Assembly: GCA_965217895.1 (NCBI GenBank)
Contig: CBDCJV010000002.1
Coordinates: forward strand, 4,576,001-4,640,000
Direction: 5' to 3'
Source: Waterburya sp.
GTDB lineage: Bacteria > Cyanobacteriota > Cyanobacteriia > Cyanobacteriales > Xenococcaceae
DNA: 64,000 nucleotides
Shown here one piece after another: positions 1 to 64,000 of this stretch (positions within the stretch are counted from its first letter, which is position 1; every line of letters begins with the position of its first letter). Both the position numbers and the translations under genes were made by a program. The notes under the pieces were generated by a model, which worked only from the letters and a program-made list of their open reading frames with translations, did no database searches and was not told where the DNA came from.

Positions 1-515
1 ATTAATAAAGGATGGTTGGCAAAGCGATCGCGCATTTCCACCGCTACTTCCTCTATATCTGACTGAAGAAATATCTGCCCTCCCTCTGCTAGATAATCAA
101 CCAAAATCTTGACTAATTCTGACTGTACTACCCGCCGTTTGTTATGTCGCTTTTTGAACCAAGGATCGGGGAATTGGATTGAGATAGTCTTTAAAACATT
201 GCTGGGCAAAGATCTTAATAACCCTAATGCTGAACTATTCATATTGCCAAAAAGATAGTGCAGGTTTGTCAAACCCAATTCATCTTTAGTTTGATTAGCA
301 GCACTCACCAAGCGATCGCGAATTTCAATCCCCAAAAAGTTTGTCTGGGGATTTAGCTGTGCCATTGACAACAAGAAACCACCCCGCCCACAGCCAATAT
401 CCAGATGGAGAGGATAATCGCTTTGAGCGAATATATCTTGCCAATCTGGTATATCTATCGGCTGCTGAAATTTACGAGCGAGGGGATTAACGTGCTGACG
501 AATACGAATGGGCAT
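1..515 (-). CDS. trmB: tRNA (guanine-N7)-methyltransferase, 3' end runs off the window
   Basis: Not in the ORF track. Manual translation from ATG 515: MPIRIRQHVNPLARKFQQP...LHLDIGCGRGGFLLSMAQLNPQTNFLGIEIR...IQFPDPWFKKRHNKRRVVQ, which carries TrmB motifs. Confidence 0.93.
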   Translation of the reverse strand, partial: MPIRIRQHVNPLARKFQQPIDIPDWQDIFAQSDYPLHLDIGCGRGGFLLSMAQLNPQTNFLGIEIRDRLVSAANQTKDELGLTNLHYLFGNMNSSALGLLRSLPSNVLKTISIQFPDPWFKKRHNKRRVVQSELVKILVDYLAEGGQIFLQSDIEEVAVEMRDRFANHPLL

Positions 516-563
516 ACAAAAGAGGGCGTTACTGATTTAACTGTAGTAAAAAAACTCCAAGAT

Positions 564-1100
564 TTAAGAATTAGTATTTATCGAAACTACCGTACCGCTA
601 AAGTCATAAAGATCGCCCTGTAATTGAATTGATGAGCCTATTTTTACTTTTTTACTTCCATCCAAAATAACGCCACTGTTGGTCACTTCAGCATTACTAT
701 TGAGAGTCATGATTAAATCTCTAGTAATTCTAATTTCAGGGCGTGGATCTGGTAAAGCTTTTACAGAACCGTCTGGCTGGGGTACGGGAGTTGTTCGCGG
801 TAAGGTTTCAGTATTTACAATTTCAACTTTTCCTGCTGGTTGATTGCGAATAACAATATCAGCTTTTTTTTCTCGCTTAAATTCTGCAACCAAGCCATCA
901 AAATCAGCGACGTTCAAACCCTTGACAAAAACCTTTACTTCAACAGGTCTTTGCTTTGTTTGAGCAACAAGATTTGTAGTTAGGGGCGTACCTGGAAAAA
1001 AGAAAACACCGACAAAGACTAGTAAAATTACAGCAGCAGCAGCAAGATCGAGAATGCTCAATTTGCCAAATAGTCTTCCTTTAGAATCAATAATACTCAT
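564..1100 (-). CDS. DUF4330 family protein with N-terminal membrane anchor
   Basis: MSIIDSKGRLFGKLSILD start, TM helix, IVIRNQPAG and PQPDGSVKALPDPRP motifs. Confidence 0.8.
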   Translation of the reverse strand: MSIIDSKGRLFGKLSILDLAAAAVILLVFVGVFFFPGTPLTTNLVAQTKQRPVEVKVFVKGLNVADFDGLVAEFKREKKADIVIRNQPAGKVEIVNTETLPRTTPVPQPDGSVKALPDPRPEIRITRDLIMTLNSNAEVTNSGVILDGSKKVKIGSSIQLQGDLYDFSGTVVSINTNS

Positions 1101-1320
1101 AAATCAACTGTCGGAAATTTCGATATCCTGAATAATTTCGCTTATATTATGTCACTTGTTAGCTGTTATTTGTTCAACTTAAATGTTCAAATACTCGCCA
1201 ATGTATGAAGAAAACAGTAGTTTATTAAATTTTGTCAAAGAAAGATATGCAGTTTAGTTGGCAAAATCATTTTCTTTTCTAAAATTTGAGCAAGAAACAC
1301 AATCAGGAAATCAAATAATT

Positions 1321-1743
1321 ATGACCCAATCAACAACAAACGATAACCAAGACTTATTTAAAATTTTGGTAGCAGTTGCTTGGATTGATGGAGAAATTCA
1401 AGCCCCAGAAAGAAAATTTCTGGAGAAAATAGCGGTAGAACAAAATATAAAATCAGCAACAGTACAAGATTTATTAACTACTCATCAGGCTACTTCTACC
1501 GAACAGTGCTATAAACTATTAAAAGCATATCTAGGCTCTAATCCTAATGCAGAGGACTATCAAGAACTACTATCCGCTGTTAGTACCTTGATTTATAGCG
1601 ACGATGACATTGCTACTGAAGAAGCCTCCTTATTGACTCAGATGCAAAATCTTGACCCAAATAACCCAGCCAACAATTCTACTTTTGATAAAGTGATTGG
1701 CAAAATTCAAAAATTATATCGAGCAGGATTATCAGCAGTTTAG
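1321..1743 (+). CDS. TerB-like (tellurite resistance family) protein
   Basis: KILVAVAWIDGEIQAPERKFL and LIYSDDDIATEEA motifs; ATG 1321 preferred over upstream TTG 1258. Confidence 0.75.
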   Translation: MTQSTTNDNQDLFKILVAVAWIDGEIQAPERKFLEKIAVEQNIKSATVQDLLTTHQATSTEQCYKLLKAYLGSNPNAEDYQELLSAVSTLIYSDDDIATEEASLLTQMQNLDPNNPANNSTFDKVIGKIQKLYRAGLSAV

Positions 1744-1755
1744 ACAAGATTCTGG

Positions 1756-2640
1756 TTATTTTTCATTCCAGATACGTAAATAAAAATATACAAACACAAA
1801 GGCAATTATCAATAGAATAGTTGCTGCTGCTGCTGCATAGCCAAACTCGAAGCGGGAAAACGCCTGTTCGTAAATATAATAAACCAACAAATTAGTTGAG
1901 TTTAACGGGCCACCACCAGTAATAATATAAACCTGCTCAAAACTTTTCAAGGTAAAGATAGCTGTAGTCAAAACGGCAAAAACAATAGTCGGTTTTAAGC
2001 CAGGAATGGTAATATATCTAAACTTTGCCCAACCATCAGCACCATCTAATTCGGCCGCTTCATAGCGAGATTGAGGAATAGTCTGTAATCCAGCTAAAAA
2101 CACCACTAAGTTAAAGCCCAACTGTTTCCAGCTACTTAATAGAATTAAGACAGGCATTGCCCAAAAAGTACTGCTTAACCAAGCAATAGGCTCTAGTCCC
2201 CAGTCAATTAAAATATCGTTAACGGGGCCATCGGTTTGAAATAGCCAACGAAACGCTAAACCCACAGCAACTAAAGATGTAATCGAAGGTATAAAATATG
2301 CTGCTCTCAAAACTCCCCGTAAAGCTAAAGAGCGATTGAGTAAAACAGCTAATCCCAGAGGAATAATAATTGTTGGCATCAGGGTGGCAACTGTAAAATA
2401 TGCCGTATTGCCAATTACCTGCCAAAAGTCGGCATCGGTAAATAAACGCAGATAATTACGCACTCCTACCCACTCAATCCCTGATACTGTAAAGCTGCCA
2501 GTAGTAAAGCTAAGATACAGTAGGTAAACAATCGGATAAAACAGAAAAATACCTAGTAAGATTAGTGCAGGGGCAAGAAACAGCCCAGCAGCAACAGAAT
2601 CGCGATCAAGCCAAGTTGAGCTGGAGTTTGTTTTAGTCAT
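1756..2640 (-). CDS. Carbohydrate ABC transporter permease (MalF/UgpA type)
   Basis: EAA loop YEAAELDGA; TGGGP and FGYAAA motifs; several TM helices. Confidence 0.9.
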   Translation of the reverse strand: MTKTNSSSTWLDRDSVAAGLFLAPALILLGIFLFYPIVYLLYLSFTTGSFTVSGIEWVGVRNYLRLFTDADFWQVIGNTAYFTVATLMPTIIIPLGLAVLLNRSLALRGVLRAAYFIPSITSLVAVGLAFRWLFQTDGPVNDILIDWGLEPIAWLSSTFWAMPVLILLSSWKQLGFNLVVFLAGLQTIPQSRYEAAELDGADGWAKFRYITIPGLKPTIVFAVLTTAIFTLKSFEQVYIITGGGPLNSTNLLVYYIYEQAFSRFEFGYAAAAATILLIIAFVFVYFYLRIWNEK

Positions 2641-3806
2641 GTTTGATATTTGATTAATCTAGCAGCAATTGTTTTAACTGGATTGTCTGGAGATTTAAGC
2701 TTGACTCTTTCAATCTGAAAAGCTGAAGTAAGGTTTAAATCTAGATTTAATTGATTAGGCTCTTTTTTTTGCTGATTTTTAAAGGCTTGACTTAATAATT
2801 GTTCTTTAATTGCTGTAGCCAAAGCCCAACTAAAATTTACAGGGACAGCATTACCAATCATTTTGTAACCTGCATTCAGATTTTGATAGTAGAAAATAAA
2901 GTCATCAGGGAAAGTTTGAATTCTGGCACACTCTCTTACAGACAAACGATAGTAAGGATAAGGCGAATCAGGATCGAAGATAAATTTATCTCGCGCTACA
3001 TTAATCATTTTGTTGGCTTGAGGATGAATTGGCGCATGGCGACAACTTGCTTGTATTGTAAAAGATGGCTCTTGCCACGATCGCACTCGATTACGAGACA
3101 TATACATACTAGAGAAGCCACCAACTGCATACTCATGGTTGGCAATTAGACAAGTCTCGGCGTTAGTTTTATTTTTTGCTTTTGCTGCCAAAGCCAATTC
3201 TCTCAAATCCCAAATAGCATCTTTAAGAGTTAATTTCGGCTGCTGTTTTAATGCCTCAAAATTAAAAGCTCGTTGAATATATTGACGAAAACCGACGAGA
3301 ATAAACCGTTTTCTCTGTTGGGGAACATTAAAATTAACTGCATCAAGTAATTTAAATCTAACTTCATATCCTGCTTCTTCAAAAGCAGCAACAATATTTT
3401 TGAGAGCGCGATCGTGTTTTTGGTGTAGCATTCCTGAAACGTTTTCTGCCAAGAAAAATAAAGGCTGTTTATCTTGTAGAATCCGAATATATTCTAAGAA
3501 TAGGCGACCACGCTCATCCTCAATTCCTTTTTGTCTTCCTGCTTCACTCCAGCTTTGACAAGGAGGCCCACCTACAATACCAAGGCAATCAGGAATTTCC
3601 ACTGAAGCAATTTCGCGAATATCTCTATGGTCTAAATGAGTATTAGTGTGGTTTGCTTCGTAGGTGTGCCAAATTTCTTTGTCCCATTCGTTTGCCCAAA
3701 TAGTCTTAAATCCCGCTTGAGCAAAACCCAGATCTAAACCGCCACAACCAGCAAAAAGGGACACAATATTAAAACTGCTGTTTAAATTAGCTGATATTAA
3801 TTTCAT
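2637..3806 (-). CDS. DNA (cytosine-5)-methyltransferase, M.HaeIII-like (probably GGCC)
   Basis: Motifs FAGCGG, GGPPCQSWSEAG, ENV, QQRKR, MSRNRVRSW, RECARIQTFPD, YKMIGNAVP; the variable region resembles recalled M.HaeIII. Confidence 0.9.
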   Translation of the reverse strand: MKLISANLNSSFNIVSLFAGCGGLDLGFAQAGFKTIWANEWDKEIWHTYEANHTNTHLDHRDIREIASVEIPDCLGIVGGPPCQSWSEAGRQKGIEDERGRLFLEYIRILQDKQPLFFLAENVSGMLHQKHDRALKNIVAAFEEAGYEVRFKLLDAVNFNVPQQRKRFILVGFRQYIQRAFNFEALKQQPKLTLKDAIWDLRELALAAKAKNKTNAETCLIANHEYAVGGFSSMYMSRNRVRSWQEPSFTIQASCRHAPIHPQANKMINVARDKFIFDPDSPYPYYRLSVRECARIQTFPDDFIFYYQNLNAGYKMIGNAVPVNFSWALATAIKEQLLSQAFKNQQKKEPNQLNLDLNLTSAFQIERVKLKSPDNPVKTIAARLIKYQT

Positions 3807-4086
3807 TAATTATCAAAAATAAAGCGATCGCCTGTAAATATAAATATAAATTACTAAATTAATAAGTAACCAAATTTTATCTTGATTATTCAATAATAGC
3901 CATAAAAAAGATTAGAAATGTGACATAATAAACAAATCTTTTGTAATTAATTATTGATGATAGAAAATATAAATTATTGATATATATCAATGCTTTTAAT
4001 ATATTGTAACTATAATATTTAAACTAATCAAAGTAGAATGTTTTGTGACAATTAAACAACAATAAATTTGGGTGTGAGGTTCATAG

Positions 4087-5865
4087 ATGAAAAAGTTAGG
4101 TGCTTTATTTATCATAGGAATTTCTGGTTTTCTGCTGGCTACGCCTCAAGCTGATGCACAAGTAGTTGAATCTGGCAATAAATTCGCAGAAAACTTTAAA
4201 GCTAATAAGATTAATAACGATCTCGATCAAATTGACATACAAAACAACTCAGACAATTCTTTAGGTCAAGTAACAAATGTAGAAAGTTTACGAGATGTTG
4301 CCCCTACAGATTGGGCTTATCAAGCTCTCGCTAACCTAGTCAATCGCTATGGCTGTATTGCAGGTTTTCCTGATCGCACATTTAGAGGTAGCCAACCCTT
4401 AACGCGTTATGAATTTGCTGCTGGTTTAAATAGCTGTTTAAATCAAATTGAACGTTTAATTGCTAGCAATGCAAGTGTTAGCCCAGAAGATTTGGCAACC
4501 ATTCAAAGTTTGCAACAGAAGTTTGGATCGGAATTAAAGTTACTAGGTAACAGACTGGATAATCTTTCAGAACAAACGGCTTCACTTGAAGACAATCAAT
4601 TTTCTACTACCACCAAATTAAAAGGTGAAGTTATTTTCTCCTTGGCTGGTGCAACTGGAGGAGATCCAGTTGCAGGAAACAATCCTCAAATTGTTTTTAA
4701 CGATCGCCTCCGCCTGACTTTGAATACCAGCTTTTCTGGTAAAGACTTATTAATTACGGGTTTACAGGCTAATAATTTTGGCGGTGCAATAGATGGTTCT
4801 GGGAGCATTCAAAATAGTTTATTTCCTACAGAATCTTTACTAACTGCTGGCTCGACCAAACTCAGCTTTGAACCTCAGTTTCCTCGCTTCAATCCCCGAG
4901 ATACCTCCCAAGAGGTTGGAAGCAATTCCATCGATCTTTACAAACTACTTTACATCTTTCCTTCGGGTTTGGATAAACTTACTTTGTTCGCGGGAACGGC
5001 AGCCGAAGCTTCAGATGCTTTCCCAACTATTATCCCCTTTGCCGACGAAGGACAGGGAGCAGTTTCTCGATTTGCTGCTTTAAATCCAGTGCTACGCGTA
5101 TCGGGAGGAACTTCTCAAACTGGATTAGCCTCGGCAACGGGTTTTATTTGGAACGTTTCCGATAAAATAGACTGGCGGGCTTTATACGCTAGCGTTAACG
5201 CTGCCATTCCCCAAAAAGGAGATACTAATGCTTTAGGTGCAGGGCTATTTAGCGGCAGTATGTTAGCTTCAACTCAATTGACCTTGAAGCCGAGAGATAA
5301 TATTGATTTAGGCTTGAACTATGCCTATAGCTATCACGAACTAGATATATTAGCCACGGGACTAGATAGATTTTCGGCAACTGCCTTAGCAATTCCCAAT
5401 CAAACTATCAATCCAGATGGAACTGTTAATGTTGGCGGTATTTTGGACACGCCCGTACAAATTCATTCGGTCGGGGCTTCTTTAAACTGGAATATTTTGC
5501 CCAATCTGGCTTTGACAGGATATGGATCTTACTTTTTTGTTAATTCCGCATCTGGCCCAAAGGCTTCTTCAGAATTTCTCAGTTGGATGACGGGTATTTA
5601 TGTTAAAGATTTATTGAAAGAAGGAAATACGGCAGGACTCATTTTTGGACAACCCTTAAACCGAGTTGATGCAGGTGGTGTAGCACAACTAACAGAACCT
5701 AATGTTGATCGAGGAATACCTTATCATTTAGAAGCTTTCTATAACTACAAAGTCAGTGATAATATAAGCCTAACCCCTGGGGTGTTTGTTTTGTTTAATC
5801 CAGAAGGTAATAAGAATAACGACACTACTACAGTAGGTGTTTTGCGCACTACTTTTTCTTTTTAA
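4087..5865 (+). CDS. SLH-domain outer-membrane porin (iron uptake porin / OprB family)
   Basis: Signal peptide, SLH motif (DVAPTDWAYQAL...RYEFAAGL), coiled coil, FSTTTKLKGE, C-terminal VLRTTFSF. Confidence 0.92.
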   Translation: MKKLGALFIIGISGFLLATPQADAQVVESGNKFAENFKANKINNDLDQIDIQNNSDNSLGQVTNVESLRDVAPTDWAYQALANLVNRYGCIAGFPDRTFRGSQPLTRYEFAAGLNSCLNQIERLIASNASVSPEDLATIQSLQQKFGSELKLLGNRLDNLSEQTASLEDNQFSTTTKLKGEVIFSLAGATGGDPVAGNNPQIVFNDRLRLTLNTSFSGKDLLITGLQANNFGGAIDGSGSIQNSLFPTESLLTAGSTKLSFEPQFPRFNPRDTSQEVGSNSIDLYKLLYIFPSGLDKLTLFAGTAAEASDAFPTIIPFADEGQGAVSRFAALNPVLRVSGGTSQTGLASATGFIWNVSDKIDWRALYASVNAAIPQKGDTNALGAGLFSGSMLASTQLTLKPRDNIDLGLNYAYSYHELDILATGLDRFSATALAIPNQTINPDGTVNVGGILDTPVQIHSVGASLNWNILPNLALTGYGSYFFVNSASGPKASSEFLSWMTGIYVKDLLKEGNTAGLIFGQPLNRVDAGGVAQLTEPNVDRGIPYHLEAFYNYKVSDNISLTPGVFVLFNPEGNKNNDTTTVGVLRTTFSF

Positions 5866-5867
5866 CT

Positions 5868-6024
5868 AACGTGAGTTCGGGATAAGTTAAAAGCCTGGCG
5901 TAGCAAATAATTCAAAAGCTTTTTTTCCAATCAAATTTTAAAGAGCAACAAATCTTTCAACATCTTAAAGCCTAGAGCTTAGAGCTATCTTAACTAATTG
6001 ATTCTCTTAACCCGAACTGAGGTT
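5868..6024. mobile_element. MITE with about 19-bp terminal inverted repeats
   Basis: AACGTGAGTTCGGGATAAG ... CTTAACCCGAACTGAGGTT; related solo ends near 45600 (CTTATCCCAAACTCAGGTT) and 55422. Confidence 0.7.
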
Positions 6025-6058
6025 AAATTAAATTGAGCTAGCAATGATGTTGAAAGAT

Positions 6059-7018
6059 TTAATTTCTGCCGTAGGTTTTGATTGGCTCTTTAATAAAGCG
6101 AATATAAAAGTTTTTAAAGGTTGATCGCAACACGCGAGGCAACCCAAAGTCAATCGGCATTAAAGCATCAGGCAATTTCCAGTCTGCTACCTGTAAGTCT
6201 GCTGGTTTGCAGTAAGGAAACTCTATTTCAGAGAGTTCAGAACAGTATCCCTGTTTGAATTGGGCAGCCAGAGTAGGTATAACTTTGGGGTCAACATTGA
6301 GAATATCAATCATGGCGCGATCTAAGGCAAACACGTCAGTAGACGCGCCCAAAACTCCTAATTGCTTGGGTTCACCGCTACTAGGGCCATTACCCTCATG
6401 ACCAATAATACCGTCAATTATGGTCAAATTAGGCGCGATCGCCTTGGCAGTTTCGACAATCATTTCTCCAAAGCGTTCGGCATCTTTACCTGCCTCCATG
6501 TGCCACCAAGCCTTCATCTTGCCAGGGACACAGCCAAAGAGATTTTTTACTCCTAAAGTCATCGTTAACTGCATATGAGATTTTACCTTTGGTAAATTAA
6601 TCACCACGTCTGCATCCATTGCTTCTTTAGACAGGCGGAGATGCTGAAAGTTTTCATTTTCGGTGGCGTAACGCTGTCCTTTAAATTCTACAATCGGTAA
6701 ATTTAATTCGGCACATAAAGGTAAATAACCATTAGCTTTTGCCACTCCTCTAGCACTTCCAAAGGCAGGACTATCCCCCAGGAAAGGTTTTCCCCCTGCT
6801 TCTTTTACCAGTTGGGCAACGCAGTAGACAATTTCAGGACGAGTAATACATTCTTTGGTAGGACGACTACCCGTAAGTAGATTAGGCTTTAACAAAACGC
6901 GATCGCCTTTTTTAATGATGGCTTCTATTCCCCCCAGGGGTTCGAGTAAATATTCAAGGCGCGATCGCAATTCCTGTAGCTCGTAAGACTCAGCGCGAAT
7001 TAGACTAACTGTATACAT
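6059..7018 (-). CDS. DUF362 domain protein
   Basis: VLLKPNLL, INLPKVKSH, GVKNLFGCVPG, DGIIGHEGNGP motifs. Confidence 0.88.
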   Translation of the reverse strand: MYTVSLIRAESYELQELRSRLEYLLEPLGGIEAIIKKGDRVLLKPNLLTGSRPTKECITRPEIVYCVAQLVKEAGGKPFLGDSPAFGSARGVAKANGYLPLCAELNLPIVEFKGQRYATENENFQHLRLSKEAMDADVVINLPKVKSHMQLTMTLGVKNLFGCVPGKMKAWWHMEAGKDAERFGEMIVETAKAIAPNLTIIDGIIGHEGNGPSSGEPKQLGVLGASTDVFALDRAMIDILNVDPKVIPTLAAQFKQGYCSELSEIEFPYCKPADLQVADWKLPDALMPIDFGLPRVLRSTFKNFYIRFIKEPIKTYGRN

Positions 7019-7111
7019 TTTTTTAGTTTATTTTTAAGCAAGTTATGCAAATTCTATCTCTTCTGCTTAAAATTTAAACCATAGTCGCCTCCACCGAAAA
7101 AAGAGTAAAAG

Positions 7112-8377
7112 CTATTCAGCAAAAGTTTTTACTCCACCCTCAGGATCTAATAGTAGACGAATTACTGATTTTTGAGATTTAGTAATAGGAGAAATAAATG
7201 ATTCTCCCTTCACGGGAATATTAGTTTGACTTAAATACAACTCTGAAGCTTTGCCTAAAGGAATTACTCGTTTGATTGAGCCATTAGGGTTAAGATATAA
7301 ACGATATTCAAGACTTTGTTTTAGGTCTGCTGGCGGTTGCCATTTAGCTTGAAAATAAACCTGAATTTCTTGTAATTGAGCAGATTGCGCAGGATTTTGG
7401 CTAGATGAAATTGAACCTAAATCTTCAGGCGATTCTGAGGGTGAATTATTAACTTTCGCGGACTTAGATTCATTGGATTCAGCAGAATTAATCTCGGTTT
7501 TTGACTGTGGATTCAATCTCGCTATTCTTTGATCTTTAGCTTCAGCAGGAGTTACAGTATTTAAGTGTGATCGCTCACCTACTCGATCTAGTGGATAGTC
7601 AGCAGGATCGGGAATATTTGGTTTGGGTTTTGGGGTATCTACTGCTGGGGGTGGTGGTAGTCTTTTGGTAGATGAAAGAGGTTCATTCGATTTTAGTTTA
7701 GCGGTTGTTCTATCTATCTTTGGTATTTGAGGAGGTACAATTTCATTAAATCGAGGAGTCTTTTCTATCTTTTGAGAATCTGATTTGGAGTCGGTGGCAA
7801 CATTTTGAGGAGCGGGAGATTTTAAAACGACACCAGCAATCCCTACCGCAGCTATAGTTGCAGCAGCCATAGTACCCCAAAGAGGAATTGTTTTGTTGAG
7901 TTGAGTTTGTTTTAGTTCAGGTAAGGCTGCAAATTGGGTTGTGTATGCTTCTAAAGCAGTGACCAAATCAAATAACTGTACTGTGCTTAGCTGAATATTG
8001 TCCGCAGCAGCGTCATGAGTTAGATTAGCCAAAAATAATTGATGAGCAACTAATCCTTTGGGTTTTAAACAAGGATAATTGTTATTTAGTTTATGGTCTA
8101 TTTTTAAATCTACGTTTGATTTAGTTGCAAGATTTAGACTAGCGTGTAAAAATTCTTGAACATATCTATCAACTACTATTTTCAACTGTTCTAAATCTGA
8201 TTGGCTGCCTTTGATTTTGACCTGCTTGCTGGTAGGTAATTGTGGATCATCAAAGCTTAAATGAAACTGAAGTTTTTTAAGCATTTCTCGATTTGTCCAG
8301 CGAGATAAAGGAGATTTATTACCTTTTATTTCTAAAGTACAGGTAGGAGGTGTAAAACGATGAAATGTAATAGACAT
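7112..8377 (-). CDS. DUF4335 protein (TM helix, Pro/Ser-rich linker, TonB-C-like C-terminus; SepI-like)
   Basis: HRFTPPTCTLEI start, LSTVQLFDLVTAL, one TM segment, C-terminal YFQAKWQPPADLKQSLEYRL. Confidence 0.75.
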   Translation of the reverse strand: MSITFHRFTPPTCTLEIKGNKSPLSRWTNREMLKKLQFHLSFDDPQLPTSKQVKIKGSQSDLEQLKIVVDRYVQEFLHASLNLATKSNVDLKIDHKLNNNYPCLKPKGLVAHQLFLANLTHDAAADNIQLSTVQLFDLVTALEAYTTQFAALPELKQTQLNKTIPLWGTMAAATIAAVGIAGVVLKSPAPQNVATDSKSDSQKIEKTPRFNEIVPPQIPKIDRTTAKLKSNEPLSSTKRLPPPPAVDTPKPKPNIPDPADYPLDRVGERSHLNTVTPAEAKDQRIARLNPQSKTEINSAESNESKSAKVNNSPSESPEDLGSISSSQNPAQSAQLQEIQVYFQAKWQPPADLKQSLEYRLYLNPNGSIKRVIPLGKASELYLSQTNIPVKGESFISPITKSQKSVIRLLLDPEGGVKTFAE

Positions 8378-8403
8378 GATAGATTATTGATTTTTATCAG
8401 GCA

Positions 8404-8991
8404 TTATAGAGTTGCATCAAAAATTGCGATCCAAAGTAAACGATGACCATTATTACTACTATAAAATAACAAGTTTATCAATAGCTTCCAGGCTAATTCT
8501 GACAGAGATTCTATCGAAAAATTAGCAGAATTATTAATTCTTTCGTGATAGTAATTAATGAATTTATCCAGGTAATTTCCCAGTAAAGCAGTCTGATGAG
8601 GTGTTTTATTTTGTTCTGTTGTCTGTTCTAACAAGCTAACGGCACGACGAAGCAATTCTTGATGTTGATTTGCCAAATAACAAATAATTAATACCAAGGA
8701 GCGTGCTTCTTCTACATCTAGTTTTTTTCTCCCCCCAGTACTTTTACGCAAGGGATTTGATGCTCTTAATCGCCATAAAGTTAAACGATCGCTGACGATA
8801 GATTCTAAGTTTAAATCTTTAGCGGCCTCCAGAATAGCTTCAGAGCTAATATTGGCGATCGCTTCTAGAGCTAATATTGCTAAATCTAAATGAGATTTTA
8901 TATTTTCTAATTGATCGTCACCAATCAGCTTTGGCGAAGCTAAGTCTTGCCATCTTGATGAATCAGCAGTGTTTTTAGTAGTGGATGGCAT
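8404..8991 (-). CDS. DUF3038 family protein
   Basis: LDLAILALEA, LWRLRASNPLR, LLFYSS...RLW motifs. Confidence 0.85.
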   Translation of the reverse strand: MPSTTKNTADSSRWQDLASPKLIGDDQLENIKSHLDLAILALEAIANISSEAILEAAKDLNLESIVSDRLTLWRLRASNPLRKSTGGRKKLDVEEARSLVLIICYLANQHQELLRRAVSLLEQTTEQNKTPHQTALLGNYLDKFINYYHERINNSANFSIESLSELAWKLLINLLFYSSNNGHRLLWIAIFDATL

Positions 8992-9225
8992 AAGCCGTTA
9001 AGCATTCAATGTATTTATCAAGGTTAATGGGGTACGAGGGGATGGTTTAACTATTTGCTTTCTAACTAAATAATAGGCAATTTCAATGTACATTGGACTA
9101 AAAGCAACTGCTTCACTTGAACTAGGAAGCTACCAGGTTTTATTTGGACGAGGAAAAAGCAATAAATCTATCTTTAAAATTTGTCAATAAATTAAATATT
9201 TTCGGCAAAAATATACAGTTGTTCC

Positions 9226-9798
9226 TTAGTTAGAAGAATTATTATGAGGTTTTGTAGTGTGATCTTCTTTTGATTTAGTATAGCTCAAATGAAGTAAATA
9301 CTGGCTGATAGAAATAAGTAAAATAGCTAAAGCAACATAGATTATATCACTAAGTTGGCCGATTTCAATACTGAGCATTTGCTTAAATAAGCTAACAATT
9401 AGGGCAACAACAATTACATTAACCAATTTGCCTTTTAGTTCTTCTAAGCTGGCACTTTGCAGAATACTAGAATCATCTTGATGCTTAATTTCTATTTCTG
9501 AAATAAATAATTCGTAAATACCAAAAGCAAAAATTAATAAAACAATGCCGATGAGATAATAATCTACCCCTCCAATTATGTAGGTAATCGTCTTGATCGT
9601 CATTTCTCCCTCTGGATGTTGAGGATTTAATGCCAGAGTCAATCCTGCCCAGATATCTACAGTGCCAATTAAAATTAAGCGCAAAGCACTAAGTAAACTA
9701 AAAATAACTGGAATTAGAATGAAAAAACGAAAGTTCCAAATCAAGCTTTCAAAAGCTAACTCAAGCTTTCTAAATTTTCCTGTTGTCTTGTTTTTCAT
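9226..9798 (-). CDS. YqhA / UPF0114 family membrane protein
   Basis: DYYLIGIVLLIFAFGIYELFIS; SLEELKGKL. Confidence 0.85.
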   Translation of the reverse strand: MKNKTTGKFRKLELAFESLIWNFRFFILIPVIFSLLSALRLILIGTVDIWAGLTLALNPQHPEGEMTIKTITYIIGGVDYYLIGIVLLIFAFGIYELFISEIEIKHQDDSSILQSASLEELKGKLVNVIVVALIVSLFKQMLSIEIGQLSDIIYVALAILLISISQYLLHLSYTKSKEDHTTKPHNNSSN

Positions 9799-9829
9799 TA
9801 ATGCCCATTATGATTGCCAATCATTAAAT

Positions 9830-11038
9830 TTATACTGAATCTTTAACCCATTGTAGATGTTGAGGTAATAGTTTAGCTAAGTTATAGTTTTCTAAGATAG
9901 TTTCTCTAGCTTTGATGCGAATGCCTTCCATCCGCTCGGGATTATCTAAAGCTTCCATGACGCGATCGCTCGTTTGCTCAGGAGAAAAGAAATTAACTAG
10001 TAAGCCATTGACCCCATCTTCAATTACTTCGGTTACAGGGGCGGTATCAGAAGCCACAATCAAACAACCCGTAGATAAAGCTTCTAACATCGACCAAGAA
10101 AGCACAAAGGGACGGGTTAGATATATATGCGCGCAAGAGGCTTGTAACACCTGAAGATATTCGTTATAAGGTAATAGATCTGTAAAATGTACTCGCGACC
10201 TATCTAAAGAAAATTGCTCTAGCATCACCTTCTTGTAGGTTTTACCATCAGGTAGGCTTTTGCCGTAAGCGACGCGATCTTTGCCCACAATTATAAAATG
10301 ACATTGAGGTCGTTTTTTTTGCAGAATAGATATAGTTTCAATTAACTGAGGAAAACCGCGATAAGGCTCCATTCCTCTGGCGACATAAGTAACAATTTCT
10401 GCTGCCTGAGTTAAGTCAAGACCAATGCGAGGTAAAAACAACTTAGCATTTGGTGAGGGTTTGAAGTAATCGGTATCGATGCCATCGTGATGAACTTTAA
10501 TTTTGCTCAGAAACTCTGGGGGAAATTGCGATCGCTGCCACTCAGTCGGAGATAAAGCGCGATCGCAAGTAGCTAAATCTAGTAATATTGGCGCATTTTT
10601 AATTCTGATTCTTGCTTCATCATCAGCATTAACTGGCTCGCTTGGATCAAAGCTAGCATCTGAGCCATAAGCCTTATAAAACCATTCAAAGTAGCAAAGC
10701 AAAGTCGCCTTGGGAAAAATATCCTTCATAAACAAGGTTGGACCCCAGCCAGAATGTCCGTAAACAACATCAGGATAAAATCCCCGATCCTTTAGCTTTT
10801 GAGCGACACGATATGCCCCTTGAGCTTCTAAGACTGCATTTTCTAATGGTCGGACATAATGATGAGTCTCAGGATGAGCAGTGCGTGATTTTTCGTAAAC
10901 TACTTTGGTAACTCCCGCTATCTGACCCTCATGACGATTTGTAGCGTATACCACCGTATTGTCTGGATCTTGCCCTAAAACTGTAGCCAAATGGCGGAAT
11001 TGAGCAGGAAAATTAGGATGTAAAAATAAAATTTTCAT
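9830..11038 (-). CDS. Glycosyltransferase family 4
   Basis: FLHPNFPAQFRH, GHSGWG, RGMEPYRGF, FVLSWSMLEA. Confidence 0.9.
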   Translation of the reverse strand: MKILFLHPNFPAQFRHLATVLGQDPDNTVVYATNRHEGQIAGVTKVVYEKSRTAHPETHHYVRPLENAVLEAQGAYRVAQKLKDRGFYPDVVYGHSGWGPTLFMKDIFPKATLLCYFEWFYKAYGSDASFDPSEPVNADDEARIRIKNAPILLDLATCDRALSPTEWQRSQFPPEFLSKIKVHHDGIDTDYFKPSPNAKLFLPRIGLDLTQAAEIVTYVARGMEPYRGFPQLIETISILQKKRPQCHFIIVGKDRVAYGKSLPDGKTYKKVMLEQFSLDRSRVHFTDLLPYNEYLQVLQASCAHIYLTRPFVLSWSMLEALSTGCLIVASDTAPVTEVIEDGVNGLLVNFFSPEQTSDRVMEALDNPERMEGIRIKARETILENYNLAKLLPQHLQWVKDSV

Positions 11039-11253
11039 AACTAAAACTAATTGGTTAATCTAAAAGCTATTTAATTGCCCCAATTCTATCCTTTGTCTAG
11101 CAAACTCCAGGAAGTTAGTCCTTTTGATCGGAGAAGGAAGTTTGAAGAGTTAAGCAGCAAATTTGCTCTTTGATAAAAGATAGTAATCCTGTATAATTAT
11201 ATATTTGGAGATATTTTGTAAATATAGTGTCAATGTCAGAGGGGAAATAATAT

Positions 11254-11862
11254 ATGTCTCGCTATAGAGGTCCGCGTTTGCGGATCGTTCGCCGTTTAGG
11301 AGACTTACCAGGTTTAACTAGGAAAAGCGCACGTAAGGCTTATCCACCGGGACAGCATGGACAAAGCCGTCGCAAGCGTTCTGAATATGCTATACGTTTG
11401 GAAGAAAAGCAAAAACTTCGCTTTAACTACGGCATTACCGAAAAACAACTAGTGCGCTATGTCCGTAAAGCTCGTCGAGTTGCTGGTTCTACAGGACAGA
11501 CCTTACTAGAATTACTAGAAATGCGTTTGGATAACACCATTTTCCGCATGGGAATGGCTGGTACTATTCCTGCTGCACGTCAATTAGTCAACCACGGACA
11601 TATCTTGGTTAACGATCGCGTGGTTAACATTGCTAGCTATCAGTGTCGTCCTGGAGATGTGGTCAAAATTAGAGATCGCGATCGCTCACGCAAGCTAGTC
11701 GAAACTAACATGGAGTATCCAGGTTTAGCTAATCTACCTAGCCATTTGGAATTCAGTAAAGATACCTTTACAGGTAAGGTTAATGGCATAATTGAGCGAG
11801 AGTGGATTGCCCTTCAGGTGAATGAACTACTCGTTATTGAGTACTATTCACGGATGGCTTAG
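11254..11862 (+). CDS. rpsD: 30S ribosomal protein S4
   Basis: [10 protein letters not shown]...LEMRLDN...[10 protein letters not shown]. Confidence 0.98.
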
Positions 11863-11863
11863 G

Positions 11864-11894
11864 ACATTGAACATTGAACATTGAACATTGAACA
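11864..11894. repeat. STRR-like heptamer tandem repeat (ACATTGA, about 4 copies)
   Basis: Direct reading, immediately after the rpsD stop. Confidence 0.8.
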
Positions 11895-12003
11895 CATTCA
11901 ACATTAAGTAACTTCTAATAAATTTGAAAAATTAAAAGAAAAATACATTTACTTGATTGAGTAAAACGATGGTAAATGATAGATGTTCAATGATAAATGT
12001 TTT

Positions 12004-12993
12004 TTATCCTCCAATTTGGGACATGGTGCGAGTATAAGTTCCTGCTTCAGTACCAGAGTCCCTATCTTTAAAGTTAATCTCAGGCTTGATTAGCAATAGT
12101 TGACTAATTTTAGCCTGTAATTCTTTATTATCCACTCCGCTTCGTAAGGCAGTTTTTAAATCAATTTGACCCGTCTCGTTTAGTAGACAAGGGCGTAACC
12201 AACCATCGGCTGAAAGTCTGACTCGGTTACAGCGATCGCAGAAGCATTCAGACATCTGAGAAATAAATCCTAGTGTGCCTTTAGCATTGGGAATTTGAAA
12301 TACATCGGCAGGGCCGTTACCCTTAATATTTGATTCTATTAAACCCCATTTTTGACGGACTGACTGCCGTATCTCTTCGGAGTCTATCCAGGCTTTTTCG
12401 CCAAATAAATAAGAATTACCAATAGGCATAAACTCAATAAAACGAATATGCCATTGGCGATCAATGCTCAAGGCAGCTAAATCCAAAACTTCTCGGTCGT
12501 TTAAGCCTGGAATCACCACCACGTTAAGCTTTAAAGGATCGAATCCTACTTGATGAGCAGTTAAAATCCCTTCCCAGGTTTGTTGCCAGCGACTTTTACC
12601 GCGATTACCAATTATTTGATCGAATATCTGAGGATCTAAAGAATCGAGGCTGATGTTAATGCGCTTTAATCCTGCATCATAAAGTGGCTGTGCCAAATCT
12701 GCTAATAAAAAGCCGTTGGTAGTCAAGGCGAGATCTTCGCAGGCGGGCAATTGGGCAAGATCTCTAACTAAATCTACTAATCCAGGACGTAATAATGGCT
12801 CTCCTCCTGTTAAGCGAAACTTAGTAAAACCTAAAGGTATAAAAACATCTCGCACTAAAGCCAGAATTTCGTGATTGCTTAATAATTCTTGGTTAAGAAC
12901 ATAATTAAGCTTGGCCTCTTCTGGCATACAGTATTGGCAACGAAAGTTGCATTTATCAATCAAGCTGATGCGTAAATAGTCTATTTCAGGCAT
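12004..12993 (-). CDS. moaA: GTP 3',8-cyclase MoaA
   Basis: [17 protein letters not shown] radical SAM motif, [10 protein letters not shown]-terminal MSQIGG. Confidence 0.97.
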
Positions 12994-13123
12994 TAAGCGG
13001 CTTAGTATAGTTAAAATATATTATTAATTAGGGAAGGCGATCGCTGTTCGCTACGCCAAAATAGCAATTAATTTCTTGATAGCTGTTTATTTTTCTATTA
13101 TTTAGCTTAATTGATGTCAGTCT

Positions 13124-13315
13124 TTAAACCAAGTGAAACTCTCTAAGAGCAGGAATAAAATTCCGATTTTCATGATTAGATCGACTCAGTTTAGTTAAGA
13201 CAAATCTTTGAATTTTTGTCAGCTTTTTCCATTGCTCCAAGGTAGGAAAAACTCCTAACTTTCTTTTAGCGATCGCCAGCCAAACTGGGAACTGTGCAAT
13301 CATTATAATTTTCAC
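13124..13315 (-). pseudogene. narM: C-terminal remnant of nitrate reductase-associated protein NarM
   Basis: QWKKLTKIQRFVLTKLSRSNHENRNFIPALREF matches the recalled NarM C-terminus; N-terminal part absent. Confidence 0.65.
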
Positions 13316-13367
13316 TACTTACACAACATTCTATACTCAAAAGCCACCTAACTAACTCTTCAGTGGG

Positions 13368-13721
13368 TTAGCTATTTACAGGCTCAACTTCCACCAGAGA
13401 ATCACCGACTGCTGCTGCGTGTCCCATATCTGTATAAGTTGCAGCAGTTGCAGCATTTATTGTGTTGTTCGCGTGATTAATTTTTCGCCAATAACCCATT
13501 GGCGCAACCACAACTCCTTGTCGAGTTATATCACTGAGCATCGCTGGCACTTGAAAAGCTCCCCTATTGTTATATACCTTCACTATTTGTCCTTTAGAGA
13601 TACCGCGCTTAAGAGCATCATCGGGATGAATAATTACCTTTGATTCTCCCTCAAGCTTGGCGTGTTTGGAATTGCTTGGCACGGTATCCTTTAAGAAAAG
13701 CTGAACCCTATTTATCCCCAT
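13368..13721 (-). pseudogene. Isolated molybdopterin dinucleotide-binding domain (truncated Mo-bisPGD oxidoreductase)
   Basis: IHPDDALKRGI...VKVYNNRG...GVVVAPMGYW...VEVE; no catalytic domains upstream. Confidence 0.7.
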
Positions 13722-13816
13722 TCGAGGTTAAAGGAAAAAAGTAGCTAATTCCCATCAGACGTATGATTAAGAAGTAAGATAAATTGTTAAAAACAAGCAA
13801 TAAAATAAATTTCAGA

Positions 13817-15331
13817 ATGAGCTTCCAACAAGAGTTTAGCCTTCTATTACGTGCCTGTTACCCTTTGATTTATCTGCCTACCAACGAAGAAGAAAGGGCA
13901 GAAAAAGCGATCGCTGCTATTACTGAGAAAGTAGGCAAGCGTAATGTTTTTATTTGGGATTTTGTTAACGGCTATCAAGAAAACCCTAATAATGCAGGAT
14001 TCGGTAAGCGCAATCCTTTACAGGCATTGGAATTTATTACCAATATGCCAAAAAATGCAGGAGGAGTCTTTATACTGCGTGATTTTCAGCGTTTTTTAGA
14101 AGATATTGCTATTTCCCGCGAATTACGTAACCTAGCGCGGATATTAAAATCACAACCAAAAAATATTGTGATTATTGCTCCTCAAGTAAACATACCCGAA
14201 GAATTAGCCGAAGCAATTACTATAGTCGATTTCCCTTTACCCACTACCCCAGAAATCAAAACCGAAATTACTCGCTTAATTTCGGCAACGGGACAAACTC
14301 TATCTGATAAACTTTTAGCTGAATTTGTCAGGGCAGCCAAAGGACTTTCTACAGAAAGGATTAGAAGAGTTTTGACTAAAGCGATCGCCAGTACGGGTCA
14401 GCTAGAACCAGAAGACGTAGAGCTAATCCTCGAAGAAAAACGTCAGTCAATTCGTCAGACACAAATATTAGACTTCTATCCCGCCACCGAACAAATTTCC
14501 GATATAGGCGGTCTAGACAACCTTAAAAGCTGGCTATTGCGTCGAGGAGGTGCATTTAGCGAGCAAGCTAGAGCCTACGGCTTGCCTAATCCCAGAGGAC
14601 TATTATTGGTAGGGATACAGGGGACAGGAAAATCTTTGACGGCAAAAGCGATCGCTCATCATTGGCATTTACCTTTGTTACGGTTGGACGTAGGACGCTT
14701 GTTTGCAGGTTTAGTAGGAGAATCAGAATCTCGTACTCGCCAAACTATCGAATTAGCCGAAGCTCTTTCTCCTTGTATATTGTGGATCGACGAAATTGAC
14801 AAAGGTTTTTCAGGGGTTGACGGTAAAGGAGATTCAGGCACTACTAGCCGTGTTTTTGGTACGTTTATCACCTGGTTGGCAGAAAAAAAATCGCCAGTAT
14901 TTGTAGTGGCTACAGCCAATAATATTCGCTCCCTCCCTCCAGAGATGTTGCGCAAAGGCAGGTTTGATGAGATATTTTTTGTGGGTTTACCTAATCAAGA
15001 AGAGCGACAGGCTATTTTTAAAGTACATTTAGTTAAATTACGTCCCCATAACCTGGGCAATTATGATGTCAAGCGGTTAGCATATGAAACACCAGAATTT
15101 TCTGGGGCAGAAATTGAACAGACTATCATCGAAGCAATGCACATTGGCTTTAGTCAAAATCGTGATTTTACTACAGATGATATCCTAGAGGCTGCAAGCC
15201 AAATTGTTCCCCTGGCAAAAACAGCCCAAGAACAAATTGAATTTCTGCAAAAATGGGTGGCAGCGGGAAAAGCTCGTCTGGCATCTAAAAATAATGGTTT
15301 AAGCGATCGCATTCAAAGTCAACTTAATTAA
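13817..15331 (+). CDS. ycf46: Ycf46-family AAA ATPase
   Basis: Walker A GIQGTGKS, Walker B LWIDEIDK, RKGRFDEIFFV, Ycf46-type N-domain. Confidence 0.88.
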   Translation: MSFQQEFSLLLRACYPLIYLPTNEEERAEKAIAAITEKVGKRNVFIWDFVNGYQENPNNAGFGKRNPLQALEFITNMPKNAGGVFILRDFQRFLEDIAISRELRNLARILKSQPKNIVIIAPQVNIPEELAEAITIVDFPLPTTPEIKTEITRLISATGQTLSDKLLAEFVRAAKGLSTERIRRVLTKAIASTGQLEPEDVELILEEKRQSIRQTQILDFYPATEQISDIGGLDNLKSWLLRRGGAFSEQARAYGLPNPRGLLLVGIQGTGKSLTAKAIAHHWHLPLLRLDVGRLFAGLVGESESRTRQTIELAEALSPCILWIDEIDKGFSGVDGKGDSGTTSRVFGTFITWLAEKKSPVFVVATANNIRSLPPEMLRKGRFDEIFFVGLPNQEERQAIFKVHLVKLRPHNLGNYDVKRLAYETPEFSGAEIEQTIIEAMHIGFSQNRDFTTDDILEAASQIVPLAKTAQEQIEFLQKWVAAGKARLASKNNGLSDRIQSQLN

Positions 15332-15334
15332 TAG

Positions 15335-15853
15335 ATGACTAAATCTATCTTTGTTCAACGTTTATCATCCATTGTCCAATTTATCTTGGGCTTTGTTCTC
15401 GGCATTAGTTTAATTGCGGGATTATCAGGCACGGTAATATATGCTTACTATAAGAAAATGTCTACCTTGCCAAAAAAACCTGCTTTTCCTGAAGTCCCAG
15501 CACAACCATCAGCATCCAAAGACACTCAGCCATCCACCAGTATTGAACCTTTAGAGTCTGATATTACTAAAGAATCAAAGGAGTTAGATCAGGAGGCTAA
15601 AGCTGAACCCGAATCCAAACCCGAATCTGAGCTACCGCCCAATGCCTATCGTGCAGAGGTTACTTGGCCCCAAGGTCTAAGTTTAAGAGCCGAACCCGAT
15701 GTAAATGCTGACAGGATTGGCGGAGTAGGTTTTGAGGAAAAGATCATCATTCTCGAAGATTCTGCTGATGGCAAGTGGCAAAGAGTTAGAGTCCCTGGTA
15801 GTGAGCAGGAAGGTTGGGTAAAAGGAGGAAATACTAAGCGTACTTCTGAGTGA
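15335..15853 (+). CDS. Membrane-anchored SH3b-domain protein
   Basis: N-terminal TM; GLSLRAEP...WQRVR...EGWVKGGN. Confidence 0.8.
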   Translation: MTKSIFVQRLSSIVQFILGFVLGISLIAGLSGTVIYAYYKKMSTLPKKPAFPEVPAQPSASKDTQPSTSIEPLESDITKESKELDQEAKAEPESKPESELPPNAYRAEVTWPQGLSLRAEPDVNADRIGGVGFEEKIIILEDSADGKWQRVRVPGSEQEGWVKGGNTKRTSE

Positions 15854-15921
15854 ACGTTAGTTCGATGGCTGCAAAATAGCGTAGTCTATCCAACCACGCT
15901 GTTGAAAACTGTCGTAAGTTT

Positions 15922-16827
15922 TTACTTATTAATTAGCGATCGCAAGTTACCTTGATTTTGATTTAATAATGCTTCTCCCGCCTGGGCATCCAAGCCCGTC
16001 CAGTGCATTAATAAAGCTAACTTAACTTTCTTCTGGCTTTTTTCAAGCAAATCTTGGGCTTCGGTACGGTTAAGCTCAGTTAAGTCGCTAATAATGCGCA
16101 AGGCGCGATCGTTTAGCTTATCGTTAGTTACTGCCACATCAATCATGCGGTTGCCGTAAACCTTGCCATAGCGAACCATTGCCCCCGTAGAGATAATATT
16201 TAACGCCATCTTAGTAACCGTACCCGCCTTGAGTCTAGTTGAACCTGCTAATATTTCTGCACCTACTAATAAGCGAATATCAATATCAGCATCAATGGGT
16301 ACTTGTTCGCTGCTGACGCAGCTTATTGCTACAGTTTTTGCTCCTTTCGCTTTGGCTGCCTTTAATGCACCATGAACAAAAGGAGTTGTGCCTCCTGCGG
16401 TGATGCCGATGACTATATCTAAATCAGTTATTTGATTTTGGGCGATCGCCCTTGCTCCATCTTCGGGGCGATCTTCTAAAGCCTCAGAACTCTTAACCAA
16501 GGCTGCTGCACCTCCTGCTAAAATTCCCTGAACTAATTCTGGAGGAGTACAAAAGGTAGGAGGACATTCGGCCGCGTCTAAAACTCCTAATCTGCCGCTA
16601 GTACCTGCACCAACATAGAATAGTCTGCCTCCTTGTCCAAATGCAGCAGCAGTCACATCAATAGTTTTAGCTAGAGTCACGCGAGCTTGGGCGATCGCCT
16701 CTATGGTTTTGATGTCTTCTTGATTAAATAAATCGACTATTTCTAAAGTGGATAAACTATCTAAATTTTGACTGTGGGGATTGATCTGTTCGGTCAACAA
16801 ATGTCCCCGTGACTGCAAGTTATCCAT
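15922..16827 (-). CDS. murQ: N-acetylmuramic acid 6-phosphate etherase
   Basis: GAGTSGRLGVLDAAECPPTF; GSTRLKAGT. Confidence 0.96.
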   Translation of the reverse strand: MDNLQSRGHLLTEQINPHSQNLDSLSTLEIVDLFNQEDIKTIEAIAQARVTLAKTIDVTAAAFGQGGRLFYVGAGTSGRLGVLDAAECPPTFCTPPELVQGILAGGAAALVKSSEALEDRPEDGARAIAQNQITDLDIVIGITAGGTTPFVHGALKAAKAKGAKTVAISCVSSEQVPIDADIDIRLLVGAEILAGSTRLKAGTVTKMALNIISTGAMVRYGKVYGNRMIDVAVTNDKLNDRALRIISDLTELNRTEAQDLLEKSQKKVKLALLMHWTGLDAQAGEALLNQNQGNLRSLINK

Positions 16828-16880
16828 CTTAATAATTTACGCTTGATGTGGATCAGCTTTGTTTAAAATTTATCGGTTCG

Positions 16881-16915
16881 TAGCTTTTAGCTTTTAGCTC
16901 TTAGCTCTTAGCTTT
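16881..16915. repeat. STRR-like heptamer tandem repeat (TAGCTYT, 5 copies)
   Basis: tagcttt tagcttt tagctct tagctct tagcttt; related TAGCTnn arrays near 24610, 31405, 52903 and 59354. Confidence 0.75.
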
Positions 16916-17140
16916 AAGACACTACGCAGTATTTCAATTTAACTAATATGCTGAAACTTAGCTAGCGTAAAAGTAAAAAAACAATTGTTTGACATTTTCA
17001 ATTATGATTTTATCTAGCAAAAGCTTGATTATAAGTGATTTTTAATTCATATAAGGCATAATTTACTCAATTACTTACTTTCAATAAATATTCCTGGCTA
17101 ATCAATTTACCAGCACTCCTCACACTTCATACTTCACACT

Positions 17141-17527
17141 TCAAAGCAGCCCTTCCAATTGACGACGAATGCGATCTAAGTCTTCATTAGCCATCGATTC
17201 TTCTTCTAGGGGCGAAGTATCTGCATTTGTTAACTCTTCAGTTTCCCAGTTAAGCTCCTCTATGTTTTTTTCGGGGGGAATTTCCCACTGTCCTGGCTCG
17301 ACTATTTTCCAGTCATAGTCAGCCTGACGGCAAAACTGCTCTACTTCTTCAGAATCGATCGCCTCTACTTTAGCTTCAGGAAAATCTTGTGCCTCTAATA
17401 ATCCTGCATAGCGTATGGCATCGTCTTCTTCGTGAAACATCAAAATCGTGTTGCGATCGCCTACTTGAACAGTATGAATTCCTTCATTATCAGTTCCAGC
17501 ATTAAACAGCAAAATATGTACTAGCAT
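17141..17527 (-). CDS. DUF3110 family protein
   Basis: LLFNAGTDNEGIHT, RYAGLLEAQDFP, C-terminal IRRQLEGLL. Confidence 0.88.
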   Translation of the reverse strand: MLVHILLFNAGTDNEGIHTVQVGDRNTILMFHEEDDAIRYAGLLEAQDFPEAKVEAIDSEEVEQFCRQADYDWKIVEPGQWEIPPEKNIEELNWETEELTNADTSPLEEESMANEDLDRIRRQLEGLL

Positions 17528-17647
17528 AATAAACTCACGCCAACTCTCTATTTATGCCAATTACAACATAAAATCACTTCATTAAGTAAGACCTAATTAA
17601 TATTAAATAAATTTTTTGCTTTCACTGATGTCTAGAAGCTATTAATT

Positions 17648-17676
17648 AAAAAAAAAGGCGATATTTTAACCGCCTC
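17648..17676 (-). terminator. Probable intrinsic terminator after ndhV
   Basis: AGGCG/CGCCT stem followed by a 9-U tract on the minus strand. Confidence 0.5.
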
Positions 17677-17735
17677 TTTAATCAACCATCAACTGAAGCA
17701 GAAGTATTAAATTCTGCGTTATGCAGTAAAGTTGC

Positions 17736-18215
17736 TTAATTTCTAGTTAACCATTTTTGGGCATTAAGACGCTGTACAGTATACATAACCAAAAGATCTA
17801 AGTTAACTCTTCTCTCATCAATCATAAAAGATTCAATGGTGCTGGGCTTGTTCCCATAGGTAGAGTAAGAGAAAGCTTTTTGACCTGAGATATCCTCATC
17901 AGGAAAATAAAGGTTGAAGGCGCGATCGCCATCTTGCCATTTTCCTACTACTTGCCAACAGGGTTCATTAGAATTGGCATCTTCAATTGGCACATTTTGC
18001 TCCACGAAGGTCAAATCTAGGTCTTCAATTCCCTCACTAGCCATTGCTTCTTTTAATGCTGGAAGATAGTGTTCTTGAATAAATTCACTAAACGGTTTGT
18101 CTTCTAATTTAGGTGGCTTTTCTTTCTTGGTTGCTGCCCCCGCAGCAGGTTTAGCAGTATCTTTTTCCTCTGCTGAAGATTTTGCCCGATCTTTTTTGTT
18201 TGTTTCCTCTGCCAT
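17736..18215 (-). CDS. ndhV: DUF2996 protein (NDH-1 subunit NdhV)
   Basis: KPPKLEDKPFSEF, IESFMIDERR, QRLNAQKWL. Confidence 0.8.
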   Translation of the reverse strand: MAEETNKKDRAKSSAEEKDTAKPAAGAATKKEKPPKLEDKPFSEFIQEHYLPALKEAMASEGIEDLDLTFVEQNVPIEDANSNEPCWQVVGKWQDGDRAFNLYFPDEDISGQKAFSYSTYGNKPSTIESFMIDERRVNLDLLVMYTVQRLNAQKWLTRN

Positions 18216-18344
18216 GTTGCACCAATTTTACAGCTTGAGCTAGGGTTTTGCTTGACGAGCGACCCTGCGCGCGGTTAACGCGCAAGTCGTGAGTGTTATT
18301 CTATCACGACTGTTTTTAGGCAGATGATCAAAAAAAGTCAGCAG

Positions 18345-18677
18345 TTAAAGATATGATGCGATCGCTCCTCTAAAAAAGAAATAGGCATCCCAAATTATAT
18401 AGCTGTAAACTGCCATTACCCCAACGGTGATTGCTAGCTTTTTGGCGGTAGCTACTTCCTGGCTCACATAAGCTAGCCAGTAGATTATAAAAGGAGTGGT
18501 TAAATAACAAAAGAACCCATAGCCTAGACATTTAAAAATTATTTCAACCAACTTGTATTCAATACTGTTTGATATTTTTAAAATAATTAGTATAGATAAT
18601 ATCCCCGCAATAAACTGGACGATACTATTTTTGAGCAATAAGAATAAAATACCCTTGTTATCCTGAGAATTTTTCAT
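18345..18677 (-). CDS. Hypothetical small membrane protein
   Basis: About 3 hydrophobic segments; no recognised family. Confidence 0.6.
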   Translation of the reverse strand: MKNSQDNKGILFLLLKNSIVQFIAGILSILIILKISNSIEYKLVEIIFKCLGYGFFCYLTTPFIIYWLAYVSQEVATAKKLAITVGVMAVYSYIIWDAYFFFRGAIASYL

Positions 18678-18906
18678 TATTTTGTAAATCAATCTTTTTT
18701 GTCAGATTCACAAAGAAGATTTGTATTATTAAAGAATTATGATTCTGTAATTATATCTAGGTAATTATTCGTATTTGTTAAAGAGTCTAAGAAGTTTTGC
18801 CGAGAAATATGTAGACAATATGTACTTCTCGTTTAAGCCCTGTTATTGATTGCAGCGGTTGAGGCAGTTAAGATAGTAAGGGCTAATATTTACAAAATGT
18901 GGTTCT

Positions 18907-19713
18907 ATGATGCACGGCTTTATTCCTCCTCAACGCTATTTTCCCTATTTATCCTGGACAGAAATAGAGCAGATGCCCAATAAAGAAAACGTAGTCATCA
19001 TTCAGCCTATTGGTGCGATTGAGCAACATGGACCCCATTTACCGATCGCCGTAGATTCTGCTATCAGTTTAGGAGTAGTTGGCAAAGCTTTAGAGCAATT
19101 AGAGTCAAATATTCCTGCTTATGCCCTTCCCTGTTTATATTACGGAAAATCTAATGAACACGATGGCTTTCCTGGCACAATTAGTCTTACAGCCACCACT
19201 CTACTGTTGGTAATTAAAGAAATGGCAGCCAGTATATACCACTCAGGGTTTCGTAAACTGGTGCTAATGAATTCTCACGGAGGACAACTGCAAATTATGG
19301 AAATAGCTGCTAGAGATTTGCATCAGGAAAATCCCGATTTTGCCGTATTTCCTTTGTTTACCTGGCGTGTCCCTCATATAGCAGGCGATCTGCTTACAGC
19401 CCAGGAGCAAGAATATGGTATTCATGCAGGAGATACAGAAACGAGTATTATGCTCTCGCTGTTGCCAAAACAGGTCAAAATGGCTCAGGCAGTGAAGGAA
19501 TATCCTCAAGGTTTACCCCAAGATAGTCTTTTAGGTATGGAGGGAAAGCTACCTTTTCCTTGGCTAACTAAAAAATTAAGCAAAAGTGGCGTTATGGGAG
19601 ATGCCACGGCTGCCACCAAAGAGAAAGGCGATCGCATTTTACAATCTGTTGCCGATGGTTGGGTACAGGTAATTAAAGATATTTATAAATTTCAACAGCC
19701 TAATATTGGTTAG
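18907..19713 (+). CDS. Creatininase family protein
   Basis: GAIEQHGPHLP, SNEH, NSHGG, IHAGDTETS. Confidence 0.92.
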   Translation: MMHGFIPPQRYFPYLSWTEIEQMPNKENVVIIQPIGAIEQHGPHLPIAVDSAISLGVVGKALEQLESNIPAYALPCLYYGKSNEHDGFPGTISLTATTLLLVIKEMAASIYHSGFRKLVLMNSHGGQLQIMEIAARDLHQENPDFAVFPLFTWRVPHIAGDLLTAQEQEYGIHAGDTETSIMLSLLPKQVKMAQAVKEYPQGLPQDSLLGMEGKLPFPWLTKKLSKSGVMGDATAATKEKGDRILQSVADGWVQVIKDIYKFQQPNIG

Positions 19714-20407
19714 CTATTAGTTTATCGCTGTCTGCATCGCAGTGCTGCTGAATCACTGCATAACATTCTTCTACCGTTGCTCTTTGCTTCATTGCCTCAA
19801 TTAAAGCCTCATAAGACTCTTGGTGTCTGGTTAAAAGATTGGTAGCCTGTAGCTGCGCCCAGCGTTCTTTTTGAGAGTGACCTACCTCTGGTAATCCCGC
19901 CATCATCAAAGCTTGTTTTAACTGTTGTCGATCTTCTGCACCACCTTGAGCATTCCCATAGGCGATTTTTTCGGCTGCTATTCCTGCCATCCAGACTGTA
20001 CATAGACGTTCCAAAGTTAAACGCATTTTTTCAAATTCAAATGGTTTGGCGGTCAAGCTTTTTGTATCAAAGCTCACTCCGCCTCTCCCTAACTGCCCCT
20101 GTTTTATTACTTCCCAGGCGGTTAGCGTATAGCCTGTGATGGGTATCCCTAAAAAATAAGCAGTCAGAAAATGACCTGCCTCATGGTAAATTATGCGCTG
20201 GCGTTGTTCAGTCGATGCAAACAAGTCCAAGAGCAAGGAAACTCCCCTGCTATTCCAGCTTAAAGTATCTACTGTAGCTAAGCTTAGAAGACCAAAGGTA
20301 ACCGCAGCAGGCACAACAGGAGGAATATGAAAAATTGGCCCAAGTAGCGATGTCATAGTCATCAGAAAAATGGCGATCGCAATTAAATTTAAGGCAGTTT
20401 GGGACAT
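19700..20407 (-). CDS. Stand-alone M41-like Zn metalloprotease, membrane anchored
   Basis: Two N-terminal TMs, HEAGH zinc motif, MAGIAAE; no AAA domain. Confidence 0.85.
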   Translation of the reverse strand: MSQTALNLIAIAIFLMTMTSLLGPIFHIPPVVPAAVTFGLLSLATVDTLSWNSRGVSLLLDLFASTEQRQRIIYHEAGHFLTAYFLGIPITGYTLTAWEVIKQGQLGRGGVSFDTKSLTAKPFEFEKMRLTLERLCTVWMAGIAAEKIAYGNAQGGAEDRQQLKQALMMAGLPEVGHSQKERWAQLQATNLLTRHQESYEALIEAMKQRATVEECYAVIQQHCDADSDKLIANQY

Positions 20408-20553
20408 TATTAATAAATATATGTATCTTAAAGTTTAGATTTAATAAGTATATTGATTTTAGCGGATAGACATAAAAAACAAAAAAATATCGCAACCGAC
20501 CACTAAAAAACTGATTAGTTGCCTTTAATATCAGACTTCTGACTTCCGCGTAG

Positions 20554-21249
20554 TTACTTACCTTGATTCGATTGAGGCGGCTGTGTATTTGTGGGGGAAT
20601 TTGGGGTTGATTCTGGTTTGGGAACAGGTTTAGTTTTTGTAGTTTGATTGAGAGTTGGTTTAGGCGTATTGATCTCAGGAGGTGGTATGACAAAGAATGC
20701 CCCTGCTGCCATCGCCAAGCTGGTAAAGCCAACTACTATAGGAGTTAACCTTTGTGCCAAAGGTTGTTCTGGTTGACGATAACGCTTACTTACAGACTGT
20801 AGTTCTAGACTCATATCTGGCAAGGCAGTCCGATCTGCATAAAATTGATCGATCGCATCTACCAAATCAAATAATTCTACCGTAGTTAAATTAACCTCTG
20901 TTCTAGTTTCTTCTCCTCCTGGTTTTGGCTCATAGGTCAAACGATGGCAATGTTGCTCGGCAACTTGTTCAATCGATATTCGGGGGTATTGGCTAGTTTC
21001 TTTATTGGGCTGAGACAGTCCACTCAAAAATCCTTGAGCGTAGTTACTGACAGCCTTAGACAGGTTTGCCAAGAAAACGCTACCACCACTCAACTGTTGA
21101 TTAGAATTAAAAAAGCTGCATTCGGCATTAATCAAAATAGACATAGGAGATTTTCCATCCAAAATATCAACGCTCTGGGGATCGACATTCTCCATGCCTT
21201 CTAAAACTAAATTGCAGTTGGGTAGGCTGTACTGTCGTTTAGTGTTCAT
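20554..21249 (-). CDS. DUF4335 family protein (short form)
   Basis: RQYSLPNCNLVLEG, LTTVELFDLVDAIDQF, TM helix, Pro/Thr-rich tail. Confidence 0.82.
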   Translation of the reverse strand: MNTKRQYSLPNCNLVLEGMENVDPQSVDILDGKSPMSILINAECSFFNSNQQLSGGSVFLANLSKAVSNYAQGFLSGLSQPNKETSQYPRISIEQVAEQHCHRLTYEPKPGGEETRTEVNLTTVELFDLVDAIDQFYADRTALPDMSLELQSVSKRYRQPEQPLAQRLTPIVVGFTSLAMAAGAFFVIPPPEINTPKPTLNQTTKTKPVPKPESTPNSPTNTQPPQSNQGK

Positions 21250-21875
21250 GCCACTTCTCCATCAAATAAACTAAACCAAACTCGCTCTAGCCCTCTTGTT
21301 CCCGTACAAAACAGCAGCTTGTTTAATAGGGATAAAGCTAGTTCATTTAACTGCTCTTCCGAGGCAATGTATGCAGACACTTTGGCACGGCGAGAGTTCA
21401 TACGACTGCGAAAATGGGCGCGGAATCTTTCTAAATACTCTGAAAGACGAAAATGATTATCAACTGGCAGATTTTTTACTCGCATTTGCTGTTCGGCTAC
21501 GAGTAGTTGTCTAATAATTATCATTAGATCTTTGGCTCGATAACCTGCAATAATTACTAGTGCCTTAGCCTGTTCCAAACTTAGATAATCTCTTGTATAG
21601 GAACGTCTCCAAGGGTTACTACAGCGCAAACGCCAAAGGTTAACGCGATTCTTAACAATTTTATCTATGCCCAACTGTCTTGCCATCGCCAGCATCTGTT
21701 CTGATGCACCCAATTCTAAAGCCTCTAGAGCAAGCAACAGTAAGTCAATTTGCTGCTGGGTATGAGGAGAACAACCCTTAGAAGGAAGATATATATCTGG
21801 TAAGGTATTTAAGACTGAAGCCGATTGCTCCACTGGTACGGGAAAATCGGATTCTAAACTTGCAGATTGGCTCAT
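21246..21875 (-). CDS. DUF3038 family protein
   Basis: IDLLLLALEAL, LWRLRCSNPWRR, LLFCTGTRGLERVWFSLFDGEV. Confidence 0.85.
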   Translation of the reverse strand: MSQSASLESDFPVPVEQSASVLNTLPDIYLPSKGCSPHTQQQIDLLLLALEALELGASEQMLAMARQLGIDKIVKNRVNLWRLRCSNPWRRSYTRDYLSLEQAKALVIIAGYRAKDLMIIIRQLLVAEQQMRVKNLPVDNHFRLSEYLERFRAHFRSRMNSRRAKVSAYIASEEQLNELALSLLNKLLFCTGTRGLERVWFSLFDGEVA

Positions 21876-22006
21876 TATAAAATCAAATCCATATTCTTGT
21901 TATATATATTATTCTCTGTCGAGGATAACAAATTAATCTCTGGTGCTATGATGCCACAGCTATTGAAAACAAAGACTAATTTAACCTACTTTATTGACGT
22001 TTATTT

Positions 22007-22525
22007 ATGAAACTACAGTCTCTAATCCGCGACATTCCCGATTTTCCCCAGCCAGGGATTATTTTTCGAGACATTACTACTTTATTAAATAATCCTCAAG
22101 GCTTAAGATATACCATCGATTTGTTAACGCAAAAGTGCCGAGACGCAAATTTAGTACCAGACTACATTGTAGGTATGGAATCACGAGGCTTTATTTTTGC
22201 CACTCCTTTAGCTTATCAACTAAATGCTGGCTTTGTCCCTGTACGCAAACCTGACAAACTGCCAGCCTCAGTTTATTCAGTTACTTACGAACTCGAATAC
22301 GGCACTGATAGTCTAGAGATTCATCAAGATGCGATCGCTCCTGGAGCAAAAGTTTTAATTGTCGATGATTTATTGGCTACGGGAGGAACAGCCAAGGCTA
22401 CTTGCGAATTATTAACTAAAATAAAGGCAAAAACTATCGGCTGTGCCTTCGTCATCGAGCTAACAGCTTTAGGGGGCAGACAAAAGCTACCTAATCTGCC
22501 AATTATCAATTTAGTTGAGTATTAA
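22007..22525 (+). CDS. apt: Adenine phosphoribosyltransferase
   Basis: [37 protein letters not shown]. Confidence 0.97.
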
Positions 22526-22812
22526 AGCTGATTGATTAGGTGAGCGGTGGTTTACAATATTTCTCAGCTAAAGACACCGTAGCTTTTTAGCTATGTTGGC
22601 GATCGCTCTAATTGGTCAATTAGCTCATTTTAATGTTTATTTAAACCTACGTTGGGGTATAGTAATCATGAATTTTAATAGTTTCGCGATCGTCAAATCC
22701 TAGAGTGACTGTACTGTTTAAGAGTTGACAAAAACGGAGTCAAAGCCACAATAGCGAGTATAGAATTATCTATATTTTTGATTCAGGAATTATTGCAAAT
22801 AAGGAGTGAGGA

Positions 22813-24555
22813 GTGGGTAAGACAAATCAATTTATTAAAACTGTAGGTATAAGCTCAGTAATATTAGTTACCAACGCAGCTATAGCTAGTGCGCAAAATA
22901 TAGCCAGTCATGATTCTAGTAATTTAGTTGGCAAAAATCCAACTACTAATGAGAAAAAAAATATAGCATCTGATAATGGTAGTGGGTTGCCTCCATCGAT
23001 TTTACCAGACAGAAAAAATAGCCACTTATCTAATTCAGATGCTGTATTTCTAGAGCTAACATCGGGGAAAGTGGCTCAATCTTCAGGTTCAACTTCAGAT
23101 GCGACGGCAGATATTATGAAACCTGCACAAAAACCAATTATTAATCTAAATCGACTCAACCCTAGCCCCAATCCGCTTTCATTTCCTACTAAACCAAATG
23201 AGGTAAAAGTTGATACTCAAAAACCAATTACTCTAGAACAGGCGATTGAATTATCTCTCAAAAACAATAAACAGATAGAGGAAGCTAGGATTCAAATAGA
23301 GCGATCGCAAGCAGCAGTCAGACAAGCAAAGGCAGCACTATTTCCCACTGCTACTTTTAGTACTGGATTTAGTTATGGTAACTCTGTCTTCCTTGATAGT
23401 ATCAATGACCAAATAATCAATCAACGGGTAGATAATGCCCCACCAGGTACAACTAGACAACAGGTAGAAGACCAACTATCTCTAGGTAGCATCTCTGGTA
23501 GTAATTTTAGCAATCAAACATCTAGCTTTAATACAGATGTAAGCCTCAACTATAATATTTACGATGGTGGCAATAGAGGAGCTTCTATTCGTGCAGCCGA
23601 AAAACAACTACGTAGCACGGAGTTAAATTTAGAAGTCACTGTCGAGCAGGCTCGTTTTGAAACCGCAAGAGACTATTATAGTCTGCAAAACTCTGACGCT
23701 CAGGTAAAGATTGAAGAGGCTGCCGTGGCAGATGCCCGACAAACCCTAAAGGATGCCAGATTGCTAGAAAAAGCGGGTTTAGGCACAAAATTTGACGTAT
23801 TGCGTGCAGAAGTAGAATTGGCACAGGCACAACAAAGACTAACTACGGCTCAAGCCAATCAAAATATTGCTCGCAGACAGCTAGCAGAAACCCTCAGTGT
23901 TTCCCATAATACTGGTCTAGCCACGGCAGATCCCATCGCCGAAGCTGGAATTTGGAAGCTTTCTCTACCACAATCAATTGTTCAAGCATTTAAAAACCGT
24001 GCTGAATTAGAGCAATTATTGTTACAAAGAGAAATTAGTGCCGAACAACGTCAGGTTGCTTTATCTCAAATCAGACCAACGTTAGGAGCAACTGCTCAAT
24101 ATCAAATAAGAGATGACTTCGAGGATAGTTTTAATCCCAACGATGACTATGCAGTAGGTTTAAACATCCGGTGGTTATTTTTTGATGGTGGTGCTGCTCG
24201 TGCTGGCGCGCAACAATCAGAAAAAGATATTGAAATCGCCCAAACTCAGTTCGCCGATCAGCGCAATTTGATTCGTTTTGCCGTAGAACAAGCTTATTTT
24301 GGTCTAGAATCTAACAAGAGAAATATAGGGACGGCTACCAAAGAAGTGGAACTAGCAGTAGAAAGTCTGCGATTAGCTAGATTACGTTTTCAAGCTGGTG
24401 TAGGTACTCAGACAGATGTAATTGATGCTCAAACTCAGTTAACTACTGCTCGTGGAAACCTATTATCTTCAATTATTGACTACAATCAGTCTTACGCTCA
24501 ATTACAAAGAGGGGTTTCTAATACTCCTGACGATGGTTTACAAGATTTGCCATAA
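22813..24555 (+). CDS. tolC: TolC-family outer membrane efflux protein
   Basis: GTG start after AGGAG; signal peptide; two OEP repeats (AGLGTKFDVLRAE, RFQAGVGTQTDV). Confidence 0.9.
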   Translation: MGKTNQFIKTVGISSVILVTNAAIASAQNIASHDSSNLVGKNPTTNEKKNIASDNGSGLPPSILPDRKNSHLSNSDAVFLELTSGKVAQSSGSTSDATADIMKPAQKPIINLNRLNPSPNPLSFPTKPNEVKVDTQKPITLEQAIELSLKNNKQIEEARIQIERSQAAVRQAKAALFPTATFSTGFSYGNSVFLDSINDQIINQRVDNAPPGTTRQQVEDQLSLGSISGSNFSNQTSSFNTDVSLNYNIYDGGNRGASIRAAEKQLRSTELNLEVTVEQARFETARDYYSLQNSDAQVKIEEAAVADARQTLKDARLLEKAGLGTKFDVLRAEVELAQAQQRLTTAQANQNIARRQLAETLSVSHNTGLATADPIAEAGIWKLSLPQSIVQAFKNRAELEQLLLQREISAEQRQVALSQIRPTLGATAQYQIRDDFEDSFNPNDDYAVGLNIRWLFFDGGAARAGAQQSEKDIEIAQTQFADQRNLIRFAVEQAYFGLESNKRNIGTATKEVELAVESLRLARLRFQAGVGTQTDVIDAQTQLTTARGNLLSSIIDYNQSYAQLQRGVSNTPDDGLQDLP

Positions 24556-24565
24556 TATCTTTCTT

Positions 24566-24709
24566 GGCGTTGCTGATTAAGTAATATCGTACAAAAGATT
24601 ACTGTCCGTAGCTATAAGCCTTAAGCTCTTAGCTATAAGCTTTTTTAAATCAAACTCTATTTTTGAAGAGACAAAATAATGCTTCATAGCATTACAATTC
24701 AGCAACGCC
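24566..24709. mobile_element. MITE, GGCGTTGCTGA-ended family
   Basis: GGCGTTGCTGATT ... AATTCAGCAACGCC; degenerate flanking duplication TTTCTT. Confidence 0.7.
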
Positions 24710-24733
24710 ATTTTCTTTAGTTATTTATTTTGC

Positions 24734-26035
24734 ATGAAGGTCAATAAAATCAATGGCTTGTTAAATAACTATTCTCAACAAAGCTCAGATTGGACATGGT
24801 TATGTTTTAGTCTCAGTATTTTGCTTCTACCACTTTTTCCTATCTTAGGAACATTGGGGCTATTGATAATAATCATCAAGTCTGGACAAGATAATTTACC
24901 TAAAATCATAGCCAATCGCCATAACCAAGCCCTGGCTATATTGTCTATTTTATTTATTGTCAGTTCGGCTTTGGCAGAGCAACCAAAGGAAGCTTGGCTA
25001 GGGCTAGCTAATTTTCTGCCATTTTTTTTACTGTTTGCAGCTTTAAAACCTTTAATCAGGCATCCCATTCAGCTAAAGCAGCTATCTTGGTTGCTAATCC
25101 TTCCTTCCTTGCCAATTATAGTTTTAGGATTTGGTCAGCTATTTGCTGGCTGGCATACTCCTCCTTTGGTAAAGTTTATTTTAGGTTGGAAGCTAGTTGC
25201 CCAAGGAGTGCCGACAGGAAGAATGTCAGCAGTATTTAACTATACTAATTTTCTGGCTATTTATCTGGCGATCGCCTTTAGTTTAGCTTTAGGATTATGG
25301 TTAGATACTTGGCAAGCTTGGCGAAAAAATCCAGCTAATAAACAGCTTCAGATATTATCATTGCTTACCGTAATTTTGCTAGCAGATATTAGCGGGTTAG
25401 TTCTTACTAGTTCTCGCAACGCCTGGGGTCTAGCTGCGATTAGCTTTATGGCTTACGCTGCATATATGGGTTGGCGTTGGCTAATATATGGCGTGAGTAG
25501 TGCTGCAACAGCAATTCTTTGGGCATCTTTTGCCCCTAACCTAGGCGGCACTCAATTAAGAAAGGTTGTTCCGAGCTTTTTTTGGGCGAGACTATCAGAT
25601 CGAGATTATCAACGCCCTGTAGAAACTCTACGCATTACCCTATGGGAATTCTGCTGGGATCTAATCAAACAACGCCCTTTATTTGGTTGGGGTTTGAGAA
25701 ACTTTACTCCTCTCTACGAAGCCAAAACAAATTTTTGGTTCGGACATCCCCACAATTTATTTTTAATGCTCGGTGCAGAGACAGGAATTATTGCTGTTTT
25801 ATTAATTGTTTGTATTGTTGGCTCAATTATGGCTGGTGGGGTAAAATTGCTTCTCGATTGGTCTACAGATGATTTTAGGCTGATCTTTTTTAGCTATCTA
25901 GTCAGCTTTACGTGCTGCATTCTTTTTAATCTTTTTGATGTGACTATTTTCGATTTACGAGTAAATGTTATTGGCTGGGTACTTCTTTCTGCTATTAGTG
26001 GTGTAATTACGGCAGAACAATCAGCCAAAGCATAG
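24734..26035 (+). CDS. O-antigen ligase (Wzy_C) family membrane protein
   Basis: Polytopic; LTSSRNAW, RPLFGWG, HPHNLFL. Confidence 0.88.
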   Translation: MKVNKINGLLNNYSQQSSDWTWLCFSLSILLLPLFPILGTLGLLIIIIKSGQDNLPKIIANRHNQALAILSILFIVSSALAEQPKEAWLGLANFLPFFLLFAALKPLIRHPIQLKQLSWLLILPSLPIIVLGFGQLFAGWHTPPLVKFILGWKLVAQGVPTGRMSAVFNYTNFLAIYLAIAFSLALGLWLDTWQAWRKNPANKQLQILSLLTVILLADISGLVLTSSRNAWGLAAISFMAYAAYMGWRWLIYGVSSAATAILWASFAPNLGGTQLRKVVPSFFWARLSDRDYQRPVETLRITLWEFCWDLIKQRPLFGWGLRNFTPLYEAKTNFWFGHPHNLFLMLGAETGIIAVLLIVCIVGSIMAGGVKLLLDWSTDDFRLIFFSYLVSFTCCILFNLFDVTIFDLRVNVIGWVLLSAISGVITAEQSAKA

Positions 26036-26139
26036 TTTAATAAATTATGCACATCCAAACAATACTGTTTTAGTTATCGGCTTTTTTTGGGATAGTAAAT
26101 AAATGGTGAAGCAATTGATTGATTCACTGCTCATTGAAA

Positions 26140-26853
26140 ATGGAAATACTTATTGTTGAAGACGAACAAGAAATTGCTCAACTAATTGAACAAACTTTGA
26201 CCAGAGAAAGTTTTGCTTGTCGTGTTGCTCATGATGGATTGACTGCACTAGAGATATTTAGGCAGCAGCAGCCAGATTTAGTAATTCTCGATTTAATGCT
26301 TCCTGGTTTAGATGGATTGGAAGTGTGTACCCGCATTCGCCAGCAGCCATATAACAAAGATCCCTATATCTTAATGCTCACAGCTAGAGGAGAAGAAATA
26401 GATCGAGTCATTGGGCTTTCTACTGGAGCGGATGATTATTTAGTCAAGCCATTTAGCCCTAGAGAATTGGTTGCTAGGGTTCGAGCTTTATTAAGGCGTA
26501 GTTTGCGCCATGACGTACAGGAAACATCTCAGATTTATCGCACTAAACATTTTTCCGTCGATCTAGATCAACATTTAGCAACAAGACAGTTAGATACCCA
26601 AACTCCTGACGAACTAGACTTAACGACTTTAGAGTTTAATTTATTAGCCACCTTTTTAAGCTATCCTGGTCGAGTTTGGAGTCGTACCCAACTAATCGAT
26701 AAACTTTGGGGCAATGACTTTTTTGGCGATGAAAGGGTTGTTGATACCCATATTAGAAGACTGCGTAAAAAAATTGAGCCAGATTCAGCCAATCCTACAT
26801 TTGTCAAAACAGTGGTAGGAGTTGGCTATAAGTTTGAAGATGATAACGTTTAA
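26140..26853 (+). CDS. OmpR-family response regulator
   Basis: Receiver ILIVEDE / LDLMLPG / KPF; winged helix RVVDTHIRRLRKKIE, GVGYKF. Confidence 0.95.
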   Translation: MEILIVEDEQEIAQLIEQTLTRESFACRVAHDGLTALEIFRQQQPDLVILDLMLPGLDGLEVCTRIRQQPYNKDPYILMLTARGEEIDRVIGLSTGADDYLVKPFSPRELVARVRALLRRSLRHDVQETSQIYRTKHFSVDLDQHLATRQLDTQTPDELDLTTLEFNLLATFLSYPGRVWSRTQLIDKLWGNDFFGDERVVDTHIRRLRKKIEPDSANPTFVKTVVGVGYKFEDDNV

Positions 26854-26861
26854 TTAACCAC

Positions 26862-26921
26862 AAAAAGAGAAATCTGAAGGCAGGACTAAATTCCTACATA
26901 CATTGTTTCAGATCCCTCTTT
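26862..26921. terminator. Inverted repeat between convergent genes (possible bidirectional terminator)
   Basis: AAGAGAAATCTGAA ... TTCAGATCCCTCTT. Confidence 0.4.
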
Positions 26922-26954
26922 GAGATTAATTCTGTCTAGTTATTGGTAACTAAC

Positions 26955-27137
26955 TTATTTATCAGTTTCGGGTTTGGCTGTCCCAGCACAGGGATTAGCA
27001 GTTCCATCAGCAGGGGCAGTTTGAGTTGCATCATCACCAGTGTTAGTTCCACCAGAGTCAGGAGTAGCACAAGAAGTCACTAAACCTAAACTTAATACGG
27101 ATGCAGCAGCTAAACTTCCCAGATATTTAACTTTCAT
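26955..27137 (-). CDS. Small lipoprotein with NPCAG motif
   Basis: AGGAG SD upstream, signal peptide with lipobox VTS-C, low-complexity mature part. Confidence 0.7.
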   Translation of the reverse strand: MKVKYLGSLAAASVLSLGLVTSCATPDSGGTNTGDDATQTAPADGTANPCAGTAKPETDK

Positions 27138-27705
27138 ATTTTTCTCCTATTGTAAATCTTTATTGCGACTATTTTCTTGAAACAATTCTAATATTGCCCA
27201 TAGTACATACAAGGTAATCTAACCAAACCTTTGAAAAATTCCTGATAAGGTTCGGCTAATTTAACCAAATTGTCGGTTTAAGCATAAAGTGAAATATTTA
27301 TGACGAAAACGCTAGGATTTCAGGTTACTCAAGTTAAACATATTAAGAATAACCTGAAATCTTAACTACTTTTTAAATAATAAGTTGAAATTTTATAAAG
27401 TAGTTATATTTACAAAACTCTTAAATGCTTATGGTATATACACTTTAGCCTCGAATAAACTACTGTTTAATATTTAATCGACAACCAAAAAATAAAACCT
27501 TAAATCATTCAGAGCAGAACTGAAGTTATAATAGCGTAAATTTTAGAAATCAGCTTTAATTGAGTTTGCTGGAGTAAAATCAAATCTGTCCGTATTAAGT
27601 ATGAGCTATAAATATTTACAAATCTAAATGTATTGAGAAAAAATTAATTATGCTAAATCTGTTTCTGATTTAAGAGTAAACTTTAACTGGCGATCGCAAT
27701 TGACC

Positions 27706-30700
27706 CTACTGCACCAATTCCGTAATTACAGTTATTAACTCAGGAATATTAATTGGTTTGGCAAGATGTCGATTAAATCCCGCATCCAAAGAAAGTTGCT
27801 GATTTACTTCTCCAGCATAAGCCGTAAGAGCGATCGCTGGAATATTTTTTCCTTGAGACAGGTTGCGAATTTGACTCATCAGAGTATAACCATCAGTTTT
27901 GGGCATACCAATATCACTAACAATTAAATCGGGTGTTGATTTATTTAGGGCTTCTAGGGCTGATGCTGCTGATGCTACCGATATTACTGATGCACCCTCT
28001 TGTTTTAGAACCAAAGTGAGTATATCCAGCGAGTCTACTTCGTCATCTACTACCAATATTTTGATACCGCTAAAGCGATTAGGCTTTACCGATAGATCGA
28101 TAGGATTAATATCTATTGCTTCTGTAGGTGTATTCATAAGTGGTAATTTGACGCTAAATATCGTCCCTTTTCCCTTTCCCTCACTGGCAACGGCAACTGT
28201 TCCGCCGTGTAGTTCGCTTAAGTGACGCACTATGGCTAAACCCAAACCCAATCCGCCAAACTGTCTAGTGTTCCCACCTTCTGCCTGACGAAAGCGATCG
28301 AATACATAAGGTAGAAATTCTGAATCAATTCCCTGTCCCGTATCTTGAACTTCTAGTGATGCCCGTTTACCTATTTTGCTTAACTTAACTAAAACTCGAC
28401 CACCTTCTGGAGTGAATTTAATAGCGTTAGAAACTAGATTCCAGATGATCTGCTGTAAACGACTCGCATCTCCCGCAACCTGTCCGATATTGGGTTCAAA
28501 TTCAGTTTCAATTTGAATTGATTTGGCATCGGCTGCTAATTGAACTGTAGTTAGTGCCGATTTAATAACCATTTCAAGATCGAGAGGAGTTTTATTTAAA
28601 TTTAGCTTACCCCGCAAGATTCTCGAAACATCTAGCAAATCGTCAATCAATTGTGCCTGAAGTTTGGCATTACGTTCAATTATAGTAATCCCCGCTGCCA
28701 TTTTTTCTGAGTCAAGTCTGCCAGAAGCCAGTAATTGTGACCAGCCGAGAATAGGATTAAGAGGAGTACGTAGTTCATGAGAAACAATTGCCAAAAACTC
28801 GTCTTTTAGCTGGTTGGCTTCGATCAAATCTTCCGTTTGCTGCCGTAGTCTTTGTTCTAATTCTTTAATTCGAGTAATGCTGGTATTTGTACCATACCAC
28901 TTAATAATTTCTCCCTGTTCGTTGCGCAATGGTCTGGCTTTGACTAAAAACCAGCGATATACTCCGTCTACACCGCGCAAGCGAACCTCTATATTATATT
29001 TCTTACCCGAACTTACTGATTCATTCCAACTTTTCAGAACTCTGGCTGAATCTTCGGGATGCAGAATAATTTTCCAACCGCTATTAATTGTATTCTCTAA
29101 AGGGATTCCCGTATAATCTATCCAGCGTTGATTAAAATAGTCTACTTCACCTTTTGCTGTTGCCGTCCAGATCTGCTGGGGAATGACTTCAGTTGTTAGC
29201 TTAAGCTCATGTTCCCTTTGCATTAGAGCCTGTTTACTGGCTTCGCGATCGCTAATATCAATACCAGAGGGAATCAGATACTCTACCTTGCCATTGTTAT
29301 CAAACAAGGGAATGAGAGAAAAGTCGATCACAATGTAGTTTTCTGCCCCTAAGCGAACTTGAACATCATAATGAACTGTTTCTCCTGCTGCTGCTCGTTT
29401 AATTGCTTCATTTAATTGTGCTTGGCTTTGGGTCGAATAAGACCACCAGTAAGCTTGGGTAAAGGGTTTCCCTAAAACATCCTCTGGTTGCAGATTGGCA
29501 GCGTCTAAAGCGGTACGATTGGCTTCAATCAAGATCCCATTAGGAGTCATTACGCCGACAAAGGTATATAGACTGTCTAGAACTCTTTTCAAATGCTGTT
29601 CGCTATCGCGAATTTTTAATTCTATCCGTTTGCGATCGCTAATATCTTGTACCGTACCCATCATGCGCACTGGTTGGCCTATCTGGTTATAAAAACCTCT
29701 ACCTTTAGCTACGATCCAGTGAACGCTACCATCTGACCAGACAACGCGATATTCGATATTGTAATCTGTTTGATTAGCTAAAGCCTCCTCAACTGCCTGA
29801 TTAGTGCGATCGCGATCTTCGGGATGGAGCGTCTGAATAAATCTTGCGTAGCTCAATTCGGCATCAGCAGTCAGTCCAAACAGAGCTTTACACTGAGAGG
29901 TAAACTCTAACTCATCCTCCACCAAATCCCAAAACCACATACCGATGCCAGATGCCACTGTAGCTAGCTTTAATCGTTCTTCGCTTTCTTTTAAAGCTAT
30001 TTCGACTTGTTGACGATTGGTGATATCCCTGGCAATACCCAATATCTGCTCTACCTTACCTTCAGCAGTACGGCTATATACTCTATCTTGGCTGCAAAAC
30101 CAACGCCATTCGCCATTTTGGTGACGCATTCGATATTCAAGTTTGCATACTTCTCCTGGTTGCGATCGCTCTAGCTTTTCTAGGTGAGGAGGAAAAAAAG
30201 CTCTATCTTGAGGGTGCATGACCTGAGTTATAAATTCTTGCCCCATTTCCAGAATTTCTTCTGGAGTATAGCCTAAAGAATTGTATGCCTGGGAATTAAT
30301 ATAAAGATTGCGTTGAGAAATTGCGTCGAATATGTATAGTACTCCAGGAATAGCATCGGCAAATAGCTTGAAATCCTTGCTTAACTCTAACTTTTGCGGA
30401 TTTTCCCCATCGCGATCGCTTTTGGTTGCGGTAATATCTCTAAAGGTTGTCACTACTCCTGATGGGCGATCGCAGTCTCCTGAAAATAAAGGCTGAGAAT
30501 TTAGTGAAAGCCATACCAAGCTACCATCTGGCTGATAAAATTCCATCTCCTCATCAGCAAACTGCCCTGTTTCTAGAGCAGTTACCACGCTTTTAGAGTT
30601 ACCAAAGGCGATCGCTATATTTGAAGCAGCAAACCCAATCATTTCCCGAGCCGAATAACCTAATATCCTTTCTGCATCTCTATTACAGCTTTGAATACTA

Positions 30701-30771
30701 CCATCAGCTAGCTGAAACAAAATTCCTACTGCTGTAGCCGTATGAGAAATGCTGTTTGAATCTACTTTCAT
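27706..30771 (-). CDS. Cytoplasmic multi-PAS hybrid histidine kinase with receiver domain
   Basis: About 5 PAS/PAC units, H-box SHELRTPL, NAIKFT, DTGQGI, GLGLGL, receiver ILVVDDE...DIGMP. Confidence 0.95.
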   Translation of the reverse strand: MKVDSNSISHTATAVGILFQLADGSIQSCNRDAERILGYSAREMIGFAASNIAIAFGNSKSVVTALETGQFADEEMEFYQPDGSLVWLSLNSQPLFSGDCDRPSGVVTTFRDITATKSDRDGENPQKLELSKDFKLFADAIPGVLYIFDAISQRNLYINSQAYNSLGYTPEEILEMGQEFITQVMHPQDRAFFPPHLEKLERSQPGEVCKLEYRMRHQNGEWRWFCSQDRVYSRTAEGKVEQILGIARDITNRQQVEIALKESEERLKLATVASGIGMWFWDLVEDELEFTSQCKALFGLTADAELSYARFIQTLHPEDRDRTNQAVEEALANQTDYNIEYRVVWSDGSVHWIVAKGRGFYNQIGQPVRMMGTVQDISDRKRIELKIRDSEQHLKRVLDSLYTFVGVMTPNGILIEANRTALDAANLQPEDVLGKPFTQAYWWSYSTQSQAQLNEAIKRAAAGETVHYDVQVRLGAENYIVIDFSLIPLFDNNGKVEYLIPSGIDISDREASKQALMQREHELKLTTEVIPQQIWTATAKGEVDYFNQRWIDYTGIPLENTINSGWKIILHPEDSARVLKSWNESVSSGKKYNIEVRLRGVDGVYRWFLVKARPLRNEQGEIIKWYGTNTSITRIKELEQRLRQQTEDLIEANQLKDEFLAIVSHELRTPLNPILGWSQLLASGRLDSEKMAAGITIIERNAKLQAQLIDDLLDVSRILRGKLNLNKTPLDLEMVIKSALTTVQLAADAKSIQIETEFEPNIGQVAGDASRLQQIIWNLVSNAIKFTPEGGRVLVKLSKIGKRASLEVQDTGQGIDSEFLPYVFDRFRQAEGGNTRQFGGLGLGLAIVRHLSELHGGTVAVASEGKGKGTIFSVKLPLMNTPTEAIDINPIDLSVKPNRFSGIKILVVDDEVDSLDILTLVLKQEGASVISVASAASALEALNKSTPDLIVSDIGMPKTDGYTLMSQIRNLSQGKNIPAIALTAYAGEVNQQLSLDAGFNRHLAKPINIPELITVITELVQ

Positions 30772-31036
30772 GTTGATACTTCGATTACACTGCCAGTAAC
30801 GCTAAATCGATTTTATCTTCATAATCAAATTACTGTTTGATAGCACTTTTACCTAACTGTAAAGAACTAAAAAGAATATTTTAAAACTGTTCTGATAATC
30901 ATTATAAAAATAATATAGCTTTTAGACTATCTAAATTTCTATCTTTGGAAAGATTTTATCTGTTAGGTGATGCCCAATCGTGACAAGCTAAACCGCATCC
31001 AGTTTAAAACCAGGAGTTTTTAAGTTGACTGTTCGT

Positions 31037-31070
31037 AAGTAGCAAGTAGCAAGTAGCAAGTAGCAAGTAG
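31037..31070. repeat. STRR-like heptamer repeat (AAGTAGC, about 5 copies)
   Basis: Direct reading; the same unit recurs near 60064 and inverted near 60296. Confidence 0.8.
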
Positions 31071-31088
31071 AAATTATATCCTGCTGTT

Positions 31089-31186
31089 TGACCAACGGTC
31101 ACAGCAGGCTCCGTCCGTTTAGAAGTCCCCGTGCTGTTCCGTTTAGGAACAGCTTCATGCGGGACGTGGCGGAGTAATCTGTGACT
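31089..31186. repeat. GC-rich small dispersed repeat cluster (TGACCAACGG...CTGTGAC family)
   Basis: Ends shared with inverted copies at 35362-35388 and 49428-49632. Confidence 0.65.
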
Positions 31187-31236
31187 AGCTCAATCTCCGA
31201 TTCAAAAACTACGGTTTTCGTTTGACAGACGGGGTT

Positions 31237-31341
31237 TAAGTAGGTGGGCGAAATCATTTATAAGATAGCAACATTAACTTTTTGCTCTGACCTCTGACCT
31301 CTATCAAATCCATTTTATATTTAATTACACTTACCCACTTA
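31237..31341. mobile_element. MITE, TAAGTAGGTGG-ended family, copy 1
   Basis: TAAGTAGGTGGGCGAAAT ... ATTACACTTACCCACTTA; near-identical to 34482..34593. Confidence 0.8.
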
Positions 31342-31440
31342 AGACAAAATCAATATACGCTTGGAATAAGAAGGTTAGCTAAAAAACATCTCTGAGGCTA
31401 AGAGCTAATAGCTGATAGCTAATAGCTAGGGCGAAGCCCT

Positions 31441-32439
31441 TTATTTTTGACCAAAAACATCTCTAATGCGATAAATTGGTCTTCTTTGAGATTCGTGATA
31501 GGTACGCATCAGTAGTTCAGTCACTAAACCAAAGCAAAACAAATTAACCCCAGTTATGACTAGCAACACGGCTAAAATTAATAAAGGGCGATCGCCAATA
31601 TTTTGATTAAAAAACAGTTTTACAATGGTAAGATAAGCACCCATTGCTATGCCCGCAGCCAAAGAAATTACGCCTCCTAAACCAAAGACGTGCATGGGAC
31701 GAGTCAGGAATTTCTTCATAAAGAAGACGGTCAACAAGTCCATTACTACCCGAATTGTTCTACCCAAGCCATATTTACTCTGTCCAAAGCGTCGAGCATG
31801 ATGGCGCACGGGTACTTCTGCTATTCTTGCCCCTTCGATGTATGCTAATGCTGGTAAAAAGCGATGCAGTTCTCCATAAAGGTTCATATCTGCCACTAAT
31901 TCAGAGCGATATGCCTTGAGAGAGCAGCCATAATCATGTAGTCTGACGCCTGTTACCTTAGCAATAATTAGGTTGGCAATTTTGGAAGGAAGCAGTCTGG
32001 TTAATGCTGCATCCTGTCTATTTTTGCGCCAGCCACTAACCAAATCATAGCCTTCATTTAACTTAGCCAGCAGCATCGGAATATCGGCAGGATCGTTTTG
32101 CAAATCGCCGTCTAAAGTTACAATGACTTTTCCCTTTGCCAACCCAAATCCTGCTGCCATCGCTGGAGTTTGACCATAGTTACGCCGTAAAATTACCGCT
32201 TTTAAATCAACACGTTTTTGTGCCAAGTTGGTTAATACCTGAGTTGAACCATCTTTTGAGCCATCGTCCACACAAATTATTTCGTAGCTCAATTGAGTTT
32301 CTCTGACAGAATTGGCGATCGCTTTTACTAATGCTTCTACACTCTCAGCTTCATTATAAATCGGCACAACAACTGATAAATCTAGCTGGGATGAATCTAA
32401 AACGTTAGCAATACGGTTTTCTATAGATGGAGATGGCAT
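31441..32439 (-). CDS. Glycosyltransferase family 2 (polyprenol-phosphate glycosyltransferase, ArnC/GtrB-like)
   Basis: SVVVPIYNE, VDDGSKD, RRNYGQ, DGDLQNDP, two C-terminal TMs. Confidence 0.92.
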   Translation of the reverse strand: MPSPSIENRIANVLDSSQLDLSVVVPIYNEAESVEALVKAIANSVRETQLSYEIICVDDGSKDGSTQVLTNLAQKRVDLKAVILRRNYGQTPAMAAGFGLAKGKVIVTLDGDLQNDPADIPMLLAKLNEGYDLVSGWRKNRQDAALTRLLPSKIANLIIAKVTGVRLHDYGCSLKAYRSELVADMNLYGELHRFLPALAYIEGARIAEVPVRHHARRFGQSKYGLGRTIRVVMDLLTVFFMKKFLTRPMHVFGLGGVISLAAGIAMGAYLTIVKLFFNQNIGDRPLLILAVLLVITGVNLFCFGLVTELLMRTYHESQRRPIYRIRDVFGQK

Positions 32440-32542
32440 AGCAAAATTTAGCTTAGAAACAATGAAAATAAATAACTTTATATATGTCTCATAGATTATC
32501 CAGTATTGAATAGCTCTTGTCACTAAATCAATTTTATTTTAT

Positions 32543-32981
32543 ACGTCCAGCGTGAATTAGGTCTACCGCAATTAATTAGTGAAAACTTTTATAATAAAAG
32601 ATGTTCAATAATTTGCTTTAGGAATAATTGTCACTCTGTAAATTAGGGCAATAAATTTAGTCTGTGAAACAAATATTGTAGCTACACTCTTATACGGAAG
32701 GGGTCTGGGGAAAGTCGTCACGTCCCCAGCAGGCGAGCGACCCCCTAAAGGGTTCAACAGTTTGCTCAACGGGGGGAACCCCCGCAACGCAACTGTCTCA
32801 CCGCGTCGCCGTCAGGCGCAAGCGTCCGACACGAGGGCATCCTAAACGGGAAGCCACGCGGACTTGGGAACGCGCGAGATTGGGGTAGTAGTGGAAAGTT
32901 CCCCCAGGAATAAATCCTGGTTTTCACAGACCAATTTCATTTAGAAGCGAGAATAAGCATTTTTTAATTCACATTAGGCGG
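32543..32981. mobile_element. MITE (ACGTC...GTGAATT ends) with 5-bp TSD and nested GC-rich repeats
   Basis: ACGTCCAGCGTGAATT ... AATTCACATTAGGCGG flanked by TTTAT on both sides; inverted homologue at 35531..35825. Confidence 0.75.
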
Positions 32982-33090
32982 TTTATATCCAATGGTTCGG
33001 ACAAAATTCAATTGTTAACAAAATAATAGCTATCGAAGACCTTTTCGAGTAACGATAAATTAGGTTCTTTAACTGCTCTAACTGCTGATA

Positions 33091-34047
33091 TCAATACTTG
33101 ACCCTGGGATCTAAGACACCATAAACTAAGTCAGCTAATAAATTAAAGAAAACAATTAAAATACCGTAGATAAAGGTAATTGCCATCACCACAGGGGTGT
33201 CACTACGGTAGATAGATTCAATTAATAATGCGCCAATACCAGGGACGCGGAAAACTTGTTCTGTGACTAATGCACCTGTAAAAATAGTGGGAATGTCTAG
33301 AGCAATTAGCGTAACTACAGGAATTAAAGCATTCCGCAATACATGATTTTTAATTACGGCAAATTTACTCAAACCTTTTGATAAAGCGGTTGTGACATAT
33401 TCTTGCTTTAATTCATCCAAAACCGCCGAGCGAATAAAACGCATTAATATTGCTGCATGGTATAACGATAAAACAGCTATGGGCATAATTGACTGTTGGG
33501 CTTGGGTAATAAAACTTCGCCAATCTGTTACCTGTAAAGTGCTGTTAAAAATAAAAGGAAACCAGCGCAGCTTAACACTAAAAATAATGATAAAAAGTAA
33601 GCCTGTAAAAAAAGGCGGAATCGAAAAACCTAAAAAGGCGATTGTCGTGATTACCTGATCCGTCATCGAATAGCGTTTAATTGCTGAAATAATTCCTAGG
33701 GGAAAAGCAATTAATAAACCAATGATATAAGCTATCCCGACAACTAAAAGAGTAGTGGGCAAACGCTGCCATAATAGTTGCGCTACGGGACTTCGACTGT
33801 TAAAAGAATAGCCCATATCGCCATGAATAAATGAGCCAAACCACTTGAAGTAACGAATATAGGCAGGCTGGTCTAAACCCAAAGATCTACGGATATTTTC
33901 TCTCACTTCTGCTGTAATTGCGGGATTTGAAGCAAATTCTCCCAGAGGATCTCCTGGTGCTAACGTCAAAATGGTAAAAATAATCAAACTAATAGCTATG
34001 AGGGTTGGTATAGCTATCAATAATCTTTTGATAAAATATTGACCCAT
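33091..34047 (-). CDS. Peptide/nickel ABC transporter permease (DppB/OppB type)
   Basis: LAPGDP, GLDQP, YVTTALSKGL, HVLRNALIP, LDPRV. Confidence 0.92.
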   Translation of the reverse strand: MGQYFIKRLLIAIPTLIAISLIIFTILTLAPGDPLGEFASNPAITAEVRENIRRSLGLDQPAYIRYFKWFGSFIHGDMGYSFNSRSPVAQLLWQRLPTTLLVVGIAYIIGLLIAFPLGIISAIKRYSMTDQVITTIAFLGFSIPPFFTGLLFIIIFSVKLRWFPFIFNSTLQVTDWRSFITQAQQSIMPIAVLSLYHAAILMRFIRSAVLDELKQEYVTTALSKGLSKFAVIKNHVLRNALIPVVTLIALDIPTIFTGALVTEQVFRVPGIGALLIESIYRSDTPVVMAITFIYGILIVFFNLLADLVYGVLDPRVKY

Positions 34048-34059
34048 ATATTAATTATC

Positions 34060-34263
34060 GGCGTTGGTGATTTTGTGTATGATGTACAAAACGCTTAGTG
34101 TGAATTAGCTTCGCTCTAATTTACTAGTTTTTAGCTATTAGCGCGAACTGGAGTTCGCCGACTTGCCAAGGGCAAGGCGAGGCTTTCCAAAGCCTGCTAT
34201 TAGCTTTTTCAATTTAATCTCAGATATTAATGTTTAAAAATCATACCCTGATTCACCAACGCC
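34060..34263. mobile_element. MITE with about 24-bp TIRs and perfect 8-bp TSD
   Basis: GGCGTTGGTGATTTTGTGTATGAT ... ATCATACCCTGATTCACCAACGCC; TAATTATC at 34052-34059 and 34264-34271. Confidence 0.85.
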
Positions 34264-34481
34264 TAATTATCAAGCATAAGGTAAAGTAGCGATTGTCTTG
34301 AATGTCGGTCTATTAATATTAATGTGGTTTTTTAATTAAAGCGATCGCCCTAAGCAGCAATTTGACAATAAGAATTGCTATCTAGCTAGCGGACAAAGGC
34401 GCACCTCCGCATATATGCTGACAAGCGCAAAGACGTAAAGAAATTGAAAGATGTTATCTATGATTCGATTGCTATATCAAT

Positions 34482-34593
34482 TAAGTAGGTGGGCGAAATC
34501 ATTTATAAGATACAAACATTAACTTTTTGCCCTGACCTCTGACCTCTGACCTCTATCAAATCCATTTTATATTTAATTACACCTACCCACTTA
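34482..34593. mobile_element. MITE, TAAGTAGGTGG-ended family, copy 2
   Basis: Near-identical to 31237..31341 with one extra TGACCTC unit. Confidence 0.8.
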
Positions 34594-34598
34594 TCAAT

Positions 34599-35261
34599 TT
34601 AGCCATTGGCTTTTTTAGCTTTAAATTCTAACAAGTTAACCTGTTTTTGCAAATCTTTATTTTCGGTTTTAAGAAAAGCAAGTTTTTTCTGCGCTCGACG
34701 AAAATGACCTTTATATGCACCCAAACTTTTATTGCTTATGCCTAATTTTTCACGACGCTTTTTCTCTTGCGTAAACTGACGCTGCAACTTTTTATAGGCT
34801 GTTTGTAATTCTTGCAAGCCACCTTTGCATTCGGTTTTAAGTTTTTTTAATTCGCGATCGCGTGTTGCAACCATTTTATTTAAACAACTAAGTTTAACTA
34901 ACATTTGTCGATCATAATTATTATCTTTCACTTTATCAATTAAGCCCTGATAACTATTATGTATCCATTCGTGTTGAGCTTTAAAAGCCCTTCTAGTAAC
35001 TTCGTATTTAATCGTATTTAAAACTGCTTCTTTATAAATTCCTTTGTGTTTAGCTTTAATTTCAATTAATAGTCGGTCGTAATTAGTAGCGTTATGGCGG
35101 AGACTATCACAATTAGCTTCAATATACTTGACGCGATCGCCTGTATTAGAATCAACAATATGGGCATCTGCACCCTCTCCCCGCGGAGGATGGCAGACAA
35201 TACGATCTTTCCAACTTTGAATAACTTCTTGCAGAGTAAATTGTTGAGTATCAATATTCAT
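34599..35261 (-). CDS. Uncharacterised protein: conserved N-domain plus coiled coil (paralog of 43460..44260)
   Basis: 220-aa ORF sharing NCDxLRHxATNYD and KEAVLNTIKYExTRRAFKxQHEWI with the paralog. Confidence 0.8.
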   Translation of the reverse strand: MNIDTQQFTLQEVIQSWKDRIVCHPPRGEGADAHIVDSNTGDRVKYIEANCDSLRHNATNYDRLLIEIKAKHKGIYKEAVLNTIKYEVTRRAFKAQHEWIHNSYQGLIDKVKDNNYDRQMLVKLSCLNKMVATRDRELKKLKTECKGGLQELQTAYKKLQRQFTQEKKRREKLGISNKSLGAYKGHFRRAQKKLAFLKTENKDLQKQVNLLEFKAKKANG

Positions 35262-35469
35262 TTGTAATTAAACCAATAATAGTTAATAAAAATAAAACTA
35301 AGACTAATTTTTGAAAACAGGACAAAAAGTTGTGACAATTAAGAATAAATAAAGCTCGATTGTCACAGCAGGCTTCGCCCGTTGGTCAGTATCAATTATT
35401 TAGTCACGTCAGTTTTAACAAGCAAACTTTAAATACGCCACCGTAATTAACCTGAGCGTCCAAATTAGT

Positions 35470-35846
35470 TAAGTAGGTGGGTAAAATTAATTAGAATTAC
35501 TATAAAATCTTGCTTATTCGGCTATATATTACGTCTAATGTGAATTAAAGAAACTGATTTTTCTATTTTTATTCAAAATTTGTCTGTAAAAACCAAAATA
35601 TAATACTGGGGGAACTTTCCCCCAGACCCCCTGTTGGGGACGTAACGACCCTCCCCAAACCCCTTCCGTAAACATTAATCATGATTTCACTCATCAGTTA
35701 ATTTCTAATTATCTTAGATGAAGAATTGAATCTGCTTAAGTTAGGTTCTCAGAAAAATCTTTATTTCTCTGAAAATATTGGACTTTTTATAAGCTGATAG
35801 TCAAAAAGTCAATTCACATTGGCGTATATTTAATTCTGCCTACTTA
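35470..35846. mobile_element. TAAGTAGG-family MITE containing a second MITE (35531..35825, TSD ATATT)
   Basis: Outer TAAGTAGGTGGGTAAAATTAA ... TTAATTCTGCCTACTTA; inner ACGTCTAATGTGAATT ... AATTCACATTGGCGT. Confidence 0.72.
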
Positions 35847-35863
35847 TTTAAGCCAGCAACGCC

Positions 35864-38128
35864 TTAAATTCTATCGATGGTGCAGTGCATAATTGTGACG
35901 GTTCTCACAATTTGATTTAGCTCAGTGGCGATTGGCGTATGTGTTCGGACTGCCTGCAAAGTAGGCGTTGCCGTAACGGGATATGTGGCAATCTCAGAGA
36001 TGCGAGTGGTGTGTAGTTCATTAATGCGATCGCAAATAGCCGAGAGATATTTATCCAAGGGTGGTAAGGGCTGAAGCTTTTGCCCTCCATTGAGCGTATC
36101 GGCTAGATTATTTAATACCTGCTCGATTGCGTCGGTCAAATGTTCGACCCCAGCAAGTCGATCTGCGCCGTTAACTTTTTTTGTATGTTCGCTCAGAGTA
36201 GTCACTGAGATAAACAAGCTACGGGTATACATCATCAGTGTTATGACCGGCTCAATCTCGCCTCGAACATGACGGGGTTCACTAAATAATCTTTGGGCAG
36301 CGGCTTCGGCGTTAGCATTTTCTAAGGCTGCCTGATGACGTAATCGAGGCAGAGAACTTTCAACAGCTCCATCTTCTGCGTGTAAGTATTCATCGATTAC
36401 GACTTGAAAATAAGCTAAATTAGCTCTAATGGTTCGTTCTAGCTGCGCGGGAAGCCGTTGCCGTTCCCAGCTAGGAAAAAGTAGATAGCTGCCCAAAAGT
36501 GCTAGTAAACCTCCAATTAAACTATCAGCAATTCTGACAATTCCCAGTTGCCAGTTGCCGACTCCAAAAGCGTTGAGTAGTAGGATAATTATAGGCGTGA
36601 GCAGCGTAATAAAAAGGCTGTAGCTAAGAGAACGCAAAGATACAGCAGTAAACATCAGTAGCAAAATTAATAGGGCAATCTCGACAGGATTGTGGATCAG
36701 CACCGCTAAAACAATGCCGAGCATACCGCCAACAAAAGTGCCGAGAACTCTTTGCACTGTCCTCTGAAAAGTTCCTCCAAAGTTAGGCTTTAGGGCAATT
36801 AGGGCGGTCAGGGTAATCCAATAGCCTTTAGGTATGGGTGATACATAGGCAATTAACTGGGCGATCGCTACCACTGCTGCTAGGCGTAAAGCATGACGTA
36901 AAGTAACCGAGCGAAAAGTGAAGTTGCTTTTAATTGTATCTAACCAAGAAAAAGGTTCTGGCTGTGTTAAAAAGAATTTTGATCTGGTATGGCTTAAGGT
37001 CAAATCTGTGGCGATTTTTGCATCAACATGAATCTGCTCCGATAGTTCGACTAAGCTGGTTACTATCTTGCGCAGATTGACTAAACCTGCATATTCATCA
37101 GCCTGAATTTCAATCGCTTGCTCATAAACCTGATGGCGTAATCTTTGCCATTGATACTCTAGGGCTTCTATGCCCCGCTCCAAATCTTCTAAAGGTATAA
37201 ATTTTCGGTTTTTCTTGAGGGCAGTCGAAAATCTTTGTAAACTGACAGCAATTTGTTCTGTTACCTGCTCTATTTCTGATTGTAAGTAATTGAATAAAGG
37301 ATTTCGTAAGGCGATCGCCTTGAGTTCTACTAAAGCAACTAAAGAATTGATAGTTTGATTAGCACCTTCAATTGACCCCAGTAGTTGATTTCCTCTAGGA
37401 CTGTCTGCTTTTTCCCTAGTCCAAACCGATGTCCAAATACTACGGGCAGAAGCTAAATTTTGAGTTACTGTATCTTGTGCCTGTAAGAATTGTTTGATCC
37501 AGTCTTCTTGCTTTGGTGAAAAAGATGTTCTTTCACCTGCCAAATAAGCCAGCTTGCTCAAAGCCAAATAGCAATCGGCAACTGCCTGTACCACAGGTGT
37601 GTGTGGACGCACTATCCACAAAGCTGAAGATAATGCCATTGCCCAGAGTCCGCCAGCAAAGCAAAGCAAGCATTGTTCGAGTATCGTAGCTAGATTGGGA
37701 AATGAAGAAAATCTAGCCAAGGCGATCACAAACATGATCGAAGTAGCAAAGCTAGCCCCTGTCATTGCCGACCCAAACAGACTAGCTAAACCAAGCAAAA
37801 AAATGACTACGAAAGTGATGACAATAGTTAGCCAAAAGCTACCGCTCACCAAATTGGCGATTAGCAAAGCAAGGGTGATACCAACCGTTGCAATTCCCCT
37901 TGCCGTAACTTGATGACGATAAGTTCCGCTTACGGGGACTATTTCAACCGAGAAAGCTGCAATTGTTGGGATGACACCGATCTTTGGCTGACCTAGAATA
38001 AACCCAACTGCAAGAGGACCACCTAATACTAAAAGCATCCAAGCTCCACGAATGAAATCAGGCTTGCCTGGATTGATTGGAAACTGCCGCTGCAACCAGT
38101 TGAGAAGACCTTGATTTTGAGAAGGCAT
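35864..38128 (-). CDS. FUSC / YccS family membrane protein
   Basis: Two TM clusters; RHALRLA, GYWITLT...LKP, QRVLGT. Confidence 0.88.
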   Translation of the reverse strand: MPSQNQGLLNWLQRQFPINPGKPDFIRGAWMLLVLGGPLAVGFILGQPKIGVIPTIAAFSVEIVPVSGTYRHQVTARGIATVGITLALLIANLVSGSFWLTIVITFVVIFLLGLASLFGSAMTGASFATSIMFVIALARFSSFPNLATILEQCLLCFAGGLWAMALSSALWIVRPHTPVVQAVADCYLALSKLAYLAGERTSFSPKQEDWIKQFLQAQDTVTQNLASARSIWTSVWTREKADSPRGNQLLGSIEGANQTINSLVALVELKAIALRNPLFNYLQSEIEQVTEQIAVSLQRFSTALKKNRKFIPLEDLERGIEALEYQWQRLRHQVYEQAIEIQADEYAGLVNLRKIVTSLVELSEQIHVDAKIATDLTLSHTRSKFFLTQPEPFSWLDTIKSNFTFRSVTLRHALRLAAVVAIAQLIAYVSPIPKGYWITLTALIALKPNFGGTFQRTVQRVLGTFVGGMLGIVLAVLIHNPVEIALLILLLMFTAVSLRSLSYSLFITLLTPIIILLLNAFGVGNWQLGIVRIADSLIGGLLALLGSYLLFPSWERQRLPAQLERTIRANLAYFQVVIDEYLHAEDGAVESSLPRLRHQAALENANAEAAAQRLFSEPRHVRGEIEPVITLMMYTRSLFISVTTLSEHTKKVNGADRLAGVEHLTDAIEQVLNNLADTLNGGQKLQPLPPLDKYLSAICDRINELHTTRISEIATYPVTATPTLQAVRTHTPIATELNQIVRTVTIMHCTIDRI

Positions 38129-38155
38129 AGCTAGGCAGAAATTTCCCTAATTATA

Positions 38156-38632
38156 TTAAACACCCAGATCTTCCATAGCTAAACGAATTTGCTCAATCCG
38201 TCGGCGGTTGACTCCTAAATCTGACTCTCCTACCCGTGCAGCAGATCTGACTTGAATCACGTTTTCGTCTTCAGGAAAATAAAATTCGGCATCATCCACA
38301 AATTTAAAAATACGGCTGGTAGATTCAGCATGAATATAATTATCTGAATCTTCGATAACTTCGGTACGAGGAACGACAGATAATACTTTTAATAAAGTTT
38401 CTTTAGCCGTAGCGCGATCGCTATTATAAGCAATAGGCTTAACTGCGTGTTTCTCATCACCATCTTGACTGACAACACAATTAGGCGAACTAGGACAAGC
38501 AGCTAAATGACCATCATCTAAGCCAATGGCTGCCAAAGCCGAGGCAGTAAAGATTAAACTGCTAGATAGGGTAATAATAATACCAATGATAATTGAGATA
38601 AAACCAGACACAATCAATTCACTCTCTAACAA
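38156..38632 (-). CDS. DUF1499 family protein
   Basis: LAACPSSPNCVVSQ, FKFVDDAEF, RSAARVGESDLGVNRRR. Confidence 0.9.
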   Translation of the reverse strand: MLESELIVSGFISIIIGIIITLSSSLIFTASALAAIGLDDGHLAACPSSPNCVVSQDGDEKHAVKPIAYNSDRATAKETLLKVLSVVPRTEVIEDSDNYIHAESTSRIFKFVDDAEFYFPEDENVIQVRSAARVGESDLGVNRRRIEQIRLAMEDLGV

Positions 38633-38798
38633 AATACTCTTTTACTATAGATTGATTCTTAACTTTTATTAGGCTATTTGCAACGATATGGGTCAAATTA
38701 GTAAATAGTAATCGGCGATCGCATAACCAAAATTAGATTTGGCTTCTTGTCTGCAAAATAAGCTAACATTCTATGGGAATTGTTACATTACAGAGTTT

Positions 38799-40193
38799 AT
38801 GCCTAAAGGCGAAATTATTGGATTAGGAAGATCGGGAATTGCTGCTGCAAGATTACTAAATAAAGACGGTTGGCAAGTCACTCTAGTAGATTCGGCAACA
38901 GAAGAACAGATCGCTTCTAGATCTAACGCGCTTCAACTACAAGCAGCACAACAAAAGTTGATCGCCGAAGGAGTTAGAGTTCAGCTAAATAGCAGTCTGA
39001 CTCTAGAATCTTCAGATGCAGCAGATCTAATCGTCGTTAGCCCTGGTGTCCCCTGGGATACCTCCAGCTTAGCCAAAGCCAGAAAACAGGGTATCGAAAC
39101 TATTGGCGAAATTGAATTGGCTTGGCGTTATTTAAATAAGATTCCTTGGGTTGGTATTACGGGAACTAACGGCAAAACTACAACTACAGCTTTGATTGCA
39201 GCAATATTTCAGGCTGCGGGTTTCAATGCCCCTGCCTGTGGCAACATTGGCAATGCTGCTTGTGAATTAGCAATTCAAAACTTTGATGCTGCTAACTCCA
39301 AAGCTTTTGATTGGATTATTGCTGAATTAAGCAGTTATCAAATTGAATCCACTGTGGAATTAACACCGCAAATCGCTGTTTTTACTACCTTCACTGCCGA
39401 TCATCTCGATCGCCATAAAACTTTAGAGAATTATTATCAAATCAAAGCTTCTCTACTTCGTCGCTGTAAGCAAAAAATTATCAATGGAGACGATCGCTTT
39501 TTAGAACAGGCAGGATTAGAATTGGGTAAAGATGTTATCTGGACAAGTGTTAAAGGCAAAGATACTTTCCGAGATCATCGCCGTTTAGAAGTCTATCTTG
39601 AAGATGGTTGGATTGTAGCCTTTGGCGAACTTATTGCCCCTGTATCCCTGTTTAAAATGCCAGGGAAGCATAATCTACAAAATCTCTTGGTAGCTGTAGC
39701 AGCAGCAAAATTGGCGGGAATTGAAAAAAAGGCGATTGCTCAGGCTATAACTTCTTTTCCTGGAGTGGAACATCGCCTCGAATATATTTGCACCCATCAA
39801 GGAATTAAATTTATCAACGACAGCAAAGCCACAAACTACGATGCAGCAGAGGTAGGTTTAAACTCTCTTAATGCACCTGTAATTTTGATTGCAGGTGGGC
39901 AAGCCAAAACAGGAGATGATACAGCTTGGATTGATATCATTAAAGCTAAGGCTGCTACAGTAATGCTTATTGGCGAAGCAGCACCAGCTTTCGCCAAAAG
40001 ATTGAGAGATCGCAATTATCATAATTATCAAATCGTCGAAACTATGGAAAATGCGGTAAATCAAAGTATTACCCTAGCTCAAAAGCAACAGGCAAAGGTT
40101 GTTTTACTTTCTCCCGCCTGCGCTAGCTTCGATCAATATCTTAGCTTTGAGGCAAGAGGGGATCATTTTCGGCAATTGTGTTTAGCATTATAA
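38799..40193 (+). CDS. murD: UDP-N-acetylmuramoyl-L-alanine--D-glutamate ligase
   Basis: GLGRSG, GITGTNGKTTT, ELSSYQ, NDSKATN, SPACASFDQ. Confidence 0.97.
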   Translation: MPKGEIIGLGRSGIAAARLLNKDGWQVTLVDSATEEQIASRSNALQLQAAQQKLIAEGVRVQLNSSLTLESSDAADLIVVSPGVPWDTSSLAKARKQGIETIGEIELAWRYLNKIPWVGITGTNGKTTTTALIAAIFQAAGFNAPACGNIGNAACELAIQNFDAANSKAFDWIIAELSSYQIESTVELTPQIAVFTTFTADHLDRHKTLENYYQIKASLLRRCKQKIINGDDRFLEQAGLELGKDVIWTSVKGKDTFRDHRRLEVYLEDGWIVAFGELIAPVSLFKMPGKHNLQNLLVAVAAAKLAGIEKKAIAQAITSFPGVEHRLEYICTHQGIKFINDSKATNYDAAEVGLNSLNAPVILIAGGQAKTGDDTAWIDIIKAKAATVMLIGEAAPAFAKRLRDRNYHNYQIVETMENAVNQSITLAQKQQAKVVLLSPACASFDQYLSFEARGDHFRQLCLAL

Positions 40194-40365
40194 AAAGTAA
40201 AGAAATAAACCCTTGCTAATTACCAAAAGCGTACTGTTAATTAAAGATTCATCAACAAACGCGGAATGGTTTTGATCGTTGATAATTCCTAGTTTCTTAA
40301 AAGTTACTAATTGCTACAAACTAATAAATTCGAGCAAAGCTAATTTATATCAAGCGTAATTAATT

Positions 40366-41910
40366 ATGAACAATCAAGATCATGCCGTAACTATTTCGCC
40401 AATGGACGAATACAATCAGCAGTTGCTGGCTAACGTTCATCCCTCAGATTGGGCAAACCCTAAACCCGTAGATTGTTATGATTTGGTTGTGATTGGTGCA
40501 GGTACAGCAGGATTAGTCACAGCCAAAGGTGCAGCAGGGTTAGATATTGGTTTAAAAGTGGCAATGATCGAAAAAAACCTGATGGGTGGAGATTGTTTAA
40601 ATGTAGGCTGTGTACCCTCAAAGTGCCTAATTCGCTCTTCTCGTGTGGTAGCAAATATCAAAGAGTCCCTGCCTTATGGAGTTAAACCTCCAGAAAACAT
40701 TGAGGTTGATTTCCCTAAAGTAATGGCAAGGATGCGTCAGGTAAGAACTAAGATTAGTCCAGTTGATTCGGCTGTAGCAGCAAAAAAAGCAGGAGTTGAT
40801 GTTTTTTTTGGGGAAGCAAATTTTACTAGCAAGAATACTATTGCCGTAAATGGGCAAACCCTTAAGTTTAAAAAAGCGGTAATTGCCTCAGGTGCAAGGG
40901 CAGTAAAACCAAAGATCGAAGGGATAGAAGAAGTCGGCTATTTGACTAATGAAAATGTTTTTTCCCTCACAGCCTTACCCAAAAGGCTAGCGGTAATTGG
41001 TGGAGGTCCAATTGGTTGTGAATTAGCTCAGGCTTTTCATCGTTTGGGCAGTGAAGTCATTTTGTTTCATAAAGGTTCTCATTTACTCGATAAAGAAGAT
41101 ACAGACGCAGCAGAAATAGTACAACAGGCATTTGTCCAAGAAGGTATACGCTTAGTTTTAAACTGCCAACTACAGGGAGTTAAGCAAAGTGCAGAAGGAA
41201 AAGTGATTAGCTTTAAAGGTGACGGTGAACCCGAATCAATTGTAGTCGATCAAATTTTGGCTGGTGCAGGTAGGCAGCCTAATGTGGAAAGTTTGCATTT
41301 AGAGGCAGTGGGAGTAGAATACGATCCCCGCAAAGGAGTAAAGGTAAATGACAGTTTACAAACTAGCAACTCCAAAATTTATGCTGCGGGAGATATTTGT
41401 ATGAATTGGAAATTTACCCATGCTGCCGATGCTGCTGCGCGAATTGTGATTAAAAATACGCTGTTTTCTCCCTTTGGTTTGGGCAAATCAAAACTTAGTG
41501 ATTTAACTATGCCTTGGGTAACTTATACCGATCCTGAAATTGCTCACGTAGGAATGTATGAATCGGAGGCACAGGCAAGAGAAATTAACTGCAATACCAT
41601 TAAAATTAACTTTGATGAAGTCGATCGCGCCTTGGCAGATGGCGAAACCGAAGGCTTTCTAAAAATTCTCCACAAACAAGGTTCAGACGAAATTTTAGGA
41701 GCAACTATAGTCGCCCCTCACGGTGGAGAAATGATTAGTGAGATTACTACGGCGATGATTGGCAAAATGGGCTTGAGCAAGCTGGCTACAGTCATTCATC
41801 CTTATCCCACTCAAGCAAGTGCTATTAAACAAGCTGCTGATACTTATCGTCGAACCTTATTAACTGAGAGAACTAAAAAGTTGTTAAGCTTTTTGAGCAA
41901 ATTATCTTGA
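40366..41910 (+). CDS. FAD-dependent pyridine nucleotide-disulfide oxidoreductase (MerA-like)
   Basis: GAGTAG, GGDCLNVGCVPSK, GGGPIGCE, HPYPT; lacks the C-terminal CC pair and the NmerA domain. Confidence 0.85.
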   Translation: MNNQDHAVTISPMDEYNQQLLANVHPSDWANPKPVDCYDLVVIGAGTAGLVTAKGAAGLDIGLKVAMIEKNLMGGDCLNVGCVPSKCLIRSSRVVANIKESLPYGVKPPENIEVDFPKVMARMRQVRTKISPVDSAVAAKKAGVDVFFGEANFTSKNTIAVNGQTLKFKKAVIASGARAVKPKIEGIEEVGYLTNENVFSLTALPKRLAVIGGGPIGCELAQAFHRLGSEVILFHKGSHLLDKEDTDAAEIVQQAFVQEGIRLVLNCQLQGVKQSAEGKVISFKGDGEPESIVVDQILAGAGRQPNVESLHLEAVGVEYDPRKGVKVNDSLQTSNSKIYAAGDICMNWKFTHAADAAARIVIKNTLFSPFGLGKSKLSDLTMPWVTYTDPEIAHVGMYESEAQAREINCNTIKINFDEVDRALADGETEGFLKILHKQGSDEILGATIVAPHGGEMISEITTAMIGKMGLSKLATVIHPYPTQASAIKQAADTYRRTLLTERTKKLLSFLSKLS

Positions 41911-41985
41911 CCAACGTTTAAAGATTAGTTATTTATTGGTGTGCATTGAGAGCAATTTTTAATTTGAATGTGTTTTTGTATGCCA

Positions 41986-42588
41986 ATGAGCAAAAATGAC
42001 CAAATAAACATAGAGCCTGATTTATATCTTGAAGAAAAATCTTTAGTCGATCTGCGCACCTATGACCTTTCTAACTTTGAGCGAGGTAGATCGACCTGGG
42101 TTGTAATACTATGGTGGCTAGTGCAGGCGATCGCTTTTCCTCTAAGTCTTCATAGCTTCAACGTTTTTCGCTGTTTTTTATTGCGTCTTTTTGGGGCAAA
42201 AATAGGCAAAGGTGTAGTGATTCGCCCTACCGCTCGTTTTACTTATCCTTGGAAAGTAGAAATTGGTGATTATAGCTGGGTTGGCGATGACGTTGTGTTT
42301 TACAGCGTAGATCGGATCGTAGTTGGCTCTCACTGTGTTATTTCTCAAAAATCCTATCTTTGTACTGGTAGCCACGACATCCAAGATAAATCATTTGCTC
42401 TAATTACCGCACCCATCACAATTGGTAATGGTGTTTGGGTAGCTACCGATTGTTTTATTGCTGCGGGTATAAATATCGGTTCAAATAGCGTTGTTGGCGC
42501 AAGAAGTAGCGTCATGAAGAGCATTCCTGCTAGAAAAGTTGCTTGGGGAAGTCCCTGCATTGCTCATTATTCTAGAACAATTACTTAG
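41986..42588 (+). CDS. WcaF/HpsU-like polysaccharide acetyltransferase
   Basis: LLRLFGAKIG, YPWKVEIGD, YLCTGSHD, hexapeptide repeats; start codon uncertain. Confidence 0.85.
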   Translation: MSKNDQINIEPDLYLEEKSLVDLRTYDLSNFERGRSTWVVILWWLVQAIAFPLSLHSFNVFRCFLLRLFGAKIGKGVVIRPTARFTYPWKVEIGDYSWVGDDVVFYSVDRIVVGSHCVISQKSYLCTGSHDIQDKSFALITAPITIGNGVWVATDCFIAAGINIGSNSVVGARSSVMKSIPARKVAWGSPCIAHYSRTIT

Positions 42589-42682
42589 AAAATTAGATAT
42601 AAATACCCTTGAGCAACATCAGGTTTTAAAGTTATACCTAATATTAAGCTCTTAGTTATGATAACCAACCAAAACGCAATTA

Positions 42683-43336
42683 ATGAAGTACGCAGACCTG
42701 CAACGAAGGCTAAAGCAATATCAAATTGCAGGAATAGCAAAAGTTAAGTTAAATTCTTCTTTAGCAATTTTAGAAGCAGAATATCAACGCTGTTTAGAAC
42801 TAGAGCTATCACAAACGGATTTAGAGCGATTGACTTCTATTCGAGAAGATAAAAACTTGGAGCTTATTTCGACCTTAGATATTTATACTCGTCCAGAGAA
42901 TTTTGCTTTGAAAATTATTAAAGCCAAAGCTTACACTTTGGGAGAAGTAAAGGATCTTCAAGAGCTTAAACTATCATTTCCAATTTTTAAAAACAAGCAA
43001 TATGATTTTCGGACTAAAACTTCTTGGTCAAAATGTGTTTATTTTATCGATAATTTGACCAAAAACTCGCAAGAATTTATTAAATTTCAGCAAGATTTGG
43101 AAGCATTTACTAATTCAATTAGAGAACAAAAATATTATCAATTATCTGGAGAAAGTGCAGTCCAAGAGGCTTATGATGATTTAGCTAATTATATTAGCTG
43201 GTGGAAAGGCGTACAGTGGGAATATACCTTAGCTACAAAAGCTTCTACTTTAGATTTATTAAAAAGAGCTTGGCTAGAACAATATTTAGCTCAACATAAC
43301 CTAAGTGAAATGTTGAGGTATAGTCCAATCGATTGA
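42683..43336 (+). CDS. Hypothetical protein
   Basis: 217-aa ATG ORF, apparently helical; no family recognised. Confidence 0.7.
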   Translation: MKYADLQRRLKQYQIAGIAKVKLNSSLAILEAEYQRCLELELSQTDLERLTSIREDKNLELISTLDIYTRPENFALKIIKAKAYTLGEVKDLQELKLSFPIFKNKQYDFRTKTSWSKCVYFIDNLTKNSQEFIKFQQDLEAFTNSIREQKYYQLSGESAVQEAYDDLANYISWWKGVQWEYTLATKASTLDLLKRAWLEQYLAQHNLSEMLRYSPID

Positions 43337-43459
43337 AACATCTGAGTTAATTAAGGTGGTAATGAGTAGATTGTAATTTATGTATTTAGTGATAAATAAT
43401 TGATGATTAACTTTGATAAGGCAACTTAGATATTAACCCATGTATGAGAAACAATTATT

Positions 43460-44260
43460 ATGACCGTAACTGAGTATAGAGGAAGTCTACAAGAAATAGT
43501 CAAAAGCTGGAAAGATCAAATTATTTGTTTTTCTCCTCAAGGAGAAGGCTATGGAGCTTATTTTGTTGATTCTAGGAGTAGCGAGTCAGTTAATTATATT
43601 CGAGCAAACTGCGATGAGTTACGTCATTTGGCAACCAACTATGATTCATTATTAATTAAAATCAAAAGTAAATATTATGGTTCTTTAAAAGAAGCAGTAT
43701 TAAATACAATTAAGTACGAAGCAACCCGAAGGGCATTTAAAAAACAGCATGAATGGATTCAAAATAACTATAAATTATTAATTGAAAAGCAACAGCTAAG
43801 TGCAGAACAACAAGAATCTCAAATCAAACAATTAAAGCTAATTATTAGAGAGCAAAAGCAAGAAGTTACAGCTATTAAAAGCGAATGTCGCGATCGCTTG
43901 GCAGCAATTCAAGCAGAAACTTTACTCCAGCAAAAAGAGGCAGAAATAGAACAGAAAAATATTGAGATAGCAAAGTTAAGCCAACAATTAGAAAATTGCG
44001 ATCGCGAAATTAACCATCTACAATCTGAATTAAATAAAGGTCTTCACGAACTAAAATTAAAATATCGCTGGCTGATCGCTCAGTTTATTCAAGAGCGTGC
44101 CGCCAAGCAACAAAGCGATCGTCAAAATAAAAGTCTACAAACTTGTCAAAATTTGTTTCAAAAAGCTCAAAGAAAGCTTAATTCTCTCCAGTGTGAAAAC
44201 AAGTTATTAAGACAAGAAAATGTTTATCTGCGTAATAATACTAAAATGCTGCGGGTCTAA
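43460..44260 (+). CDS. Uncharacterised protein: conserved N-domain plus long coiled coil (paralog of 34599..35261)
   Basis: Shared motifs with 34599 ORF; heptad-rich C-terminal half. Confidence 0.8.
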   Translation: MTVTEYRGSLQEIVKSWKDQIICFSPQGEGYGAYFVDSRSSESVNYIRANCDELRHLATNYDSLLIKIKSKYYGSLKEAVLNTIKYEATRRAFKKQHEWIQNNYKLLIEKQQLSAEQQESQIKQLKLIIREQKQEVTAIKSECRDRLAAIQAETLLQQKEAEIEQKNIEIAKLSQQLENCDREINHLQSELNKGLHELKLKYRWLIAQFIQERAAKQQSDRQNKSLQTCQNLFQKAQRKLNSLQCENKLLRQENVYLRNNTKMLRV

Positions 44261-44335
44261 ATAGATAAAAGGAATATTATCTCTTACCTATTTATTACTT
44301 ATTACTCCTTGCGGGGAGTACCCCTTGACTACTTC

Positions 44336-45169
44336 TTACTTAAAAATAGCTGGTTTGCGCTCAGAATTATTAGGACGAGCAGGCACAGAGCTACTTTTAG
44401 TTAGTCGCTGTCCTGTACCACCATCAGCAGGATCGAGAAAGGGTTTGAGGTTGATATTTTTAGGTGAACGACGGCTGCCATTATTGCCAGAATTACCACC
44501 AATGACTTTACCCACTTCATCTAAAATATTTCCTCCAGATTGATTATCACCAAAGGTATAAACACCCTGAGTTTGCTGACCATCATCAGCAACTAATAAA
44601 TTGTCAAAAATCAGATCGCGAGTCAACTTAGGATCTTGTCCAGGGGGAACAGTCAAAATTAAGCGGCAGTCTCTAGGATCTACTTGAGTTGTCACACAGA
44701 TAGTATCGTAGCCGTTTTCAACGCCAGTAGACAACTCTAGCAGTCCATCTTGACGATAGGCTTCAAAACGGCTGGTGATAGCGTCACAACGTTTTTTGGG
44801 AGTCCAACCACCACCTAATTCACTAGGAATTGCCCAAGGATATGCCTGGTTGGGTTGGCTTTCAGGGGAATACATTACCGTATATTCACCATTAACTAGT
44901 TGGCAGGTAAATCTAGTATCAGCACTGCTGGTAGAAGTAGGAGGAGAACTAGAACTGTTCGGTTGATTAATTATTACTTCTGGGGGTTCTTTGGTTTGAC
45001 TAATAACCTGACGTAGCTGCTGAATGCTGTTGAGATCCAGGTTTTTTACAGGTACGGCATTGGCATTGCTGGTGCTACTCCAAAAAACCAATGCCAAGCT
45101 AGGAATACTAGCCAAAGAAACCAATGATTTTAAATGATTGTTTAAAGAGTTCATAGATTGTAATGACAC
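44336..45169 (-). CDS. COP23-domain secreted protein
   Basis: Signal-like N-terminus; TRFTC, GGGWTPKKRCDAI, ENGYDTICV, CRLILT. Confidence 0.85.
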   Translation of the reverse strand: MSLQSMNSLNNHLKSLVSLASIPSLALVFWSSTSNANAVPVKNLDLNSIQQLRQVISQTKEPPEVIINQPNSSSSPPTSTSSADTRFTCQLVNGEYTVMYSPESQPNQAYPWAIPSELGGGWTPKKRCDAITSRFEAYRQDGLLELSTGVENGYDTICVTTQVDPRDCRLILTVPPGQDPKLTRDLIFDNLLVADDGQQTQGVYTFGDNQSGGNILDEVGKVIGGNSGNNGSRRSPKNINLKPFLDPADGGTGQRLTKSSSVPARPNNSERKPAIFK

Positions 45170-45322
45170 TGTATTTAGTTCCTGAAATTCTGCAAGATTA
45201 GCAATTTAAAATACCCATAGCGCAAAATGAATCTCGATATTAATCTTATTTTTTATTTTGCGCTTCAATAGTTTTGACGATTAATTGAGGCAAATGTTTC
45301 TGAGAAACCCCAGAATTATTCA

Positions 45323-45452
45323 CTGATGTTACGCATTTATCGATCTATGAAGACTGGATAGTGGGGTGTTTGGGGTAATGAGGTGTTTGAGGTAATTACT
45401 CCTCTATCTCCATTACTCCACTACTCCATGACCCCATGCTGCGTAATATCAG
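45323..45452. mobile_element. 130-bp MITE with 13-bp TIRs and 7-bp TSD
   Basis: CTGATGTTACGCA ... TGCGTAATATCAG flanked by TTATTCA on both sides; hairpin-like internal repeats. Confidence 0.78.
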
Positions 45453-45733
45453 TTATTCATTTACTTGTGTTACGCACGCCAGAACTGAAATCTTTACTCT
45501 TTAGTTCCAAACTAATTACTGAAACTATTGAAATCTCACACTGAAGAAATAAATAAAATTTACTGGAAAAAGATGCTAATGAAAGAACAAAGTTTTGGAC
45601 TTATCCCAAACTCAGGTTAAGTGATCTCTAAAAACAGGATTTATTATAACCTCTGCGGGGGCGACACAAAAGAAGGAGCATAGTATTATTAAGCTCCTCC
45701 ACATAATCTTTGAATATTATTTAAAATCAATTT

Positions 45734-46987
45734 TTAGATTGCACTATTAGACAATAGAGCGTCTTTTAATTGCTTTGCTTTGTCAGTTTTCTCCCAAGGC
45801 AAATCAAGATCATTTCTGCCAAAGTGTCCATATGCAGCTACATCTTGATAGAAACGACCACCTCTTTCTTGAGGCAGATTACGCAGATTTAGAGTTTGAA
45901 TAATTCCCGCAGGACGCAACTCAAAGTGTTCTTGAGCTATTTTCAACAGCGCGTCTTCATCAACTTTGGCAGTACCAAAGGTTTCAATAAATACACTAAC
46001 AGGTCTAGCAACGCCAATGGCATAACTTACCTGAACTTCGCATTTATCTGCTAAACCTGCTGCCACAATATTATTTGCCACATAACGACAAGCATAGGAG
46101 GCACTGCGATCTACTTTCGTGGGGTCTTTACCAGAAAAAGCACCACCGCCATGACGAGAATAGCCACCGTAAGTGTCTACAATAATTTTACGACCAGTTA
46201 AGCCAGAATCTCCTTGAGGGCCACCAACAACAAATTTACCTGTAGGGTTGACTAAAAAACGGGTTTTATCATTTGGCTTTAAATCTAAATCAGCGAATAC
46301 AGGCTGAATTACCGCTGACCAAAGATCTTCTTTAATTTTTTTCTGTACAGCACTATTTTCTGAAAGATTGTCAATAGTTTCTGTGTGCTGAGTCGAAACT
46401 AAAATGGTATCAATGCCCACAGGCTTTCCATCTTCGTATTGAATTGAAACCTGAGTTTTGCCATCAGGTCGCAGATAAGATAAATCACCTTGTTTGCGCA
46501 CCTCTGCCAAACGACGAGACACTCGATGAGCCAAACTAATAGGTAATGGCATTAATTCTGGAGTTTCGTTACAGGCATAGCCAAACATCAATCCCTGATC
46601 TCCTGCTCCAATTTTATCTAGCTCACTATCACTAAGATTTTCTCTTTGTTCTTGAGCTGAGGTTACACCTTGAGCAATATCTGGAGACTGTTCATCTAGG
46701 GCGATTAGTACAGAACAGCTATCGGCTGAAAATCCATTTTCAGCATGGACATAGCCAATTTCGGCGATTTTTTTTCTGACTAAATCTACATAATTGACTT
46801 GAGCTTTAGTTGTTATTTCCCCTGTGACTAAAACTAAGCCTGTATTAACTACCACTTCTGCCGCAACGCGACTTAGAGGGTCTTGAGCTAATATAGCGTC
46901 TAAAATGGTATCGGAAATCTGATCACAAATCTTATCGGGATGTCCTTCTGTGACCGATTCGGAGGTGAATAAGTAGTTACGAGACAA
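45734..46987 (-). CDS. metK: S-adenosylmethionine synthetase
   Basis: [31 protein letters not shown] start at 46987 behind GGAGG. Confidence 0.98.
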
Positions 46988-47078
46988 TTTGGTATAATCC
47001 TCCAATGAATGCTATTGCGGTGGCGCGAGATTATGAAATAAGCAGCCAAACATAAGACTATATGATACAGCTTTGTTT

Positions 47079-47825
47079 TTAAGATGACAAAGTTTGTAGC
47101 TCCAAAAGATTGGAAATTTGAACATCTGCCTGGGATAGTTCCACATTATTGTGGCGACAAATGCCAATAGCTGCTGCTGCACTAGCGTTTTTTGCCATGA
47201 TTATATCAAGCGCAGAATCTCCTACCATTAGTGTTTGTTGGGGTACAACTCCTAAAGCCTGGCAGGCTTGAATAAAGAGTCTGGGGTCTGGCTTCACTAT
47301 AATTCCATTAACTCCCATGCTTAGTTGAATATATTTCTTAAGTTCATGAACGTCAACGAAATTTTCAACCTCTGGGGTAGAATCGCTAGATAAAATGCCA
47401 ATTTTTAGACCTGCATGAGACAAATGCTCAAGAGTTTCTTTTACATCGGCAAATAATGGTACTGTTTGAGGGTTTTTAATTAGATATTTTGACTCAGATA
47501 CTTCTGTAAAAGCCTGTTGAGCAATTTCTTTTGCTTCGTGCCAACTTCTTCCTGTTTCAGCAATATAGGCAGCAGCAGCAATCTCGTTTTCAAAGCGACT
47601 GCCAACAGCCATTAAACCAGTAGGGTTTAAACTATTGTCTAAAATACCAAACGCCATTAGTAAAGGCTCTCCTACTCCTGGTATTTGAGCATCAATCAAA
47701 CGCGCTCTTTCCGTACCTACTCCACGCCAGAATTCTAAGGAATTTTCTAAAGTGCCATCTTTATCAAAAATAATGGCATTAATATTATTAAATTTTACAT
47801 CTTGACAAGCGATCGCAACTGACAA
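47079..47825 (-). CDS. HAD-family hydrolase
   Basis: FDKDGTL, KPDP, MVGDS; conserved position next to metK. Confidence 0.88.
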   Translation of the reverse strand: MSVAIACQDVKFNNINAIIFDKDGTLENSLEFWRGVGTERARLIDAQIPGVGEPLLMAFGILDNSLNPTGLMAVGSRFENEIAAAAYIAETGRSWHEAKEIAQQAFTEVSESKYLIKNPQTVPLFADVKETLEHLSHAGLKIGILSSDSTPEVENFVDVHELKKYIQLSMGVNGIIVKPDPRLFIQACQALGVVPQQTLMVGDSALDIIMAKNASAAAAIGICRHNNVELSQADVQISNLLELQTLSS

Positions 47826-47862
47826 ACTTTTTCTCCTCAAGTAAATATAATTAAGCAGTTAG

Positions 47863-47893
47863 CAAAAAAAAGAGAGGAAATTTATCCCCTCTC
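47863..47893 (-). terminator. Intrinsic terminator after rps1
   Basis: GAGAGG/CCTCTC stem with U tract on the minus strand. Confidence 0.55.
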
Positions 47894-47923
47894 GATTGCC
47901 AATAATTTTATTCTTATCGGCTT

Positions 47924-49050
47924 TTATTCATCTACTGCTGCGCCAACCATTTCCCCTTCTGAATCTTCTTTAGGGGTGTCTTCTGTTGCTTCACCCGTAG
48001 GTTCAATAGTTTCCTTTGCTGCTATTTCTGCGACAGGTTCTTCTGCTGCTTCTTCATCTGTTTCTTCTACAGCAGTCTCCTCTCAGCCTCCTCATTCACT
48101 ACAGGTTCTTCTATCATTGCAGCAGCTTCTTCTAAAGTAACTCCTTCGGCTTCAGCCAATAGTTTTTGGCGATATTTCTCAGCCATTTCTTCGGCTTTCT
48201 CAGATACTATCTCTCTATTTTTCAGCATATCACCTGGTTCTGGCTCAAGCTGCTTAGTAGATAAAGATATACGACCTCTTTCTGCATCCAGGTCGATGAT
48301 CATTACCTTTAATTCGTCATTAACGCCAAACACACTGTGAGGAGTATCGATATGGTCATGAGAGATTTCGGAGATGTGAAGCAATCCACTAACGCCACCA
48401 ATATCGATAAATGCACCGTAAGGTTTGATTCCACGGACAGAGCCTCTAACTACTTGACCTACTTCTAAACCATTCATCTTACGCTCTACCAAAGCTCGAC
48501 GATGACTTAGAACTAGTCTGTTTCGCTCTTCATCTACCTCTAAAAATTTAAGTGGTAAATCTTCTCCTACTAAATCTTCTTTAGCCTCCCTAGCACTGAT
48601 ATGAGAACCAGGAATAAATCCTCTCAAGCCTTCAATTCTAACTAATGCACCACCACGGTTAGTTGCAAACACATTGGAACGAACGGTAGCATCTTCCTGC
48701 TGTAGCTGTCTGACGCGCTCCCAAGCACGCATATATTCAATACGTCTAATAGATAATGTTAACTGTCCATCTTCGTTCTCATCAGTTAAGATAAAAAATT
48801 CTCTAGTTTCATCTGCCTGAAGAACTTCAGTAGGATTGTCAACGCGATTAATCGACATCTCTTGAATAGGAATATAAGCAGCAGTTTTAGCACCAATGTC
48901 AATCAAAGCTCCCCTTGGTTCCATACTAAATACCGTTCCTGCTACTATATCTCCAGGACTGAAGTGATAATCGTACTTGTCGAGTAAAGCAGCGAAATCT
49001 TCGTGAGTGAAACCAATATCTGTAGTACTTTTTGTTTGCTGATTGACCAT
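47924..49050 (-). CDS. rpsA: 30S ribosomal protein S1 (rps1a) with apparent frameshift near 48085
   Basis: IGFTHEDFAALLDKYDYHF and three S1 repeats. As written it stops at 48067, but an acidic tail continues in another frame to TAA at 47924. Confidence 0.93.
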
Positions 49051-49099
49051 ATGGGTTAATTGTCCTTGTTGTATTTCTTGATTTTTTTGATTGATGAGC

Positions 49100-49155
49100 C
49101 TCCTGCTTGATGTACACTCATCCAATTGTTGTGCAGCCTACACCTACATCACCGA
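49100..49155 (-). ncRNA. Candidate cyano-30S leader RNA upstream of rps1
   Basis: GAUGUA...UACAUC pairing (49109-49114 with 49145-49150) in the rps1 5' region; matches my recollection of the motif's location, no covariance model run. Confidence 0.45.
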
Positions 49156-49559
49156 TAATTTCAGCCGACAATTGAGTCGTTTGTTAAATTCAAACAACTC
49201 TACAATAATGTATTGCTACTGAAGCATACTTGTCTGTTGATAAAATGGCATTACTCTATTCTAACTTTTTATTGAGCTTACCGTAACTTTTTTTGCTTTT
49301 TTTTACTAAAGAAAGGCAATAATTACGATTCTGTATTAATTTGGATATTAGCTTAAATTGGAATCAGTATAAAATTTTTCCTTAATCAGTAATTAAGAAT
49401 TGGCAAAATATTAAGCTCAAAAAATACAGTTACAAATTACTCCGCTTGGTCTGACATAAACGCAGTCGCGAAACCCCCCCAGGCGATGCGAACTCCTAAA
49501 CGAACCGAGCCTGTCTTGTGGACAGCGTATATGCGGAAGCGCGCCTTTGTCTTGCTAAG

Positions 49560-50150
49560 TCAGCATTCCCTTGATAGGGCAGCGTTCCCTAACGATGACG
49601 CGGAGTCTGCCCGCTGCTGTGACCGTTGGTCAGTAATTGAGGTTGAAGCAGAGGGTGTATTTAAATCTTGCCAGTGATCGAAGTCTACATTTTGTAAATT
49701 TTCACTTTGAAGATGATTTAATGTTTTGATAAAATCTTTGATGCCTTGAAACTTTCTATATACTGAGGCAAAACGTATATAGGCTACTTCATTTTCGTAG
49801 CGCAAATTTTCTAAAACCAATTCTCCTATTTCACTACTGCTAAATTCTTTACCTGAATTTTGCTGAAGTTTAGCTTCAATGTTATCAACAATTGCCTCTA
49901 CTTTTTGATAGGATATGGTAGTTTTTTCACAGGCTCTTAATATGCCTCGCAGTAACTTAGCACGGTCAAAAGATTCACGACTGCTATCTCTTTTGATGAC
50001 CGTAATCGGTACTAATTCAATTCTTTCATAGGTTGTAAACCGCTGCTTGCAGTCTAAGCATTCTCGGCGACGGCGAATGCTTTGTCCACTTTCGGTAGAA
50101 CGAGATTCTAAGACTCGGCTTTCTGTATGTTGGCAGTTAGGACAATGCAT
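49560..50150 (-). CDS. nrdR: Transcriptional repressor NrdR with repeat-derived C-terminal tail
   Basis: MHCPNC...VLESR...RRRRECLDC...RFTTYE; ATP cone; [10 protein letters not shown]. Confidence 0.96.
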
Positions 50151-50318
50151 GGAGAAATAAAGAATTGGATTATAGTTACGATCAATTGCTAATATAAATA
50201 GCAAATCTGAGCCGTTTCTTATATCATAGTCTGTCTCACAACAGACGTTAACAAAAAAAGACTCAGAAATAGAAAAATCTTAAAAATAATTAACCTACAT
50301 TAAGCAATTTAAAGCAAT

Positions 50319-50414
50319 TTATTTTTCGATACGGGGTGGTTCGCGAAAAGCGATCGCAAAAAAGAGAACGGCGATCGCCATAGCTAAGACTAAAATGTAT
50401 GCAACAGCTTCCAT
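50319..50414 (-). CDS. psbT: Photosystem II reaction center protein T
   Basis: Below the ORF-track cutoff; manual translation MEAVAYILVLAMAIAVLFFAIAFREPPRIEK*, downstream of psbB. Confidence 0.96.
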   Translation of the reverse strand: MEAVAYILVLAMAIAVLFFAIAFREPPRIEK

Positions 50415-50498
50415 ATTTAAATTCCTAAAATTTATTTACTAGTATTTTACCAACAAATTTAACTGAAGTTCAGAATTCTTTAAGATTCTTATGAGAAC

Positions 50499-50542
50499 TT
50501 GCGTTAGAGAAACAGCTTTTGATAAACCTCTCTCTAACGCAA
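50499..50542 (-). other. psbB 3' stem-loop (mRNA stabiliser or attenuator)
   Basis: Perfect 12-bp inverted repeat TTGCGTTAGAGA ... TCTCTAACGCAA. Confidence 0.55.
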
Positions 50543-50576
50543 ATTAAAATTTGAAGTTCTAAACTGTTAGCTAAAT

Positions 50577-52109
50577 CTAAGCTTCCTGTTTAGTGCGAGT
50601 AGATTTGTCACCCACTTTCTGATAGAAGCCCCATTCTACCTGTTCTTCTTCAAGCTCAGGGTCAACACCAGCAAATACGTCTCTGTACAGGGTACGAGAA
50701 CCATGCCAAATATGACCAAAGAAGAAGAATAAAGCAAATACAGCGTGTCCAAAAGTAAACCAACCACGAGGACTGGTACGGAATACACCGTCAGAGTTTA
50801 AGGTTTCAGTATCAAAGACAAAAGCTTCGCCCAACTGTGCTTTACGAGCATATTTCTTAACGGTTGCAGGATCATCAAAGGTTTGACCATCTAAAGCACC
50901 ACCGTAGAAAGCAACGCTAACGCCACTTTGCTCAACGCTGAGTTTAGACTCAGCGCGTCGGAAAGGAATGTCGGCTCTAACAACGCCATCAGCGTCAGTC
51001 AAGACCACAGGGAATGTTTCAAAGAAGTTAGGCATACGACGAACGTTTAGCTCACGACCTTCGCTATCGGTAAAGACAGCGTGTCCCAACCATTCTTGAG
51101 CGATACCATCTCCACTATCCATTGCGCCTGTACGGAACAAACCACCTTTAGCAGGACTGTTGCCTACATAGTCATAAAAAGCTAATTTCTCAGGAATTCT
51201 AGACCATGCTTCGGAACGAGTTAGACCATCATCTAAGCCAGTTTCCACTCGACGTTGGATTTCTTGTTGGAAATATCCCTGATCCCACTGATAACGAGTA
51301 GGTCCAAATAATTCAATGGGGGTTGTGGCATTTCCGTACCACATTGTACCTGTAACCACGAAAGCTGCGAAAAATACCGCTGCAATACTGCTAGAAAGTA
51401 CCGTTTCGATGTTCCCCATCCGCAAAGCTTTATAAAGTCTTTCTGGAGGTCGAACGCTCAGGTGGAAAAGCCCAGCAATAATACCCACAATGCCCGCTGC
51501 AATGTGGTGTGCTACCACACCACCAGGATTAAACGGGTTAAATCCTCCTGGCCCCCATTCGGGTGCTACTGGTTGAACATGACCAGTCACTCCAAAGGCA
51601 TCTGATACCCACATTCCTGGTCCCCATAGACCTGTGAGGTGGAATGCACCAAAACCAAAGCAAAGTAGACCAGATAAGAATAAATGGATACCAAACATTT
51701 TTGGTAAATCTAAAGCTGGTTGACCAGTCCGCTGATCTACGAATAGCTCCAAATCCCAATAAACCCAATGCCATACTGCTGCTAAAAACAGTAAGCCAGA
51801 CAAAATGATATGAGCGATCGCAACGCCTTCAAAAGACCAGATTCCAGCACTTGCGCCAGTTTCGCCAGTAACGCTCCAGCCACCCCAAGATGTATCAACA
51901 CCCAAGCGAGCCATAAAAGGTAATACATACATACCTTGTCGCCACATTGGGTTTAATACAGCATCACTAGGATCAAATGTTGCTAGCTCAAACAGAGCCA
52001 TCGAACCTGCCCAGCCCGCCACTAATGCGGTGTGCATCAGGTGGACTGAAATTAGCCGCCCTGGATCATTCAGGACGACTGTATGAACTCGATACCAAGG
52101 TAGTCCCAT
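50577..52109 (-). CDS. psbB: Photosystem II CP47 chlorophyll-binding protein
   Basis: [27 protein letters not shown]...GHIWHG. Confidence 0.99.
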
Positions 52110-52432
52110 AGACTACGTTCCTCCTATTAATTAAATAAAATTTGTTTAGTGTAACCAAATATTTTAGGATAACCAGTTAACCACTTTTGGTGGCATCAAT
52201 AGTTGGCTGTTATTTTGTAATTTGTATTTGTGTCTCAAACCTTGTGGTTGCCCAGAAAACTCGGACTTTTACCGATAAAAAATGAGCTTAGGCAAGGATG
52301 AATTGAAAATACTATTTATTTAAAGAAGTGTAACTATTGTTAGAACCTATTGCAAGATATATCGACTGTTATCGACAAATGTAAATTTATATTACAAAAA
52401 TGATAACAAATAGATTTTTAATGAATACAGCT

Positions 52433-52747
52433 TTAATTATTGGCAGATGAATTAAAGATCGATTCAGAACTAGCCAACATATCAATTACTTGTTCAGCAC
52501 CGATCAAACGTCTAAGTACAACTTGCCCAATGATGGATGCAGCTTGGGTATTTGTCTGAGGTTTGACCTCAATCATCAGTACAGCATCTTCAACTGCGTA
52601 AAGCCAGAGAACCTCATCTTGCTGAAGAATACCACAGTCAAGACGTTTTATTTCGGGCTTGCGTCCCCAACTATGTTGATCCCACAGTCCACCGAATTCC
52701 CATACCCTACTATAAGTCCAACCCTCACTCAGAAAAAAATATTTCAC
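52433..52747 (-). CDS. Conserved cyanobacterial hypothetical protein
   Basis: MKYFFLSEGW...RVWEFGGLW...IGQVVLRRLI. Confidence 0.7.
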   Translation of the reverse strand: MKYFFLSEGWTYSRVWEFGGLWDQHSWGRKPEIKRLDCGILQQDEVLWLYAVEDAVLMIEVKPQTNTQAASIIGQVVLRRLIGAEQVIDMLASSESIFNSSANN

Positions 52748-52979
52748 AGTGCCAATAGATAGTTATTTATTTAATAAAATAATTACATGGTGATAAAATT
52801 CATCAAACTGACGATACCCCATTGACTCATAAAGATTTTGACCAATTTTATTAGTTACTTCTGTAGACAGGATAATACGAAAAGAGCGAATGAATAAGAA
52901 AAGCTGATAGCTATTAGCTGATAGCTAATAGCTATTAACCGACAAATCAAATACGAAGCTACTCATCAGTCACAGTAAC

Positions 52980-53159
52980 TTACACCTTCTCTTCAGGAAA
53001 AGTTTCGTTAAATTCTTCAATTAACTCGTCTAGTTCTTCTAGTGCTTGGTCTACGTCTATGCGAAGAGTTCCCAAACTTGGTCTTTCTAGCAGTTCTACC
53101 AAAGAATCTCGTTTTGCAGCCATTTGAGCAATCTTAGCTTTGATATCAGTTTTGTCCAT
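52980..53159 (-). CDS. Small conserved helical hypothetical protein
   Basis: From MDKTDIK; LGTLRIDVDQALEELDELIEEF; ATG 53159 avoids overlap with the divergent gene. Confidence 0.7.
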   Translation of the reverse strand: MDKTDIKAKIAQMAAKRDSLVELLERPSLGTLRIDVDQALEELDELIEEFNETFPEEKV

Positions 53160-53229
53160 AATTTTTTTTTGTAAGTATCCAATAGCTTTAGAATAGACAA
53201 TATTGATAAATATAAACAAACTTTTAATT

Positions 53230-53769
53230 ATGTTGCGAAAAATACCCTTGGCTGCTGTAGGTTTAACTGTGGGCGGGATTTTAACCATTGTTGGTTTTTA
53301 TGCCTATGCCGTAGGCATGAATACTCTTAATTTAGCAGGATTCTTTTATGGTATTCCTTTACTATTAGGCGGTTTAGCTCTCAAAGCATCAGAACTCAAG
53401 CCAGTACCTTATACCGTTGAAACCAGTCCTGAAGTTAAAGAATTGCGATCGCAGGCAACTATAACTCAAGAGCAGCTACGTAAAGATGTAACTCGTTATC
53501 GCTATGGACAAGAAGCCCATTTAGATGAATCTCTAGGCAAGTTTGGCTTAAGTCCTACGGATGAAGAAAGACCAATCTTAGTTGGGCTTCAAGAACAATC
53601 AAGAGATGGTGCTTATACATTGCTAATGGAATTTTACTCGCCTTTTTTCTCTTTAGAAGAATGGCAGAAAAGACACGAGAAAATAGAGAAGTTTTTTGGT
53701 CCGAATATTAAGCTGGAAATTACTGAAGCAGATAAATCTAAAATTGATCTAGCTTTGATTAAGTCTTAG
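53230..53769 (+). CDS. DUF2854 family membrane protein
   Basis: GFFYGIPLLLGGLALKASELKP, RKDVTRYRYG, KFFGP. Confidence 0.88.
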   Translation: MLRKIPLAAVGLTVGGILTIVGFYAYAVGMNTLNLAGFFYGIPLLLGGLALKASELKPVPYTVETSPEVKELRSQATITQEQLRKDVTRYRYGQEAHLDESLGKFGLSPTDEERPILVGLQEQSRDGAYTLLMEFYSPFFSLEEWQKRHEKIEKFFGPNIKLEITEADKSKIDLALIKS

Positions 53770-54048
53770 GTTTGAAATTTTCAAGCGATCGCCTGTACTA
53801 AAAAAATGAAATATTGACTTAGCATCGCTAAATATGGTTTAATTGAAATATTAACTTCAGAATGGAAGTGGGTTGACTTAAATTTTAGCGTCACTACTCC
53901 CACTATAAAAATAATTTTATCATTAAAGCGATCGCCACACAAACCCCAAATTCAAAAATTGTCGTGCTGGGTCAGATAGAGTTTATCGTTTCATCGTTTC
54001 AGTTAGACTATCTTTTATTAATCGCTAATAGAGCATCTTTCATAAGCA

Positions 54049-54669
54049 TTAACCAGCGTAACCCTTATCGATCGCTAAATTACGCCCATGTGCTGCTGCA
54101 ACAGCTAGGCGATCGCACCTTTCGTTTTCGCTTATGCCTGAATGAGCTTTTACCCAGACAAATTGAACATCATGTATTTTGCAAAGATCGAGTAATTCCT
54201 GCCACAGATCGGGATTTTTAGCCATTTCCTTGGCATTTCTGCGCCAGCCGTTAGCCTGCCATTTTTTTGCCCAGCCTTTGACTACGGCATCAACAATATA
54301 TTTGGAGTCACTATGCAGCTTGACTTTAGAATTAGACTTGAGAGATTCTAAAGCGGCGATCGCACCCATCATTTCCATACGGTTGTTGGTAGTAAGCTTG
54401 TAGCCTCCAGAAATTTCTTCGCGGCGATCGCCATCTATAATTACCGCGCCATATCCCCCTGCTCCAGGATTACCAGTACAAGCACCATCGGTGTAGATTA
54501 TGATGGTTTCTTGGGAAGTAGATCTAGATGATTTTGGTTTGAGATTTATAGTCAGCTTAGAAGATTTTGCAGTTTGGGGTTGAAGAGATTTGATATAGTC
54601 TAAAACATCAGGTAACAAGGATTCAGGAAGAGATTCAATTTCTGTCGTAATTTTGTGCTTATAATCCAT
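54049..54669 (-). CDS. rnhA: Ribonuclease HI with N-terminal extension
   Basis: IYTDGACTGNPG, TTNNRMEM, DSKY, KNPDLW, WVKAHSG...NERCDRLA. Confidence 0.95.
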   Translation of the reverse strand: MDYKHKITTEIESLPESLLPDVLDYIKSLQPQTAKSSKLTINLKPKSSRSTSQETIIIYTDGACTGNPGAGGYGAVIIDGDRREEISGGYKLTTNNRMEMMGAIAALESLKSNSKVKLHSDSKYIVDAVVKGWAKKWQANGWRRNAKEMAKNPDLWQELLDLCKIHDVQFVWVKAHSGISENERCDRLAVAAAHGRNLAIDKGYAG

Positions 54670-54764
54670 TGCTAACAAGCGTAATTTTACGCCTTACATG
54701 ATAGTTTATTTGCAGAGTTTTCGGTCTTGTGGATACTTGCTGTTGATTCATTACTCATAAATTT

Positions 54765-55424
54765 ATGTCAGTTAACAAAGTATTTTTATTTGTACCGAAC
54801 ATTATTGGCTATAGCAGATTTATCTTTTATTCAATTAGCTTTATTTGTCATACACTCGACAACTGGCAACTTTGTATTAGCTTTTATGCGATCGCCTTTA
54901 TTTTAGATGAATTTGATGGTCGTGCTGCCAGAGCCTATAATCAAAGCAGTAACTTTGGTGCAGCCCTTGATATGGTTGCGGATCGCACGGCTACGGCGGG
55001 TTTGTGTTTAATTTTGGCGCAATTATATCCTAATTATTTATTAGCCTTTATTGGTGCAATCGCTCTTGACGTTAGTAGCCACTATTATTTAATCTACGCT
55101 ACGGGGATGCTAGGTAAAACCAGCCATAAAGATTCGACTGAGTGGGCAACTAATGGACTAATGAAGCTTTATTATGGCAACAAGCCTTTTATGGATGTGT
55201 CGATCTTAGGAAATGAATTATTTTATATTTTGCTTTATCTCAATTTTTATCTTATTGGTGGTCATTTGACAATCAATGATTGGAATTTTACTGGAGTCCA
55301 AATAGCTCTAATAATTTGTATCCCAATTTATTTGCTCAAACAAGCTACTAATGTTTTACAGTTGCAGAGTGCAGCACAAGAAATTGCTAAATTAGATTTA
55401 ATCAGCCAAGAAGAAAATAATTAA
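54765..55424 (+). CDS. CDP-alcohol phosphatidyltransferase, eukaryotic phosphatidylinositol synthase-like
   Basis: Signature DEFDGRAAR...G...D...D, plus PIS-type blocks FLFVPNIIGY, LDVSSH, SHK, GNELFYILLYL. Confidence 0.88.
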   Translation: MSVNKVFLFVPNIIGYSRFIFYSISFICHTLDNWQLCISFYAIAFILDEFDGRAARAYNQSSNFGAALDMVADRTATAGLCLILAQLYPNYLLAFIGAIALDVSSHYYLIYATGMLGKTSHKDSTEWATNGLMKLYYGNKPFMDVSILGNELFYILLYLNFYLIGGHLTINDWNFTGVQIALIICIPIYLLKQATNVLQLQSAAQEIAKLDLISQEENN

Positions 55425-55630
55425 CCCGAACTTGCGCTAAAAATAACTTGCTAATTAATTGGTCAAATCGACAAAGATTACCAGCAGCGATCTCATTTGC
55501 AATTAACCTTACGTAGTTTACTCTTTTGTTCCTCAGGATTTCGCTTAAAAATTCAGGCGATCGCTAAATCTAGTCCGCTATTGTACAAGCCTGAAATTAG
55601 ATTAAAAAGATTCTCTTTACCTAAGTAATT

Positions 55631-58093
55631 ATGGCGAAAATTCTCAACCGACAACAAGCATTTGGCGCACCAGGTATCGAACCCCGCTGGACTCACTCTA
55701 ATAAAGATGGAGTAGGTACGGCATATTCAACTTCTAGTAAAGTTTGGTTTACCCTTTGGAAAGGAATTTTAACCGAGGTTTATTTCCCCTTTATCGATCA
55801 GCCTCAAGTTAGAGACTTACAGTATTTAATTACTGACGGACAAAGCTTCTTTCATGAAGAAAAGCGCGATTTAAAATCACAAACCGAACTACTTTGGAAT
55901 TGGGGTTTGGGTTATCGCCTTACTAACACCGCACCCGATGAAAGTTACAGCATAGTTAAACAAGTAATTAGCGATCCTCATTCTGATTGCATACTGCAAC
56001 ACACTAAGCTTACAGGTGACTCTTCTGTCCTCGATCGCCTTAAACTATATGCTCTTTGTGCGCCTCATTTGAACATTAGTGGCTGGGGTAATAATGGCTA
56101 TGTAATTGAAGTAGGCGATCGCAAGTTCCTAGTAGCCAACAAGGGCGATAAATGGCTAGTTGTTGGTGCTACCGTCCCTTTTAAAAAGCTTTCTTGTGGT
56201 TATGTCGGCAACAGCGATGGCTGGCAGGATTTAGCCGATAACTATCAGATGGATTGGGAATTCGATCGCGCCGAAAACGGTAATATAGGTTTGACGGGAG
56301 AACTAGATTTAACCAAAACTAAAGAATTTACTTTAGGATTAGCCTTTGGCTTCAGTTTAGAAAATGCCCTGGCTAATTTATTACAATCTTTAAATACTTC
56401 TTTCGAGCAACAACAGCAAACTTTTAAACAGCAGTGGTTACGAACCTGTGATAAGCGTTTACCTTTAGAAAGTCAATCGAGTGACAATGGTAATTTATAT
56501 CATACTAGCGTTAGTTTATTACTAGCTCACGAAGATAAAACCTATAGTGGTGCAACGATCGCGGCGATGAGTTTTCCTTGGGGAGAAAAAAAGGGAGATG
56601 GCGATCGCGGTGGCTATCATTTAGTCTGGACAAGGGATATGGTCAACAGCGTTACTGGACTGATGGCAGCAGGTCATACTGATACAGCAGTAAGAGCGTT
56701 AACCTATTTAGTAACTTGTCAGCACGAAGACGGCAGCTTTGCTCAAAACTTCTGGTTGAATGGTGAGCCTTATTGGCAAGGAATGCAGCTAGATGAAGTA
56801 GCTTTTCCGCTCTTACTAGCCGACGCGCTAGAACGAGTCGATGCCCTGCCAGTTTTTGATGTCTATCCCATGATTATTCGAGCAGCGGGATATCTAATTC
56901 GCCAAGGGCCCGCGACTCAGCAAGAACGTTGGGAAGAAGACGGGGGCTATTCTCCCTCTACCCTAGCTTGTAATATTGCAGCCCTAATTTGTGCAGCGAG
57001 GTTTGCCCGTCAACGAGGAGATGAAGTCACTGCTCAGTATATTGAAGAGTATGCCGACTTTTTAAAAGACCACACCGAAGCTTGGACGGTAACGACACAA
57101 GGAACGCTCCTACCAGAAATTAAGCGACATTTTGTCAGAATTACCCCAGCTAAAGTAGATGTTCCCCATCCCAATGAAGACCCGAACAACAGTACCATAA
57201 TTCTTTCGGCTCGTCCTCCTGGAACTGAATCAGAATTCTCAGAAAACAAATCGGCAGAATTTCCGACTAAAGAGGTAGTAGATGCAGGATTTTTATTATT
57301 TGTCCGCTATGGCATCATCGCTGCTGACGACCCCTTAATTATTGATTCTCTTAAAGTTATCGATGCAGTTCTTAAGGTCGATACTCCTTATGGTTCAGTT
57401 TGGCGAAGATTTAATCACGACTGGTACGGACAGAAAGAAGATGGTAGTGCCTATCAAGGCGTGGGTGTGGGACGCGCCTGGCCCCTGTTAGCTGGTGAAC
57501 GCGCTCACTACGAACTAGCTGCGGGAAATGATGTCACCCCGTTTATTAAAGCAATAGAAGGTTTTGCTTCCGATACTGGTCTGTTGACCGAACAAGTTTG
57601 GGACAGCGATGATATACCCGACGCACATATGTACTTGGGCAGACCCACAGGTGCAGCAATGCCCTTAATGTGGGCGCACGCGGAATATACCAAGCTCTTA
57701 CGTTCTTGTAAAGATAAACGAGTTTTTGACTATATTCCCGAAGTGGGCGATCGCTATCTTAATGCGCGTTCCCTTGCGCCTGACGGCGACGCGGGGTCGC
57801 ATCGCTACTTAAACAACTATAAATCCCAAGCTTTAGAAGTCTGGAAGTTTCACCGCCAGGTAACAACTGTTGCTCAAGGCAATACGCTCAGGATACAGAC
57901 CGAGAAAGCGTTTAAACTACGCTGGACACAAGACGAATGGCAGACCCAGCAAGATCTTGAATCAACCGCGATCGCACCTTTAAATCTTAATTATGCCGAT
58001 CTCAAATGTGAGCGATTGCGGATCGAGTTTACCTTCTTTTGGACTGATAGCAGCAATTGGTCTGAGTGTAATTATACCGTTGAAGTTATCTAG
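55631..58093 (+). CDS. Glucoamylase / glucan 1,4-alpha-glucosidase (GH15)
   Basis: AFGAPGIEPRWT, GGYHLVWTRD, QERWEE, GRAWPLLAGER, EQVWD, PLMWAHAEY. Confidence 0.93.
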   Translation: MAKILNRQQAFGAPGIEPRWTHSNKDGVGTAYSTSSKVWFTLWKGILTEVYFPFIDQPQVRDLQYLITDGQSFFHEEKRDLKSQTELLWNWGLGYRLTNTAPDESYSIVKQVISDPHSDCILQHTKLTGDSSVLDRLKLYALCAPHLNISGWGNNGYVIEVGDRKFLVANKGDKWLVVGATVPFKKLSCGYVGNSDGWQDLADNYQMDWEFDRAENGNIGLTGELDLTKTKEFTLGLAFGFSLENALANLLQSLNTSFEQQQQTFKQQWLRTCDKRLPLESQSSDNGNLYHTSVSLLLAHEDKTYSGATIAAMSFPWGEKKGDGDRGGYHLVWTRDMVNSVTGLMAAGHTDTAVRALTYLVTCQHEDGSFAQNFWLNGEPYWQGMQLDEVAFPLLLADALERVDALPVFDVYPMIIRAAGYLIRQGPATQQERWEEDGGYSPSTLACNIAALICAARFARQRGDEVTAQYIEEYADFLKDHTEAWTVTTQGTLLPEIKRHFVRITPAKVDVPHPNEDPNNSTIILSARPPGTESEFSENKSAEFPTKEVVDAGFLLFVRYGIIAADDPLIIDSLKVIDAVLKVDTPYGSVWRRFNHDWYGQKEDGSAYQGVGVGRAWPLLAGERAHYELAAGNDVTPFIKAIEGFASDTGLLTEQVWDSDDIPDAHMYLGRPTGAAMPLMWAHAEYTKLLRSCKDKRVFDYIPEVGDRYLNARSLAPDGDAGSHRYLNNYKSQALEVWKFHRQVTTVAQGNTLRIQTEKAFKLRWTQDEWQTQQDLESTAIAPLNLNYADLKCERLRIEFTFFWTDSSNWSECNYTVEVI

Positions 58094-58366
58094 ACTATCT
58101 GCCTTATATTGCTTTGTTATTTGGCGTTGCTGGATCGAGGCATAACTTAGCCCCCAGTCCCATAGTTTTGTAGTCTCCCAGTCTCCTAGTCAGTCATCTG
58201 TAGCCAACATAAATAGAAACGGTATTAGGGGGCAGTTAATAAACTTTAAAAAATGAGAGTTTTTCATTTGAAGATCCTTAGTCCCGCAAAACTTAAGTTT
58301 CTCTCTGAGATTGAAAAGTGTTAATTTGAGTATGCTGATTTATTTGCGACACGAGCGGAAACTGAT

Positions 58367-59263
58367 ATGCCAGAGTTAACTCACCACAATCGCTACCGCT
58401 TCTCGCCAATTGTCGATCGCCCCGACTTCTTTTGGCCAGATGGTAAGCGTCTAGCAGTCTATATTGGCGTTAACATTGAGTGGTTTGCTTTTAACGAGGA
58501 GGGTGGCGCAGTACTAGCATCCTCTAACCACACACCAGATGTACTCAACTACGCTTGGCGCGACTACGGTAACAGGGTCGGCATCTGGCGAATGCTCGAT
58601 CTGTTCGATAAACTTGAATTGCCTGTGGTAGCGTTGCTGAACAGTGCGATCTGCGATCGCGCTGACCAAATTGTTCGGGCTTTTCAGTCGCGGGGGGATG
58701 AGATTGTGGCTCACGGTCACACAAACTCGACTCAGCCAGGTCAACTCAGCCGTTCGGACGAGCAGGCAATGATTGAGAAAGTGAGAGAGCGTCTGATAAA
58801 GGCGACTGGGACAGCACCGAAAGGCTACCTTGCACCACTTATTTCTGAGTCCGTTCATACCCCAGATCTTTTAGACGAAGCTGGTTGTGAGTACCTTTTA
58901 GACTGGGCGCACGACGAGCAGCCAGTTTGGTTCGATACAGAAACGAAGAACGGAAAAGGGCGTATTCTCTCAGTTCCCTATCCGCAGGAACTCAACGACG
59001 TACCACAGATTATGGGTCGCCGTCGCGAAGCACCTGAGTTTGCAGAGATGATCGCGTCTGCATTCGATTTGCATCAGCGAGAATGCGCCACTCGCCCAGT
59101 TGTGATGGGAATCGCGCTGCATCCTTATCTAATGGGACAGGCACATCGATTCGCCCATTTGGAACGCGCTTTAAGCGACATAAAAGAGCGGGCGGGTGCT
59201 GAGACATGGTTCACGACAACTGGAGCTATCAATTCCCACTTTCGCAGTCTTAAAATAAACTAA
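58367..59263 (+). CDS. Polysaccharide deacetylase (CE4) PuuE-like protein
   Basis: NYAWRDYGNRVGIWR, EIVAHG, PYPQELND, IALHPYLMGQ. Confidence 0.88.
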   Translation: MPELTHHNRYRFSPIVDRPDFFWPDGKRLAVYIGVNIEWFAFNEEGGAVLASSNHTPDVLNYAWRDYGNRVGIWRMLDLFDKLELPVVALLNSAICDRADQIVRAFQSRGDEIVAHGHTNSTQPGQLSRSDEQAMIEKVRERLIKATGTAPKGYLAPLISESVHTPDLLDEAGCEYLLDWAHDEQPVWFDTETKNGKGRILSVPYPQELNDVPQIMGRRREAPEFAEMIASAFDLHQRECATRPVVMGIALHPYLMGQAHRFAHLERALSDIKERAGAETWFTTTGAINSHFRSLKIN

Positions 59264-59305
59264 TAGATATCTGATGTGAATTAAAACTTGCTTTTAAAAT
59301 AGCTT

Positions 59306-59503
59306 ATACCAATTCTCGAAAATAATGAGAGACTTGGGACAAGATAAGTTCTTAGCTTTTGGCTTTTAGCTTTTAGACGGGCGGTATAAACGCTTGGAGA
59401 AACCCGAAGCGACACGCTCTACTTTTAGCTCTCATGAAAACTTAGGCTTTTTTATTAACCTAAGAATTTGTTGATCTCGACCGCTACTTTTAAGAATTGG
59501 TAT
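59306..59503. mobile_element. MITE-like element
   Basis: ATACCAATTCT ... AGAATTGGTAT with internal TAGCTTT heptamers. Confidence 0.6.
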
Positions 59504-59546
59504 TATGTTGTAAAGATACTAGGTTTTTTGAGTTATGAGCGGGTAA

Positions 59547-59883
59547 TTATACTAAATCCTGTTGTGGGTGTTCTACCCATTGGAGGAACCGAACTGGCGC
59601 GGTCTGTGACCCGTTGAAGCGCAAAGCAGGAAATTCAAAGAAAGAGCCGTCAGCAAGCTTCAAACGTTTATCTTTTGGCGGTGGAGAGTCCTGCATCCAA
59701 ACCATTTTTATCGGGTCGCTTTCGCCAGCAGAAAGATATTGTTGTTTTTGGTTATCTTGTGCAGATGAATTCATGGTGATAAAAAATACAACAAGAAGTA
59801 TAGTTGCGATCGCTAATAGGTTTTTAAAAGTACAAGAAAATGATAAAGGACTATTTTTTTGCTTCGTTTAATTGTGTTTTCAT
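59547..59883 (-). pseudogene. N-terminal remnant of a secreted serine hydrolase (NylB / beta-lactamase-like)
   Basis: SDPIKMVWMQDSPPPKDK...ADGSFFEFPALR; signal-like segment upstream, ATG 59883 out of frame at an A-run; truncated before the catalytic SxxK. Confidence 0.55.
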
Positions 59884-60040
59884 GTATCTTAAGTAAACTA
59901 TCTAAGTTAAGCCTCGTCCATGAGGAATTTATGAAGAGAATTTTTTTTCAGAACAAAACAAAGTAATGTTGGTGAGCATTTGCGCTAATTGATTACACAA
60001 GTGCGCTCTTTTAACTAATTTTTTAGGAGCGCAAACTAAA

Positions 60041-60335
60041 CTTTACCAGCTCCTTCGGAGCTAAAGTAGCAAGTAACAGACGCGCTTCGCGTCTCGCCGT
60101 TCCTTTGGAACGTCGGCGAACTCCAGTTCGCGCAAGTAGCAATTAAGTAATAAGCTCCGAAGTTGGTATAAAGCCTCGCATCGCAGCGCATTCCCAAACG
60201 GCTTGCAAAGCCGTGGGGTCGCTGCTCCTTTAAAGACGAAAAGAAACAAATCACAACTCAATATTGGAATCCTTTTTCTTCAGAAAGAGGTAAAACTTGC
60301 TACTTGCTACTTGAGCGCAAAGCGCGATACTTGCT
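60041..60335. repeat. Cluster of nested GC-rich palindromic repeats and AAGTAGC heptamers
   Basis: Contains GTCGGCGAACTCCAGTTCGCGC, the exact reverse complement of 34141-34162. Confidence 0.7.
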
Positions 60336-61236
60336 ACTTGTGAACCTGCGCTTTATCTAAAATAGGCTCTTGATGCCGTTGAGAATTCTGAGCCAAGATA
60401 CCGTACTTGGGTGCAAATACCATTGTCACAACAAATAGCACCGTCATTAGTACCACGATCGCGCCACCTGTAGATACGTCAAAATGGTAGCTAAGATAAG
60501 TCCCACCAACACAAGAAAAGACACTGGTAGCGATAGAAATCAAGAGCATATGGTCAAAGCGATTGGTTAACAGGTAAGCTGTCGATCCTGGAGTTACTAG
60601 CATGGCAATAACTAAAATAATACCTGCGGTTTGTAGTGCGGTGACGATGGTAAGAGCCAGTACTGAAAGCAGGGTATAGTACATAAATTGCGTGTTAAGA
60701 CCGATCGCTTTAGCGTGATTAGGGTCAAAACAGAACAGCAGCAGGTCTTTACGCCGTATCAAAATCACCACCAGAGTGATCGTACCAGCAATTAAGGTTT
60801 GAATAATATCTGACTGGGATATACCCAGCACGTTGCCAAACAAAATATGAAATAGATCGATATTACTAGGGATTTTAGTGACCAGCACCAAACCTAGGGC
60901 AAAAAAGCCAGTAAACACTACTCCAATAACGGCATCTTCTTTAAGGCGAGTTTTTGATTTGATATAGCCTATCGCCACCGTAGCCCCAAATCCAAAGACA
61001 AACGCCCCTATAGCAAAGGGAATATTGAGGGCATAGGCCACTACTACCCCAGGCACAACCGCATGGGAAACCGCATCTCCCATTAGTGACCAGCCTTTAA
61101 GGGTAATGTAGCAAGAAAGCACCGCACATACTAAACCGACAAAAGCACTAACCCAGATCGCCTGAACTAAAAACCCATACTGCAAGGGTTCAATTAGCCA
61201 GTCTACGAGGGGAATATTAGCAATTAAATTACTCAT
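60334..61236 (-). CDS. mntB: Mn ABC transporter permease
   Basis: [29 protein letters not shown]. Confidence 0.88.
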
Positions 61237-62020
61237 ACCTTGCCTCTACTTCAGAATTATGAAACATCTGACGTAAGCTATTAACTGGCAAACCGCCGAA
61301 GGTCATGGCTAAGTTTTCTTCGGTAAAGGTTTCTTCAGTTGTTCCAGAAGCAAGAATGGTTTGATTGAGAAGAATTGTGCGATCGCAAAAGGTGGAAATC
61401 GAGGCTAAATCGTGGGTGGATACCAAAATGGTGTGTCCTTCGTTCCGTAGTTGGATCAGCAGATCGATAATCCGTTTTTCTGTTTTAACATCTACTCCCG
61501 TAAAGGGTTCATCGAGTAAAATCACTTTTCCTTCTTGAGCCAATGCTCGCGCCAAAAATGCCCGTTTTTTCTGACCTCCAGACAGTTCACCGATTTGATG
61601 ATGGCGAAAATCAATCATGCCCACCCGTTCTAAACTTTCCATAACTAGCCGACGATCTTTAGCACTGGGAATACGCAGCAGGTTCATATAGCCGTAGCGT
61701 CCCATCATCACTACATCAAATACGCTGACAGGGAAATTCCAGTCCACTTCATCCGACTGAGGCACATACGCCATTAACTGTTTTTTCTGAGCTTTTTGCA
61801 CGGGCAGACCAGCAACGCGAATTTGTCCCTGGCTGGGTTTTAGAAATCCCATGATGGATTTGAATAAGGTAGACTTACCACTGCCGTTTGGTCCTACTAA
61901 AGCTGTGATGCTTCCTGGTTCTACAGTACAGCTAGCATTATAAAGAGCTAGTTTAGCATTGCTGTAGGTAACGCTAAGGTTGTTAACGCTGATATTGAGG
62001 GTTTGAGTTGCTGTTGGCAT
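61229..62020 (-). CDS. mntA: Mn ABC transporter ATP-binding protein
   Basis: [29 protein letters not shown]. Confidence 0.88.
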
Positions 62021-62034
62021 AATCTTTAAATTGT

Positions 62035-63033
62035 TTACTTATTGCTTTTACTTCCCGCCAGCAAACCATTACTAATCGTGCGGGCATCGTATTCGAGTAA
62101 ATCTAAATAGGTGGGAACTGGCCCCTCTTCTGTGGAAAGGGAATCTACATAGAGGTTGCCTCCAAACCTTGCCCCTGTGGTTTTAGCAACCTGTTTTTGC
62201 CCTTCATCGTTGACGGTGCTTTCACAAAAAACAGTCGCTACATCGTTGGCTTTGACTGACTCAATTACGCTCTGTAGCTGCTTGGGAGTGAACTGCTGTT
62301 CGGCATTGATCGGCCACATATAAATTTCTTTCAGGTTGTAGTCGCGAGTTAGATAAGAAAATGCCCCCTCGCAGCTTACTAAATAGCGTTGCTTTTCAGG
62401 TACTTGCTGCAAGTCCGTTTGTAGTTCTTCATCAATGGCTTTTAGTTTTTGGCTATATGCCTTTGCATTGGCATTGTAAGTGTCGGCGTTGGCCGGATCT
62501 AGTTTTACAAAGGCTTGACGAATATTTTCCACGTAGGTCAGTGCATTTTTAGCTGACATCCAGGCGTGGGGATTAGGTTTATCTTCGTATGGTCCTTCGA
62601 CTATGGGAATTGGCTTAATTCCTTCTGTCAGTACCACCGAGGGAACATCCTTGGCATTACCTAAAAACTGCTCAAACCAACGTTCTAAACCCATGCCGTT
62701 GTACAGAATCAGGTCGGCATTCTGGGCTTTTACTATGTCGCTAGGTGTAGGTTCATAGCCGTGAATTTCCGCGCCAACGCGAGTAATCGATTCTACATTC
62801 AGCTTGTCCCCTGCCACATTTTGAGCAATGTCTGCCAGGACGGTAAAGGTGGTGAGGACTTTCTTTTTACCTTTGGTGTCTGCTGATGAGTCGGCAGCAG
62901 CGTCAGTCGCCTTTGTATTACTTGATGTAGCTGTTGACGAAGTTTCTCCTATCCCATTACAGCCAGCAATCCACATCCCTAGGGTTATGCTAAAGAATAA
63001 GATAATACCTCGTCTCAAAGTAATTTCAGTCAT
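62035..63033 (-). CDS. mntC: Mn ABC transporter substrate-binding lipoprotein
   Basis: Lipobox IAG-C; EIHGYEP, NPHAW, SCEGAF, YVDSL metal ligands. Confidence 0.9.
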
Positions 63034-63049
63034 AGAAAAATAAGTAAAC

Positions 63050-63093
63050 CTTATTTCATAATTTTATCATAATTATTTCATATTTTTATCATA
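63050..63093 (-). promoter_or_regulatory. ManR-type operator, four 11-bp direct repeats
   Basis: Minus strand TATGATAAAAA TATGAAATAAT TATGATAAAAT TATGAAATAAG just upstream of mntC; resembles the recalled TATGA-N6-TATGA ManR site. Confidence 0.8.
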
Positions 63094-63272
63094 GTTAAGT
63101 AATCTCAATCGCTTGAAGGTAGTAGTCTGATTTACCAACATCTTTTGGATAAAGACCTGTAATTCATTTTGTTCTTCAGGCTTGATAAACTACAAAAAGT
63201 TGTCCATGGTGCCGGCTAGAAATCTATCTGCGATCTTTAGCCGCTGAAATTGTAGCTACTTGAAAATTTATA

Positions 63273-63563
63273 TAAGTGGTCAAGCAAAATTAATTACACT
63301 GGTAAATAGAAAGTCAAAACGAGAGTGAAAAGAGTGCATTTAGAGGGAAAACTGAGTTCAGAAACAGTCAAAATATTATGGCGATTGTATCGTCAACACC
63401 GCGATTAGAGATGCTTTCTGACCGAAAGCCTCTCTCGCGGCCAAAGTAAAAACTATCAAGTAAGAGCTAGAGCGCACTGTAAGTGCCTAAACAAAATTGA
63501 TTACACATTTAACTTTCCCTTTTCCCGATCTCAACTAGGAAATTAATCTTGCACACCTACTTA
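63273..63563. mobile_element. MITE related to the TAAGTAGG family
   Basis: TAAGTGGTCAAGCAAAATTAATT ... AATTAATCTTGCACACCTACTTA. Confidence 0.65.
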
Positions 63564-63574
63564 AAGGTATTGGA

Positions 63575-64000
63575 CTAAAACAAGAAATAACGTTGCGCCA
63601 TCGGTAAAACTTTTGCAGGTTCGCAGGTTAATAGTTCCCCATCTGCTTTAACTTCATAGGTTTCGGGATTGACTTCAATATTGAGCAAGGCATCATTGAG
63701 TTTCATATCTGTCTTACCTATATTGCGGGTATTGCTAACTGCTACGGCTGGGGTTTTGATGCCAATTTGTTCAGGAATATCTGCATCCAGTGCAGCTTGA
63801 GAAACAAAGGTTAAAGAAGTCGCAGCAGTTGCACCGCCAAAGCTACCAAACATAGGACGCATATATACAGGTTGGGGAGTAGGAATACTGGCATTAGGAT
63901 CTCCCATTTGCGCCCAAGCGATCACACCACCTTTAACTACTATCTCTGGTTTTACACCAAACATAGCGGGTTTCCACAGGCAGATATCGGCTAGTTTACC
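63575..64000 (-). CDS. ureC: Urease subunit alpha, 3' part (5' end off the window)
   Basis: [18 protein letters not shown]...[13 protein letters not shown]...[10 protein letters not shown]. Confidence 0.97.

Follow-up and report, generated by a model that had tools for sequence, protein, structure and literature searches.

Phosphatidylinositol synthases (PIS) that accept free inositol have been described as eukaryotic, and the route that uses inositol phosphate as prokaryotic (PMC4634129). As presented in the same source, PIP synthases always possess two arginines for inositol phosphate (R153 and R191, in TM4-6), which eukaryotic PIS do not have. The inositol phosphoceramide (IPC) synthases described from yeast, Dictyostelium and Bacteroides are LPP-type enzymes with phosphatidylinositol (PI) as donor (PMC11402645, PMC8791184, PMC9246714), and CarS is an enzyme that activates a lipid phosphate other than phosphatidic acid (PMC9385802). 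For cyanobacteria, PMC8895605 gives two organisms with reported ceramides, no sphingolipids found in Nostoc punctiforme, and neither a genetic basis nor a characterized sphingolipid enzyme; cyanobacterial enzymes homologous to human ceramide kinase receive a passing mention in PMC10331486.

The window, i.e. the whole stretch of 64,000 nucleotides of Waterburya sp. DNA that was analyzed, contains an ORF that is, as judged by sequence comparison, a member of a conserved cyanobacterial clade of the eukaryotic PIS family, and this clade is probably embedded in an inositol-sphingolipid pathway. The gene and its features are located as follows.

54765..55424, + strand: gene of the PIS-family CDP-alcohol phosphotransferase (P0001), 219 aa, ATG to TAA, intact ORF
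54742..55424, + strand: stretch common to the closest relatives, with 91-92% DNA identity; the similarity stops at these bounds
54888-54895, unstranded: HIP1 octamer GCGATCGC within the gene (chromosome mean 1.1 per kb)
54906..54983, + strand: CDP-AP signature D48-x-x-D51-G52-x-x-A55-R56...G65-x3-D69-x3-D73 (translation compared with the motif in PMC8727905)
55068..55082, + strand: PIS-specific D102-x-x-S105-H106 block (column conservation)
55125..55130, + strand: PIS-specific H121-K122 (column conservation)
55170..55217, + strand: PIS-specific Y136-Y137 to E151 (column conservation)

PF01066 is the sole Pfam match of the 219-aa protein (E 9.3e-16), which does not contain an LPP/PAP2-type (Aur1/BT_1522-type) domain, and its predicted model shows six long helices with a mean pLDDT of 89.8. 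An earlier note, made from the DNA letters, had assigned the protein to the eukaryotic PIS family on the basis of motifs, and these are found in the translation: FLFVPNIIGYSR at residues 7-18, the LDEFDGRAARAYNQ...FGAALDMVADR block at 47-74, LYP at 87-89, LDVSSH at 101-106, GKTSHK at 117-122, GNELFYILLYL at 149-159, LLK at 190-192 and AAQEIAKLD at 204-212. Of the motif that had been written as N....YY, the residues N130, Y136 and Y137 are present, but five residues and not four lie between them.

Sequence comparison bears out the family assignment itself. With 20 named eukaryotic PIS rows, which span fungi, animals, Trypanosoma, Mantamonas, Plagiopyla, Anaeramoeba and others, the protein shares 33.5-40.6% identity over 181-230 columns (E 2e-33 to 5e-49), and the best match among 14 prokaryotic PgsA/PssA/AIPS-like rows reaches E 5e-9 over 46 columns only. 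A profile built from the 20 eukaryotic rows gives it 220 bits, compared with at most 51 for the 14 prokaryotic rows. Of 147 PIS-family rows from outside the cyanobacteria, at least 80% agree in each of 41 columns, and the protein matches 38 of these columns. The residues D102, H106, H121, K122, Y136, Y137, E151 and K192 each occur in at most two of the 14 outgroup rows; D102 and H106 are each found in 145 of the 147 other PIS rows, in all 27 rows of the cyanobacterial clade and in two outgroup rows, and H121 and K122 have the same counts inside the family, with two and one outgroup rows, respectively. An isoleucine, I147, replaces a cysteine that is present in 135 of the 147 other PIS rows. 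The comparison with actinobacterial PIP synthases was by NCBIfam score only (24 bits against a cut-off of 170). The protein passes the cut-off of no NCBIfam model; for the PIP/AIP synthase models it scores 24/170, 35/180 and 19/350 bits, 35 of 180 being its best result.

An identity as ordinary PgsA was rejected, with a TIGR00560 score of 28.8 bits against a cut-off of 109.1. The window genome contains two PF01066 genes, the PIS-like gene and a separate true PgsA (176.5 bits). In an Atlas feature search, the first matches of the protein are PIS clusters (0.96-0.97). Foldseek placed CDP-APs on top, none of them at E 0.001 or better, and returned no eukaryotic PIS, and sequence searches of the PDB gave alignments confined to the CDP motif. 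The family label is already on record, as JGI annotates many homologues as CDP-diacylglycerol--inositol 3-phosphatidyltransferase. There is no arginine beyond residue 74, so the R153/R191 pair of PIP synthases is without counterpart, and free inositol, which the earlier note had proposed, is probably the acceptor of the PIS-like enzyme.

For a FastTree phylogeny of 193 rows, 23 of 202 candidates were dropped because they covered fewer than 170 profile columns, and 14 outgroup rows were added. The 179 PIS-family rows are split from the 14 outgroup rows with a support of 98, and a cyanobacterial clade of 27 rows, about half of which are only assumed to be cyanobacterial, is found inside the PIS family with the same support. 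A careful tree of 60 hand-chosen rows recovers the clade (98/94) and leaves the backbone open; its outgroup is split, with two long outgroup rows among the PIS rows, and the PIS-like gene never joins PgsA. A check for grouping with ordinary PgsA thus found no such grouping in either tree. A tree constrained to place the clade beside all other PIS rows, as their sister, scores 6 log units higher and is not rejected (p-AU 0.652). As the backbone is open and this position is not rejected, the eukaryote-to-cyanobacterium direction that had been suggested for a transfer is tentative. The patchy spread leads us to favor with fair confidence a gain from a eukaryote, and we regard it as quite improbable that the clade, instead of deriving from eukaryotic PI synthases by transfer, is a bacterial lineage sister to all of them. 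A donor lineage was not found in these trees, the nearest row (P0388) being long-branched.

Separate places elsewhere in the tree are taken by PIS-like genes from two bins of Bacteroidota, one gammaproteobacterial bin, a Symploca bin and a giant-virus bin, so that gains of the family may have been repeated. A single origin of all prokaryotic PIS-like rows has a log-likelihood that is 38 lower (p-AU 0.06) and is disfavored, though not rejected. In the Symploca bin (G461, L077:4981-5635 and 6124-7311), the PIS-family gene lies tail to tail with Ino1, and its start is in a frame different from that of the rest, near a T run, as in a pseudogene or after an assembly error; no KDSR-like or CarS-like match was found in this bin. 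The genes of the two Bacteroidota bins and the gammaproteobacterial bin (L073:1475-2119, L075:4995-5642 and L076:1921-2541) include two, those of the Bacteroidota bins, that are located downstream of a dicarboxylate symporter, and the two of these genomes that were searched (G462, 0.8 Mb; G463, 2.0 Mb) gave no Ino1 match. These enzymes could be host-derived and use host inositol. The giant-virus bin (IMG/VR GVMAG, L043:2992-3636) encodes a full-length PIS-family protein with 37% identity, the one confirmed case among 39 pattern matches. Among the other family members, P0198 (410 aa) consists of two PIS units in tandem, and P0197 (471 aa), a sponge protein, has about twice the usual length.

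The PIS-like gene is native and under purifying selection. Among 3397 chromosomal ORFs it lies at the 65th percentile in codon adaptation and at the 38th in GC3, and its dN/dS against seven orthologues is 0.06-0.19. The earlier note had called the gene native as well, which codon use, GC3 and the HIP1 site GCGATCGC confirm. Since the similarity to the closest relatives stops at 54742 and 55424, the gene stands alone, with flanks that differ even among close kin. On one side lies a divergent RNase H gene and on the other a GH15 glucoamylase. The window neighbors RNase H, DUF2854, GH15 and psbB were absent from all 34 longer loci searched, and an operon with them was rejected on this ground. A promoter and terminator scan remained at chance level (three found, 4.4 expected). 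The RNase H gene (54049-54678, - strand) has an N-terminal DUF2281-like stretch that stays below the cut-off, and the contigs of relatives cease to match at 54734, next to this gene. A short multi-copy element at about 57763-57807, within the GH15 reading frame, shows a depth spike and many loose ends in four runs.

The flanks of the PIS-like gene are unlike those of even 94-95% identical orthologues, as they would also be if the gene were a contaminant, a product of chimeric assembly or a recent import in decay. However, the gene is present in 37 of the 61 family genomes, including assemblies of one and two contigs, and native codon use, the HIP1 site and the low dN/dS argue against contamination or decay. 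Also the depth of exact-match contigs is even, at 35-37, through the gene and its flanks in one sample, possibly the source, and one such contig crosses the 3' junction. The only contig across the 5' junction is 80 bases long and reaches 30 letters into the gene side, one fewer than the bridging rule requires. Contamination or chimerism was rejected on the family distribution and the selection signal, and we give such an artifact practically no probability. A second, partial PIS-like copy with a stop is found in another genome (G447:C1:5226012-5226275) amid transposase remnants.

Within the family, the PIS-like gene occurs in 35 of the 39 genomes of the genus and in two of the 22 outside it, and a phylum sample of 400 genomes contained only three other carriers. 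A prokaryote-wide scan with one strict peptide pattern, in which 35 of 58 stretches were confirmed, gives a lower bound. Named relatives with 51-95% identity belong to Pleurocapsa, Waterburya, Xenococcaceae, Oscillatoria, Jaaginema, Leptolyngbyaceae and Pseudanabaenales, and culturable carriers among the named matches include Pleurocapsa sp. FMAR1, Pleurocapsa sp. CCALA 161 and Waterburya agarophytonicola.

Several genes are inherited together with the PIS-like gene. These lie outside the window, scattered over the same chromosome (G000:C2 of the window genome), as do the candidate genes for the lipid backbone.

G000:C2 878216-878764: CarS-like gene
G000:C2 about 880260-882049: FAAL gene
G000:C2 882120-883214: Ino1 gene
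G000:C2 1447168-1448466: gene of a sphingosine-kinase-like kinase
G000:C2 2869465-2870271: KDSR-like gene
G000:C2 3710207-3711841: ACP-oxoamine synthase gene

Over the 61 family genomes, the presence or absence of Ino1 and of the kinase each agrees with that of the PIS-like gene in 60 cases, and that of the CarS-like gene in 58; these genomes are kin and not independent, so that the counts stand for few events. In the window genome, these four genes are found at three distant places. All four are missing from one relative (G431, 99% complete), although its own relatives have them at three separate locations; it has retained a FAAL gene (80%) and those of the ACP-oxoamine synthase and the KDSR-like protein. 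In the phylum sample, this type of Ino1 is found in five of 400 genomes and the kinase in four, both including all three other carriers. No CarS-like match was obtained in G406 (81% complete) and G414 (100%), which carry the PIS-like gene, Ino1 and the kinase. The backbone genes are far wider spread than the module, the KDSR-like gene occurring in 56 of 61 family genomes and, across the phylum, in 21 of 381. This distribution fits a sphingoid-type backbone that is common and a module for the inositol head group that is optional.

In distant cyanobacteria, these genes form clusters with the PIS-like gene. At the loci L067 and L069, Ino1 is located directly upstream of it, and genes of a FAAL, a B12 radical-SAM protein and a lipid kinase lie nearby. 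In G298, a single 12.5-kb contig contains the kinase, CarS-like, GT4, Stealth, LicD and KDSR-like genes, a FAAL-ACP-oxoamine synthase, a FAAL and Ino1, and its end has a 17-base overlap with another contig, which breaks off within the PIS-like gene. In G459, a cluster that spans about 30 kb comprises FAAL, FAAL-PKS, Ino1, a further FAAL, desaturases, ACP, oxoamine synthase, the CarS-like gene, the kinase, the PIS-like gene, glycosyltransferases and a sulfotransferase; here, the PIS-like gene lies tail to tail with the kinase and adjoins the CarS-like gene. G459 also has a reducing PKS and a TMEM189/CarF-type Lipid_desat domain, and we take the latter to fit ether lipids too. In G460, the PIS-like, kinase, CarS-like and FAAL genes share one contig, and Ino1, FAAL, ACP-oxoamine synthase and KDSR-like genes another. 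A 2550-aa reducing PKS that ends in an ACP and an oxoamine synthase domain is encoded at L083:10492-18141 (G000:C2 about 3885.5-3893.1 kb); similar proteins occur in many family genomes, and it could make an unusual long-chain base.

The co-inheritance of Ino1, which is present in 36 of the 37 carriers of the family, indicates that the inositol is probably home-made and not scavenged. A search of the window genome for ino1 and inositol monophosphatase found Ino1 and four inositol-monophosphatase-family genes, and the scavenging that had been envisaged earlier was dropped as not needed, all the more as Ino1 is directly upstream in L067 and L069. The latter arrangement, together with the lack of a phosphatase within the clusters, would also suit inositol 1-phosphate, or another cyclitol, as acceptor, as in bacterial PIP synthases, and in G364, which is without the PIS-like gene, an AIPS-like enzyme seems to take this role. 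This acceptor is nevertheless very unlikely, as PIP synthases need two arginines in TM4-6 (PMC4634129) and the PIS-like protein has none beyond residue 74, as K122 and K192 are common to the PIS-like protein and eukaryotic PIS, and as the four monophosphatase-family genes are at hand in the window genome. In G364 (L099:9055-11306, L149:2248-12845, L122:832-3122), the kinase adjoins the AIPS-like CDP-AP, FAALs, oxoamine synthase, KDSR-like and CarS-like genes lie together on another contig, and an Ino1 of a different type adjoins an inositol-dehydrogenase-like gene. This appears to be a parallel module in which the same roles are filled by unrelated enzymes.

The partner proteins point to a sphingoid lipid to different degrees. 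The kinase is, by its sequence matches, closer to eukaryotic SphK/CERK than to bacterial DgkB/YegS: among solved relatives, sphingosine kinase 1 ranks first (E 1e-50), followed by acylglycerol kinase (1e-22) and bacterial DgkB (3e-11), and its CERK_C score is below the cut-off. The solved structures closest to the oxoamine synthase are plant LCB2a, Sphingobacterium-type SPT and SPT2, and in NCBIfam bioF (343/426) scores above SPT (316/640), both under the cut-off. For the KDSR-like reductase, TSC10 is the best single-domain match (E 9e-28), one of two at 1e-25 or better; this is modest for an SDR, and no NCBIfam cut-off is reached. The CarS-like protein has a weak match in Pfam (E 2e-9) and a clear one in Atlas (0.96). 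As CdsA and a separate BioF-like gene, besides PgsA, are also present in the window genome, the CarS-like protein and the ACP-fused oxoamine synthase come in addition to the standard set. CdsA was present in all five carriers tested.

The PIS-like gene thus belongs to a larger module. As this module also comprises the sphingosine-kinase-like kinase, the CarS-like protein and genes of the sphingoid-base type, an inositol sphingolipid may be its product instead of phosphatidylinositol. In the pathway that we propose, FAAL would load a fatty acid onto ACP, the SPT-like oxoamine synthase would condense the fatty acyl-ACP with serine to a ketosphingoid, and the KDSR-like reductase would convert this to a sphinganine-type base. 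N-acylation by a further enzyme could take place before or after the kinase and CDP steps. The sphingosine-kinase-like kinase would phosphorylate C1, and the CarS-like protein, in parallel to the separate CdsA, would turn the lipid phosphate into a CDP-lipid. Ino1 and one of the four inositol-monophosphatase-family proteins would supply myo-inositol. The PIS-like enzyme would then release CMP and form an inositol phosphoceramide-type lipid, to which the products of neighboring glycosyl- and sulfotransferase genes may add further groups. Some phosphatidylinositol may be formed by the PIS-like enzyme as well. That the enzyme performs this last head-group step, in which free myo-inositol is attached to a sphingoid or ceramide lipid activated with CDP, is in our estimate just short of an even chance. 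The full proposal, IPC by a route that the searched literature does not describe, from a eukaryote-like sphingoid module, CarS-family activation to CDP-ceramide or CDP-sphingoid and a repurposed PI synthase, is tentative and appreciably below even.

Several observations count against the inositol-sphingolipid reading. Characterized PIS use CDP-diacylglycerol (PMC4634129), the oxoamine synthase scores higher as bioF than as SPT, and the reductase match is modest, as is the Pfam match of the CarS-like protein, which has no counterpart in G406 and G414. A search for ceramide synthase (PF03798) had no match in five genomes, with control genomes equally silent. The wider spread of the backbone genes and the TMEM189/CarF-type domain in G459 also speak against it.

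The main rival, which we judge rather unlikely, is a true PI synthase that forms phosphatidylinositol from CdsA-made CDP-diacylglycerol and home-made myo-inositol, the PI being the end product or the donor for a further transferase that makes IPC. The conservation of 38 of 41 PIS columns, CdsA in five of five carriers and the missing CarS-like match in two carriers fit it, and the IPC routes in the cited work take PI as donor (PMC11402645, PMC8791184, PMC9246714). But it leaves unexplained why gains and losses of the kinase and of the CarS-like gene follow those of the PIS-like gene and why both adjoin it in G298, G459 and G460, and for PI as IPC donor, the clusters contain no Aur1/BT1522-like gene, PF14378 (PAP2_3) giving weak matches only in two of five carriers. 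A further alternative, which seems improbable, is that inositol is joined to a CDP-lipid built on something other than diacylglycerol or a sphingoid, for example on an alkyl-ether glycerolipid, on a long-chain diol or on another FAAL/PKS-built amino alcohol. Archaeal CarS activates ether lipids (PMC9385802), acylglycerol kinase is the next solved relative of the kinase, the oxoamine synthase is below the SPT cut-off, and G459 has the Lipid_desat domain and the reducing PKS; however, the sphingosine kinase match is far stronger than that to acylglycerol kinase, and the combination of an oxoamine synthase with a KDSR-like reductase and a sphingosine-kinase-like kinase points to a sphingoid base.

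The literature that was searched, with subscription journals mostly outside its scope, contained no description of the PIS-like clade or of the module, and the term CDP-ceramide was absent from it; a CDP-ceramide intermediate, if true, would be new chemistry relative to this literature. A conserved bacterial PIS clade breaks the split between eukaryotic PIS and prokaryotic PIP synthases drawn in PMC4634129. As the module supplies candidate genes for almost every sphingolipid step and culturable carriers exist, the question is directly testable. Inositol sphingolipids in biofilms and mats could then have a cyanobacterial source besides a fungal or plant one.

Compared with known systems, the PIS-like protein resembles eukaryotic PIS (PIS1/CDIPT, EC 2.7.8.11) in length, CDP-AP motif, conserved columns, the lack of the PIP-synthase arginines, an identity of 33-41% to fungal, animal and protist members and the six long helices of the predicted model. 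It differs in its cyanobacterial host, in the clade-specific residues Y22, H29, E49, C81 and I147 (for the conserved cysteine), and in its ties to kinase, CarS-like and sphingoid-type genes, and because of these ties its CDP donor may not be CDP-diacylglycerol. With PIP/AIP synthases (Mycobacterium PgsA1, Bacteroides BT_1523, AIPS) it shares the CDP-AP superfamily, the link to Ino1 and an inositol phospholipid product, which is predicted here, but the likeness is limited to the surroundings of the CDP motif, with scores of 19-35 bits where the cut-offs are 170-350, and the arginine pair is missing.

IPC synthesis in fungi, protists and Bacteroides (Aur1, DdIPCS1, BT_1522) has the predicted product class and the combination of Ino1 and a CDP-AP in common with the cyanobacterial clusters. 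In these routes, an LPP-type enzyme moves phosphoinositol from PI to ceramide (PMC11402645, PMC8791184), whereas the clusters contain no LPP-type gene and have a kinase and a CarS-like protein instead. The CpgABC ceramide-phosphoglycerate pathway of Caulobacter likewise starts the attachment of a ceramide head group with a lipid kinase, the ceramide kinase CpgB, and its genes are located with spt (PMC10331486, PMC11324152). However, its head group is phosphoglycerate (PMC11324152), its later steps are as yet unsettled, and CpgB is a bacterial-type kinase, whereas the cyanobacterial kinase is closest to eukaryotic sphingosine kinase. The archaeal archaetidylinositol pathway, in which CarS is followed by AIPS, has the same logic of a dedicated CarS-family activation and a CDP-AP that then adds inositol (PMC9385802); in contrast to it, the cyanobacterial clusters contain no isoprenoid ether genes, and their transferase belongs to the eukaryotic family.
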